Shown piece by piece: positions 1 to 36,690 of a stretch of DNA of 36,690 nucleotides. This DNA comes from Armatimonadota bacterium. Lineage in GTDB: Bacteria > Sysuimicrobiota > Sysuimicrobiia > Sysuimicrobiales > VGFF01. The notes beneath the pieces are model-generated. The model was not told where the DNA came from. It did not search any database and saw only the letters and a list, made by a program, of their open reading frames with translations. The stretch covers positions 1-36,690 of the forward strand of contig VGFF01000002.1 in the NCBI GenBank assembly GCA_016868955.1, written 5' to 3'. A program made the position numbers and the translations under genes. Position 1 is the stretch's first letter, and the number at the start of each line of letters is the position of its first letter.

Positions 1-365
1 AGCGCCACCGTGTCGCCGCCGGCCGCAACGGCGGGCCCGATCCCGTCGCCGCGCCGGAGCACCAGCGTCAGCGGTCCGGGCCAAAATCGCGCCGCGAGGC
101 GCGACGCGAGCGGCGGCCATTCCGCGGCCAGCGCCTGGGCGGCGGAAGGCGACGCGACGTGGACGATGAGGGGATTCTGCGACGGGCGGCCTTTGACGGA
201 AAAGACCCGCGCGACGGCCGCTGAATCGCGCGCGCTCGCCCCCAGGCCGTAAACCGTTTCGGTCGGGAAGGCCACCAGCCCTCCGGTCTTCAGGATCTCG
301 GCGGCCTCGGCGAGCACGTCCGCGGCGGGGTCTCGCGCGTCGATCGCGCGAACGCGCGTACGCAC
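1..365 (-). CDS. tsaC: L-threonylcarbamoyladenylate synthase (Sua5/TsaC family), runs off the window at its 3' end
   Basis: Not in the ORF track. Manual translation from GTG at 365 gives MRTRVRAIDARDPAADVLAEAAEILKTGGLVAFPTETVYGLGA...KGRPSQNPLIVHV...FWPGPLTLVL, with the PTETVYGL, KGRP..NPLIVH and WPGPLT signatures. Confidence 0.93.
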   Translation of the reverse strand, partial: MRTRVRAIDARDPAADVLAEAAEILKTGGLVAFPTETVYGLGASARDSAAVARVFSVKGRPSQNPLIVHVASPSAAQALAAEWPPLASRLAARFWPGPLTLVLRRGDGIGPAVAAGGDTVA

Positions 366-369
366 GCGC

Positions 370-1590
370 CTAGACGAGCCGCACGCGCGCGAACCGCCGC
401 TTTCCGACCTTGAGGACCATGCCGTCGCGCACCACCGCGCGCGCGTCGGAATGGGGGATCCGCTCGCCGTCGATCGAGACGCCGCCCTGGGCGATCAGAC
501 GGCGGGCTTCGTTGTTGGACTCGGCCATGCCGGTCAAGACGAGCAGGCGGATGAGGCTGATCGACCCTTCCTCCAGCTCGTGGGGATGAACGACCGCGTC
601 CGCAATCTCCTCCGGCGCGTCCTTGTGCGCGAATACGCGGTCGAATGCGGCTTCGGCCTCCATCGCGGCGTCGTGCCCGTGCCAGACCCCGACGATCTCG
701 CGCGCCAGGCGACGCTTCACGTCGCGCGGGTGGCGGCCCCCTTGCGCGAGCCCCATGACGATCTCGCGAACCTCGGCGAGCGGCACCTCCGTGCACAACA
801 CGAAGTAGCTCTCCATGGCTGCGTCAGGGACGGACATGACCTTACCGTACACCTCCGCCGGCGCCTCGCGGATACCGATATAGTTGCCGAGGGACTTGCT
901 CATCTTCTCGACGCCGTCAGTGCCAGGCAGCAGCGGCGTGAGCAAAACGACCTGCGCCGGCTGGCCGAACTCCCGCTGCAGATCACGCCCCATGAGGTTG
1001 TTGAACTTCTGGTCGGTGCCGCCCAGCTCGACGTCCGCTTCCAGCGCCACCGAGTCGTAGGCTTGGCACAAGGGGTAGAGCAACTCGTGCAGTCCGATTG
1101 GCACGCCGTCGCGCAGGCGGTTCGTGAAGTCGTCGCGCTCGAGGATGCGGGCCACGGTCAGCTTGCTCGCGAGCCGGATCACGTCCGCGAAGCTCGTCGG
1201 GCCGAGCCACTCGCTGTTGAAGCGCACGATCGTCCGGTCGGGATCGAGCACGAGGCCGTATTGGTCACGATACGTCGCGGCGTTGCGCTCGATGGCCTCG
1301 CGCGACAACATCGGGCGCGTCGCTTTCTTGCCGGACGGATCGCCGATCATCGCCGTGAAGTCTCCGATGACGATGATCGCCTGATGACCGAGGTCCTGGA
1401 ACTGGCGAAGTTTTCGCAGCACGACCGCGAACCCCAGATGAATGTCGGGTGCCGTCGGATCGAGGCCGAGCTTCACGCGGAGCGGCCGCCCCTCGCGCAA
1501 CTTCGCGAGCAGCTCCTCCTCGTGCAGGATCTCGACGGCGCCGCGGCGCAGGATCTCAAGCTGTTCTTCCGGGCTGAGCCGCGCGGGCAT
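370..1590 (-). CDS. tyrS: Tyrosine--tRNA ligase
   Basis: [14 protein letters not shown] (HIGH-like), QAYDS, GGTDQ, KMSKS and a C-terminal S4 domain. ATG at 1590 is preceded by AAGGAGG; the ORF track start at 1947 is over-extended. Confidence 0.97.
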
Positions 1591-1649
1591 GAGCGCGTTT
1601 CCTCCTTGAATTAGGGGCGACGACCTCGATCGGAACGTCAGTCGGTGGG

Positions 1650-2144
1650 CTACGTTCGGCGCGCCGGCAGGCCGAGGGCAGCGGCGCGGGCCTGCAGGGC
1701 CAGCAACAACGGATAGCCGATGCCGTAGCACGCGACCAGCTGCCCCGCGAACACCCAAGCGATCGTCCAGCCGACGTGGATCTGCGTCAAGAACTGAAGG
1801 TAAACCGGCACGACAATGGCGTTGACGAGGACGGGAGGAAACGGCGCGAGCACCGGCCGTCGCACGCGCGCCGTCCACATTGCCGCGACCAGGCTCGAGG
1901 CCGTGCCGAAGACGAAGTCCGGCCACCCGAACGGGCTGCCGAGCCAATTCGCCAGGGCCACGCCGACCGAGATCCCGAGGATGCCGGCCCCCGGATCCAA
2001 GAACGGCAGGACGGTCAATGCCTCGGCAACGCGCACCTGAACCTCGCGAAAGCTCAGCTCTCGGATGCCCGGCGTTAACGTGATCGCCACGTAGGCGGCA
2101 GCGATCGCGCCCGCGCGCACCATCGTCCGGGTGTCGAGACGCAT
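1650..2144 (-). CDS. queT: QueT-family transporter (putative queuosine-precursor ECF S component)
   Basis: Hydrophobic 164-aa protein with [10 protein letters not shown]...[31 protein letters not shown] and PPVLVNA motifs. ATG at 2144 follows GAGGAG. Confidence 0.82.
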
Positions 2145-2154
2145 GTCGCTCCTC

Positions 2155-2183
2155 AGGATACCCGCCCGAACCGCGCCAGACAA
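2155..2183 (-). promoter_or_regulatory. Putative sigma70-type promoter for queT(-tyrS)
   Basis: Minus strand reads TTGTCT-N17-TATCCT, 10 nt before the queT ATG. Confidence 0.5.
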
Positions 2184-2211
2184 CGCGCGCGGCGGACGTT
2201 CCCGGAGGTCG

Positions 2212-3150
2212 TCAGCGGCGCAGCACACTCCGCAGCACGAACAGCGCGTTCGCCGGCCGTTCCGCGAGCCGGCGAACGAAGTACTGATACCAATGCGTGC
2301 CGTAGGGCACGTAGACGACAATCGGTTCGCCGGCGGCGAGCAAGCGCTCGGCGAGCCCGACGCGGATCCCGTACAGCATCTCGAACTTCAGTCGATCGCG
2401 CGGAATCGTGTGTGCCCGGGCGTACGCGCGCGCGTCCTCGATGATCCGTCCGTCGTGCGTCGCCGCCGCCGCCGTGCCGCCGCGCTCGAGGTGCGTGAAC
2501 AGCAGATCGCGGAAGTTGCGGTCCACGTCGGACTTGTTCGGAAACGCGACGTCTGGCGGCTCGCGATAGGCGCCCTTGACGAAGCGGATGTCCGGGCGCA
2601 GCGGGGCCAGGCGCTCGAGGTCGTCGCGTGAGCGATACAGATACGCCTGCAACACGATCCCGACGTTGCCGTGGTCGGCGCGAACGCGCTCGAAGAGCCG
2701 AAGCGTCGCCTCGACCGACGGCGCGTGCTCCATCTCGACGCGCACGGACAACCCTGCGGCGCGGGCGGCGATGAGCACGCGCTCGAGGTTCCGCACGGCG
2801 TGATCAAAGGAAAGATCCGACCCGATCTGCGAGGGCTTCACCGAAAGATACCCGCGCAGGCCGCGTTGGGCGAACGCGTCCGCGGCCGCAACGTACTCGT
2901 CGGCGGCCGCGTCGGCAAGCATCGGCTCGGTCACGCTTTCGCCGACGTACTGAACGCTCGTCCGAAAGCCTCTTCGCTCCAGGCGCGCGACGACTGAGAT
3001 CGCGTCCGCGAGGGCCTCGCCGGCGACGAACCGGCGCGCGCCGAAGCGCCCGCCGTGGCGGCGGACGAGGTTCGATACCAACGGGTTCGCGAACGCTTGG
3101 AAGACCGCGGCGCGGGTCACCTCGGACACGCGATCCGTCACCGTGCTCAC
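2212..3150 (-). CDS. Monofunctional proline dehydrogenase (PRODH) family flavoprotein
   Basis: RFVAGE, SVKPSQIG, LQAYLYRS, VKGAYREP, ATHD, MLYGIR and YVPYG..WY.YF.RRLAERPAN. GTG at 3150 overlaps the upstream stop (GTGA). Confidence 0.9.
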   Translation of the reverse strand: MSTVTDRVSEVTRAAVFQAFANPLVSNLVRRHGGRFGARRFVAGEALADAISVVARLERRGFRTSVQYVGESVTEPMLADAAADEYVAAADAFAQRGLRGYLSVKPSQIGSDLSFDHAVRNLERVLIAARAAGLSVRVEMEHAPSVEATLRLFERVRADHGNVGIVLQAYLYRSRDDLERLAPLRPDIRFVKGAYREPPDVAFPNKSDVDRNFRDLLFTHLERGGTAAAATHDGRIIEDARAYARAHTIPRDRLKFEMLYGIRVGLAERLLAAGEPIVVYVPYGTHWYQYFVRRLAERPANALFVLRSVLRR

Positions 3151-3566
3151 GGGCTCGCGGCTTCGACGAGGTGAACGTCGCCTTCCGGCCCGACGCGCAG
3201 CCGATCCCCGGAACGAACGGTCGCGACGGCCTCGGGGACGATCACGACGGGGATCGTCTGCCCGTCCAGCTCGTCGGCGACGATCGCGCCGAGCGCGAGC
3301 ATCTCGTCGGCGGCAGCGAGCAGGATCGCGGCCGGCCCTGTGCGCAGGCGGATGCACTCGAGCAGCACGCTGGACGATGAGGAGGACCCGCGGCCGCGCG
3401 GCATCACGAGGACGCGGCCGGTGACATGCTCGCCGCACAACGGGTGATGCGAGTCGATGACCTCGCCGGTGAGCGGCTCGACGCCGCCCCAGAAGCTGAG
3501 CGGGATCGACGTGACGAGCGCGATGCCCTCCGCCGCCCCGCCGACGAGCACTTCACCGCGCCACAA
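3147..3566 (-). CDS. Aconitase X small (swivel, DUF126-type) subunit
   Basis: PLSFWGGVEPLTGEVIDSHHPL, GRGSSSSS, GPAAI, LALGA; TTG start with GGAGG upstream. Confidence 0.9.
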   Translation of the reverse strand: MWRGEVLVGGAAEGIALVTSIPLSFWGGVEPLTGEVIDSHHPLCGEHVTGRVLVMPRGRGSSSSSSVLLECIRLRTGPAAILLAAADEMLALGAIVADELDGQTIPVVIVPEAVATVRSGDRLRVGPEGDVHLVEAASP

Positions 3567-4824
3567 GCCAGCCGTCCTCCTCCCGCACGACGCGGGCGGC
3601 GCGCGCGGAACGCACGCAATCGGCCAAGCTGCCCAGCGCGACGCGGCATCCGACCTTGCCGGGACCGTAATGCGCGAACTTCGCGGAGTTCGTCATCATG
3701 AGGCGGTACGGGCCGCGCGGCCCCGGAGTATTCACGACGCAGGTATCGGTGAGGATGCGGCCGCCTGCCCGTTCGACGGCGTCGGCAAGGCCTTCGGTCC
3801 GCGCGAGCTCGTAGGTCGCGCGTCCCGTGCAGACGACGAAGTCGACGGCAGCATCGACGCGGACGCCGTCCAGCAACGGTTTCAGCCGGCGAAACTCCGC
3901 CAGCGAGAAGTGGGGGCTGCCCAGCGCGACGAGATCGACGGGCTCCTCGGCGTCTTCGCGCGACAGCTCGCGATGCGCGTCGCGCAGATCGTCGAGCGTG
4001 ACGTCGACGACACGCGACGGTCGCCGAACGCCGAACGCCGCGGAAAGAGTCGGTGCCTCCGGCGTGATCCCCACGGCGTGGAACAAGCCGACCGCGCCCG
4101 AGGAAGCCGCCGCCGCGCCGAGCGCCTTGAGGTCGTCCTCCGAGGCGGTCGGCGGCAAGCCGTCGATCACCGGAACGCGTTCCTGGCAAACCATGCCGAA
4201 GAAGTAGCCGAGCAACGGGTAGAAGCGCTCGTCCTCCCGCACCGCCGCCGGCAGCTCGTCGACGCGGAACAACCACTCGCCGCGGCGGTTCTCCTCGAGG
4301 TGCAGACCGGCCGCCGGCACGCGGCCCGTGATCGCGGCGCAGATGTCGAGAAAGTCGCCGTAGCGGTTCGTCCGCGCGCCGAGCACGGAGTTCGCGAACA
4401 CGATCGCGTTCGATTCGCCCCAAGCGATCTGGGCGCCGAACGCGGGGCGCTCGGTGTCTTGATACGGCGCGCACGTCCAGGTGGGGCGGCACCCCATGCG
4501 GAGGTAGGCGTCGGCGAGCGAGCGCGCCTTGCGCGCGAACGCCGCCGGGACGCCGGCGGCGCGCCATCGCAGGAAGTCCAACGATCCGATGTTCAGCGTG
4601 GCCGGAACGGCGACACGACCGCCGGAGGAAGCCAGCCGCTCCGCGAACTCCAGTCCGCCGTCCCCATGGTAGAGACAGCCGTCGATATGCGCGCCCGTGA
4701 TGTCGAGCATCGCCAGCGCCCGCCAGACGTAGGCCATGCGCAGCACGATGCGCATCGCCATCGCGGCCGCCGGGCCGCGTTCGCCCCCCAGCAGCGATCG
4801 GTCGACGTCCGTCAGCCGCAACAT
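3553..4824 (-). CDS. Aconitase X large (catalytic, DUF521-type) subunit
   Basis: AHIDGC, TCAPY, AWGESNA..FANSVLGARTN, LFHAVGITPEA, GSPH, DTC, TNSAK.AHY. Confidence 0.9.
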   Translation of the reverse strand: MLRLTDVDRSLLGGERGPAAAMAMRIVLRMAYVWRALAMLDITGAHIDGCLYHGDGGLEFAERLASSGGRVAVPATLNIGSLDFLRWRAAGVPAAFARKARSLADAYLRMGCRPTWTCAPYQDTERPAFGAQIAWGESNAIVFANSVLGARTNRYGDFLDICAAITGRVPAAGLHLEENRRGEWLFRVDELPAAVREDERFYPLLGYFFGMVCQERVPVIDGLPPTASEDDLKALGAAAASSGAVGLFHAVGITPEAPTLSAAFGVRRPSRVVDVTLDDLRDAHRELSREDAEEPVDLVALGSPHFSLAEFRRLKPLLDGVRVDAAVDFVVCTGRATYELARTEGLADAVERAGGRILTDTCVVNTPGPRGPYRLMMTNSAKFAHYGPGKVGCRVALGSLADCVRSARAARVVREEDGWLVAR

Positions 4825-4831
4825 CGGACTC

Positions 4832-5722
4832 CTATGGTCGGAACGTCACCACGGGATTGCGCAGCACGCCGATTCCCTCGACCTCGCACTCCACGACGTC
4901 GCCCGGCTGGATCGGCCCGACGCCTTCGGGCGTACCGGTGGCGATGAGATCGCCGGGCTCCAGCGACATGTACTTCGTGATGTGCTCGATCGCCTTCGGA
5001 ATCGACAGGATCATCATCGCCGTCGTGGAGTCTTGGCGCGGCTCCACGGTTCCGTCTGGCTTGCGGATGCGCAACGCCAGGCGCGTGTTCTCGGGGTTCG
5101 GGAAGGACGCCCTCGTGACGACGACGGGCCCGATCGGGCAGAACGTGTCGAACGCCTTGGCGCGGTCGAACGGCTGGCCGCGCTTGCGATCGATCGCTTG
5201 CAGGTCGCGCGACGAGATGTCGTTGAGGATCGTGTAGCCGCCGATCAATTCGTAGGCGCGATCCGCCGGCACGCGCACGCCGTGCTTGGCGATCAACAGC
5301 GCGATCTCGACCTCATGGTGGATGTTGTGCGCGACGTCGACCGACGGCAGGACGATGTCCTCGTCCGGCCCGACGATCGACGTCGGCGGCTTGAAGAAGA
5401 TCGCCGGTTCCTCGCCGCCGGGCCCGCCCATCTCCTTGGCATGCTCATCGTAGTTGCGACCGAGCGCGACGATCTTGCCAGGGCGGTGAATCGGGGCGAG
5501 CAGCGTGACCTCGGACAGCGGGATGAGCGTTCCTTCCGAAGCTTTGAAGTCGGCGGCCGAGTAGGACTCCAATCGCGTCACGAGGTCCTGCATCCGCTGC
5601 AGGTGATCCGGTTGTCGGACGAGATCGGTAATCGTGCGCAGACCGTCGAGCAGGAGCGCGTGGTCCCGCACGACAACGGCCACCGATTCGGCGCTCCGAT
5701 ACCGTACGCGAGCTAATTTCAT
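4832..5722 (-). CDS. Fumarylacetoacetate hydrolase (FAH) family protein
   Basis: KIVALGRNY..HA.E, IFFKP, HHEVE, GYTILNDIS.RD.Q, KAFDTFCPIGP, PGDLIATGTPEGVG. Confidence 0.92.
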   Translation of the reverse strand: MKLARVRYRSAESVAVVVRDHALLLDGLRTITDLVRQPDHLQRMQDLVTRLESYSAADFKASEGTLIPLSEVTLLAPIHRPGKIVALGRNYDEHAKEMGGPGGEEPAIFFKPPTSIVGPDEDIVLPSVDVAHNIHHEVEIALLIAKHGVRVPADRAYELIGGYTILNDISSRDLQAIDRKRGQPFDRAKAFDTFCPIGPVVVTRASFPNPENTRLALRIRKPDGTVEPRQDSTTAMMILSIPKAIEHITKYMSLEPGDLIATGTPEGVGPIQPGDVVECEVEGIGVLRNPVVTFRP

Positions 5723-6207
5723 TGCTCAGCCTCCACGTGATTGGGGTCAGAACCCGGCAAGCCGCTAGCGGGACCCAGGATTCTCTTCGCGAGTCGCGCG
5801 CCCACGGACGCGAGACTCCACCGCGCCGCCGTCAACAGCATGCCGGTCAGCAACGCCGTCGCCGCCAGCACGCGGTTTCCATGTTCTTCGACCTGTTCGC
5901 TCCCGAGACCCGCAGCCGCCAGGTGCTCGTCTCCGATTTCCGCCGGGACACGCCGCAGCACCGTCCGAACGACCCACAGGGCGACGTTCAGATCGTCGAG
6001 CTGCCCGAGGACCGGAACGAGACCGGGAATGAGGTCGAGCGGGCACGCAAGGTAGGCCGCACCGCCGAGGAGCACCGCTTTCTCGGCGCGGCCCAACCGG
6101 GGATCTCACAGCAACCGCCAGCATAGCCTGCCGTACGCCGGCAATCGGGACAAGACGGGCAGCAGATCGGCGCGGCCAACTCACTTCGCGAGCGAGGTAA
6201 CGCTCAC
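5719..6207 (-). pseudogene. YkvA/DUF1232-family membrane protein interrupted by two in-frame TGA codons
   Basis: Frame from GTG at 6207 (overlapping the mutS2 TAG): MSVTSLAK*VGRADLLPVLSRLPAYGRLCWRLL*DPRLGRAEKAVLLGGAAYLACPLDLIPGLVPVLGQLDDL. Stops are at 6183-6181 and 6108-6106; P.DLIP..PVLG.LDD is the DUF1232 signature. Confidence 0.75.
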
Positions 6208-8567
6208 TAAGAGAATTCTACAACGGTTGCCCCATCGCCGCCTTCCGACGGGGCCGCGAGGTGGTAGCGAAGCCCGCCGTAGGACGCCAGTAGGTCGTGC
6301 ACCGCCTTGCGCAATGCGCCCGTTCCCTTGCCGTGGACGATGACGGCGCGCGGCAGGCGCGCGAGGGTGGCGTCATCGAGGTATTTCTCCAGCTCGTAGA
6401 CGGCGTCGTCGACGGTCATGCCGCGCAAGTGCAACGACGACGGCAGGGCCGGCCGCGACGGAACGGGCGCCTCGCGCGCGATGACCGCGGCCGCCGTCTC
6501 GTCGAGCACGACGACGTCGGCGCGCGGCACGCGCACCGACATCTTGCCGACGCGCACCTCGACATGATTGCGCTCGGCGCGAACGACCGTCCCTTCGGCG
6601 TCGAGGGAGACGACGCGGACGCGCGCACCCTCCGTGAGCGGCGCCGACGCGGAGCCGGCCGATGCCGGTTTGCGCGGTGGCGCGGCCGCGTGCCCCATCT
6701 CGGCGAGCTTGCGCCGCACTTCTTGCGCGGTTTTCTCGTTGCGCTCGTCGCGCATGACGCGCAGCAGCTCGTCAACCTCGGCCCGGGCCCGCTCGATGAT
6801 CGCGCGCGCGTTCGCCCGCGCCTCGGCGATCGCGCGGTCGCGCTCCGCCTCCGCTTCGCGCACGCGCGCTTCCTGCTGCCGCCGCTCCGCCTCCGCTTCG
6901 TGCCGCAGCCGCTCCGCCTCGCTGCGGCGGACCTCCGCGACTTTCTGGTCGGCCTCGATGCCGGCGAGGACCTTGTCGATCTCGACCAGATCGCGGTCGA
7001 GGTAGGACCGGGCGCGCTGGGAGACGGCGCGCGACAACCCGAGCCGCTCGGCGATGAACAGCGCGTTGCTGCGGCCTGGCGTGCCGATCATCAGCCGATA
7101 CGTCGGGCGCAGGGTTTGCCCGTCGAACTCGACGGACGCGTTCTCGATGCCCGGCGTCTGATAGGCGAGCGCCTTCAGCTCGCTGTAGTGCGTCGTCACG
7201 ATCGTGCGCGCCCCGGACGCGTGCAGCGTTTCGATGATCGCGCGCGCCAGCGCCGACCCCTCGGCGGGATCGGTGCCGGCGCCGGCTTCGTCGAGGAGGA
7301 CGAGCGTTCCCTCGCCGGCGCGCGCGAGAATGCGCACGATCGCGGTCATGTGCGACGAAAACGTCGACAGCGACTGCTCGATGCTCTGCTCGTCGCCGAT
7401 GTCGGCGAAGACCGCCGTGAAAATGCCGCAGCGGCTGCCGTCGGCGGCGGGCACGTGCAAGCCGGCCTGGGCCATCAAAGACAACAACCCGACGGTCTTC
7501 AAGGTGACCGTCTTGCCGCCGGTGTTCGGCCCCGTGATGACGAGAGTCGAATACGCCTCACCGAGCGCGGCGTCGTTCGCCACGACGTCCCGTCCGTCTT
7601 TCGCTTGCCGGGCGACGAGCAATGGATGGCGGGCCGCGTGCAGGACGAGCGACGCCTCGTTCCGCAGCGCCGGACGCACCGCCGCCATTTCGTCCCCGAG
7701 ACGTCCCTTGGCGGCGGCGAAGTCGAACCGGGCCATCGTCGACTGGGCGGCGTCCAGGTCGTCGGCGCGGGCGCCGAGCCGGCCGGAGAGCGCCATGAGG
7801 ATCCGATCGATCTCGCGCGCTTCCGCCGTCTGCAGCTCACGGAGCCGGTTGCCGAGCTGTAGCGACACCAACGGCTCCATGAACGCCGTCGCGCCGCTGC
7901 CCGATTGATCGTGGAGGATGCCCGGGAACTGCGACACATATTGCTGCTTCACCGGGACGACGTAACGGTCGCCGCGCACCGTGACGATAGGATCCTGGAG
8001 CATCTTTGCGTACTGCGGCGAGCGGGTGATGTGCTCGAGCTGCGCCCGCACGCGCTCCTGCGTTTGGTGGATGTCGCGGCGAATCCGTGCCAGCTCCGGG
8101 CTGGCGGAGTCGAGGACGGTCGCATCCTCGCCGATCGCGCCCTCGATCGCTTCCTCCTCGTCGCTGAAGTCGGGAACGCGCAGCGCCAGCGCGCCGAGCT
8201 GCGGGGCGCGGCCCGCTCGCGACAGGACGTATGCCTTCGTCAGACGCGTCGCCCGCAGCATCAGCAGCACGTCGACGAGCTCCTCCGGTCGCAGCGTTCC
8301 GGCGAGCCGCGTGCGCCGGATCGCGGCGCGCACGTCGCGCAGTCCGCGCAGCGGCAGCTCGCCCTCGCGCATCAGCAGGCGCGCTTCGTCGGTCTCCTGC
8401 AGCGCCTCTTGTACGACCGCGAAGTCAGCGGACGGCGCGAGGTCCCGCGCGATCTCCTCGCCCAGCGGCGAGATCGCCAGATTGCGCAGCCGATCCCGGA
8501 TCTGCACGTACTCCAGCACGCGCATCGTGCGGTCATCGGTCGCAACGAATCGTTCGGTCTCGTTCAT
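6207..8567 (-). CDS. mutS2: MutS2 family ATPase/endonuclease (ribosome-collision/anti-recombination factor)
   Basis: HDQSGSGAT.FMEP, Walker A GPNTGGKT, IGDEQSIEQSLSTFSSH, LLDE.G.GTDP, coiled coil, KOW and Smr domain (LHLRG...IVHGKGTGALR...GGDGAT). Confidence 0.96.
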   Translation of the reverse strand: MNETERFVATDDRTMRVLEYVQIRDRLRNLAISPLGEEIARDLAPSADFAVVQEALQETDEARLLMREGELPLRGLRDVRAAIRRTRLAGTLRPEELVDVLLMLRATRLTKAYVLSRAGRAPQLGALALRVPDFSDEEEAIEGAIGEDATVLDSASPELARIRRDIHQTQERVRAQLEHITRSPQYAKMLQDPIVTVRGDRYVVPVKQQYVSQFPGILHDQSGSGATAFMEPLVSLQLGNRLRELQTAEAREIDRILMALSGRLGARADDLDAAQSTMARFDFAAAKGRLGDEMAAVRPALRNEASLVLHAARHPLLVARQAKDGRDVVANDAALGEAYSTLVITGPNTGGKTVTLKTVGLLSLMAQAGLHVPAADGSRCGIFTAVFADIGDEQSIEQSLSTFSSHMTAIVRILARAGEGTLVLLDEAGAGTDPAEGSALARAIIETLHASGARTIVTTHYSELKALAYQTPGIENASVEFDGQTLRPTYRLMIGTPGRSNALFIAERLGLSRAVSQRARSYLDRDLVEIDKVLAGIEADQKVAEVRRSEAERLRHEAEAERRQQEARVREAEAERDRAIAEARANARAIIERARAEVDELLRVMRDERNEKTAQEVRRKLAEMGHAAAPPRKPASAGSASAPLTEGARVRVVSLDAEGTVVRAERNHVEVRVGKMSVRVPRADVVVLDETAAAVIAREAPVPSRPALPSSLHLRGMTVDDAVYELEKYLDDATLARLPRAVIVHGKGTGALRKAVHDLLASYGGLRYHLAAPSEGGDGATVVEFS

Positions 8568-8601
8568 GTCTCCCTTAGGATGGGGGGCGCCCCGGCGCGG
8601 T

Positions 8602-9522
8602 TCAAGCCCGACCGCCGGCGATCGCTTCCAGCGCCGGCAGGAAGTCCGTCAACGTCCGCACGCGTGCCGCGACCTCGTCGCGACGGGCGCCGACACACAG
8701 CAACGGCACGGGATTCCGCGTGTGGGTCGCGGATTCGCCGTCCTCCAGGTTGCCGTGGTCGCTCGTCAGGAGCAGCAGCGACCGTTCGAGGTCGAGCGCC
8801 GCGACTGCGGCCCCGAGCGCGCGATCGAGCTGCTCGACGACGGCGACGGGATCGAGCGACCAGCGGCCGTGGCCGGCCATGTCGGACAAGAAGAATTCGA
8901 AGACGGTGACGTCGTGCCGTTCCGTGAGGCGCGCCAATGCCTCACCGGCCGCCTCCGGCGTGACGAGCGGCACGTCGTGGCCGCGCGCCCGTGCCCGCGC
9001 GTTCGTCAGATCCTGATACGCGGCTTCGCCACGACGCAGCGCGTCGAGATCGCGCAACGGGATGTCGGCGGCCAATGCCGCGAACGTGAATGCGGCGTGG
9101 CGCAGGCGCCGGGCCTCGATCGCGGTGAAGTAGTCGGGGCTGAACTCGTTCGCGAACGTGACCTGAAGTCCCCGATCGCGCAGCCGCCGGAACAGACCTT
9201 GCTCGCGCAGCAGCGCGCGCTGCTTCACCGTCGGATACGCCGTGACGTGCCGCCCTTCCAACGCCGCGGCGTTGTGCCCCGTCAGCAGCGACGTCTGGCC
9301 GCTCGCGCTTTGCGGCAGGCCGGGAACGCCGAGCGTCGCGTCGACCGGCACGGCCGTGCAGCGCGCGCTGCGGAGCAGAAGTCGCTCGGCGACGAGCGCC
9401 CCGCCGAGCAACGCGTCGAGCGCCGGCGTCTTCGCGGTGACGAACGGATTCGTGACGCTCGCTGATCCGAGCCCCACGCCGTCGACGAACCAGAACAGAA
9501 CGTGCGGCCGGTCGGCGCTCAT
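8602..9522 (-). CDS. Alkaline-phosphatase-superfamily metalloenzyme (phosphopentomutase/iPGM-like core)
   Basis: Metal and nucleophile motifs FVDGVGLG, PQSASGQT, SDMAGH, TSDHGN, HTRNPVP. ATG at 9522 overlaps the mpg stop (ATGA). Confidence 0.82.
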   Translation of the reverse strand: MSADRPHVLFWFVDGVGLGSASVTNPFVTAKTPALDALLGGALVAERLLLRSARCTAVPVDATLGVPGLPQSASGQTSLLTGHNAAALEGRHVTAYPTVKQRALLREQGLFRRLRDRGLQVTFANEFSPDYFTAIEARRLRHAAFTFAALAADIPLRDLDALRRGEAAYQDLTNARARARGHDVPLVTPEAAGEALARLTERHDVTVFEFFLSDMAGHGRWSLDPVAVVEQLDRALGAAVAALDLERSLLLLTSDHGNLEDGESATHTRNPVPLLCVGARRDEVAARVRTLTDFLPALEAIAGGRA

Positions 9523-10094
9523 GGCCGGCGCGACAGCGACGGGCTGTCGGAATCGAGGAAGCGGCAGGGAGCCTCGGCGGCGTGGCGGATGCCGATCCGC
9601 CGCGCCGCCGAGGCTCCCTGCCGGCCGGCGGCGATGAACAGGTCGCCGGCGCGTGCCAGGTCCCATCCGCTGCACGAAAGATCGATCCCGAACGCCCGCG
9701 TGAGGCGGCCTGGGCCCGCCGCCAGGCGGATCGCGGCGACGGCTGGAGATTGGCGCCACGCGCGCATCTGCGCATTTCCCGATTCGGGCTCGACCGCGCG
9801 AACAAGGACGGCGCCGGCGACCCCTTCGCGCTCGGCCATGACGTTGAGGCAGAAGTGCACACCGCAGGAAAGATACACATAGGCCGTCTCGGGCACGCCC
9901 CACATGATCTCGCTGCGCGCCGCGCGCGTCCGGGCGTGGCTCGCGGGGTCTCCGGTGCCGAGGTACGCCTCTGTCTCGACGATCCGGCCAACGAGCGTTC
10001 CGCCCGGTGCACGCCGGACGAGCCGCGCGCCGACCAGTGCGCGCGCGACCTCGAGGGTGGAGCGCGCCAAGAACGCGCGCGGCAGCGGCTTCAT
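9519..10094 (-). CDS. mpg: 3-methyladenine DNA glycosylase (AAG/MPG family), possibly degenerate
   Basis: VAR.LVG, GRIVETEAYLG..DPASH, AYVY...G.H.CLNV, AVLVRAVEP, GPGRL, RIGI. Confidence 0.9.
   Translation of the reverse strand: MKPLPRAFLARSTLEVARALVGARLVRRAPGGTLVGRIVETEAYLGTGDPASHARTRAARSEIMWGVPETAYVYLSCGVHFCLNVMAEREGVAGAVLVRAVEPESGNAQMRAWRQSPAVAAIRLAAGPGRLTRAFGIDLSCSGWDLARAGDLFIAAGRQGASAARRIGIRHAAEAPCRFLDSDSPSLSRRP
9562..9623. repeat. 62-bp near-perfect inverted repeat inside mpg
   Basis: Arms 9562-9590 and 9595-9623 are reverse complements at 28 of 29 positions, with a 4-nt loop (GCCG). Confidence 0.95.
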
Positions 10095-11815
10095 CCGCCG
10101 CGCTTGCGGCGCAGCGCCGCTCGCAGCTTCACCAGCGGCAGCGCGTTGACGACGTTCTCGGCGGTGAGCCAGGCGCGGCGCGCCGTGCCGATGCCGTAGT
10201 TCAGCGCCAGCCCCTCCGCCGCGTGCGCGTCGCTGCCGATTTCGATTTGCACGCCGTTGGCGCGGGCGCGTCGCAGGTGATCGTCCTTCAGGTCCAAGCG
10301 CTCAGGCGCGGCATTGAGCTCGAGGATCGTTCCAGTCGCCGCCGCCTCGCGGATGACGGCGTCGATGTCGAGCGCGTAGGGATCGCGTTGCCCGATCAAC
10401 CGGCCCGTCGGGTGGCCGAGGATCGTGACGTAGGGATTGCGCATGGCGCGCACGACGCGCGCGGTCATCTCCGATTCGGTCATCCGAAACCGCGAGTGCA
10501 CGCTCGCGATCGCGAGATCCAACGCGGCGAGCAAGTCGTCATCGTAGTCGAGCGATCCGTCGGCGAGGATGTCGACCTCGGCACCGATGAGCACTTCGAT
10601 GCCGAGCTTCTTATTCGACAGCGCGCGCACCTCGGCGATGTGGGCCCGCAAATCCTCGGGAGGAACACCGCCCGCGAACTTCAAGGACTGCGAATGATCG
10701 GTGATGCATACGTATTCGTAGCCCAACGCCTTCGCGGCGCGCGCCATCTCGGCGGCGCTGCCGCTGCCATCGCTCCACTTCGTGTGCATGTGGAGGTCGC
10801 CGCGGATGTCGCCGGCCTCGACGAGGCGCGGCAGCGCCCCGGCGACGGCCGCTTCGACCTCACCGAGGTCCTCGCGCATCTCCGGCGGAATCCACGGCAT
10901 CCCGAGCGCGTCGTAGATCTCCTCTTCCGTCGCCGCGGCGATGCGCTGCTCGCCATCGGCTCGAAACAATCCGTATTCGTTGAGGCGCAAGCCGGCGCGG
11001 ACCGCGCGCTCGCGCACCTTCGCGTTGTGCTCCTTCGAGCCGGTGAAGTACTGCAGCGCGGCGCCAAACGCCTCCGGCGGGACGACGCGCAGATCGGCCT
11101 GCACGCCCGTGCGCAACGTGACGCTGCTCTTCGACGGCCCGTGCGCGAGCACGTCGAGGACCCAGGGCGATCGAACGAACGCGTCCATGACCGGATCGGG
11201 ATCATCGCTCGTGACCAGCACGTCGAGGTCGCCGATCCTGTCGCGCATGCGGCGCAGGCTGCCTGCGACGCTGATCTGTCGAACCTGCGGCAGCGCGCGC
11301 AACGCCGCCACGAGATCGTCGGCCATCGGCCGGGCGATGCCGATCGGCGTCCGCGCCGATTGCCGTCGCGCCTGCTCGATGCCGCGCAGGACGTTCTCTT
11401 CGCTCTTCTTGCCCATGCGCGGCAAGGTGCGCAGGCGGCCGGCGCGCGCGGCCGCTTCCAACTCGTCCAGCGTCGAGATCCCCAGTGACGCGTGAATCAA
11501 GCGCGCCGTCTTGGGACCGACGCCGGAGAGGCGGGCGAGCGTGATCAAACCCACCGGCAGCTCGGCGAGCAGCTTTTCGTGGAAGTCGACCTTGTCGGAG
11601 TCCAGGAACTCGAAGATCTTCTCGGCCAAGCTCTTGCCGATGCCCGGGATCTCCTCCAACGCCCCGCGATCCGCGATCGCCTGCACGTCCTCGGTCAGCG
11701 ATCCGATCGCACGGGCGACGCGCCGATACGCGTTGACGCGGAAGCCCGATTCTTCCTTCAGCTCGAGGAGGTCGGCGATCTCGTTGAAGATCGTTTCCAG
11801 CGCCTGGTTGTTCAT
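10091..11815 (-). CDS. polX: DNA polymerase X with C-terminal PHP domain
   Basis: HhH motifs (IPGIGKS, LSGVGPK), AGSLRR...GDLD, QADLR, YFTGSKEHN, LNEYG; PHP domain DLHMHT.WSDG, TDHS, GHPTGR, SDAH. Confidence 0.96.
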   Translation of the reverse strand: MNNQALETIFNEIADLLELKEESGFRVNAYRRVARAIGSLTEDVQAIADRGALEEIPGIGKSLAEKIFEFLDSDKVDFHEKLLAELPVGLITLARLSGVGPKTARLIHASLGISTLDELEAAARAGRLRTLPRMGKKSEENVLRGIEQARRQSARTPIGIARPMADDLVAALRALPQVRQISVAGSLRRMRDRIGDLDVLVTSDDPDPVMDAFVRSPWVLDVLAHGPSKSSVTLRTGVQADLRVVPPEAFGAALQYFTGSKEHNAKVRERAVRAGLRLNEYGLFRADGEQRIAAATEEEIYDALGMPWIPPEMREDLGEVEAAVAGALPRLVEAGDIRGDLHMHTKWSDGSGSAAEMARAAKALGYEYVCITDHSQSLKFAGGVPPEDLRAHIAEVRALSNKKLGIEVLIGAEVDILADGSLDYDDDLLAALDLAIASVHSRFRMTESEMTARVVRAMRNPYVTILGHPTGRLIGQRDPYALDIDAVIREAAATGTILELNAAPERLDLKDDHLRRARANGVQIEIGSDAHAAEGLALNYGIGTARRAWLTAENVVNALPLVKLRAALRRKRGG

Positions 11816-11873
11816 CGCCGGCCGCGCGACGCGATGCGACGCAAGTCGACTCGACCGCCCGCGCCGCGGGCGG

Positions 11874-12392
11874 CTAGAAAACGTCCTTGCCAGTGCCGAG
11901 GCGCGGCAGGGGGAGTGGGATGAGCGGGTAGACGAGTTCGTAGAAGTTCGTCTGCCATCTCGCGACGTGCTTCGCGATCCGAGACTGCCGCACGTCGCGG
12001 ACGATCGGGGACCGCGCCGGCAACGGCACGGACAACAAAACGGCGACCATCATCATCGCGATCAGCACGCCCTTGACGCCGCCGAACAGCGCGCCGACCG
12101 CGATCGACGACCCGCGCGCCGGCTTGCGTCCGGCGATCCAGGCCGTCAGGATGTTCCCGACGACGATCAACGAGAAGAAGGCGAAGACGAACGTGAATGC
12201 CGCTCCCCAATCGGGCCACGGGAACGCCGCCGGCAGCGCCGTCCGCGAGATCGGCTGGTAGAGCAGCGACGCGGCGAGGAAAGCCGCGCACAGGAAAAAG
12301 ATCTCGAAGAACGTTCGAACGTGCCCTCGCACCAGCCCCGAGAACACCATCAACAAAAAGAGACCGATGACGAGAAAATCGATCCAGGCCAA
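11874..12392 (-). CDS. cvpA: CvpA-family (colicin V production) membrane protein
   Basis: WID...G..RG N-terminus, four hydrophobic segments and GALFGGVKG; usual position between pheT and polX; TTG start after GGGAGG. Confidence 0.72.
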   Translation of the reverse strand: MAWIDFLVIGLFLLMVFSGLVRGHVRTFFEIFFLCAAFLAASLLYQPISRTALPAAFPWPDWGAAFTFVFAFFSLIVVGNILTAWIAGRKPARGSSIAVGALFGGVKGVLIAMMMVAVLLSVPLPARSPIVRDVRQSRIAKHVARWQTNFYELVYPLIPLPLPRLGTGKDVF

Positions 12393-12415
12393 CGGGAACC
12401 TCCCGCGTAGCGCCG

Positions 12416-14488
12416 CTACGCGCCGCGAATTTGCGCGCCAAGCCGCGTCCTCAGCGCGTCTCGGACCCTCTCCAGCGTCGATTCTACTTCCGCGGCTTCG
12501 AGCGTCCGATCGGGATCGCGGAAGCGCATCGCCACGGCCACGCTCTTGGCACCGTCGGGGATCGAGGCGCCGACGTAGACGTCGAAAGGTTCCGCGTGCT
12601 CAAGCGTCGCCCCCGCGACCTCGTGGACCACGTTCAACAACGCCGCCGATGTGACTGCTAGGGGAACGATCGCCGACAGATCGCGCTCCACCGCCGGCAG
12701 GCGCGGCATCGGTTCGTAAGCCTGCCAGACCGACGCGCGTGCGACTGCGGCCCCCAGGTCGATCTCGGCCGCGAACGCCCTTCCCCGCAAATCGTACTCC
12801 GCGGAGACGTCCGGATGCACCTCACCCAGCCAACCCGCGTCTCTCCCCTCGATCGAGACGGCCGCGGCCCGGCCTGGGTGTAGAAACGGCAACACCGTGG
12901 GGCTGACGTCCCAGACCTCGACGTGGAGCAGATCGAACAGCGTCTCCAACAGCCCTTTGACGTGGTAAAAGGTCGTCTCGGCGGCGGCCGCGGGAACGTT
13001 CCAGCGCCCCGCCAGGAAGTGCCCGATCGCCCCGATCGCGATGACCTTGCGCTCGGTCCACTGACCGCCGGTTCGCCCGTAGACGCGCCCGATCTCGAAC
13101 GCTGACACGTCCGCGTTGCCGCGCGTTCGGTTGATTCTCAGGACTTCCAACAGCGATGGCAACATCATCGTCCGCAGGTGCGTATGCTCTTCCGTCAACG
13201 GATTCCGCAGCGGAATCGCGGCGCGGCCCGGGTCGCCCTCCGGCAGCCGCAACGCGTCGAAGACGCGCGGGTGAACCAGCGACAACGTAAACACCTCGGT
13301 CAATCCGCAGCGCAGCAACGTGTCGCGGGCCACCACCTCGGCAGCGCGAGACGCGACGACCCGACTGGCCGTCGCCCTACCCGCGGGCATCGTCTCCGGA
13401 ATCCGGTCGTAGCCCCAGAGGCGGGCGACCTCCTCGATGAGGTCTTCTTCGCGCCGCACGTCGCGCCGGTGGGCTGGGACGAGCGCCGTGAGGCGGTCTC
13501 CCTCGAGACGCGTCGCGAAGCCGAGCCGGCCGAGCACCGCGACCGTCTCTTCGACCGGAGGCGCCGCGCCCAGCACGCGCTCGATGCGCGCCAGCCGCAA
13601 CGTCACCGTCCGCTCCGCCTCGGGTTCGGGATAAACGTCAATGATACCGGGCGCGGCCGTCCCCTCGGCCAGCTCGGCGATCAGCGCCGCCGCGCGGTCG
13701 AGCGCGTACGAGACCCGCTCGGGTTCGCCGCCGCGTTCGTGGCGCGCGCTCGCCTCGGTGCGCAGGCCCAGGGAGCGTGCCGTGCGACGCACCTGGCGGC
13801 CGTTGAACCATGCCGACTCCAGGAAAACATGTTTCGTCGCGGCTGTGATCTCGGTCTCGGCTCCGCCCATCACGCCGCCGACCGCGATCGGGCGCGTCCG
13901 ATCGGTGATGATCAGCGCGCCATCGGGCAGTTCGTGCGTCGTCCCGTCCAGCGTCGTCAGCTGCTCTCCGGCGCGCGCCGCGCGCACGACGATCTCGGCG
14001 TTCGGAATCGTGTCGAGGTCGAACGCGTGCAGCGGCTGCCCCGTCTCGAGCATGACGTAGTTCGTGACGTCGACGACGTTGTTGATCGCGCGAACGCCGG
14101 CTTTTTCCAGGCGCTCCTGCATCCAGAACGGCGACGGTCCGATGCGCCTGATATCGATCACGCGGCCGGCGTAGCGAGGACACAACGCCGGGTCGGCGAT
14201 AGTCACGGTCGCACGAGCGGCGGCGGCGATGCCCGCTTCCGGCACGACGGCGGCGGGCAGCCTCAGCGCGCCGCCTGCCGCCGCGGCGACTTCACGGGCG
14301 ACGCCGACGATGCTTTGCCAGTCGGGCCGGTTCGCCGTGATCTCGAGGTCGAAGACGACGTCGGCCCCTTCCCCTTCGACGCCTTCCACGCCGAGCCCGA
14401 GTTGGGGAAAACGTTCGGTCCAGGTCGCAGGATCGAGGTCGTCGACGCCTTCGACGTACGTGCGCAGCCAACTCCAAGGAATCTTCAA
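12416..14488 (-). CDS. pheT: Phenylalanine--tRNA ligase beta subunit (lacks the B2/OB-fold domain)
   Basis: TTG start LKIPWSWLRTYV after GAGGAG; EITANRPD, INNVVDVTNYVM.ETGQPLHAFD, R.D...EEDLIEEVAR..GYD, C-terminal FDX-ACB (RDLS...DVY.G...KSVA...RTL); 690 aa. Confidence 0.95.
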   Translation of the reverse strand: MKIPWSWLRTYVEGVDDLDPATWTERFPQLGLGVEGVEGEGADVVFDLEITANRPDWQSIVGVAREVAAAAGGALRLPAAVVPEAGIAAAARATVTIADPALCPRYAGRVIDIRRIGPSPFWMQERLEKAGVRAINNVVDVTNYVMLETGQPLHAFDLDTIPNAEIVVRAARAGEQLTTLDGTTHELPDGALIITDRTRPIAVGGVMGGAETEITAATKHVFLESAWFNGRQVRRTARSLGLRTEASARHERGGEPERVSYALDRAAALIAELAEGTAAPGIIDVYPEPEAERTVTLRLARIERVLGAAPPVEETVAVLGRLGFATRLEGDRLTALVPAHRRDVRREEDLIEEVARLWGYDRIPETMPAGRATASRVVASRAAEVVARDTLLRCGLTEVFTLSLVHPRVFDALRLPEGDPGRAAIPLRNPLTEEHTHLRTMMLPSLLEVLRINRTRGNADVSAFEIGRVYGRTGGQWTERKVIAIGAIGHFLAGRWNVPAAAAETTFYHVKGLLETLFDLLHVEVWDVSPTVLPFLHPGRAAAVSIEGRDAGWLGEVHPDVSAEYDLRGRAFAAEIDLGAAVARASVWQAYEPMPRLPAVERDLSAIVPLAVTSAALLNVVHEVAGATLEHAEPFDVYVGASIPDGAKSVAVAMRFRDPDRTLEAAEVESTLERVRDALRTRLGAQIRGA

Positions 14489-14526
14489 GGCCGCTCTCCT
14501 CGCTCGATACGATGCCGGGTCAGGCG

Positions 14527-15510
14527 CTAGAACTTCCGCAAGAACCGCACATCGTTGTCCCAGAACAAGCGCAGGTCCGGGATCCGATGGCGGACCATCG
14601 CCGGGCGCTCGACGCCCCAACCGAACGCCAGCGCCGCGTACCGCTCGGGGTCGATCCCGGCCGCCTCCAAGACGTGCGGGTGGAACATGCCGCAGCCGCC
14701 CATCTCCAACCATCGCCCGCGAAACCGCACCGCCGTCTCGGCGCTCGGTTCGGTGAACGGAAAGTAGGAAGGCGTCAACCGCGTCTTCGTCTCCGGCCCG
14801 AAGAGCTGCCGCGCGAACTCCGACAGAATCCCCTTCAGGTCGGAGAATCGGATGTTCTCGTCGACGACGAACCCGTCGACTTGATGGAAGACCGGCATAT
14901 GGGTCGCGTCGATCAAGTCACGCCGATAGCAACGGCCCACGGTCACGACGCGCATCGGCGGACGCCGTTCCATCATGACGTGCGTATCGACGCTCGTCGT
15001 GTGCGTACGCAGCAGGTGCGTGGCGTCGAGGTAGAAGCAATCTTGCGCGTCGCGCGCCGGATGGTCCTCCGCGAAGTTGAGACGCCGGAAGTTGTGGTCT
15101 TCGTCCTCGATCTCCGGGCCCTCGGCGACGTCGAATCCCATGGATCGGAAGATGTCGACGACCTCGACCAGCAGACTGCCGAGCACGTGCGGACGTCCGA
15201 CGTGCGGGCGCCGGCCCGGCAGCGTCACGTCGAGCGCCTCCTCGCGCAGCGCAGCGTCGCGCGCCGCGACGACGACTTCCGCGGCGCGCGATCCGATCAA
15301 CGTCTCCAGGGCCGCCTTCGCGTCATTGAGGGTCTTCCCGGCGGCGGCGCGCTCCTCGGCCGGCAACGCGCCCAGGCCGCGCAACAAGGCGCTGAGATCC
15401 CCGGCGCGCCCGAGGAACCGCCGGCGCGCTTCCTCAAGGGCTTCCGGCGACGCAGCCGCGCGAATCGCCGCCTCGGCTTGCGCGCGCACCGCCGCGATCC
15501 GTTCTTGCAT
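14527..15510 (-). CDS. pheS: Phenylalanine--tRNA ligase alpha subunit
   Basis: DVTLPG, GPEIE...NF..LN...HPARD, LLRTHT, YRRD.DATH.P.FHQ, YFPFTEPSAE, WLE..GCG, AFG.GVER. ATG at 15510 after GAGGAGGAG. Confidence 0.96.
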   Translation of the reverse strand: MQERIAAVRAQAEAAIRAAASPEALEEARRRFLGRAGDLSALLRGLGALPAEERAAAGKTLNDAKAALETLIGSRAAEVVVAARDAALREEALDVTLPGRRPHVGRPHVLGSLLVEVVDIFRSMGFDVAEGPEIEDEDHNFRRLNFAEDHPARDAQDCFYLDATHLLRTHTTSVDTHVMMERRPPMRVVTVGRCYRRDLIDATHMPVFHQVDGFVVDENIRFSDLKGILSEFARQLFGPETKTRLTPSYFPFTEPSAETAVRFRGRWLEMGGCGMFHPHVLEAAGIDPERYAALAFGWGVERPAMVRHRIPDLRLFWDNDVRFLRKF

Positions 15511-15577
15511 GCCACTCTCCTCCTCGGTTCGTCGGCGCAAACACGCGAACGCTTCCTATGGCCCGCGCACACGCCGG

Positions 15578-15840
15578 AAAACAAATACGCCCCCGTCGAC
15601 AAGGACGGAGGCGCGTTCCGTGGTACCACCTTGGTTTCGCGGCGTCAGCGTGACCCCGCCGCGACCCTCTGGATTTCCCGTTCACGGGGGACAGGCGGCG
15701 ACGACTACCGACGCCCGCGGGCGCGTTCACCGTCGCGGCTCGGGAGCGAACTTCAACGGTCAGGCCGCGAACGAGGCTCGCAGTCTCGGCCTCGTCTCCC
15801 TGGCGCCGCGCAACCGTTTACTCTCTCCCTCTTCGCCGTA
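15578..15840 (-). ncRNA. T-box riboswitch (Phe specifier) upstream of pheST
   Basis: Minus strand shows the stem I AGTA motif, CAGGGAG and GACTGCGAG loops, specifier GAAG-TTC (15750-15748), T-box AAGGTGGTACCACGG (15632-15618) and terminator CGCCTCCGTC-loop-GACGGGGGCG-TATTTGTTTT. Confidence 0.95.
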
Positions 15841-15851
15841 TGCACAGGCGG

Positions 15852-15860
15852 AGTATAACA
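15852..15860 (-). promoter_or_regulatory. Extended -10 promoter element for the T-box/pheST transcript
   Basis: TGT-TATACT (TGn-TATAAT-like) just upstream of the T-box 5' end; no clear -35. Confidence 0.6.
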
Positions 15861-15890
15861 GACGCCGGCATCGCCGCCGGTCGCGGACGT

Positions 15891-16670
15891 CTACGGGGCG
15901 CCCGCAGGGCGGTCCAGGCGCCGTGCCTCGTAAAGGACCACCGCGGCCGCCGCGAACACGTTGAGCGACTCGGCGCGACCGAAGACGGGTACGCGGATCC
16001 GGCTTGCGCCCGACCACGCGTGCTTGGGCCCGTGCGCTTCGCTGCCGAAGACGAGAGCGATCGGCGGCGCGTAGTCGACGTCACGATAGTCGGCGGCGCC
16101 GCTGGCGTCCGCCACGTAAACGCGCTCGACGCGCAGGACCTCGGCTTCCGATCCGTCGAGGATCGGCAGGGAGAGGACCGACCCGGCGCTGGCCCGGAGC
16201 GCTTTCGGGTTGTACGGATCGACGGAATCGGCCATCAGGACGACGCCGTCGAACCCGGCCGCGTCCGCCGTGCGAATCAGCGTTCCGAGGTTCCCGGGAT
16301 CGGCGATCCCGTCGCAGACGACGAGCCGGCGCCACGATCGTTCTCGCAGCGGCCGCCGCGACGGCAGCCGCACGACCGCCGCCAGCGGCGGCGGCGACGC
16401 GACGTCACCGATCGCACGCAGCACGCGCCCCGAGACCTCGATCCGGCGCGCCCCTGAACCGACGGCGCGCGCCGCTAGCGCTTCGTCGTCCGCGTCGGCG
16501 GCGGCGGCATGGACGAGGATCTCCTCCACCGGCGCGCCCGCGCGGAGCGCGGCGTCGATCAACCGCGCCGTCGGCAGCACCGCGCGCCCTTGCGCCTGCC
16601 GCTCGGCCGCGCGCGCCAACGTGCACAGCGCCTTGATGTGCGGATGGTGCGGGCTCTCGATCGTCGCCAA
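15891..16670 (-). CDS. TrmH/SpoU-family RNA 2'-O-methyltransferase
   Basis: DPGNLGTLIRTADAAG, DPYNPKALRASAGS, LVFGSEAHG, AESLNV. Likely TTG start at 16670 after AGGAGAGG, because the ATG at 16718 lies inside a terminator hairpin. Confidence 0.9.
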   Translation of the reverse strand: MATIESPHHPHIKALCTLARAAERQAQGRAVLPTARLIDAALRAGAPVEEILVHAAAADADDEALAARAVGSGARRIEVSGRVLRAIGDVASPPPLAAVVRLPSRRPLRERSWRRLVVCDGIADPGNLGTLIRTADAAGFDGVVLMADSVDPYNPKALRASAGSVLSLPILDGSEAEVLRVERVYVADASGAADYRDVDYAPPIALVFGSEAHGPKHAWSGASRIRVPVFGRAESLNVFAAAAVVLYEARRLDRPAGAP

Positions 16671-16696
16671 CGCGACAACCTCTCCTCGAAGTCGGG

Positions 16697-16731
16697 AAAC
16701 GAAACGGCGGTCCGGCATGGCCGGACCGCCG
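16697..16731 (-). terminator. Intrinsic terminator after rplT
   Basis: 12-bp perfect stem CGGCGGTCCGGC/GCCGGACCGCCG, 3-nt loop, followed by TTTCGTTT on the minus strand. Confidence 0.75.
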
Positions 16732-16756
16732 CCTCCACGTTAGCGCTCTGCGCCGT

Positions 16757-17116
16757 CTACGCGGACGGACCGACCTGCGCCCGCCGCACGATCTCGGCGA
16801 ACGCCGCGTCGTCGCGGACCGCGAGGTCGGCCAGGACCTTTCGATTGATCTCCACACCCTGATTGCGCAATCCGTTCATCAACCGACTGTACGACGTCCC
16901 ATGCGATCGCGCCGCCGCGTTGATGCGGACGATCCAAAGGCACCGGAAGTCGCGCTTGCGAATGCGTCGGTCGCGATACGCCTGCGCGAGCGCTCGCATG
17001 ACGTATTGATTCGCGAGCTTGAACCAGCGGCTCTTCTTCCCCCAGTAGCCCTTGGCGAGCTTGAGGATCTTCTTGTGACGCGCACGCGACGTCGTTCCTC
17101 GCTTCACCCTCGGCAT
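16757..17116 (-). CDS. rplT: 50S ribosomal protein L20
   Basis: MPRVKRG...AKGYWG...YRDRR.RKRDFR.LWI.RINAA..SYS..M.GL...[10 protein letters not shown]. Confidence 0.98.
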
Positions 17117-17139
17117 CGTTGATCACCCCTGCTGTTCAC

Positions 17140-17167
17140 CGTGGCTCGCCGTCGGCGGCGAGCCACG
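17140..17167. other. 12-bp perfect hairpin between rpmI and rplT
   Basis: CGTGGCTCGCCG-TCGG-CGGCGAGCCACG, with no U-tract on either strand. Confidence 0.7.
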
Positions 17168-17176
17168 CCGGCCGTT

Positions 17177-17380
17177 CTACTTCTTGTTGTAGGGAAGGAG
17201 CTTCTCGATCCGATCGGTGTCCGCCGGCGCGACCGCGATCGAAACGCGAAGGCTGCGACGCTGGCGCAACGTCTTCGCTTCCTTCAGGTGGGCACCGCCC
17301 TGCTTTCCGCGCCGCAGCTTGCCGGTACCCGTCGTCTTGATGCGCTTGCGTAGCCCTTGATGCGTCTTGACCTTCGGCAT
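17177..17380 (-). CDS. rpmI: 50S ribosomal protein L35
   Basis: MPKVKTHQGLRKRIKTTGTGK...HL..K...R.LR...LLPY, 67 aa, between infC and rplT. Confidence 0.95.
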   Translation of the reverse strand: MPKVKTHQGLRKRIKTTGTGKLRRGKQGGAHLKEAKTLRQRRSLRVSIAVAPADTDRIEKLLPYNKK

Positions 17381-17391
17381 AGGTTCCTCGC

Positions 17392-17919
17392 TTACTTCTT
17401 CGGATTCAACACCATCACCATGTTGCGGCCTTCCATCATCGGCGGGCGGTCCACCGCGGCGACTTCGGCCACGTACTCGGCGAGCCGATCGAGGATCAAC
17501 CGGCCGAGCTCGGGGTGAGCGTTCTCGCGGCCACGGAACCACATCTCGATCTTGACCTTGTGACCTTCCTCTAAGAACACGTAAATCATCTTGGATTTGG
17601 TCTGGAAGTCGTGCGCGCCGATCTTCGGTGTCAGCCGGATGCGCTTGATCTCCGACGATCGCGCCTTCTTCTGCGCGGCCCGGTCGCGCTTGCGCTGCTC
17701 GTACTTGAACCGCCCGTAGTCCATGATCTTGACGACGGGCGGGTTCGCTTGCGACGCGACCTCGACGAGATCGAGCGCGGCTGCCCGCGCCTTCTCCAGC
17801 GCTTCGGCCGTGGCGACCACGCCGATCTGCTCGCCCTCCGGGCCGATCAGCCGGACCTCCCGCACGCGGATCTTTTCGTTGATGCGGACACGTTCTGTGG
17901 CTCGCGAATCGCGATCTAT
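17392..17919 (-). CDS. infC: Translation initiation factor IF-3
   Basis: RINEKIR.REVRLI, LDLVEV....PPVVKIMDYG.FKY, KVK....FRGRE, MEGRNM. Probable non-canonical ATA start at 17919 behind GGGGGT. Confidence 0.96.
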   Translation of the reverse strand: MDRDSRATERVRINEKIRVREVRLIGPEGEQIGVVATAEALEKARAAALDLVEVASQANPPVVKIMDYGRFKYEQRKRDRAAQKKARSSEIKRIRLTPKIGAHDFQTKSKMIYVFLEEGHKVKIEMWFRGRENAHPELGRLILDRLAEYVAEVAAVDRPPMMEGRNMVMVLNPKK

Positions 17920-17939
17920 GCTACCTACCCCCAATTGGG

Positions 17940-18070
17940 CAAAAATGGAAGACGGACAGCGCAGGCCGCCCGTCTCGTCACAGCGAAAGCACCCGACAGA
18001 GGTGCCAGCGATTACCCGGCTGGCAGCCTCGTTGACGCGACCGGGTGAGAAGCAACGCTTCTGCTTTCAA
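17940..18070 (-). ncRNA. Ribosomal protein L20 leader (autoregulatory attenuator of infC-rpmI-rplT)
   Basis: Begins AAGCAGAAGC..GCTTCTCACC as in Firmicute L20 leaders and ends in terminator AGACGGGCGG-loop-CTGTCCGTCT-TCCATTTTT. Confidence 0.8.
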
Positions 18071-18079
18071 GGCCGGTAC

Positions 18080-18109
18080 ACGATATCACGCGCCGCGGGG
18101 GGGCGTCAA
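18080..18109 (-). promoter_or_regulatory. Sigma70-type promoter of the infC operon
   Basis: TTGACG-N18-TATCGT with an extended TG, immediately upstream of the L20 leader. Confidence 0.65.
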
Positions 18110-18163
18110 ACGCGCGGCTCGCACGGCTTCCGGAAGGTCGAGCGGGGGGTGACGCGGATCAAG

Positions 18164-18949
18164 ATGGCCACGAACCATGCGCCGCGAAGAATCCTGGAGC
18201 GGATCGGTGCTACCACCGAACAGCGTCTGGCCGAGGTCGGCGCCGCCGCGCTCGCCACGATCGATGTGCTGCGCTGGGTGTCGCGCGGCGCCATCGAGCC
18301 CCGGCAAACGGTGCGGCAGATGGCACGCGCCGGCCTGGACTCGCTTCCGATCATCCTCCTGACCGGCTTCTTCTCCGGCATGGTCCTCGCGCTGCAGACC
18401 GCAAGCCAGCTCTTGAGCCTCGGCAACGAGGGATTCCTCGGCGGCATCGTGGCAGTAGCGATGGCGCGGGAAGCCGGTCCTGTCTTCGCCGCGATCACGA
18501 TCGCCGCGCGCGTCGGCTCGGGATTCGCGGCCGAGATCAGCATGATGAAGGTCACCGAGCAGGTGGACGCATTGACGGTCATGGCGATCGACCCAGTCCG
18601 TTTCCTCGTCGTCCCGCGCGTCCTGGCGCTGGTGACCATGCTGCCGATGCTCGTGTTGTTGGCCGACATCTCGGGCATGATCGGCGGATACTTCGTCGGC
18701 TTGCCGCGCGGCGTCCCCGGTTCCGTGTTCCTGGACTCCGTGCGCCAGCTCCTCGCCCCGCACGACGTGACGGCGGGATTGATCAAGGCCGCCGTCTTCG
18801 GTCTCGTCGTGTCCATGGTCGCGTGTTACAAGGGGATGGCCGCGAGCGGCGGCGCCGACGGCGTCGGACGTGCGACGACGAGGGCCGTCGTCGCGGCGAT
18901 CTTCTTGATCCTCGTCACCAACTACTTCCTCGATCTCGTGATGTTCTAG
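18164..18949 (+). CDS. mlaE: MlaE/YrbE-family MCE ABC permease
   Basis: G.DSLPI....FSGMVLALQ, REAGPV......ARVGS...AEI..MKVTEQVDAL..MA.DP...LVVPR, GGADGVGRATT.AVV. Start taken at ATG 18164. Confidence 0.93.
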   Translation: MATNHAPRRILERIGATTEQRLAEVGAAALATIDVLRWVSRGAIEPRQTVRQMARAGLDSLPIILLTGFFSGMVLALQTASQLLSLGNEGFLGGIVAVAMAREAGPVFAAITIAARVGSGFAAEISMMKVTEQVDALTVMAIDPVRFLVVPRVLALVTMLPMLVLLADISGMIGGYFVGLPRGVPGSVFLDSVRQLLAPHDVTAGLIKAAVFGLVVSMVACYKGMAASGGADGVGRATTRAVVAAIFLILVTNYFLDLVMF

Positions 18950-18952
18950 CGC

Positions 18953-19777
18953 ATGCGGAGCCCCGCCGCCGTCCGGCATGCGGACGTGGCGATCACCGGC
19001 CGGATCGAGGTCCGCGATCTGCGGAAGCGGATCGGCGACAAGGACGTGCTGCGCGGCGTATCCCTCACGGTCGAAGCCGCGGAAACGGTCGTCATCCTCG
19101 GTCCCAGCGGCTGCGGCAAGAGCGTCTTGCTAAAGCACCTCGTCGGATTGCTCCGACCGGACACCGGCGAGGTCCGCTACGACGGCCACTCGCTGGCGGC
19201 GCTGTCGGAAGGCGCGATGGAGGCGTTGCGTACGCAAATCGGGATGGCTTTCCAGAGCTCGGCGCTCTTCGACTCGCTGACCGTCGCCGACAACGTGGCG
19301 TTTCCGCTGCACCGCCATCGCCACCTCGAGGAAACCGCGATCGAGCGGATCGTCGCCGAGAAGCTCGAACAGGTCGGGCTGGCAGGAACCGAACGGCTGA
19401 TGCCGGAGGAGCTCAGCAACGGCATGCGCAAGCGCGTTGGCATCGCGCGGGCATTGGCCCTGAATCCCAAGGTAATCTTCTATGATGAACCCACGGCCGG
19501 CCTCGATCCGGTGACGGCAAGAACCGTGGACGGAGTGCTGAAACGGGTGCAGCGAGACATGCACTCGACCGCCATCGTGGTTACGCACGACCTCATGACG
19601 GCGTTCTCGGTCGCCGACCGGATCGCCGTCATGCAGTCCGGCGCGTTCGTCGAGCTCGGAACGCCCGAAGCGATCGAGGCGTCCGAGGACGAAGCCGTCG
19701 TCGAGTACCTGCGCACCGGCGTCCCGCGCCGCCCTCGGGACGCCGGCAATACGACAGGCCCGGAGGCCGGACGATGA
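18953..19777 (+). CDS. mlaF: MlaF-family MCE ABC ATP-binding protein
   Basis: Walker A GPSGCGKS, FQSSALFDSLTV.DNV, signature LSNGMRKR, YDEPTAGLDP, VTHD. The exact start is uncertain. Confidence 0.92.
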   Translation: MRSPAAVRHADVAITGRIEVRDLRKRIGDKDVLRGVSLTVEAAETVVILGPSGCGKSVLLKHLVGLLRPDTGEVRYDGHSLAALSEGAMEALRTQIGMAFQSSALFDSLTVADNVAFPLHRHRHLEETAIERIVAEKLEQVGLAGTERLMPEELSNGMRKRVGIARALALNPKVIFYDEPTAGLDPVTARTVDGVLKRVQRDMHSTAIVVTHDLMTAFSVADRIAVMQSGAFVELGTPEAIEASEDEAVVEYLRTGVPRRPRDAGNTTGPEAGR

Positions 19778-21141
19778 GAACGGAAGCGAAGATCGGCTTC
19801 TTCGTCGTGATCGCGGTGATCCTCTTCCTTGGACTGTTCGCGTTCCTCGGTCGAGGTCTGCTCCAAGAGCCGGGTTACCGTCTGGACATCCTGTTCGCGA
19901 ACGGCGAGGGCACCGCGCCCGGCGCACCGGTCACGATGGCGGGCGTGCAGATCGGCACGATCCGGTCGATATCTCTGACTGCCGACAACCAAGTGCTCGT
20001 CGTCGCGCGCGTCCGCCCCGGCGTCGAGATCCCCGTCGGGTCCCGGTTTCTCATCGGTTCGACGACGCTGCTCGGCGGGCGCACCGTGCAGATCGTGCCG
20101 GGCACGCCGATCCGCGGCTACTATAGCGCCGGCGCCCGCATCCGCGGCGAGGTGCCGCCGACGATCGGCCAGCTCTTCGAACGCGTCGCCCTCGTCGCCG
20201 ACGACCTTCGCGACGCGATCGCCGACGCGCGCGTCGTGTTGAACACCACCAATCGCGCCGTCGAATTGGTCGGGCGAACGATCGACTCCGTGAACGCCTT
20301 GGCCAGCGACGAACGCCTGCGCAGGTCGCTGCTGCGCAGCGTGCAAAACGTCGAAGCCGCGACGGCCCGCTTCGATCGGATCGTCTCGTGGACGGGCGCG
20401 CCCGTCCACGAGACCGCCGAGAACTTCCGCGTCATGTCGCGGGACCTGGCCGCTCTGGCGGCTCAGCTGCAGCGATTCGGAGATTCGGTCGTCGGCGACG
20501 GCGAGGTATCGCGCCAGATCCGCACGACGGTGACGTCGATCGAGTCGACGGCGCGGCGCATCGACGAGATGACGCGCACGCTGCAGGCAGGCCTGATCAA
20601 TGAGAAGCAGATGGGCGAGGTACGGGGGCTCATCGCCGACACTCGCAAGACCGTGCAGCAGGCCGGCGAGACGTTGAAGCAAGCCGACACGGCGATCGAT
20701 CAGGTCGCCGGCGTGGTCCGGCACACGACGACAGCGATCCCCATGTTGCCGAGCCTGCGGTTCACGTACGAGCTGTGGTGGGACAGCGCCAGCGCCCTAC
20801 GGCACGACATCGACGTCTGGGGCGCACGCGGTCAGCCGCGCTACTACCGGTTCGGGATCCACGACCTCGGGCGCGGGAACTTGCTGCAGGTCCAAGCCGG
20901 ATTCCGGCTGGACGATGCGCTCGGATGGCGGCTCGGCATCGTCGACTCGCAAGTGGGCATCGGCCTGGACTACCAACTCGCGCCGCGGTGGACGACCATT
21001 TTGGACTTGTACAACTTCAACCGCCTGACGCTGAACTTCGCTTCGTTCTACGAGTTCCAGCAAGGGTTCTCGCTGTCGCTGCACGTGCGCAACATCCTCA
21101 TCGCGCCGAGCGTCGGCGTCGGGCTGCAGTACCGCTACTAG
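19774..21141 (+). CDS. mlaD: MCE/MlaD protein with long helical stalk and C-terminal beta-strand (barrel-like) domain
   Basis: EAKIG.F N-terminal TM; MCE domain (F....G...GAPV.MAGV.IG.I; LLGG..V.IVPG); about 200 aa of heptad-rich helix; about 130 aa of amphipathic strands ending GVGLQYRY. Confidence 0.88.
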   Translation: MRTEAKIGFFVVIAVILFLGLFAFLGRGLLQEPGYRLDILFANGEGTAPGAPVTMAGVQIGTIRSISLTADNQVLVVARVRPGVEIPVGSRFLIGSTTLLGGRTVQIVPGTPIRGYYSAGARIRGEVPPTIGQLFERVALVADDLRDAIADARVVLNTTNRAVELVGRTIDSVNALASDERLRRSLLRSVQNVEAATARFDRIVSWTGAPVHETAENFRVMSRDLAALAAQLQRFGDSVVGDGEVSRQIRTTVTSIESTARRIDEMTRTLQAGLINEKQMGEVRGLIADTRKTVQQAGETLKQADTAIDQVAGVVRHTTTAIPMLPSLRFTYELWWDSASALRHDIDVWGARGQPRYYRFGIHDLGRGNLLQVQAGFRLDDALGWRLGIVDSQVGIGLDYQLAPRWTTILDLYNFNRLTLNFASFYEFQQGFSLSLHVRNILIAPSVGVGLQYRY

Positions 21142-21160
21142 CCGGGCAGGCGGCGCAGCG

Positions 21161-21199
21161 AAAAAACGCGACGGCCCCGCGTTGCCGCGGGGCCGTCGC
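21161..21199 (-). terminator. Intrinsic terminator for the minus-strand small basic gene
   Basis: 14-bp perfect stem (21168-21181/21186-21199), GCAA tetraloop on the minus strand, followed by GTTTTTT. Confidence 0.88.
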
Positions 21200-21223
21200 A
21201 ACCGATCCGTCAGGAAGAAGGTG

Positions 21224-21321
21224 TTACTTCTTCTTCTTGGCGGGGGCCTTCTTCGCCGTCGTCTTCTTGGCGGAGGTGGACTTCTTGCGGGGGCCTTCTT
21301 GGCCGCCTTCTTCATCGCCAT
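21224..21321 (-). CDS. 32-aa histone H1-like Lys/Ala-rich microprotein, frameshifted by one missing base near 21287
   Basis: AAAGGAGG RBS, ATG 21321, TAA 21226-21224, terminator downstream. Restoring one C gives MAMKKAAKKAPAKKSTSAKKTTAKKAPAKKKK*; the span is 98 nt instead of 99. Confidence 0.75.
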
Positions 21322-21449
21322 GGCTCGGTTCCTCCTTTCAACAAGATTGATTGATCTTTTACGCTACAGTAAGCAAATTTCCTGCTCCTCGCGCAAAAAC
21401 TTTTATTTGCCACCTCGAAATTCGCCCGGTCACTGTCGCGGGACTCGAT

Positions 21450-21821
21450 TCACTCCGGTGCGTCCGGCAAACGAGCGGCGTGATACATCGCGATGCCGCG
21501 ACCGGCGACCGCCGACGACAGGTACCCGAGCACGAACAGGAAGATCGCTTTCATCAAGAGCTGCAGGCTCACGTTCAGATCGGACGCTGCGGCGTTCGCG
21601 TTCTCACTCGGCACCGGCGAGGTCGCCGTCGGCACACCCAAGCGCGCCATCGCCGGTCCACTGAATTCCTGGTACGCAGTGAGGAACACGAAGATGAGCA
21701 GCCCCACGCCGATCACGAAGACGAGCAGCCCCAGCAGACGTCCCGGGCCATCCGCCCCTCCACGGTCGCCGTTCCCCGCGCCTTGAGGCCTCGTCGCTAC
21801 GTCGTCCACGCACCTCTCCAC
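21450..21821 (-). CDS. Hypothetical two-TM membrane protein
   Basis: Two hydrophobic helices (LLGLLVFVIGVGLLIFVFL; LLMKAIFLFVLGYLSSAVAGRGI). Start is GTG 21821 or GTG 21809. Confidence 0.7.
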   Translation of the reverse strand: MERCVDDVATRPQGAGNGDRGGADGPGRLLGLLVFVIGVGLLIFVFLTAYQEFSGPAMARLGVPTATSPVPSENANAAASDLNVSLQLLMKAIFLFVLGYLSSAVAGRGIAMYHAARLPDAPE

Positions 21822-21825
21822 TTTC

Positions 21826-22629
21826 CTACTCCGCGCGCGCGCCGTCCAACGCGCGTGGACAAAGCGGACACGTGTTGTGCTCGGGCAACTGCCGAATCGC
21901 CTCGAGCAGCAGTCCTCTGACCTTCGTGATGTTGGCCGTGAATTGAGCCATCACCTCATGATGGCTCACCGGCTTCGCGCCGGGATCCCCCTCGACGCCG
22001 ACGTCATAGTCGGTCACGAGCCCGATGTTCGCGTAGCAGATCGCGAGCTCGCGCGCCAGCGCCGCCTCGGGATACTGCGTCATGTTGATCGTCTCCCAGC
22101 CCTGTGCGCCGAACCACTTGCTCTCCGACCGGGTCGAGAACCGCGGCCCTTGGATGACGACGACCGTCCCGCGCTCGTGCACCGTCAGTCCTTGCCCGCG
22201 CGCGACCTCGCAGAGCAGCGGGCGCAACGTCGGGCAATAGGGATCCGCCATGCTGACGTGCGTGGTCACCGGGCCGTCGTAGAACGTGTCGCGGCGGCCG
22301 GTCGTGCGGTCGACGAACTGATCGGTGATGACGAAGTCCCCCGGCTTCACGTCCGGCCGCAAGCTGCCGACGGAGGTCGGGCCGATGATCCACTTCACGC
22401 CGAGCGCGCGCATCGCCCAGAGGTTGGCGCGGTAGTTGATGACGTGGGCCGGGAACCGATGATCCCGTCCGTGCCGAGGCAAGAATGCGACGCGCCGCGA
22501 TCCGACCCGACCGATGGTCACACGATCACTGGGGAGACCGTACGGCGTCTCGATCCAATGCTCTTCGACGTCCTCCAAGAACGAATAGAAGCCGGAACCT
22601 CCGAAGACTCCGACGTCCGCATGAGGCAA
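21826..22629 (-). CDS. mtnP: S-methyl-5'-thioadenosine phosphorylase (PNP/MTAP family)
   Basis: GVFGGSGFY, ETPYG.PSD, FLPRHG..H, INYRANLWA, DQFVDRT, QGPRFSTRSES, NMT.YPEA.LAREL, VTDYD. TTG start at 22629 after GGGAGG. Confidence 0.93.
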   Translation of the reverse strand: MPHADVGVFGGSGFYSFLEDVEEHWIETPYGLPSDRVTIGRVGSRRVAFLPRHGRDHRFPAHVINYRANLWAMRALGVKWIIGPTSVGSLRPDVKPGDFVITDQFVDRTTGRRDTFYDGPVTTHVSMADPYCPTLRPLLCEVARGQGLTVHERGTVVVIQGPRFSTRSESKWFGAQGWETINMTQYPEAALARELAICYANIGLVTDYDVGVEGDPGAKPVSHHEVMAQFTANITKVRGLLLEAIRQLPEHNTCPLCPRALDGARAE

Positions 22630-22649
22630 GTTGTCCCTCCCTTTAGTGT

Positions 22650-25313
22650 TTATTCCTTGCGCGATTGTCTGAGCCGAGCGATATAGAGCCGCGCCAGCTC
22701 GTCCGTCGACGCGCTGCGCGTTTGCTCGGCGGTGGGTTTCCAGCGATCGGCTTCCGCATACATCGAGTCCGCGGCGTCGGGACCTCGGCGCAACCGGCGG
22801 CGCAGCGCCTCGACCGAGGCCGCCGCCGCCGGCAGGCGCCGCACCGTGACCTCGGCTAAGAAGGCCACCGCGGCCGCGCTCAGCAGCCACGGCCAGGTTT
22901 CCCGCATGTCGCGCGCGCCGCGGGCCCGCTTCAGCGCGTCCGCGGCGCGCGACAGCACCTCGCCTCCGGTCATTTCGGCGATGCTTCCGAGCAAGCCGCC
23001 GTCGCTCTCCGTATCACGCAGCTCAGGCGAGTAGCTGAGGACGACCGGCTCATGTGTTCGCGCGACGACGCGCGCACCGGCTCGCGCCGTCACCGCCACA
23101 GAATATTCGCCCGGCCGCTCCAGCGTCGCCCGCCCCTCGTACCACCCCGGACCGGTCTGGCGAAGCTCGACCGGCTGCTCGAAGCGTCCGACAACCGTGG
23201 CCTCCATCTTCAATCCGTCGAGGAAGTCGCCGGCCGCGTCACGCGCGTCGACGGCGACGCGAACCGATGCCCCCTGCAGTTCCGTGCGCACGTCGAGCGT
23301 GCCTGTCCGCGACCGTATGGCCCAACGGACGGTTTGCGACCAGAAGTGCGCGAAGTCCTTCCAAGTCATCCAGTCGGCGGCCCAACGCGGCACGGCGTCG
23401 GAGGTGAACGCGACCGCGCGCCCGAGGCCGTATTGCCAAGATACGAGGATCGGATCCCGCTGCGCCGATCGCAGGTGCACCTCGGCGGCCGGCTTCGCGC
23501 TGGCCGCGATGTAGCCGCGCAACGCCGGCACCGCCGGAATCGTCCCCAGCAGCTCGGTGTTCAACCGCACCGGCTGAAACTTCTCCTCGACGATGTAGGA
23601 TCGCGTCGCAATCAGCGCTTCGGCCGTGAAGATCTGCGGCACGCTGTAGTCGTCGAGGGCGTGGTAGTGACGGCCGCCGCCCCACTCCGCGAGCTTCTTC
23701 ATGAACCTCAGGTCCGCGTCCTTGCCGATCGACACCGCGCTGAGCGTCATCTGCTCGGAGCGCATCTGCCGCACCAAGCGCTCGAACTCGCCGGGATCGG
23801 TCAACCCGTCCGACAGCGCGATGTTGTGCTTGATCTTGATGTTGAGCGGCGCCAGCGCTTCGTAGGCCGCGCTCAGCGGCGGATACATCTCCGTGCCGCC
23901 GCCGGCCCGCAGGCGCGAGACCTGATCGAGGATCTGCTGGCGGTTGCGCGCCGCCGTCAGCGGTACGAGCCACTTGTAGCTCTGGTCGAAGGTGATCACG
24001 CCGATCAGGTCGCGCTCGCTGAGCAGATCGACGACCGAGCGCGCGGTTTCCTTCGCGAGCTCGACCTTGGCCGTCTCCTGACCCAATTTTCCCATGCTGC
24101 CCGACTCGTCGATCAGCAGGATGATCGCCGTGCTCGGCAGCGCGACGCGCTGCCGGATGTCCATCGACACCGGCAGTGCTTGCTCGAGCGCCGTGCCGGC
24201 GTAGCCGCCGACACCGAAGGAATTCGGTCCGCCGATCGCCACCAGGCCGCCGCCCAGATCGGCGACGTACCGCCGCAGCGCCTCCATCTGTCCCCGAGAC
24301 AACGTCGTCGCCGGCACGTTGTCGAGAACGACCGCGTCGTAGCGGTTCAGCTCCGAGATCGTACCCGGCAGGCCGTCGGCCGTGACGCGCTCGACGCGCA
24401 GACCCTGCGCCGCCAGGACCTCTGGCAATCGCCCGTCGCCCGCGTACAAGATCACCGGCGCACCGAGGACGCGCACGACGGCACGTCCGACGCAGTTCTC
24501 GCGGACGGTGTCCTGCGCCGCTTCGAGGGACGCTTGCAGCTGGATCCAGCCGCCGCCGGCGGCGGTCACTTGGAATGGCACGGACAATGCGCCGGCCGGC
24601 AGCGACACGCGTTGCCGTCCCCAAGAACGCCCGCCGGCCGACAGCTCGACGAACGCCGGCTGCGCGACGGTCGAGCGAACGATGACATTGACGTCGAATT
24701 TCTCGCCGGCACCGACGCGCGGCGGCGCAACGACGCTGTCGACGAGCACCTCCGGCTGGCGCTCGCGCAGCAGCGGCAGGACCGAGATCTCCACGCCGGC
24801 TGCGCGCGCCGCCTTCGCGGCCTCCAAGGCATTGCCGCGGTGATCGTTGCCGTCGCTGACGACGACGATGCGGCGACCGCCGTCAGGCGGCAGCGACGAC
24901 AGCGCACGCTCGATCGCCGCGCCGATGTCCGTGTCGATCGACTTCGGCCGCAGCGACGACTGCAACCGCGCATCCTCCGACGGCACGTGCTCGACGACGG
25001 CGTCGCCGCCGAAGCTGACGAGGCCGAGGCGATCGCCCGGCCGGCGCGCGCGCTGCGCTTCCTCGAGGAACTGCTCGGTGCGCGCCCACTGCGCCGGCGA
25101 GACGCTGTCCGATCGATCGACGGCGAAGACGACGTTCAGGCGCGTCGCGGGCGCGGCCACGTGCTGGCCGGACAAACCGACGATCGCGAGCGCCAGCGCC
25201 GCCAAGCGGAACGGCAGCACAGTCGCGGCGCCACGGACGCGGCGGCTGGCGCGGGCGAGAAACGGCAACCCGATGAGCAGCAGCAGCGCGATCGGCCAAT
25301 CGAACCGGATCAC
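22650..25313 (-). CDS. Large membrane protein with two VWA domains, Ig-like and class I glutamine-amidotransferase-like domains
   Basis: N-terminal BatA-like TMs; MIDAS DRSDS and DESGS; YDAVVL.NVPA..LS..QM..L..YV...GGGLV.IGG; YGLGR.VAFTSD...WA..W..W; C-terminal TM. GTG start overlaps the upstream stop. Confidence 0.85.
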   Translation of the reverse strand: MIRFDWPIALLLLIGLPFLARASRRVRGAATVLPFRLAALALAIVGLSGQHVAAPATRLNVVFAVDRSDSVSPAQWARTEQFLEEAQRARRPGDRLGLVSFGGDAVVEHVPSEDARLQSSLRPKSIDTDIGAAIERALSSLPPDGGRRIVVVSDGNDHRGNALEAAKAARAAGVEISVLPLLRERQPEVLVDSVVAPPRVGAGEKFDVNVIVRSTVAQPAFVELSAGGRSWGRQRVSLPAGALSVPFQVTAAGGGWIQLQASLEAAQDTVRENCVGRAVVRVLGAPVILYAGDGRLPEVLAAQGLRVERVTADGLPGTISELNRYDAVVLDNVPATTLSRGQMEALRRYVADLGGGLVAIGGPNSFGVGGYAGTALEQALPVSMDIRQRVALPSTAIILLIDESGSMGKLGQETAKVELAKETARSVVDLLSERDLIGVITFDQSYKWLVPLTAARNRQQILDQVSRLRAGGGTEMYPPLSAAYEALAPLNIKIKHNIALSDGLTDPGEFERLVRQMRSEQMTLSAVSIGKDADLRFMKKLAEWGGGRHYHALDDYSVPQIFTAEALIATRSYIVEEKFQPVRLNTELLGTIPAVPALRGYIAASAKPAAEVHLRSAQRDPILVSWQYGLGRAVAFTSDAVPRWAADWMTWKDFAHFWSQTVRWAIRSRTGTLDVRTELQGASVRVAVDARDAAGDFLDGLKMEATVVGRFEQPVELRQTGPGWYEGRATLERPGEYSVAVTARAGARVVARTHEPVVLSYSPELRDTESDGGLLGSIAEMTGGEVLSRAADALKRARGARDMRETWPWLLSAAAVAFLAEVTVRRLPAAAASVEALRRRLRRGPDAADSMYAEADRWKPTAEQTRSASTDELARLYIARLRQSRKE

Positions 25314-27103
25314 GTCGCACCTCGGCGGGACGGAGAGGCGTCGTTCCAGCGGCCCTGGCGCCGACTGAACAGCCACCATTCTACGACGAGCAGCACAACG
25401 ACGAGGAGCAAGACGGCATGTCCCATCTCACGCAGACCGATGCCGCGAGAGACGTCTTGCGGGATGGCGGCGGCTGTCGTCGCCAGCGGCAGCGCCGCCT
25501 CCCGCGCCGGCGGCTGCACCGCGAACAGCGCTACCCCCGCCGCGGTTTGCAAAGTATACATGCCGCCGCGATCCAGCGGCGGTGTCACGAAGAGCCTGTC
25601 GGTCGCCGCCAAACGAATCGTGCCGTCCGGCCCCGTCAGCGTCGCTTCCCGCTGCGCGCCGGCCGGCACGGCCAACGACGTACCCGCCTCGATCTGGCGC
25701 GTCTGTGGCCCGGCGAGCCACGTCATGGCGTTGGAGATCAGCAACGGAAACGCCGGCAAGAACGGCAGGTTCGTCTTAGTGACGTCGAATCCGAGTGCGA
25801 CGATGCGCCGCCCGCGGTCCTCGTGCGCCCAGGCGATCGGCAGTTGCGCCTCGAGCAACGCGTCCCCCGGCGGTGCCGGAAACGAGATCGTCTCGGCGAT
25901 CTCCAATCCGCCCAAGTCAACGAAGCGCAGGATCGGGTGCGTCTGCTTCCAGCGCAGGATCCGCGGCTGTCGCAGCTCCGGTCCGGTCGCGACGGGCGGA
26001 TTGTCGGGCAAAGAGCGCACGAGCAGATAGTTCCCGGGCGGCAGGCTCATCGCCGGCTGCGGACCGAGCACGACGACGTCGGCGCCGGCCCACGTCTGCG
26101 GCTCGACGCGCGGCGTTCGTCCGAACCGATAGCCGGGAATCGCGCGGATCGCCTGCTCGAGGAACGGATTCGGCCGGCCGACGAACAGCACGCCCGGCTG
26201 CCGCGCGCCCGTGCCCGCGGCCACGGCGCGCTGAAACGCGGGCAGATCGCCGGGCGCGTCAATCGAAGCCTCGACGGCGGCACCGCCGGGCAGATCGAAG
26301 CGGAGGCCGCGATCCTCGCCGGGCGCGAGCGACACCGGCACGTCGGCCGCCGTTTTGCCGTCGACCGCGACGCGCACGGTCACGCGCCGCGCCGATGCCG
26401 CCGCGTTCACCACGTGAACGACGGCGCGCTGCCGCCCCTCGGCCAGGGGCACGACGAACAAGCCGTACAACGCGACGTTCTGTCCGTTGCCGCGAAAGAC
26501 GTGCGCCGTCGCGCCGTCGATCGCTTGATCCGAGAAGACGTGCACGCGCAACGCGCGTCCGGGACGGGCCTGCGCCTTCGCGAGGCGCACGGCCGCATCA
26601 AGGTCGGCGGCGCCGTCGGACGCGCGCATCGCGCGCAGGATCTGCAGCGCTTGGTCCTTGCGCGGCGCCAACGCCGACAGGAGCCGCGGCTTCGGTCCCG
26701 CGCCGATCACCGCGATGTCCTGTCCGCGACCGACGCTCGCGGCGACCCTGACCGCCTCGGCGCGGGCCGCATCGAAACGACTCGGCGCCACGTCCGTCGC
26801 CTGCATCGACGCCGACAGATCGACGACGAGCAAGACGTCGTCGCCGCCGGGATTCGGAAACGGGATCTGCGGTCGCGCCAGCGCGAACGCGACCGCGGTC
26901 ATGACGAGGATCTGAACGAGAAGCAAGAGGTTGCGCTCCAACCGGCGCACCGGCGTTCGCACGAGATGATCGCGCAACGCCATCCGCCACAACACGAGGC
27001 TGGAAACGCGCGTCTCCGTCCGGCGCGATCGCAGCATGTACAGCAGGATCAGGACGGGAACGCCCAGCAGCCACAAGAGTCCGGACGGGTTGAGGAAGCT
27101 CAC
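25310..27103 (-). CDS. BatA-N/VWA domain membrane protein
   Basis: MSFLNP..L..L..VP.LILLY.L (BatA N-terminus), LARP, DLSASM..TD..PSRF, FSD, Ig-like region, PAFPLL.SN, C-terminal LLVVEW TM. Confidence 0.87.
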   Translation of the reverse strand: MSFLNPSGLLWLLGVPVLILLYMLRSRRTETRVSSLVLWRMALRDHLVRTPVRRLERNLLLLVQILVMTAVAFALARPQIPFPNPGGDDVLLVVDLSASMQATDVAPSRFDAARAEAVRVAASVGRGQDIAVIGAGPKPRLLSALAPRKDQALQILRAMRASDGAADLDAAVRLAKAQARPGRALRVHVFSDQAIDGATAHVFRGNGQNVALYGLFVVPLAEGRQRAVVHVVNAAASARRVTVRVAVDGKTAADVPVSLAPGEDRGLRFDLPGGAAVEASIDAPGDLPAFQRAVAAGTGARQPGVLFVGRPNPFLEQAIRAIPGYRFGRTPRVEPQTWAGADVVVLGPQPAMSLPPGNYLLVRSLPDNPPVATGPELRQPRILRWKQTHPILRFVDLGGLEIAETISFPAPPGDALLEAQLPIAWAHEDRGRRIVALGFDVTKTNLPFLPAFPLLISNAMTWLAGPQTRQIEAGTSLAVPAGAQREATLTGPDGTIRLAATDRLFVTPPLDRGGMYTLQTAAGVALFAVQPPAREAALPLATTAAAIPQDVSRGIGLREMGHAVLLLVVVLLVVEWWLFSRRQGRWNDASPSRRGAT

Positions 27104-27993
27104 TGCAGGATCCCGCTCCGCCGCATGTAGCGCAACACGAGGTCCTGCACCGGCAGCGAGGTCGTCGTTCGCAAGTACTCGACCTGATGCCGGAAGCAGA
27201 ACGTCTCGACGTCTGCGAAGAACCGATCGCGCGCGGCGTAGTAGGCTTCCAGCGCGGCGCCGTCGAGGCTGACCTCCAGCGGCTCGTTCGTTTCGGCGTC
27301 GAGGAGGCGAAGGTCTCCGGACAGATCCACTGGCTGGACCTCGTCGTCCGCGAGCACCTGGAGCAGGAACGTCTCGAACCGCTGATACCGCAGGATTTTG
27401 AGCGTGTTTTCGTAGCCGGCCGGATCGAAGAGGTCGGTGATCAGGACGGCGAGGCCGCGGCGTTTCGTTCGGAACACGTGGGGACGGATCGCCTCCGCCA
27501 GAGTCGTGAGGCCGTCGGCGCTCTGCTCCTCCAAGAAGGAGAACAACGCGCTCGCTTGGTGGCGGCCGCGGCGCGGAGCGAGCACCCGCACGCGATCGCC
27601 GTGCAGCGCGACGACGCCGACGCGATCGAGGTTGACGAGCGAGATGTAGCCGATCGCCGCCGCCAGCCGTTTGCCGTAGTCGAGCTTCGACGGCAGGCCA
27701 TAGCGCATCGACCCGCTGGCGTCGAGGAACAGGTGCACGTCGAGATCCTCTTCCTCACTGAACAGCTTCAAGAACAGTCGGTCCAGACGCAAGAAGATGT
27801 TCCAGTCGACGTAGCGGTAATCGTCGCCGAGCTGATACTGCCGGTGATCGGAGAACTCGACGCCGCGCCCATGCACGGCGCTGCGCCGCTCTCCTTCGAG
27901 CCCACCCCGCACCTTGCGGCGCGCGAGCATGCTCAACTGCTCGAGACTCGTGAGGAACTCGCTGTCGAGGAGCGGCGTGTGCTCAGAGTTCAT
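27100..27993 (-). CDS. DUF58 domain protein (MoxR-associated, VWA-like)
   Basis: G.RRS...G.GVEF.DHR.Y..GDD.R.VDWN...R, K.F.EEE, LDASGSM, DRVG, LITDL. Confidence 0.93.
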   Translation of the reverse strand: MNSEHTPLLDSEFLTSLEQLSMLARRKVRGGLEGERRSAVHGRGVEFSDHRQYQLGDDYRYVDWNIFLRLDRLFLKLFSEEEDLDVHLFLDASGSMRYGLPSKLDYGKRLAAAIGYISLVNLDRVGVVALHGDRVRVLAPRRGRHQASALFSFLEEQSADGLTTLAEAIRPHVFRTKRRGLAVLITDLFDPAGYENTLKILRYQRFETFLLQVLADDEVQPVDLSGDLRLLDAETNEPLEVSLDGAALEAYYAARDRFFADVETFCFRHQVEYLRTTTSLPVQDLVLRYMRRSGILQ

Positions 27994-27996
27994 ACG

Positions 27997-28983
27997 TTAC
28001 GACGGCTTCGGACCCAACTCCGCGACCTCGGCCACGACCGCCTTGAGGATGTCGTCGGGGTCGATGCCTTCCGCTTCTCCCTCGAAGCCGAGCAGGATAC
28101 GATGGTGCAGCGCCGGCAGGACCATCGCCCGAATGTCCTCGGCCGAGACGTTGGCGCGGCCTTCGGAAACCGCGCGCACCTTCGCGGCTAACAGGATCGC
28201 CTGCGCGCCGCGCGGGCTGGCTCCGTAGCGCACGTAGCGCTTAACCATCGACGTCGGCTGCGGGCTCTGCGGATGCGTGCCCTCGACGATGCGTGCGACG
28301 TACAGCCGCAGGTGCGCCGCCACGGCGACCTCGCGCGCCAGCGCCTGCATCGCCCGGACCGTATCGCCGTCGGCCACCATCTGCGCCTCCGGCAGCGCCG
28401 CGCCCGTCGTGCGATCGAGGATCTCGACGATCGCTTCGGCGTCGGGATAGCGCACGCGCAGCTTGAACAGGAATCGGTCAAGCTGCGCTTCCGGAAGCGG
28501 ATACGTACCTTCCATCTCGATCGGGTTCTGCGTCGCCAAAACGAAGAACGGCGCCTCGATCTGGTAATGCACTCCGGAGGCGGTGACCGAGCCCTCCTGC
28601 ATCGCTTCCAGCAGCGCCGATTGCGTCTTCGGCGTCGCGCGGTTGATCTCGTCGGCGAGCAGGATGTTCGAGAAAACCGGGCCGCGCTGGAACGCGAAGT
28701 GCCGATGGCCGTCTTCCGCCTGCATCAATACGCTCGTCCCGACGATGTCGGCCGGCATCAGGTCGGGGGTGAACTGGATGCGCGCGAACCGCAGATCGAG
28801 GGAACGCGCCAGGGTCTTGACGAGCAGCGTTTTGCCGATGCCGGGCGCGCCCTCGAGCAAGACGTGGCCGCCGCCGAAGACCGCGAGCAGGACCTGATCG
28901 GTGATGTCCTCGTAGCCGACGATCACCTTCTGGACCTCGTTGCGAATCTTCCGGTACGTCGTCCGAAAGCCGCCTACGTCCAT
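27997..28983 (-). CDS. moxR: MoxR-family AAA+ ATPase
   Basis: GHVLLEG.PG.GKT, RIQFTPDLMPADI.G, LLADEINRATPKTQSALLEAMQE, ATQNPIE.EGTYPLPEAQLDRF, GASPR. Confidence 0.96.
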   Translation of the reverse strand: MDVGGFRTTYRKIRNEVQKVIVGYEDITDQVLLAVFGGGHVLLEGAPGIGKTLLVKTLARSLDLRFARIQFTPDLMPADIVGTSVLMQAEDGHRHFAFQRGPVFSNILLADEINRATPKTQSALLEAMQEGSVTASGVHYQIEAPFFVLATQNPIEMEGTYPLPEAQLDRFLFKLRVRYPDAEAIVEILDRTTGAALPEAQMVADGDTVRAMQALAREVAVAAHLRLYVARIVEGTHPQSPQPTSMVKRYVRYGASPRGAQAILLAAKVRAVSEGRANVSAEDIRAMVLPALHHRILLGFEGEAEGIDPDDILKAVVAEVAELGPKPS

Positions 28984-29003
28984 CTCGTCGCCCCTTTTGT
29001 CGT

Positions 29004-30566
29004 CTACTTGCCGCTGAGCGACAAGAAGTAGTTGCGAACGATTTCGCGATACGACGCCGGCACGCGCTGCCGCTGCATCGACTCGTCGGCCTGGCGCACG
29101 ATCACGGGATCGATGGCGCGCACGGCGACGGTGACCTGCCCGGTCCGGCCGCGCAGCTGCATCTCCACGGGGACCACGGCTCCCTGCCCTTCCGTGCTCG
29201 AGATCTGCTGCCGCTTCCGCTGCCCGGCCAAGCGGCCGGTCGGCGCCCCCAGCTTGTCCTGAATCTGACCGTGACCAGGGAGTGAACCCTGCCCGGGACC
29301 GGGCGCGTTCGGCGTATCGTCCTGCGTCTGCTGCGCCTGCCCGCTGTCGCGCGGCGCTGACGAGACACCCGAGCGCGCCGAGGCCAACCCTGATCCGTGG
29401 TCCTCTTCCGTCGGCACCGGCTCTCCCGATGCGATGCGCCCCTGCGATTGATTGACCGCACCTTGCGCGCTGCTCAACCCCTGCTCGTCCTCGATCATCT
29501 GGCTGAGGATCGACAGGTCTTGGGACGCGCTGCCCAGCGCCTGCGAGGCACTTTTCTGGTCACCCTGCTGCAACTTTCGCCGTGCGTCCTGGACGCGGGA
29601 GCGCGCGTCGCCGGCGCCCCGCGTCGGCAAATTCGGTTCGATCTGCGACAAGACGCGCGCGATGCGCGAGATGTCGTCGGGCGTCGCGTTCTCCTGCGCG
29701 AGCTGGCGGCTGAGCTCCCGCATCTGTTGCGATTGCGCGTTGATCTCCGGCAGCTGCGCCTGCAGGTCGAGCGGCAACGGGTCGGAACCGCCGCCGCGCT
29801 GTCCCTCGCCGCGCGTCCGTGAACGGAACTCGTCGCGCAGGCCGCGCTGCGCGCGCTCGATCCGGTCGAAGATCTGCTGCAGTTCCGCCATCGCGCGGTC
29901 GCGGCCCGGCGTCCGCTGGGCCTGCAGTCCGCCGCCGACGCGCTTGAGATCCTCCGCGACCTCGGCCGTGCGTGGTAGACTGCGCGACGTCGCCTGGCGC
30001 GCGAGGCGCTCGGCGATGCTCTGCATCTGCCGCCCCTCGGCCTGCAACATCATCGCCGTCTGGCGCGCCGGCGTGTACGGCAGCGTCAACCCGGAGAACG
30101 CGAGCTCCCACAGCAACACGGCGGCGATCAGGAACAAGAGCTGGCGGGCGAAAAGCACGGGCCGCAGGCGAATCGCGGCGCGGACGTCGACGGCGCGCGC
30201 CGCCTGCAACGTGTCCTCGCGCAGATAGTCGCCAAGGCCGGTCGTGATCCGCCCGGCGGCGAGGTCGAGCGTCGTCGCCAGCCGGTCGCGCAGCCGGCAG
30301 CGCAAGTCGAGCTCGTGCGCCGCCACACGCTCGCTGGGGCGCAGCAACAGACAACCCGCCAGAACCACGACGACCCAAACTGCGAGCGCGGCGGCGACGA
30401 CGTAGATGAGCGGGACGGTGATCGGTACGATCAGCGTCGCCAGCTGCGCCGCGAATCCGACCGCGAGCAAGCCCGCGGCGACGAGGGCGGCGGTGTCCAA
30501 GCCCCGCTTCCAAGCGATTCGTCCCCGTGCGCCGCGCAACAGTCGCGCGATTTCCTTCGAGATCAC
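29004..30566 (-). CDS. Membrane-anchored coiled-coil protein of the MoxR operon
   Basis: GTG 30566 overlaps the upstream stop; three TMs around a L.DRL.T motif, a long Gln-rich coiled coil, a Gly/Ser/Gln low-complexity region and C-terminal VPASYREIVRNYF. Confidence 0.78.
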   Translation of the reverse strand: MISKEIARLLRGARGRIAWKRGLDTAALVAAGLLAVGFAAQLATLIVPITVPLIYVVAAALAVWVVVVLAGCLLLRPSERVAAHELDLRCRLRDRLATTLDLAAGRITTGLGDYLREDTLQAARAVDVRAAIRLRPVLFARQLLFLIAAVLLWELAFSGLTLPYTPARQTAMMLQAEGRQMQSIAERLARQATSRSLPRTAEVAEDLKRVGGGLQAQRTPGRDRAMAELQQIFDRIERAQRGLRDEFRSRTRGEGQRGGGSDPLPLDLQAQLPEINAQSQQMRELSRQLAQENATPDDISRIARVLSQIEPNLPTRGAGDARSRVQDARRKLQQGDQKSASQALGSASQDLSILSQMIEDEQGLSSAQGAVNQSQGRIASGEPVPTEEDHGSGLASARSGVSSAPRDSGQAQQTQDDTPNAPGPGQGSLPGHGQIQDKLGAPTGRLAGQRKRQQISSTEGQGAVVPVEMQLRGRTGQVTVAVRAIDPVIVRQADESMQRQRVPASYREIVRNYFLSLSGK

Positions 30567-31267
30567 GAGGCCCTCCGCAGGACGAGAATGTGCCGCGACG
30601 TCCACGTGAATCCGGCGACACCGAGCGCCAACCAGATTACGATGCAAACCCACCGTGCGAGCGCGTCGGCGCGCGGCGCGACCGCGAGCGCCGGCTGAAA
30701 CGCCGTCGCGCTGGCGAACGGCAACACGCCGAACGTGAGCCCCAACAACGCCCACAAGACGAGCGACCGTAAGAGATCGCCCTCGATTCGCGCGCCGAGA
30801 AACGTGGCGATGCCGGCGAATCCCCAGGCGACCGCGGCGATGACCGCTGATTGTGCGAGCGCCGACGACCAGCCGTCGCCGCGCAGCGCGTGCGCGAAGT
30901 GCAACGATGGCGCGGCGACGCCAACGAGCAGCAGCACGTACACGAGCGCCGAGGCGGCCTTGCCGAGACCAATGGCGCGCGGCGTGAACGCCGTCGTCGC
31001 CAGATCCGCGGGGGTCCTCTCGCCGGGGATCAAGATCTCGCCGCTGCTTACCGCGCTCGCCACGTAGGTGACGAACACGAGGATCGCGACCGAGATCCAC
31101 GTCAGGACTGCGCTGAACTGCGTGTTGGGAAGATCGGGAGCGATGCCGAGAAGAGTCGCGAGGCAAACGAGAGCCGTAAAGACGCTGATGACCCGAACGC
31201 CCTTCGAGGTCTCGATGCGGGCCCGAAAATCTCCGCGAACAATGGCGGCGACCAGCGGGAGGTTCAT
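30563..31267 (-). CDS. ABC-2-like multi-TM permease
   Basis: About six TMs; SSGE...GE.T..DL..T..T...I.LGK resembles the ABC-2 permease motif. Confidence 0.62.
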   Translation of the reverse strand: MNLPLVAAIVRGDFRARIETSKGVRVISVFTALVCLATLLGIAPDLPNTQFSAVLTWISVAILVFVTYVASAVSSGEILIPGERTPADLATTAFTPRAIGLGKAASALVYVLLLVGVAAPSLHFAHALRGDGWSSALAQSAVIAAVAWGFAGIATFLGARIEGDLLRSLVLWALLGLTFGVLPFASATAFQPALAVAPRADALARWVCIVIWLALGVAGFTWTSRHILVLRRAS

Positions 31268-31268
31268 T

Positions 31269-32978
31269 TCATTCCCCGTCCAGAAAGAGCAGCATCCAAC
31301 TTCGGCCTTGCCGTGCGGAGCGCTCGCCGATAAGCACGGGGCGATGCAAAATTATATCAGAGGCCCTTCCGCGCGCTTGCCGCAGCAGATCGAGGCCTTG
31401 ATGCGATCGATGCCCGGTTTCCCAGCGGTTGGGATCGAACGTCACGCGATCGCCGCGAATGCGGCCGACCGGGAGCGTGCGATCTCGGCGCACGAGCAGG
31501 GCATTGTCGAGCCGCGTCGCTTCCCCCTCCAGCCGCAACTCTCCTTTCGCCGCGTCGATGCGGCCGCGCGCTTCGATAGGCTCACGACCTTCCCACCGCA
31601 CGACCACGCGTTGACCGGGCCGGTGATCGGTGATCGCGAGAACGACGTTCGGCCCGTCGACGACTTGGGCGGTGCGGTATTCGCCCTCGATGGAAACGGC
31701 GGCGCGCGGCGGCAGCTGCTGCGCCGCGGGGCCGCCGTAGATCGACATGCCTTGCGCGCGTCCGACCGTCCACCCGTCGCGCTCGGCAACGACAACGACG
31801 GACTGGCGCTCCATCGTCGCCGCCCGTTGCTGCATCAGGCTCGACAGGCCGTGCACGCCGGCCGCCCCCACCGCGATGGCGAGGGGCAGCAACAGGACCC
31901 GGCCAGCCCCCGTGCGGGCCAGCCGCGCGGCCGAGGTCACGAGCGCCCAATAGATTGCGAGCCCGGCGGCGGCGAACCCGAACGGTGCGCGCCCTCCTTG
32001 GTCCGGCGCCTCCGGGAGGATCTCCAACGGCTCCGGGCGATCGAGGATCTCGCGCCACATCGGCGACTCGGCCACGACGTCTTGCGACTCAACCGCCCAC
32101 ATCCACACATGGCCGAAGCCGCGGGGCGCGGAAACGACGATTGGAACACCGTTGCGCTGCACGACCCGCGCCCCGGCACGCGGATGGATCTCCCAGAGAC
32201 GGGCCGCGCGCGAGATGCCGGGCAAGCCGCCGGGCGGCATGTCCCGGCGCGGACCGGCGGTGCCCGGCAACAACCATTGCGCCAAGGCACCGTCGGGCGC
32301 GACCGGCGCGGTGACCAAAACGCGGCCGCCGTGAACGATCCAAGATTGGATGGCTTCGCGCTGCTCGCGGGAGAGGCGGCGCTCGTCGAGGCTCTCCACC
32401 ACGAGGGCGTGCAGCGAAGTGTACGCGGCGGCGTCCTCCGGCAGATCTTCCTCGGAGATCGCGGCGACGCCGCGTTGCCCCATCGGACGGGACAACCGCC
32501 CGAGCCCGCCGATCCCCTCCTTTAACACGCCGATGATCGAGAGGGTCGCGCGGCGGGGATCGATCGCCAGCTCCGCGGTCGCGACTGGTTTCCCCCGGAC
32601 CTGAAATGACAAGACCGGCGGCCGCCGAATGTCACGGATGATCGCGGACCACCGTACGGTCTGGGATCCGAAGGCGGCCAGGCGCAGCGGCTTTCGGATT
32701 CTGACCCCCGGCGCATCCATACCGCGCGGGACATCCAAGGCGAGGTCCCCGTCGAGCGGACGCGGCCCCGCGCGCACGGTGACGACGACAGGGTTCCACT
32801 CTCCCGGGCGGATCCAACCGTCCCAACCGACGGTGCCTTCGAGCGTCGCCGCCGGCGCGTCGGCCGCCGAGGCCGGGGACACGATCAGCGCGATGAAAGC
32901 GGTGGCCGCGATCCCCATCGCGGCCCACACACCGAGGCTGCGGGCGATCCATCGTCTCGCGACGCCGCCCGTTCCCAC
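31269..32978 (-). CDS. Exported/membrane protein with glutamine-amidotransferase-like domain
   Basis: Signal-like N-terminus, GWDG..RPG.W.PV.V, LPE....Y..L.ALVV......LS.EQ..AI..W...GG.VLV, GFG.V and two internal TMs. Confidence 0.7.
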   Translation of the reverse strand: MGTGGVARRWIARSLGVWAAMGIAATAFIALIVSPASAADAPAATLEGTVGWDGWIRPGEWNPVVVTVRAGPRPLDGDLALDVPRGMDAPGVRIRKPLRLAAFGSQTVRWSAIIRDIRRPPVLSFQVRGKPVATAELAIDPRRATLSIIGVLKEGIGGLGRLSRPMGQRGVAAISEEDLPEDAAAYTSLHALVVESLDERRLSREQREAIQSWIVHGGRVLVTAPVAPDGALAQWLLPGTAGPRRDMPPGGLPGISRAARLWEIHPRAGARVVQRNGVPIVVSAPRGFGHVWMWAVESQDVVAESPMWREILDRPEPLEILPEAPDQGGRAPFGFAAAGLAIYWALVTSAARLARTGAGRVLLLPLAIAVGAAGVHGLSSLMQQRAATMERQSVVVVAERDGWTVGRAQGMSIYGGPAAQQLPPRAAVSIEGEYRTAQVVDGPNVVLAITDHRPGQRVVVRWEGREPIEARGRIDAAKGELRLEGEATRLDNALLVRRDRTLPVGRIRGDRVTFDPNRWETGHRSHQGLDLLRQARGRASDIILHRPVLIGERSARQGRSWMLLFLDGE

Positions 32979-32981
32979 GGC

Positions 32982-33302
32982 CTAGTTCGAAGATCCGGAA
33001 GTTGACGCCGGTGCCGGGCTGGTGGGCGCCGCAGATGGCGCGGGCGTCGCGCCAGGGCCGTTCGTGGACGTGGCCGGCGACTTGCTGGACGACGTCGCCG
33101 CCGCGGGGGCGTCGCCCGTGGGAGCGGGTTTCCGGTAGTCGGTCACGTGAAAACCGGAACCCCGAAAAACGATTCCGGGCGGCGAGAACAGCCGTTTGAC
33201 CGCCGCCCCGCACTTTGGACACTCGGGCGCGGCGGCGCCGACGGATTGCTTACGCTCGAAACGGTGGCCGCAGGCGCGGCATTCGTATTCGTAAAGTGGC
33301 AC
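32982..33302 (-). CDS. FmdB-family zinc-ribbon protein with Pro/Ala/Ser/Thr tail
   Basis: MPLYEYECRACGHRFE...CPKCG...FRGSGFHVTDY; GTG start at 33302. Confidence 0.9.
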   Translation of the reverse strand: MPLYEYECRACGHRFERKQSVGAAAPECPKCGAAVKRLFSPPGIVFRGSGFHVTDYRKPAPTGDAPAAATSSSKSPATSTNGPGATPAPSAAPTSPAPASTSGSSN

Positions 33303-33355
33303 TACCATCACCTTCCAGGGTTTCGTCGATGCTTCCTGTATTTTTGTTGACGCGA

Positions 33356-34393
33356 TCAGCGCCGGTCAAATCTTGCCATCCAAACCGGGCCAGCCGAGCG
33401 CCCCGTGTTCGTGCCGAAAGCCAAGGCACGGCCGGTCGGACTCCACGCGACCTGGAGAGCCGGATGGTCGCCGAGCTCCGGCTGATACAAGGACACGCGT
33501 AGGCGGCTTCCGCCATCGGCATCGACGACCCAGATCGTGGCGCGTCCCTCCGCGTCACCGCCAAGCTCGGCGAAGGCCAGCTTGTCGCCCTGCGGGGCCC
33601 ATCCCATCGCGACGATGCGCCCGGCCGCGAGGGTACGCAATCTGCCGCCGCCAAGGCGCCCGACGACGAGCTGCGCCGCGTGCTCATCACCTTGGATCGA
33701 CGCGACCACTTGACCGGCGGGATCGACCGCCGACTGGGCGATCCGCGCCCCCGGAGCCGAATACGTCACGCGATCGGGACCCGCGAACCGGACGCGCGTC
33801 AGCGCCGTCGTCCGACCCGACGTATCTTCGACGCGAACGAACGCGAATAGACCCGTACGTTCCCACGTCAGGTCGGTCGCGGCAAAGCCCGGCTCAGTTT
33901 CGTACACAAGCCGCCGCAGGCCGCCGTCCGCGCTCACGACGTAGAGGCGCGTTCGCCCGTTTGTCTCGACGAGCGCCATACCGCGGTCGCCAACCGGCAG
34001 CCAGCGGAACTCTCTGGCGACACCGTCGAGCGGCACCTCTCGCGCGGCGCCGTCTCGCACGGAGACCATGGCCAGCGTTCCCGCGCGCACCACGCTGAGC
34101 GTTCGCCCGTCCGCCGACCAGCCCAGGTCCGTCGCGTTCGCCATCGCGGCGAGCTTGCGCTCCGGTTCCGCCTGCAAAGCGTCGATGAAGATGCCTTCGC
34201 CGGCGGCGTAGGCGATGCGGGTGCCGTCCGATGACCACGCGGCATTGGAGGTCGCCACGCGATCGGTCAGCCGCGCGACGCGTTCGATGCGCAGCGTGCG
34301 CACGGGCTCGGGCGTCATCACGCGCTGCACTTGGCAGCCGGCGAGGACGATCATCGTCGTCGCCAGCGCGAGCGGCCGCAGCCGCCGCGCCAT
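33356..34393 (-). CDS. TolB-like/PD40 beta-propeller lipoprotein
   Basis: Signal peptide with lipobox LAGC; repeats WSSDGTRIAY, WSADGRTL, WAPQGDKLAF, WSPTGRALAF. ATG 34393; the ORF track start is over-extended. Confidence 0.8.
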   Translation of the reverse strand: MARRLRPLALATTMIVLAGCQVQRVMTPEPVRTLRIERVARLTDRVATSNAAWSSDGTRIAYAAGEGIFIDALQAEPERKLAAMANATDLGWSADGRTLSVVRAGTLAMVSVRDGAAREVPLDGVAREFRWLPVGDRGMALVETNGRTRLYVVSADGGLRRLVYETEPGFAATDLTWERTGLFAFVRVEDTSGRTTALTRVRFAGPDRVTYSAPGARIAQSAVDPAGQVVASIQGDEHAAQLVVGRLGGGRLRTLAAGRIVAMGWAPQGDKLAFAELGGDAEGRATIWVVDADGGSRLRVSLYQPELGDHPALQVAWSPTGRALAFGTNTGRSAGPVWMARFDRR

Positions 34394-34403
34394 CACGGCA
34401 GCC

Positions 34404-35060
34404 TCAACGGTGCCTGAACCGAGCGAATGGGCGGACGAGCACCAAGCCGGCGACAAAGCCGCCGACGTGCGCCCAGAACGCGACGCCCCCCTCTTGTTGC
34501 ACGCCCAACGCCGATACGCCGAGGAACAACTGGAGGAGGAACCACAACACAAGGAACAAGATCGCAGGAACTTCGACGAAGCGGATGAACACCCAGATCG
34601 GCACGACCGCGAGCACGCGCGCGGCCGGATAGAGGACGAGGTACGCGCCGAGCACGCCGGCGATCGCGCCGCTGGCGCCGACCATCGGGACGCGCGACGC
34701 AGGATCGATGAGCACTTGGGCCGCGGTCGCCGAGATGCCGCACAGCAGATAGAAGGCCGCGAACGCCCCGTGTCCCATCGCGTCTTCCACATTGTTGCCG
34801 AAGATCCACAGGTACCACATGTTGCCGAGGAGGTGGCCCCAGCCGCCGTGCAAGAACATCGACGTGAGGACCGTGAGGTAGGCCGGGTCGGAACCGGTGA
34901 GCGCGGCCGGAACGGCGCCGAAGGTCATGTAGAACGCGCGCACGCTTCCCTCGGACGTCAACGAGTTCACGTAGAGAAACGCGGCCACCGAGATCGCGAT
35001 GAACGCGATTTTGACCCAGGGCGTCGTGCGCGAGGGGATGTCGTCGCGGATCGGGATCAA
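34404..35060 (-). CDS. Rhomboid-family intramembrane serine protease
   Basis: SMFLHGGWGHLLGNM, catalytic GASGAIAG, AHVGGF. Confidence 0.95.
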   Translation of the reverse strand: MIPIRDDIPSRTTPWVKIAFIAISVAAFLYVNSLTSEGSVRAFYMTFGAVPAALTGSDPAYLTVLTSMFLHGGWGHLLGNMWYLWIFGNNVEDAMGHGAFAAFYLLCGISATAAQVLIDPASRVPMVGASGAIAGVLGAYLVLYPAARVLAVVPIWVFIRFVEVPAILFLVLWFLLQLFLGVSALGVQQEGGVAFWAHVGGFVAGLVLVRPFARFRHR

Positions 35061-35701
35061 TCGCTGCGCGCCCAGGACACCGTTTCGATCCCTTCCATCT
35101 CCTGCGCCGCCATCAAGATTTGATCGCGATCGCGCCCCGTCGGAATCCGCAACTTGAACTCGATCTGCACGCGCCCGCCGACGCGCGCCAGCATCTCGAT
35201 GCCTTCGATGTTAGCGCGGAAGTGCCCGAGCGTGGCACCGATCCGACCGAGCAAGCCCGGCTGGTCGATGGCGTTGATCGTCAGCACCTCGTGCCCGTCG
35301 GCGCGGCGCGGCACGCGCCGGCCGACGCGGGAGAACAAATGAAGGATGACGATGACGAGCGCCGTTGCCACGGTCGCGCTGGTATAAAACTCCGTGCCGA
35401 CCGCCATGCCGATCGCCGCGACCGTCCAAAGACTCGCCGCCGTCGTCAGTCCTCCGTCCGCGGTACCGTGCCGCCAGATCGTGGCGGCGCCGAGGAAGCC
35501 GACGACGACGACGACGCTGGCGTGGATGGCGGGGCTACCCCAGAACACGCCGGCGATGGCGAACATCGCCGCGCCCAGCGCGACGAGGATGTGCGCGCGA
35601 AACCCGGCCGGCTTCTCGAGCGATTCCCGTTCGATCCCGACGATCCCGCCGAGCACGACGGCGAGCAGCAACCTGAGGATCTGCTCGTGGTCGGAGATCA
35701 T
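35057..35701 (-). CDS. MgtC/SapB-family membrane protein with C-terminal ACT domain
   Basis: RL.LA..LGG.VG.ERE...KPAG.R.H.LV, GFLGA, GLTTAASLW..AAIG, then DQPGLLGRI (ACT). Confidence 0.88.
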   Translation of the reverse strand: MISDHEQILRLLLAVVLGGIVGIERESLEKPAGFRAHILVALGAAMFAIAGVFWGSPAIHASVVVVVGFLGAATIWRHGTADGGLTTAASLWTVAAIGMAVGTEFYTSATVATALVIVILHLFSRVGRRVPRRADGHEVLTINAIDQPGLLGRIGATLGHFRANIEGIEMLARVGGRVQIEFKLRIPTGRDRDQILMAAQEMEGIETVSWARSD

Positions 35702-35726
35702 GCGCGCGCGACGCCCCTTTCGGCGC

Positions 35727-36689
35727 TCATCCGCCGCTGGCCCAGCGCGTGAGGTCGCGGAACGTGAGCACGAGGATCAGCGTTATCAGCAACGCGAAGC
35801 CGATGACGTGAATGTACCCTTCGCGGCGCGGATCAACGACGCGGCGGCGGATGGCTTCAACGAACAGGAACATCAGTCGTCCCCCGTCGAGCGCCGGGAT
35901 CGGCAGAAGGTTGAAGATGCCGATCATGACGCTGAGGAAGGCGGTCATGAAGAGGTAGGAATCCAAGCCGGCCCGCGCCGCGTCGCTGAGCACGCGCACC
36001 GCCCCGACCGGACCCGACAGGTCATCCAACATCCGGCCAGCGCGAAAGACGCGCGCCAGCCCGGTGAAGATGTCCGACACGTAGCGCGCGGACTGCTGGA
36101 CGCCCCAACCGATCGCCGCGATCGGATCGTAGCGCGCGCGTTGGACGCCGGGCGTGACCCCGGTCGCGCCGACGTTCATGCGCGGTTCCAGCCGCGGCGT
36201 GACGCGCACCTGGAAGATCTCCGTGCCGCGCCGCACGTCGAGCACGAGCGGCTTCCCGGCGCTCCGGTGGATCGTCCGCACCATCTGTTGTCCGTCCTCC
36301 ACGCGCACGCCGTCGATCGCGACGATGCGATCTCGGGGCCGGAGACCCGCTTCGGCCGCCGGCCAGCCGGGCCGGATCTCGACGATTTCGTTCGTGACGC
36401 CCTGGGGCACGCCGTACGCGGACGCGCCGACGGCGAGCAAAACGACCGCCAAAACGAGGTTCATCGCCGGCCCGGCCGCGATGACGGCGATGCGCTGACA
36501 CAAGGATTTGCTGCGGAACGAGCCCGACTTCGCGCCGTCCTCGAAGTCCTCGCCCTCCATGCGCACGTACCCGCCCAATGGCAGCACGTTCAGCTCGTAT
36601 TCGGTTTCACCGCGACGCCACTTGAACAGCGTCGGGCGGAACCCGATCGCGAAGGTGTGCACGAGAATGCCGGCGCGCTTAGCGACGAT
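35727..36689 (-). CDS. rseP: RseP/site-2 protease (M50) with PDZ domain, 5' end outside the window
   Basis: Frame open to the window edge (IVAKRAGILVHTFAIGF); PLGGYVRM.GE, AGP.MN, PDZ (PA.EAGLRP.DRIVAIDG), SGPVG, FNLLPIPALDGG. The HExxH motif would lie off-window. Confidence 0.93.
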   Translation of the reverse strand: MVAKRAGILVHTFAIGFRPTLFKWRRGETEYELNVLPLGGYVRMEGEDFEDGAKSGSFRSKSLCQRIAVIAAGPAMNLVLAVVLLAVGASAYGVPQGVTNEIVEIRPGWPAAEAGLRPRDRIVAIDGVRVEDGQQMVRTIHRSAGKPLVLDVRRGTEIFQVRVTPRLEPRMNVGATGVTPGVQRARYDPIAAIGWGVQQSARYVSDIFTGLARVFRAGRMLDDLSGPVGAVRVLSDAARAGLDSYLFMTAFLSVMIGIFNLLPIPALDGGRLMFLFVEAIRRRVVDPRREGYIHVIGFALLITLILVLTFRDLTRWASGG

Positions 36690-36690
36690 G

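Follow-up and report, generated by a model that had tools for sequence, protein, structure and literature searches.

Can a lysine-rich run of some thirty codons, interrupted by a single missing base in the sequence as written, be a genuine gene, and if so, what might its product do? The question is raised by a locus on the minus strand of the window, by which we mean throughout the whole stretch of DNA that was analysed (36,690 nucleotides of contig VGFF01000002.1, from an Armatimonadota bacterium). A first-pass annotation had claimed here a self-contained small gene missed by gene annotation, made up of an AT-rich leader, a perfect ribosome-binding site, an ATG, AAG repeats, a TAA and a strong terminator. 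Every one of these elements was located on the minus strand, in the order AT-rich leader, perfect AAAGGAGG, ATG, AAG-rich codons, TAA and 15-bp terminator, and the gene is self-contained in the sense claimed, with its own Shine-Dalgarno (SD) sequence, ORF and terminator, and with orthologues that are intact. The features of the locus are as follows.

21359..21382, minus strand: motif GGAAAT-N-CGTAA, conserved and presumably promoter-like in function, within the AT-rich leader (~21341-21420)
21331..21338, minus strand: SD sequence AAAGGAGG, with a 9-nt spacer to the ATG
21321-21319, minus strand: ATG start codon of the microprotein
21224..21321, minus strand: Lys/Ala-rich microprotein CDS; the window has 98 nt, and the base present in public assemblies makes it 99 nt, or 32 codons plus TAA
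21286..21287, minus strand: site of the one-base deletion, a C absent on the minus strand, that is, a G absent on the plus strand
21226-21224, minus strand: TAA stop codon, end of the Lys frame
21161..21200, minus strand: intrinsic terminator shared with the convergent gene (hairpin 21200-21167, 15 pairs of which 13 are G-C, loop of 4, T6)
21100..21272, unstranded: duplicated segment of ~175 bp, 88% identical to G000:C26:5081-5258 (L023 1501-1678)
19774..21141, plus strand: convergent MlaD-domain gene, the last of an MlaE/ABC ATPase/MlaD row (Pfam MlaD, 1.1e-15), given for context only

The leader has a GC content of 0.39 at 21340-21419 and of 0.45 at 21300-21379, the value for the whole 2.10-Mb genome being 0.675. 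Within it, the blocks AGCAGGA(G/A)TTC and GCGTA(A/T) are kept in relatives according to the DNA alignment, and the spacer between them is variable. The motif GGA(A/G)(A/T)T-N12-16-CGTA(A/T), which precedes the small gene, has 11 matches in the genome versus 3 in a reversed-genome control, and may resemble promoters of the ECF type; a scan of the window region with the sigma-70 consensus returned 0 sites. The perfect AAAGGAGG occurs in 25 copies on both strands of the genome, 14 of them followed by an ATG or GTG 5-10 nt downstream. Judged by eye, the 13 other starts with this perfect sequence include several with signal-peptide-like N-termini, one SufB-like and one ferredoxin-like. At the other end of the gene, the terminator begins after 23 nt past the TAA, and an 80-nt tail folds at -42.6 kcal/mol. 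All six frames of the 2.10-Mb genome yielded only two 20-residue windows with at least 8 Lys, the small-ORF locus itself and the C-terminus of uS13. With only two Lys-dense windows and only 14 perfect SD-start pairs genome-wide, the locus is more than chance composition.

As written, the ATG opens a frame that reads MAMKKAAKKAP and then continues as a spurious Arg/Pro ORF of 174 aa (20797..21321), which runs past the terminator and enters the neighbouring gene in antisense; this is the passage through GCA-AGA into an Arg/Pro run beyond the terminator that had been described at the outset. The second frame reads RKKSTSAKKTTAKKAPAKKKK* and lacks a start codon. One added base on the minus strand converts GCC-CCC-GCA-AGA-AGT into GCC-CCC-GCC-AAG-AAG-T, and the repair postulated by the first-pass annotation, a single C that restores a 32-aa peptide, is borne out to the residue, as public assemblies encode exactly that peptide, with GCC-AAG in place of GCA-AGA. 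Parts of the interval 20800-21800 are contained in 20 public runs, the best of which are lake-water metagenomes (word shares 0.96, 0.95 and 0.91), and none of these 20 is an RNA run. The deletion site was inspected on assembled contigs: in the Logan contigs of four out of four public runs (X1, X2, X3 and X7) one extra G stands behind plus-strand position 21286, each time supported by the entire depth of the covering contig (12.4/12.4 in X1, 9.24/9.24 in X2, 6.4/6.4 in X3 and 3.1/3.1 in X7). The corresponding records 4, 12, 20 and 27 have, besides this single gap, 0, 0, 0 and 2 other differences from the window, with identity over up to 597 nt. The four runs come from four coded studies, X2 belonging to a separate study dated 2025, a number to be read with the provisos that X1 may be the source sample, that the lake studies of 2018 may stem from a single campaign and that contigs drop rare variants.

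Since the extra base is present in the covering contigs of all four runs, the deletion in the window is very probably an error of assembly or consensus, or at most a minor variant, and we are correspondingly confident that the gene is real and intact in the population. That the deletion is instead real in the strain, as a fresh pseudogene, a programmed -1 shift or transcriptional slippage, is highly improbable: the window itself does bear the deletion and a minority variant would be compatible with the contig data, but all four covering contigs show the base at full depth in otherwise identical sequence (save the two differences in the contig of X7), 13 orthologues and 5 complete metagenome copies require no shift, and the frame as written leads through the terminator and antisense into the next gene. 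Among the causes proposed earlier for the frameshift, the data thus favour a sequencing or assembly indel, and a programmed or otherwise biological -1 shift at AGA finds no support; with the frame intact in the public assemblies, programmed shifting is unnecessary. The locus serves as a worked example of how one assembly indel can conceal a gene of ~30 codons.

The plus-strand neighbours of the small gene encode MlaE, an ABC ATPase and the MlaD-domain protein; upstream on the minus strand lie a 123-aa ORF without family, a gene of the phosphorylase superfamily and a BatA/VWA/DUF58/MoxR row. The f4 genomes have, upstream of the small gene, a stretch of about 1.1 kb that the window lacks; it separates the small gene from the homologue of the window's 123-aa ORF and has a co-directional gene at its end. 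The convergent MlaD-like gene is the only neighbour that stays constant. In the window, the product of this convergent gene, 455 aa long, has an aromatic ...GLQYRY/F tail that is kept in 12 of 13 relatives and is reminiscent of the C-termini of outer-membrane barrels. A search for related loci with this MlaD-like protein as query found nothing. The duplicated segment spans the 3'-terminal part of the small ORF, the terminator and the final MlaD-like codons; on C26, another contig of the same genome, the copy provides an 85-aa ORF (L023 1624-1881, minus strand), which has a signal peptide and PAKK motifs, with its 3' end and its terminator. Because this stretch is repeated in the genome, the public contigs, among which both copies are present, break between 21191 and 21233.

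The first-pass annotation had proposed to look at the syntenic locus in relatives, and an intact ORF was indeed found in the same place in 13 of 13 carrier genomes. A DNA search over 41 genomes (G000 and 40 relatives) gave matches in 17; the small-ORF region (query 562-678) was matched in 9/9 f4 genomes and in G006 (f7), the remaining matches being chance-level stretches of 25-52 nt. A profile built from five orthologous peptides was then run over 94 genomes, which constitute the entire available order and phylum set, and matched 13 of them once each (f4 12/12, f7 1/1). It had no match in the 80 other genomes of the phylum (f5 0/34, f2 0/22, f3 0/23, f6 0/1), where the negatives of f5, as well as the HU counts given below, include G014 and G059, both flagged as unpublished. 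The window's own genome (f1) scored nothing, since the deletion splits the ORF. The orthologues are 27-30 aa long, and the restored 32-aa peptide aligns with them at the same site. In all 13 relatives the convergent MlaD-like gene is present, with its stop 53-103 nt from that of the small ORF, and a G+C-rich hairpin follows the stop; the sequence of this hairpin differs between genera, and within g14 its stem shows a compensatory change (GGGGGTGCCGG/CCGGCACCCCC vs GGGGGCGCCG/CGGCGCCCCC). An SD-like purine block precedes the start in all 14 loci (the window and 13 genomes), the start being ATG except for GTG in G006; the arrangement GGAAAGGAGGTA(G)CCGAGCC-ATG is kept in the 12 f4 genomes, and G006 has the weaker GAAAGGGGGAG-GTG. 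An exact-pattern scan of metagenome contigs added six copies of the g14 type, five of them complete and intact (29-30 aa, two with an in-frame AGC insertion) and the sixth cut by the contig end. The small ORF is thus an orthologous gene kept at one site in three families (f1, f4 and f7) of an uncultured phylum.

The variation among these orthologues is that of a coding sequence. In the DNA alignment the differences in ORF length are all multiples of three (+3, -9, +3, +6 and +3 nt), the -1 of the window excepted, a pattern that repeats with a period of 3 nt would also favour through 3n slippage even without selection. The stop codon switches between TAA and TAG and its position is retained. 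In G006, the most distant orthologue, the Lys pattern is retained and the Ala codons vary, 18-33% of the shared codons being synonymously changed. In g14 the frame extends from stop to stop over only 35-64 aa, so that no longer protein is possible there. Taken together with the constant spacing between SD and start and with the synteny, this preservation of frame argues that the small ORF is protein-coding and conserved as such.

The product does not fall into any described family that we searched. Scans against Pfam and NCBIfam, which covered orthologues and the as-written Arg/Pro frame of the window, returned no fitting family: the best scores, in G006 and G037 only, were 7-14 bits against cut-offs of 40-135. 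The models of the histone-H1-like protein Hc2 scored in G006 only (PF07382 with 11.2 bits vs 40, NF038052 with 9.7 vs 135) and had no match in the other scanned orthologues; NF038053, for the Burkholderia-type H1-like proteins, reached 11.4 bits vs 80, and NF050153, for the Rv3852 family, 13.9 or 7.0 vs 100. Ribosomal protein models of Pfam and NCBIfam had no match at E up to 10. In Rfam only sub-threshold matches were obtained, the RNA sX6 (RF02225) scoring 20.6 bits at window 21149-21321, against a gathering threshold of 40, and 17.9 bits at the C26 paralogue; an identity with sX6 was rejected as sub-threshold, and the match was treated as one of low complexity plus terminator. When 1.84 billion representative proteins were searched with the profile, two matched at E up to 0.001, of which one is a 58-aa entry that represents the small gene called from a false upstream start and reads through the SD, and the other a 412-aa protein with an AKK-repeat N-terminus. 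The ESM Atlas offered unnamed clusters only (29-38 aa, scores 0.92-0.93, with recognition below the reliable range), and no free AKK-repeat peptide of ~30 aa turned up in a literature search of limited extent. Judged by sequence, these free Lys/Ala-repeat micropeptides form a family that is new and has so far gone without annotation; it is akin to the lysine-rich H1-like proteins and lies outside the curated families, and the resemblance to H1 is one of composition and not of membership. Genes of ~30 codons are at or under the length limit of gene callers, and this family appears once, with the wrong start, among 1.84 billion representatives.

Three simpler identities were considered and set aside. 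HU occurs in 90 of the 94 genomes, every carrier included, so that the peptide is no substitute for the main nucleoid protein and a replacement of HU was rejected. That the peptide is a tail split from a larger protein received no support, as the 80 non-carriers contain no scoring AKK stretch (0-2 candidates at first look, none of which passed). A leader peptide or attenuator was rejected because the next gene is convergent and nothing co-directional lies past the terminator.

What, then, might such a peptide do? The restored product has 32 residues, 14 of them Lys, with a computed mass of 3386 Da and a computed charge of +13.5; it has no signal peptide and is too short for a folded domain, which would leave it to act only as a flexible polycation. 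We picture a stand-alone gene of ~180 nt in which a promoter-like motif and a perfect SD precede 32 codons and a bidirectional terminator follows them; it would be transcribed and translated into a 3.4-kDa Lys/Ala-rich peptide, presumably in some abundance. By its composition, a free polycation of this kind would neutralise charge on polyanions, and its most likely target would be nucleic acid, namely nucleoid DNA, as for the H1-type tails on HU/Hlp, Ku or Hc2. We put the chances that the peptide binds nucleic acid in the nucleoid as a polycation at about even, a view suggested by its composition. It is encouraged by the contact that PAKKA-type tails reportedly make with DNA in the Ku and Hlp proteins of M. 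smegmatis (PMC3553676), the nearest documented behaviour, and by the small peptide ScvA, for which a condensing effect on Coxiella chromatin has been speculated (PMC13568565); it is tempered by the H1-like profile scores, all of which are under their cut-offs, and by the HU that every carrier already possesses. A role at the ribosome, as a lineage-specific small basic protein associated with ribosomes or RNA, similar to the smallest ribosomal proteins or to an Ala/Lys-rich extension supplied in trans, strikes us as unlikely. Size and charge would fit, the SD is very strong and belongs to one of only 14 perfect SD-start pairs of the genome, the only other Lys-dense stretch of the genome is the tail of uS13, and an Ala/Lys-rich extension of ~25 aa has been reported on uS19 in Parcubacteria (PMC9297842). 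Yet no ribosomal family matched at E up to 10, and ribosomal protein genes adjoin the small gene in none of the 14 loci. A low-complexity repeat is, moreover, unlike the fixed sequences of the known small ribosomal proteins. The same likeness in composition could equally direct the peptide to another polyanion or to a granule, such as polyphosphate or the surface of a storage granule, since the H1-like AlgP has a reported link with how polyphosphate granules are spaced in Pseudomonas (PMC9239181); with no genes for polyphosphate or storage polymers nearby and no profile match, we regard such a target of the kind reported for AlgP-type proteins as decidedly improbable.

The gene has a further property, which is the near absence of synonymous change. 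Six g14 species have an identical CDS of 87 nt, with 0 of 29 codon columns varying, whereas 186/300 columns of the MlaD-like gene, 34/80 of HU and 19/35 of bL34 (43-62%), counted where all six species agree in the residue, use more than one codon. Across the 28 pairs of eight g14 species, synonymous change amounts to 19/793 in the small ORF versus 3418/9986 in the neighbour, counts that are not independent since the species are related. Between the window and the f4 representatives, 0-1 of 17-21 codons are synonymously changed, compared with 42-54% in the neighbour. The last ~30 nt of the 5'UTR are equally invariant; variation is seen in the flanks, in the spacer of the promoter motif and in the loop of the terminator. 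The minimum free energy (MFE) folds of the regions listed below pair the SD with a CCUCC element.

21226-21361 of the window, minus strand: folded region with predicted SD-CCUCC pairing
L033 1461-1593: folded region with predicted SD-CCUCC pairing
L026 1498-1630: folded region with predicted SD-CCUCC pairing

The g14 version of the element, GGUACCUC, lies in the 5'UTR (z = -3.9, the pairing being uncontrolled), and in the folds of the window and of g8 the SD pairs with the Thr-Ser codons ACC-UCC (z = -1.3 each, the pairing likewise uncontrolled).

As the synonymous sites are far more conserved than coding demands, selection may act on the RNA besides the peptide or instead of it. Taken to its end, this would mean that the transcript is functional itself, as a dual-function or self-regulating RNA (for instance through sequestration of the SD by CCUCC), and that the peptide is secondary. 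The frozen codon columns, the low pairwise synonymous change, the invariant 5'UTR next to a variable promoter spacer and terminator loop, and the predicted pairing of the SD, be it with GGUACCUC or with ACC-UCC, all speak for such an RNA. We nonetheless consider it unlikely as the principal function: no Rfam family was matched at threshold, the other three folds have z values of only -1.3 to -1.7 with an uncontrolled SD pairing, part of the freeze could be due to strong expression or to the avoidance of AAA runs, the counts stem from related species, and the SD, start, stop position and Lys pattern kept in the divergent G006 argue for translation. A combination of the two, in which the ~180-nt unit is dual-purpose and supplies a free H1-tail-like polycation of the nucleoid or ribosome along with an RNA sequence under selection, is a possibility that we hold open at a low level of confidence; such selection could arise, for one, if the mRNA were sensed, by way of the SD/CCUCC pairing, by its own peptide or by the ribosome. 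The synonymous freeze is an unexplained feature of the gene and a concrete pointer, open to experiment, to selection at the RNA level in a small coding gene. Our estimates for the five readings of function and frameshift, namely nucleoid, ribosome, granule, transcript and real deletion, leave a small remainder for none of them. Should the peptide that we favour as a nucleic-acid-binding polycation be abundant, descriptions of how these uncultured lake bacteria package or shield nucleic acid would so far lack one component.

The gene can be set beside three kinds of known systems. The likeness to sX6 of Xanthomonas, a 341-nt 'sRNA' (RF02225), is that of a small transcript first missed as a gene. 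The product of sX6 is a protein of 80 aa that has a signal peptide, and it was demonstrated by tagging and mass spectrometry (PMC3300014, PMC5559785). The peptide of the window differs from this protein in having no signal peptide, and the score of the match is under gathering.

ScvA, the nearest stand-alone counterpart, is a basic peptide of ~30 aa that is rich in Arg and Gln rather than built of Lys/Ala repeats. Compared by description and not by sequence, it shares with the microprotein that it is a free small peptide with a gene of its own, but it is developmentally regulated and belongs to an intracellular pathogen, whereas the microprotein comes from a free-living lake lineage. Its role as chromatin condenser in the small-cell variant of Coxiella burnetii is a speculation for which PMC13568565 cites Heinzen et al. 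1996.

The H1-like proteins (Hc2, the Burkholderia-type proteins, Rv3852, the tails of Hlp/HupB and Ku, and AlgP) have in common with the microprotein its composition, its AKK/PAKK repeats and its strong positive charge, and both would be expected to be disordered. They are, however, proteins of 145-240 aa or tails on folded domains, whereas the microprotein is a free peptide of 27-32 aa. Hc2 in particular has 165-237 aa and many lysine-rich pentamers (PMC2848022), a length range below which the 27-32 aa of the microprotein fall. PAKKA/AKKA repeat tails are reported not only to contact DNA but also to promote end-apposition in mycobacterial Ku and Hlp (PMC3553676), and the microprotein, if abundant, would indicate that bacteria can have such lysine-rich 'tails' in the form of free peptides.
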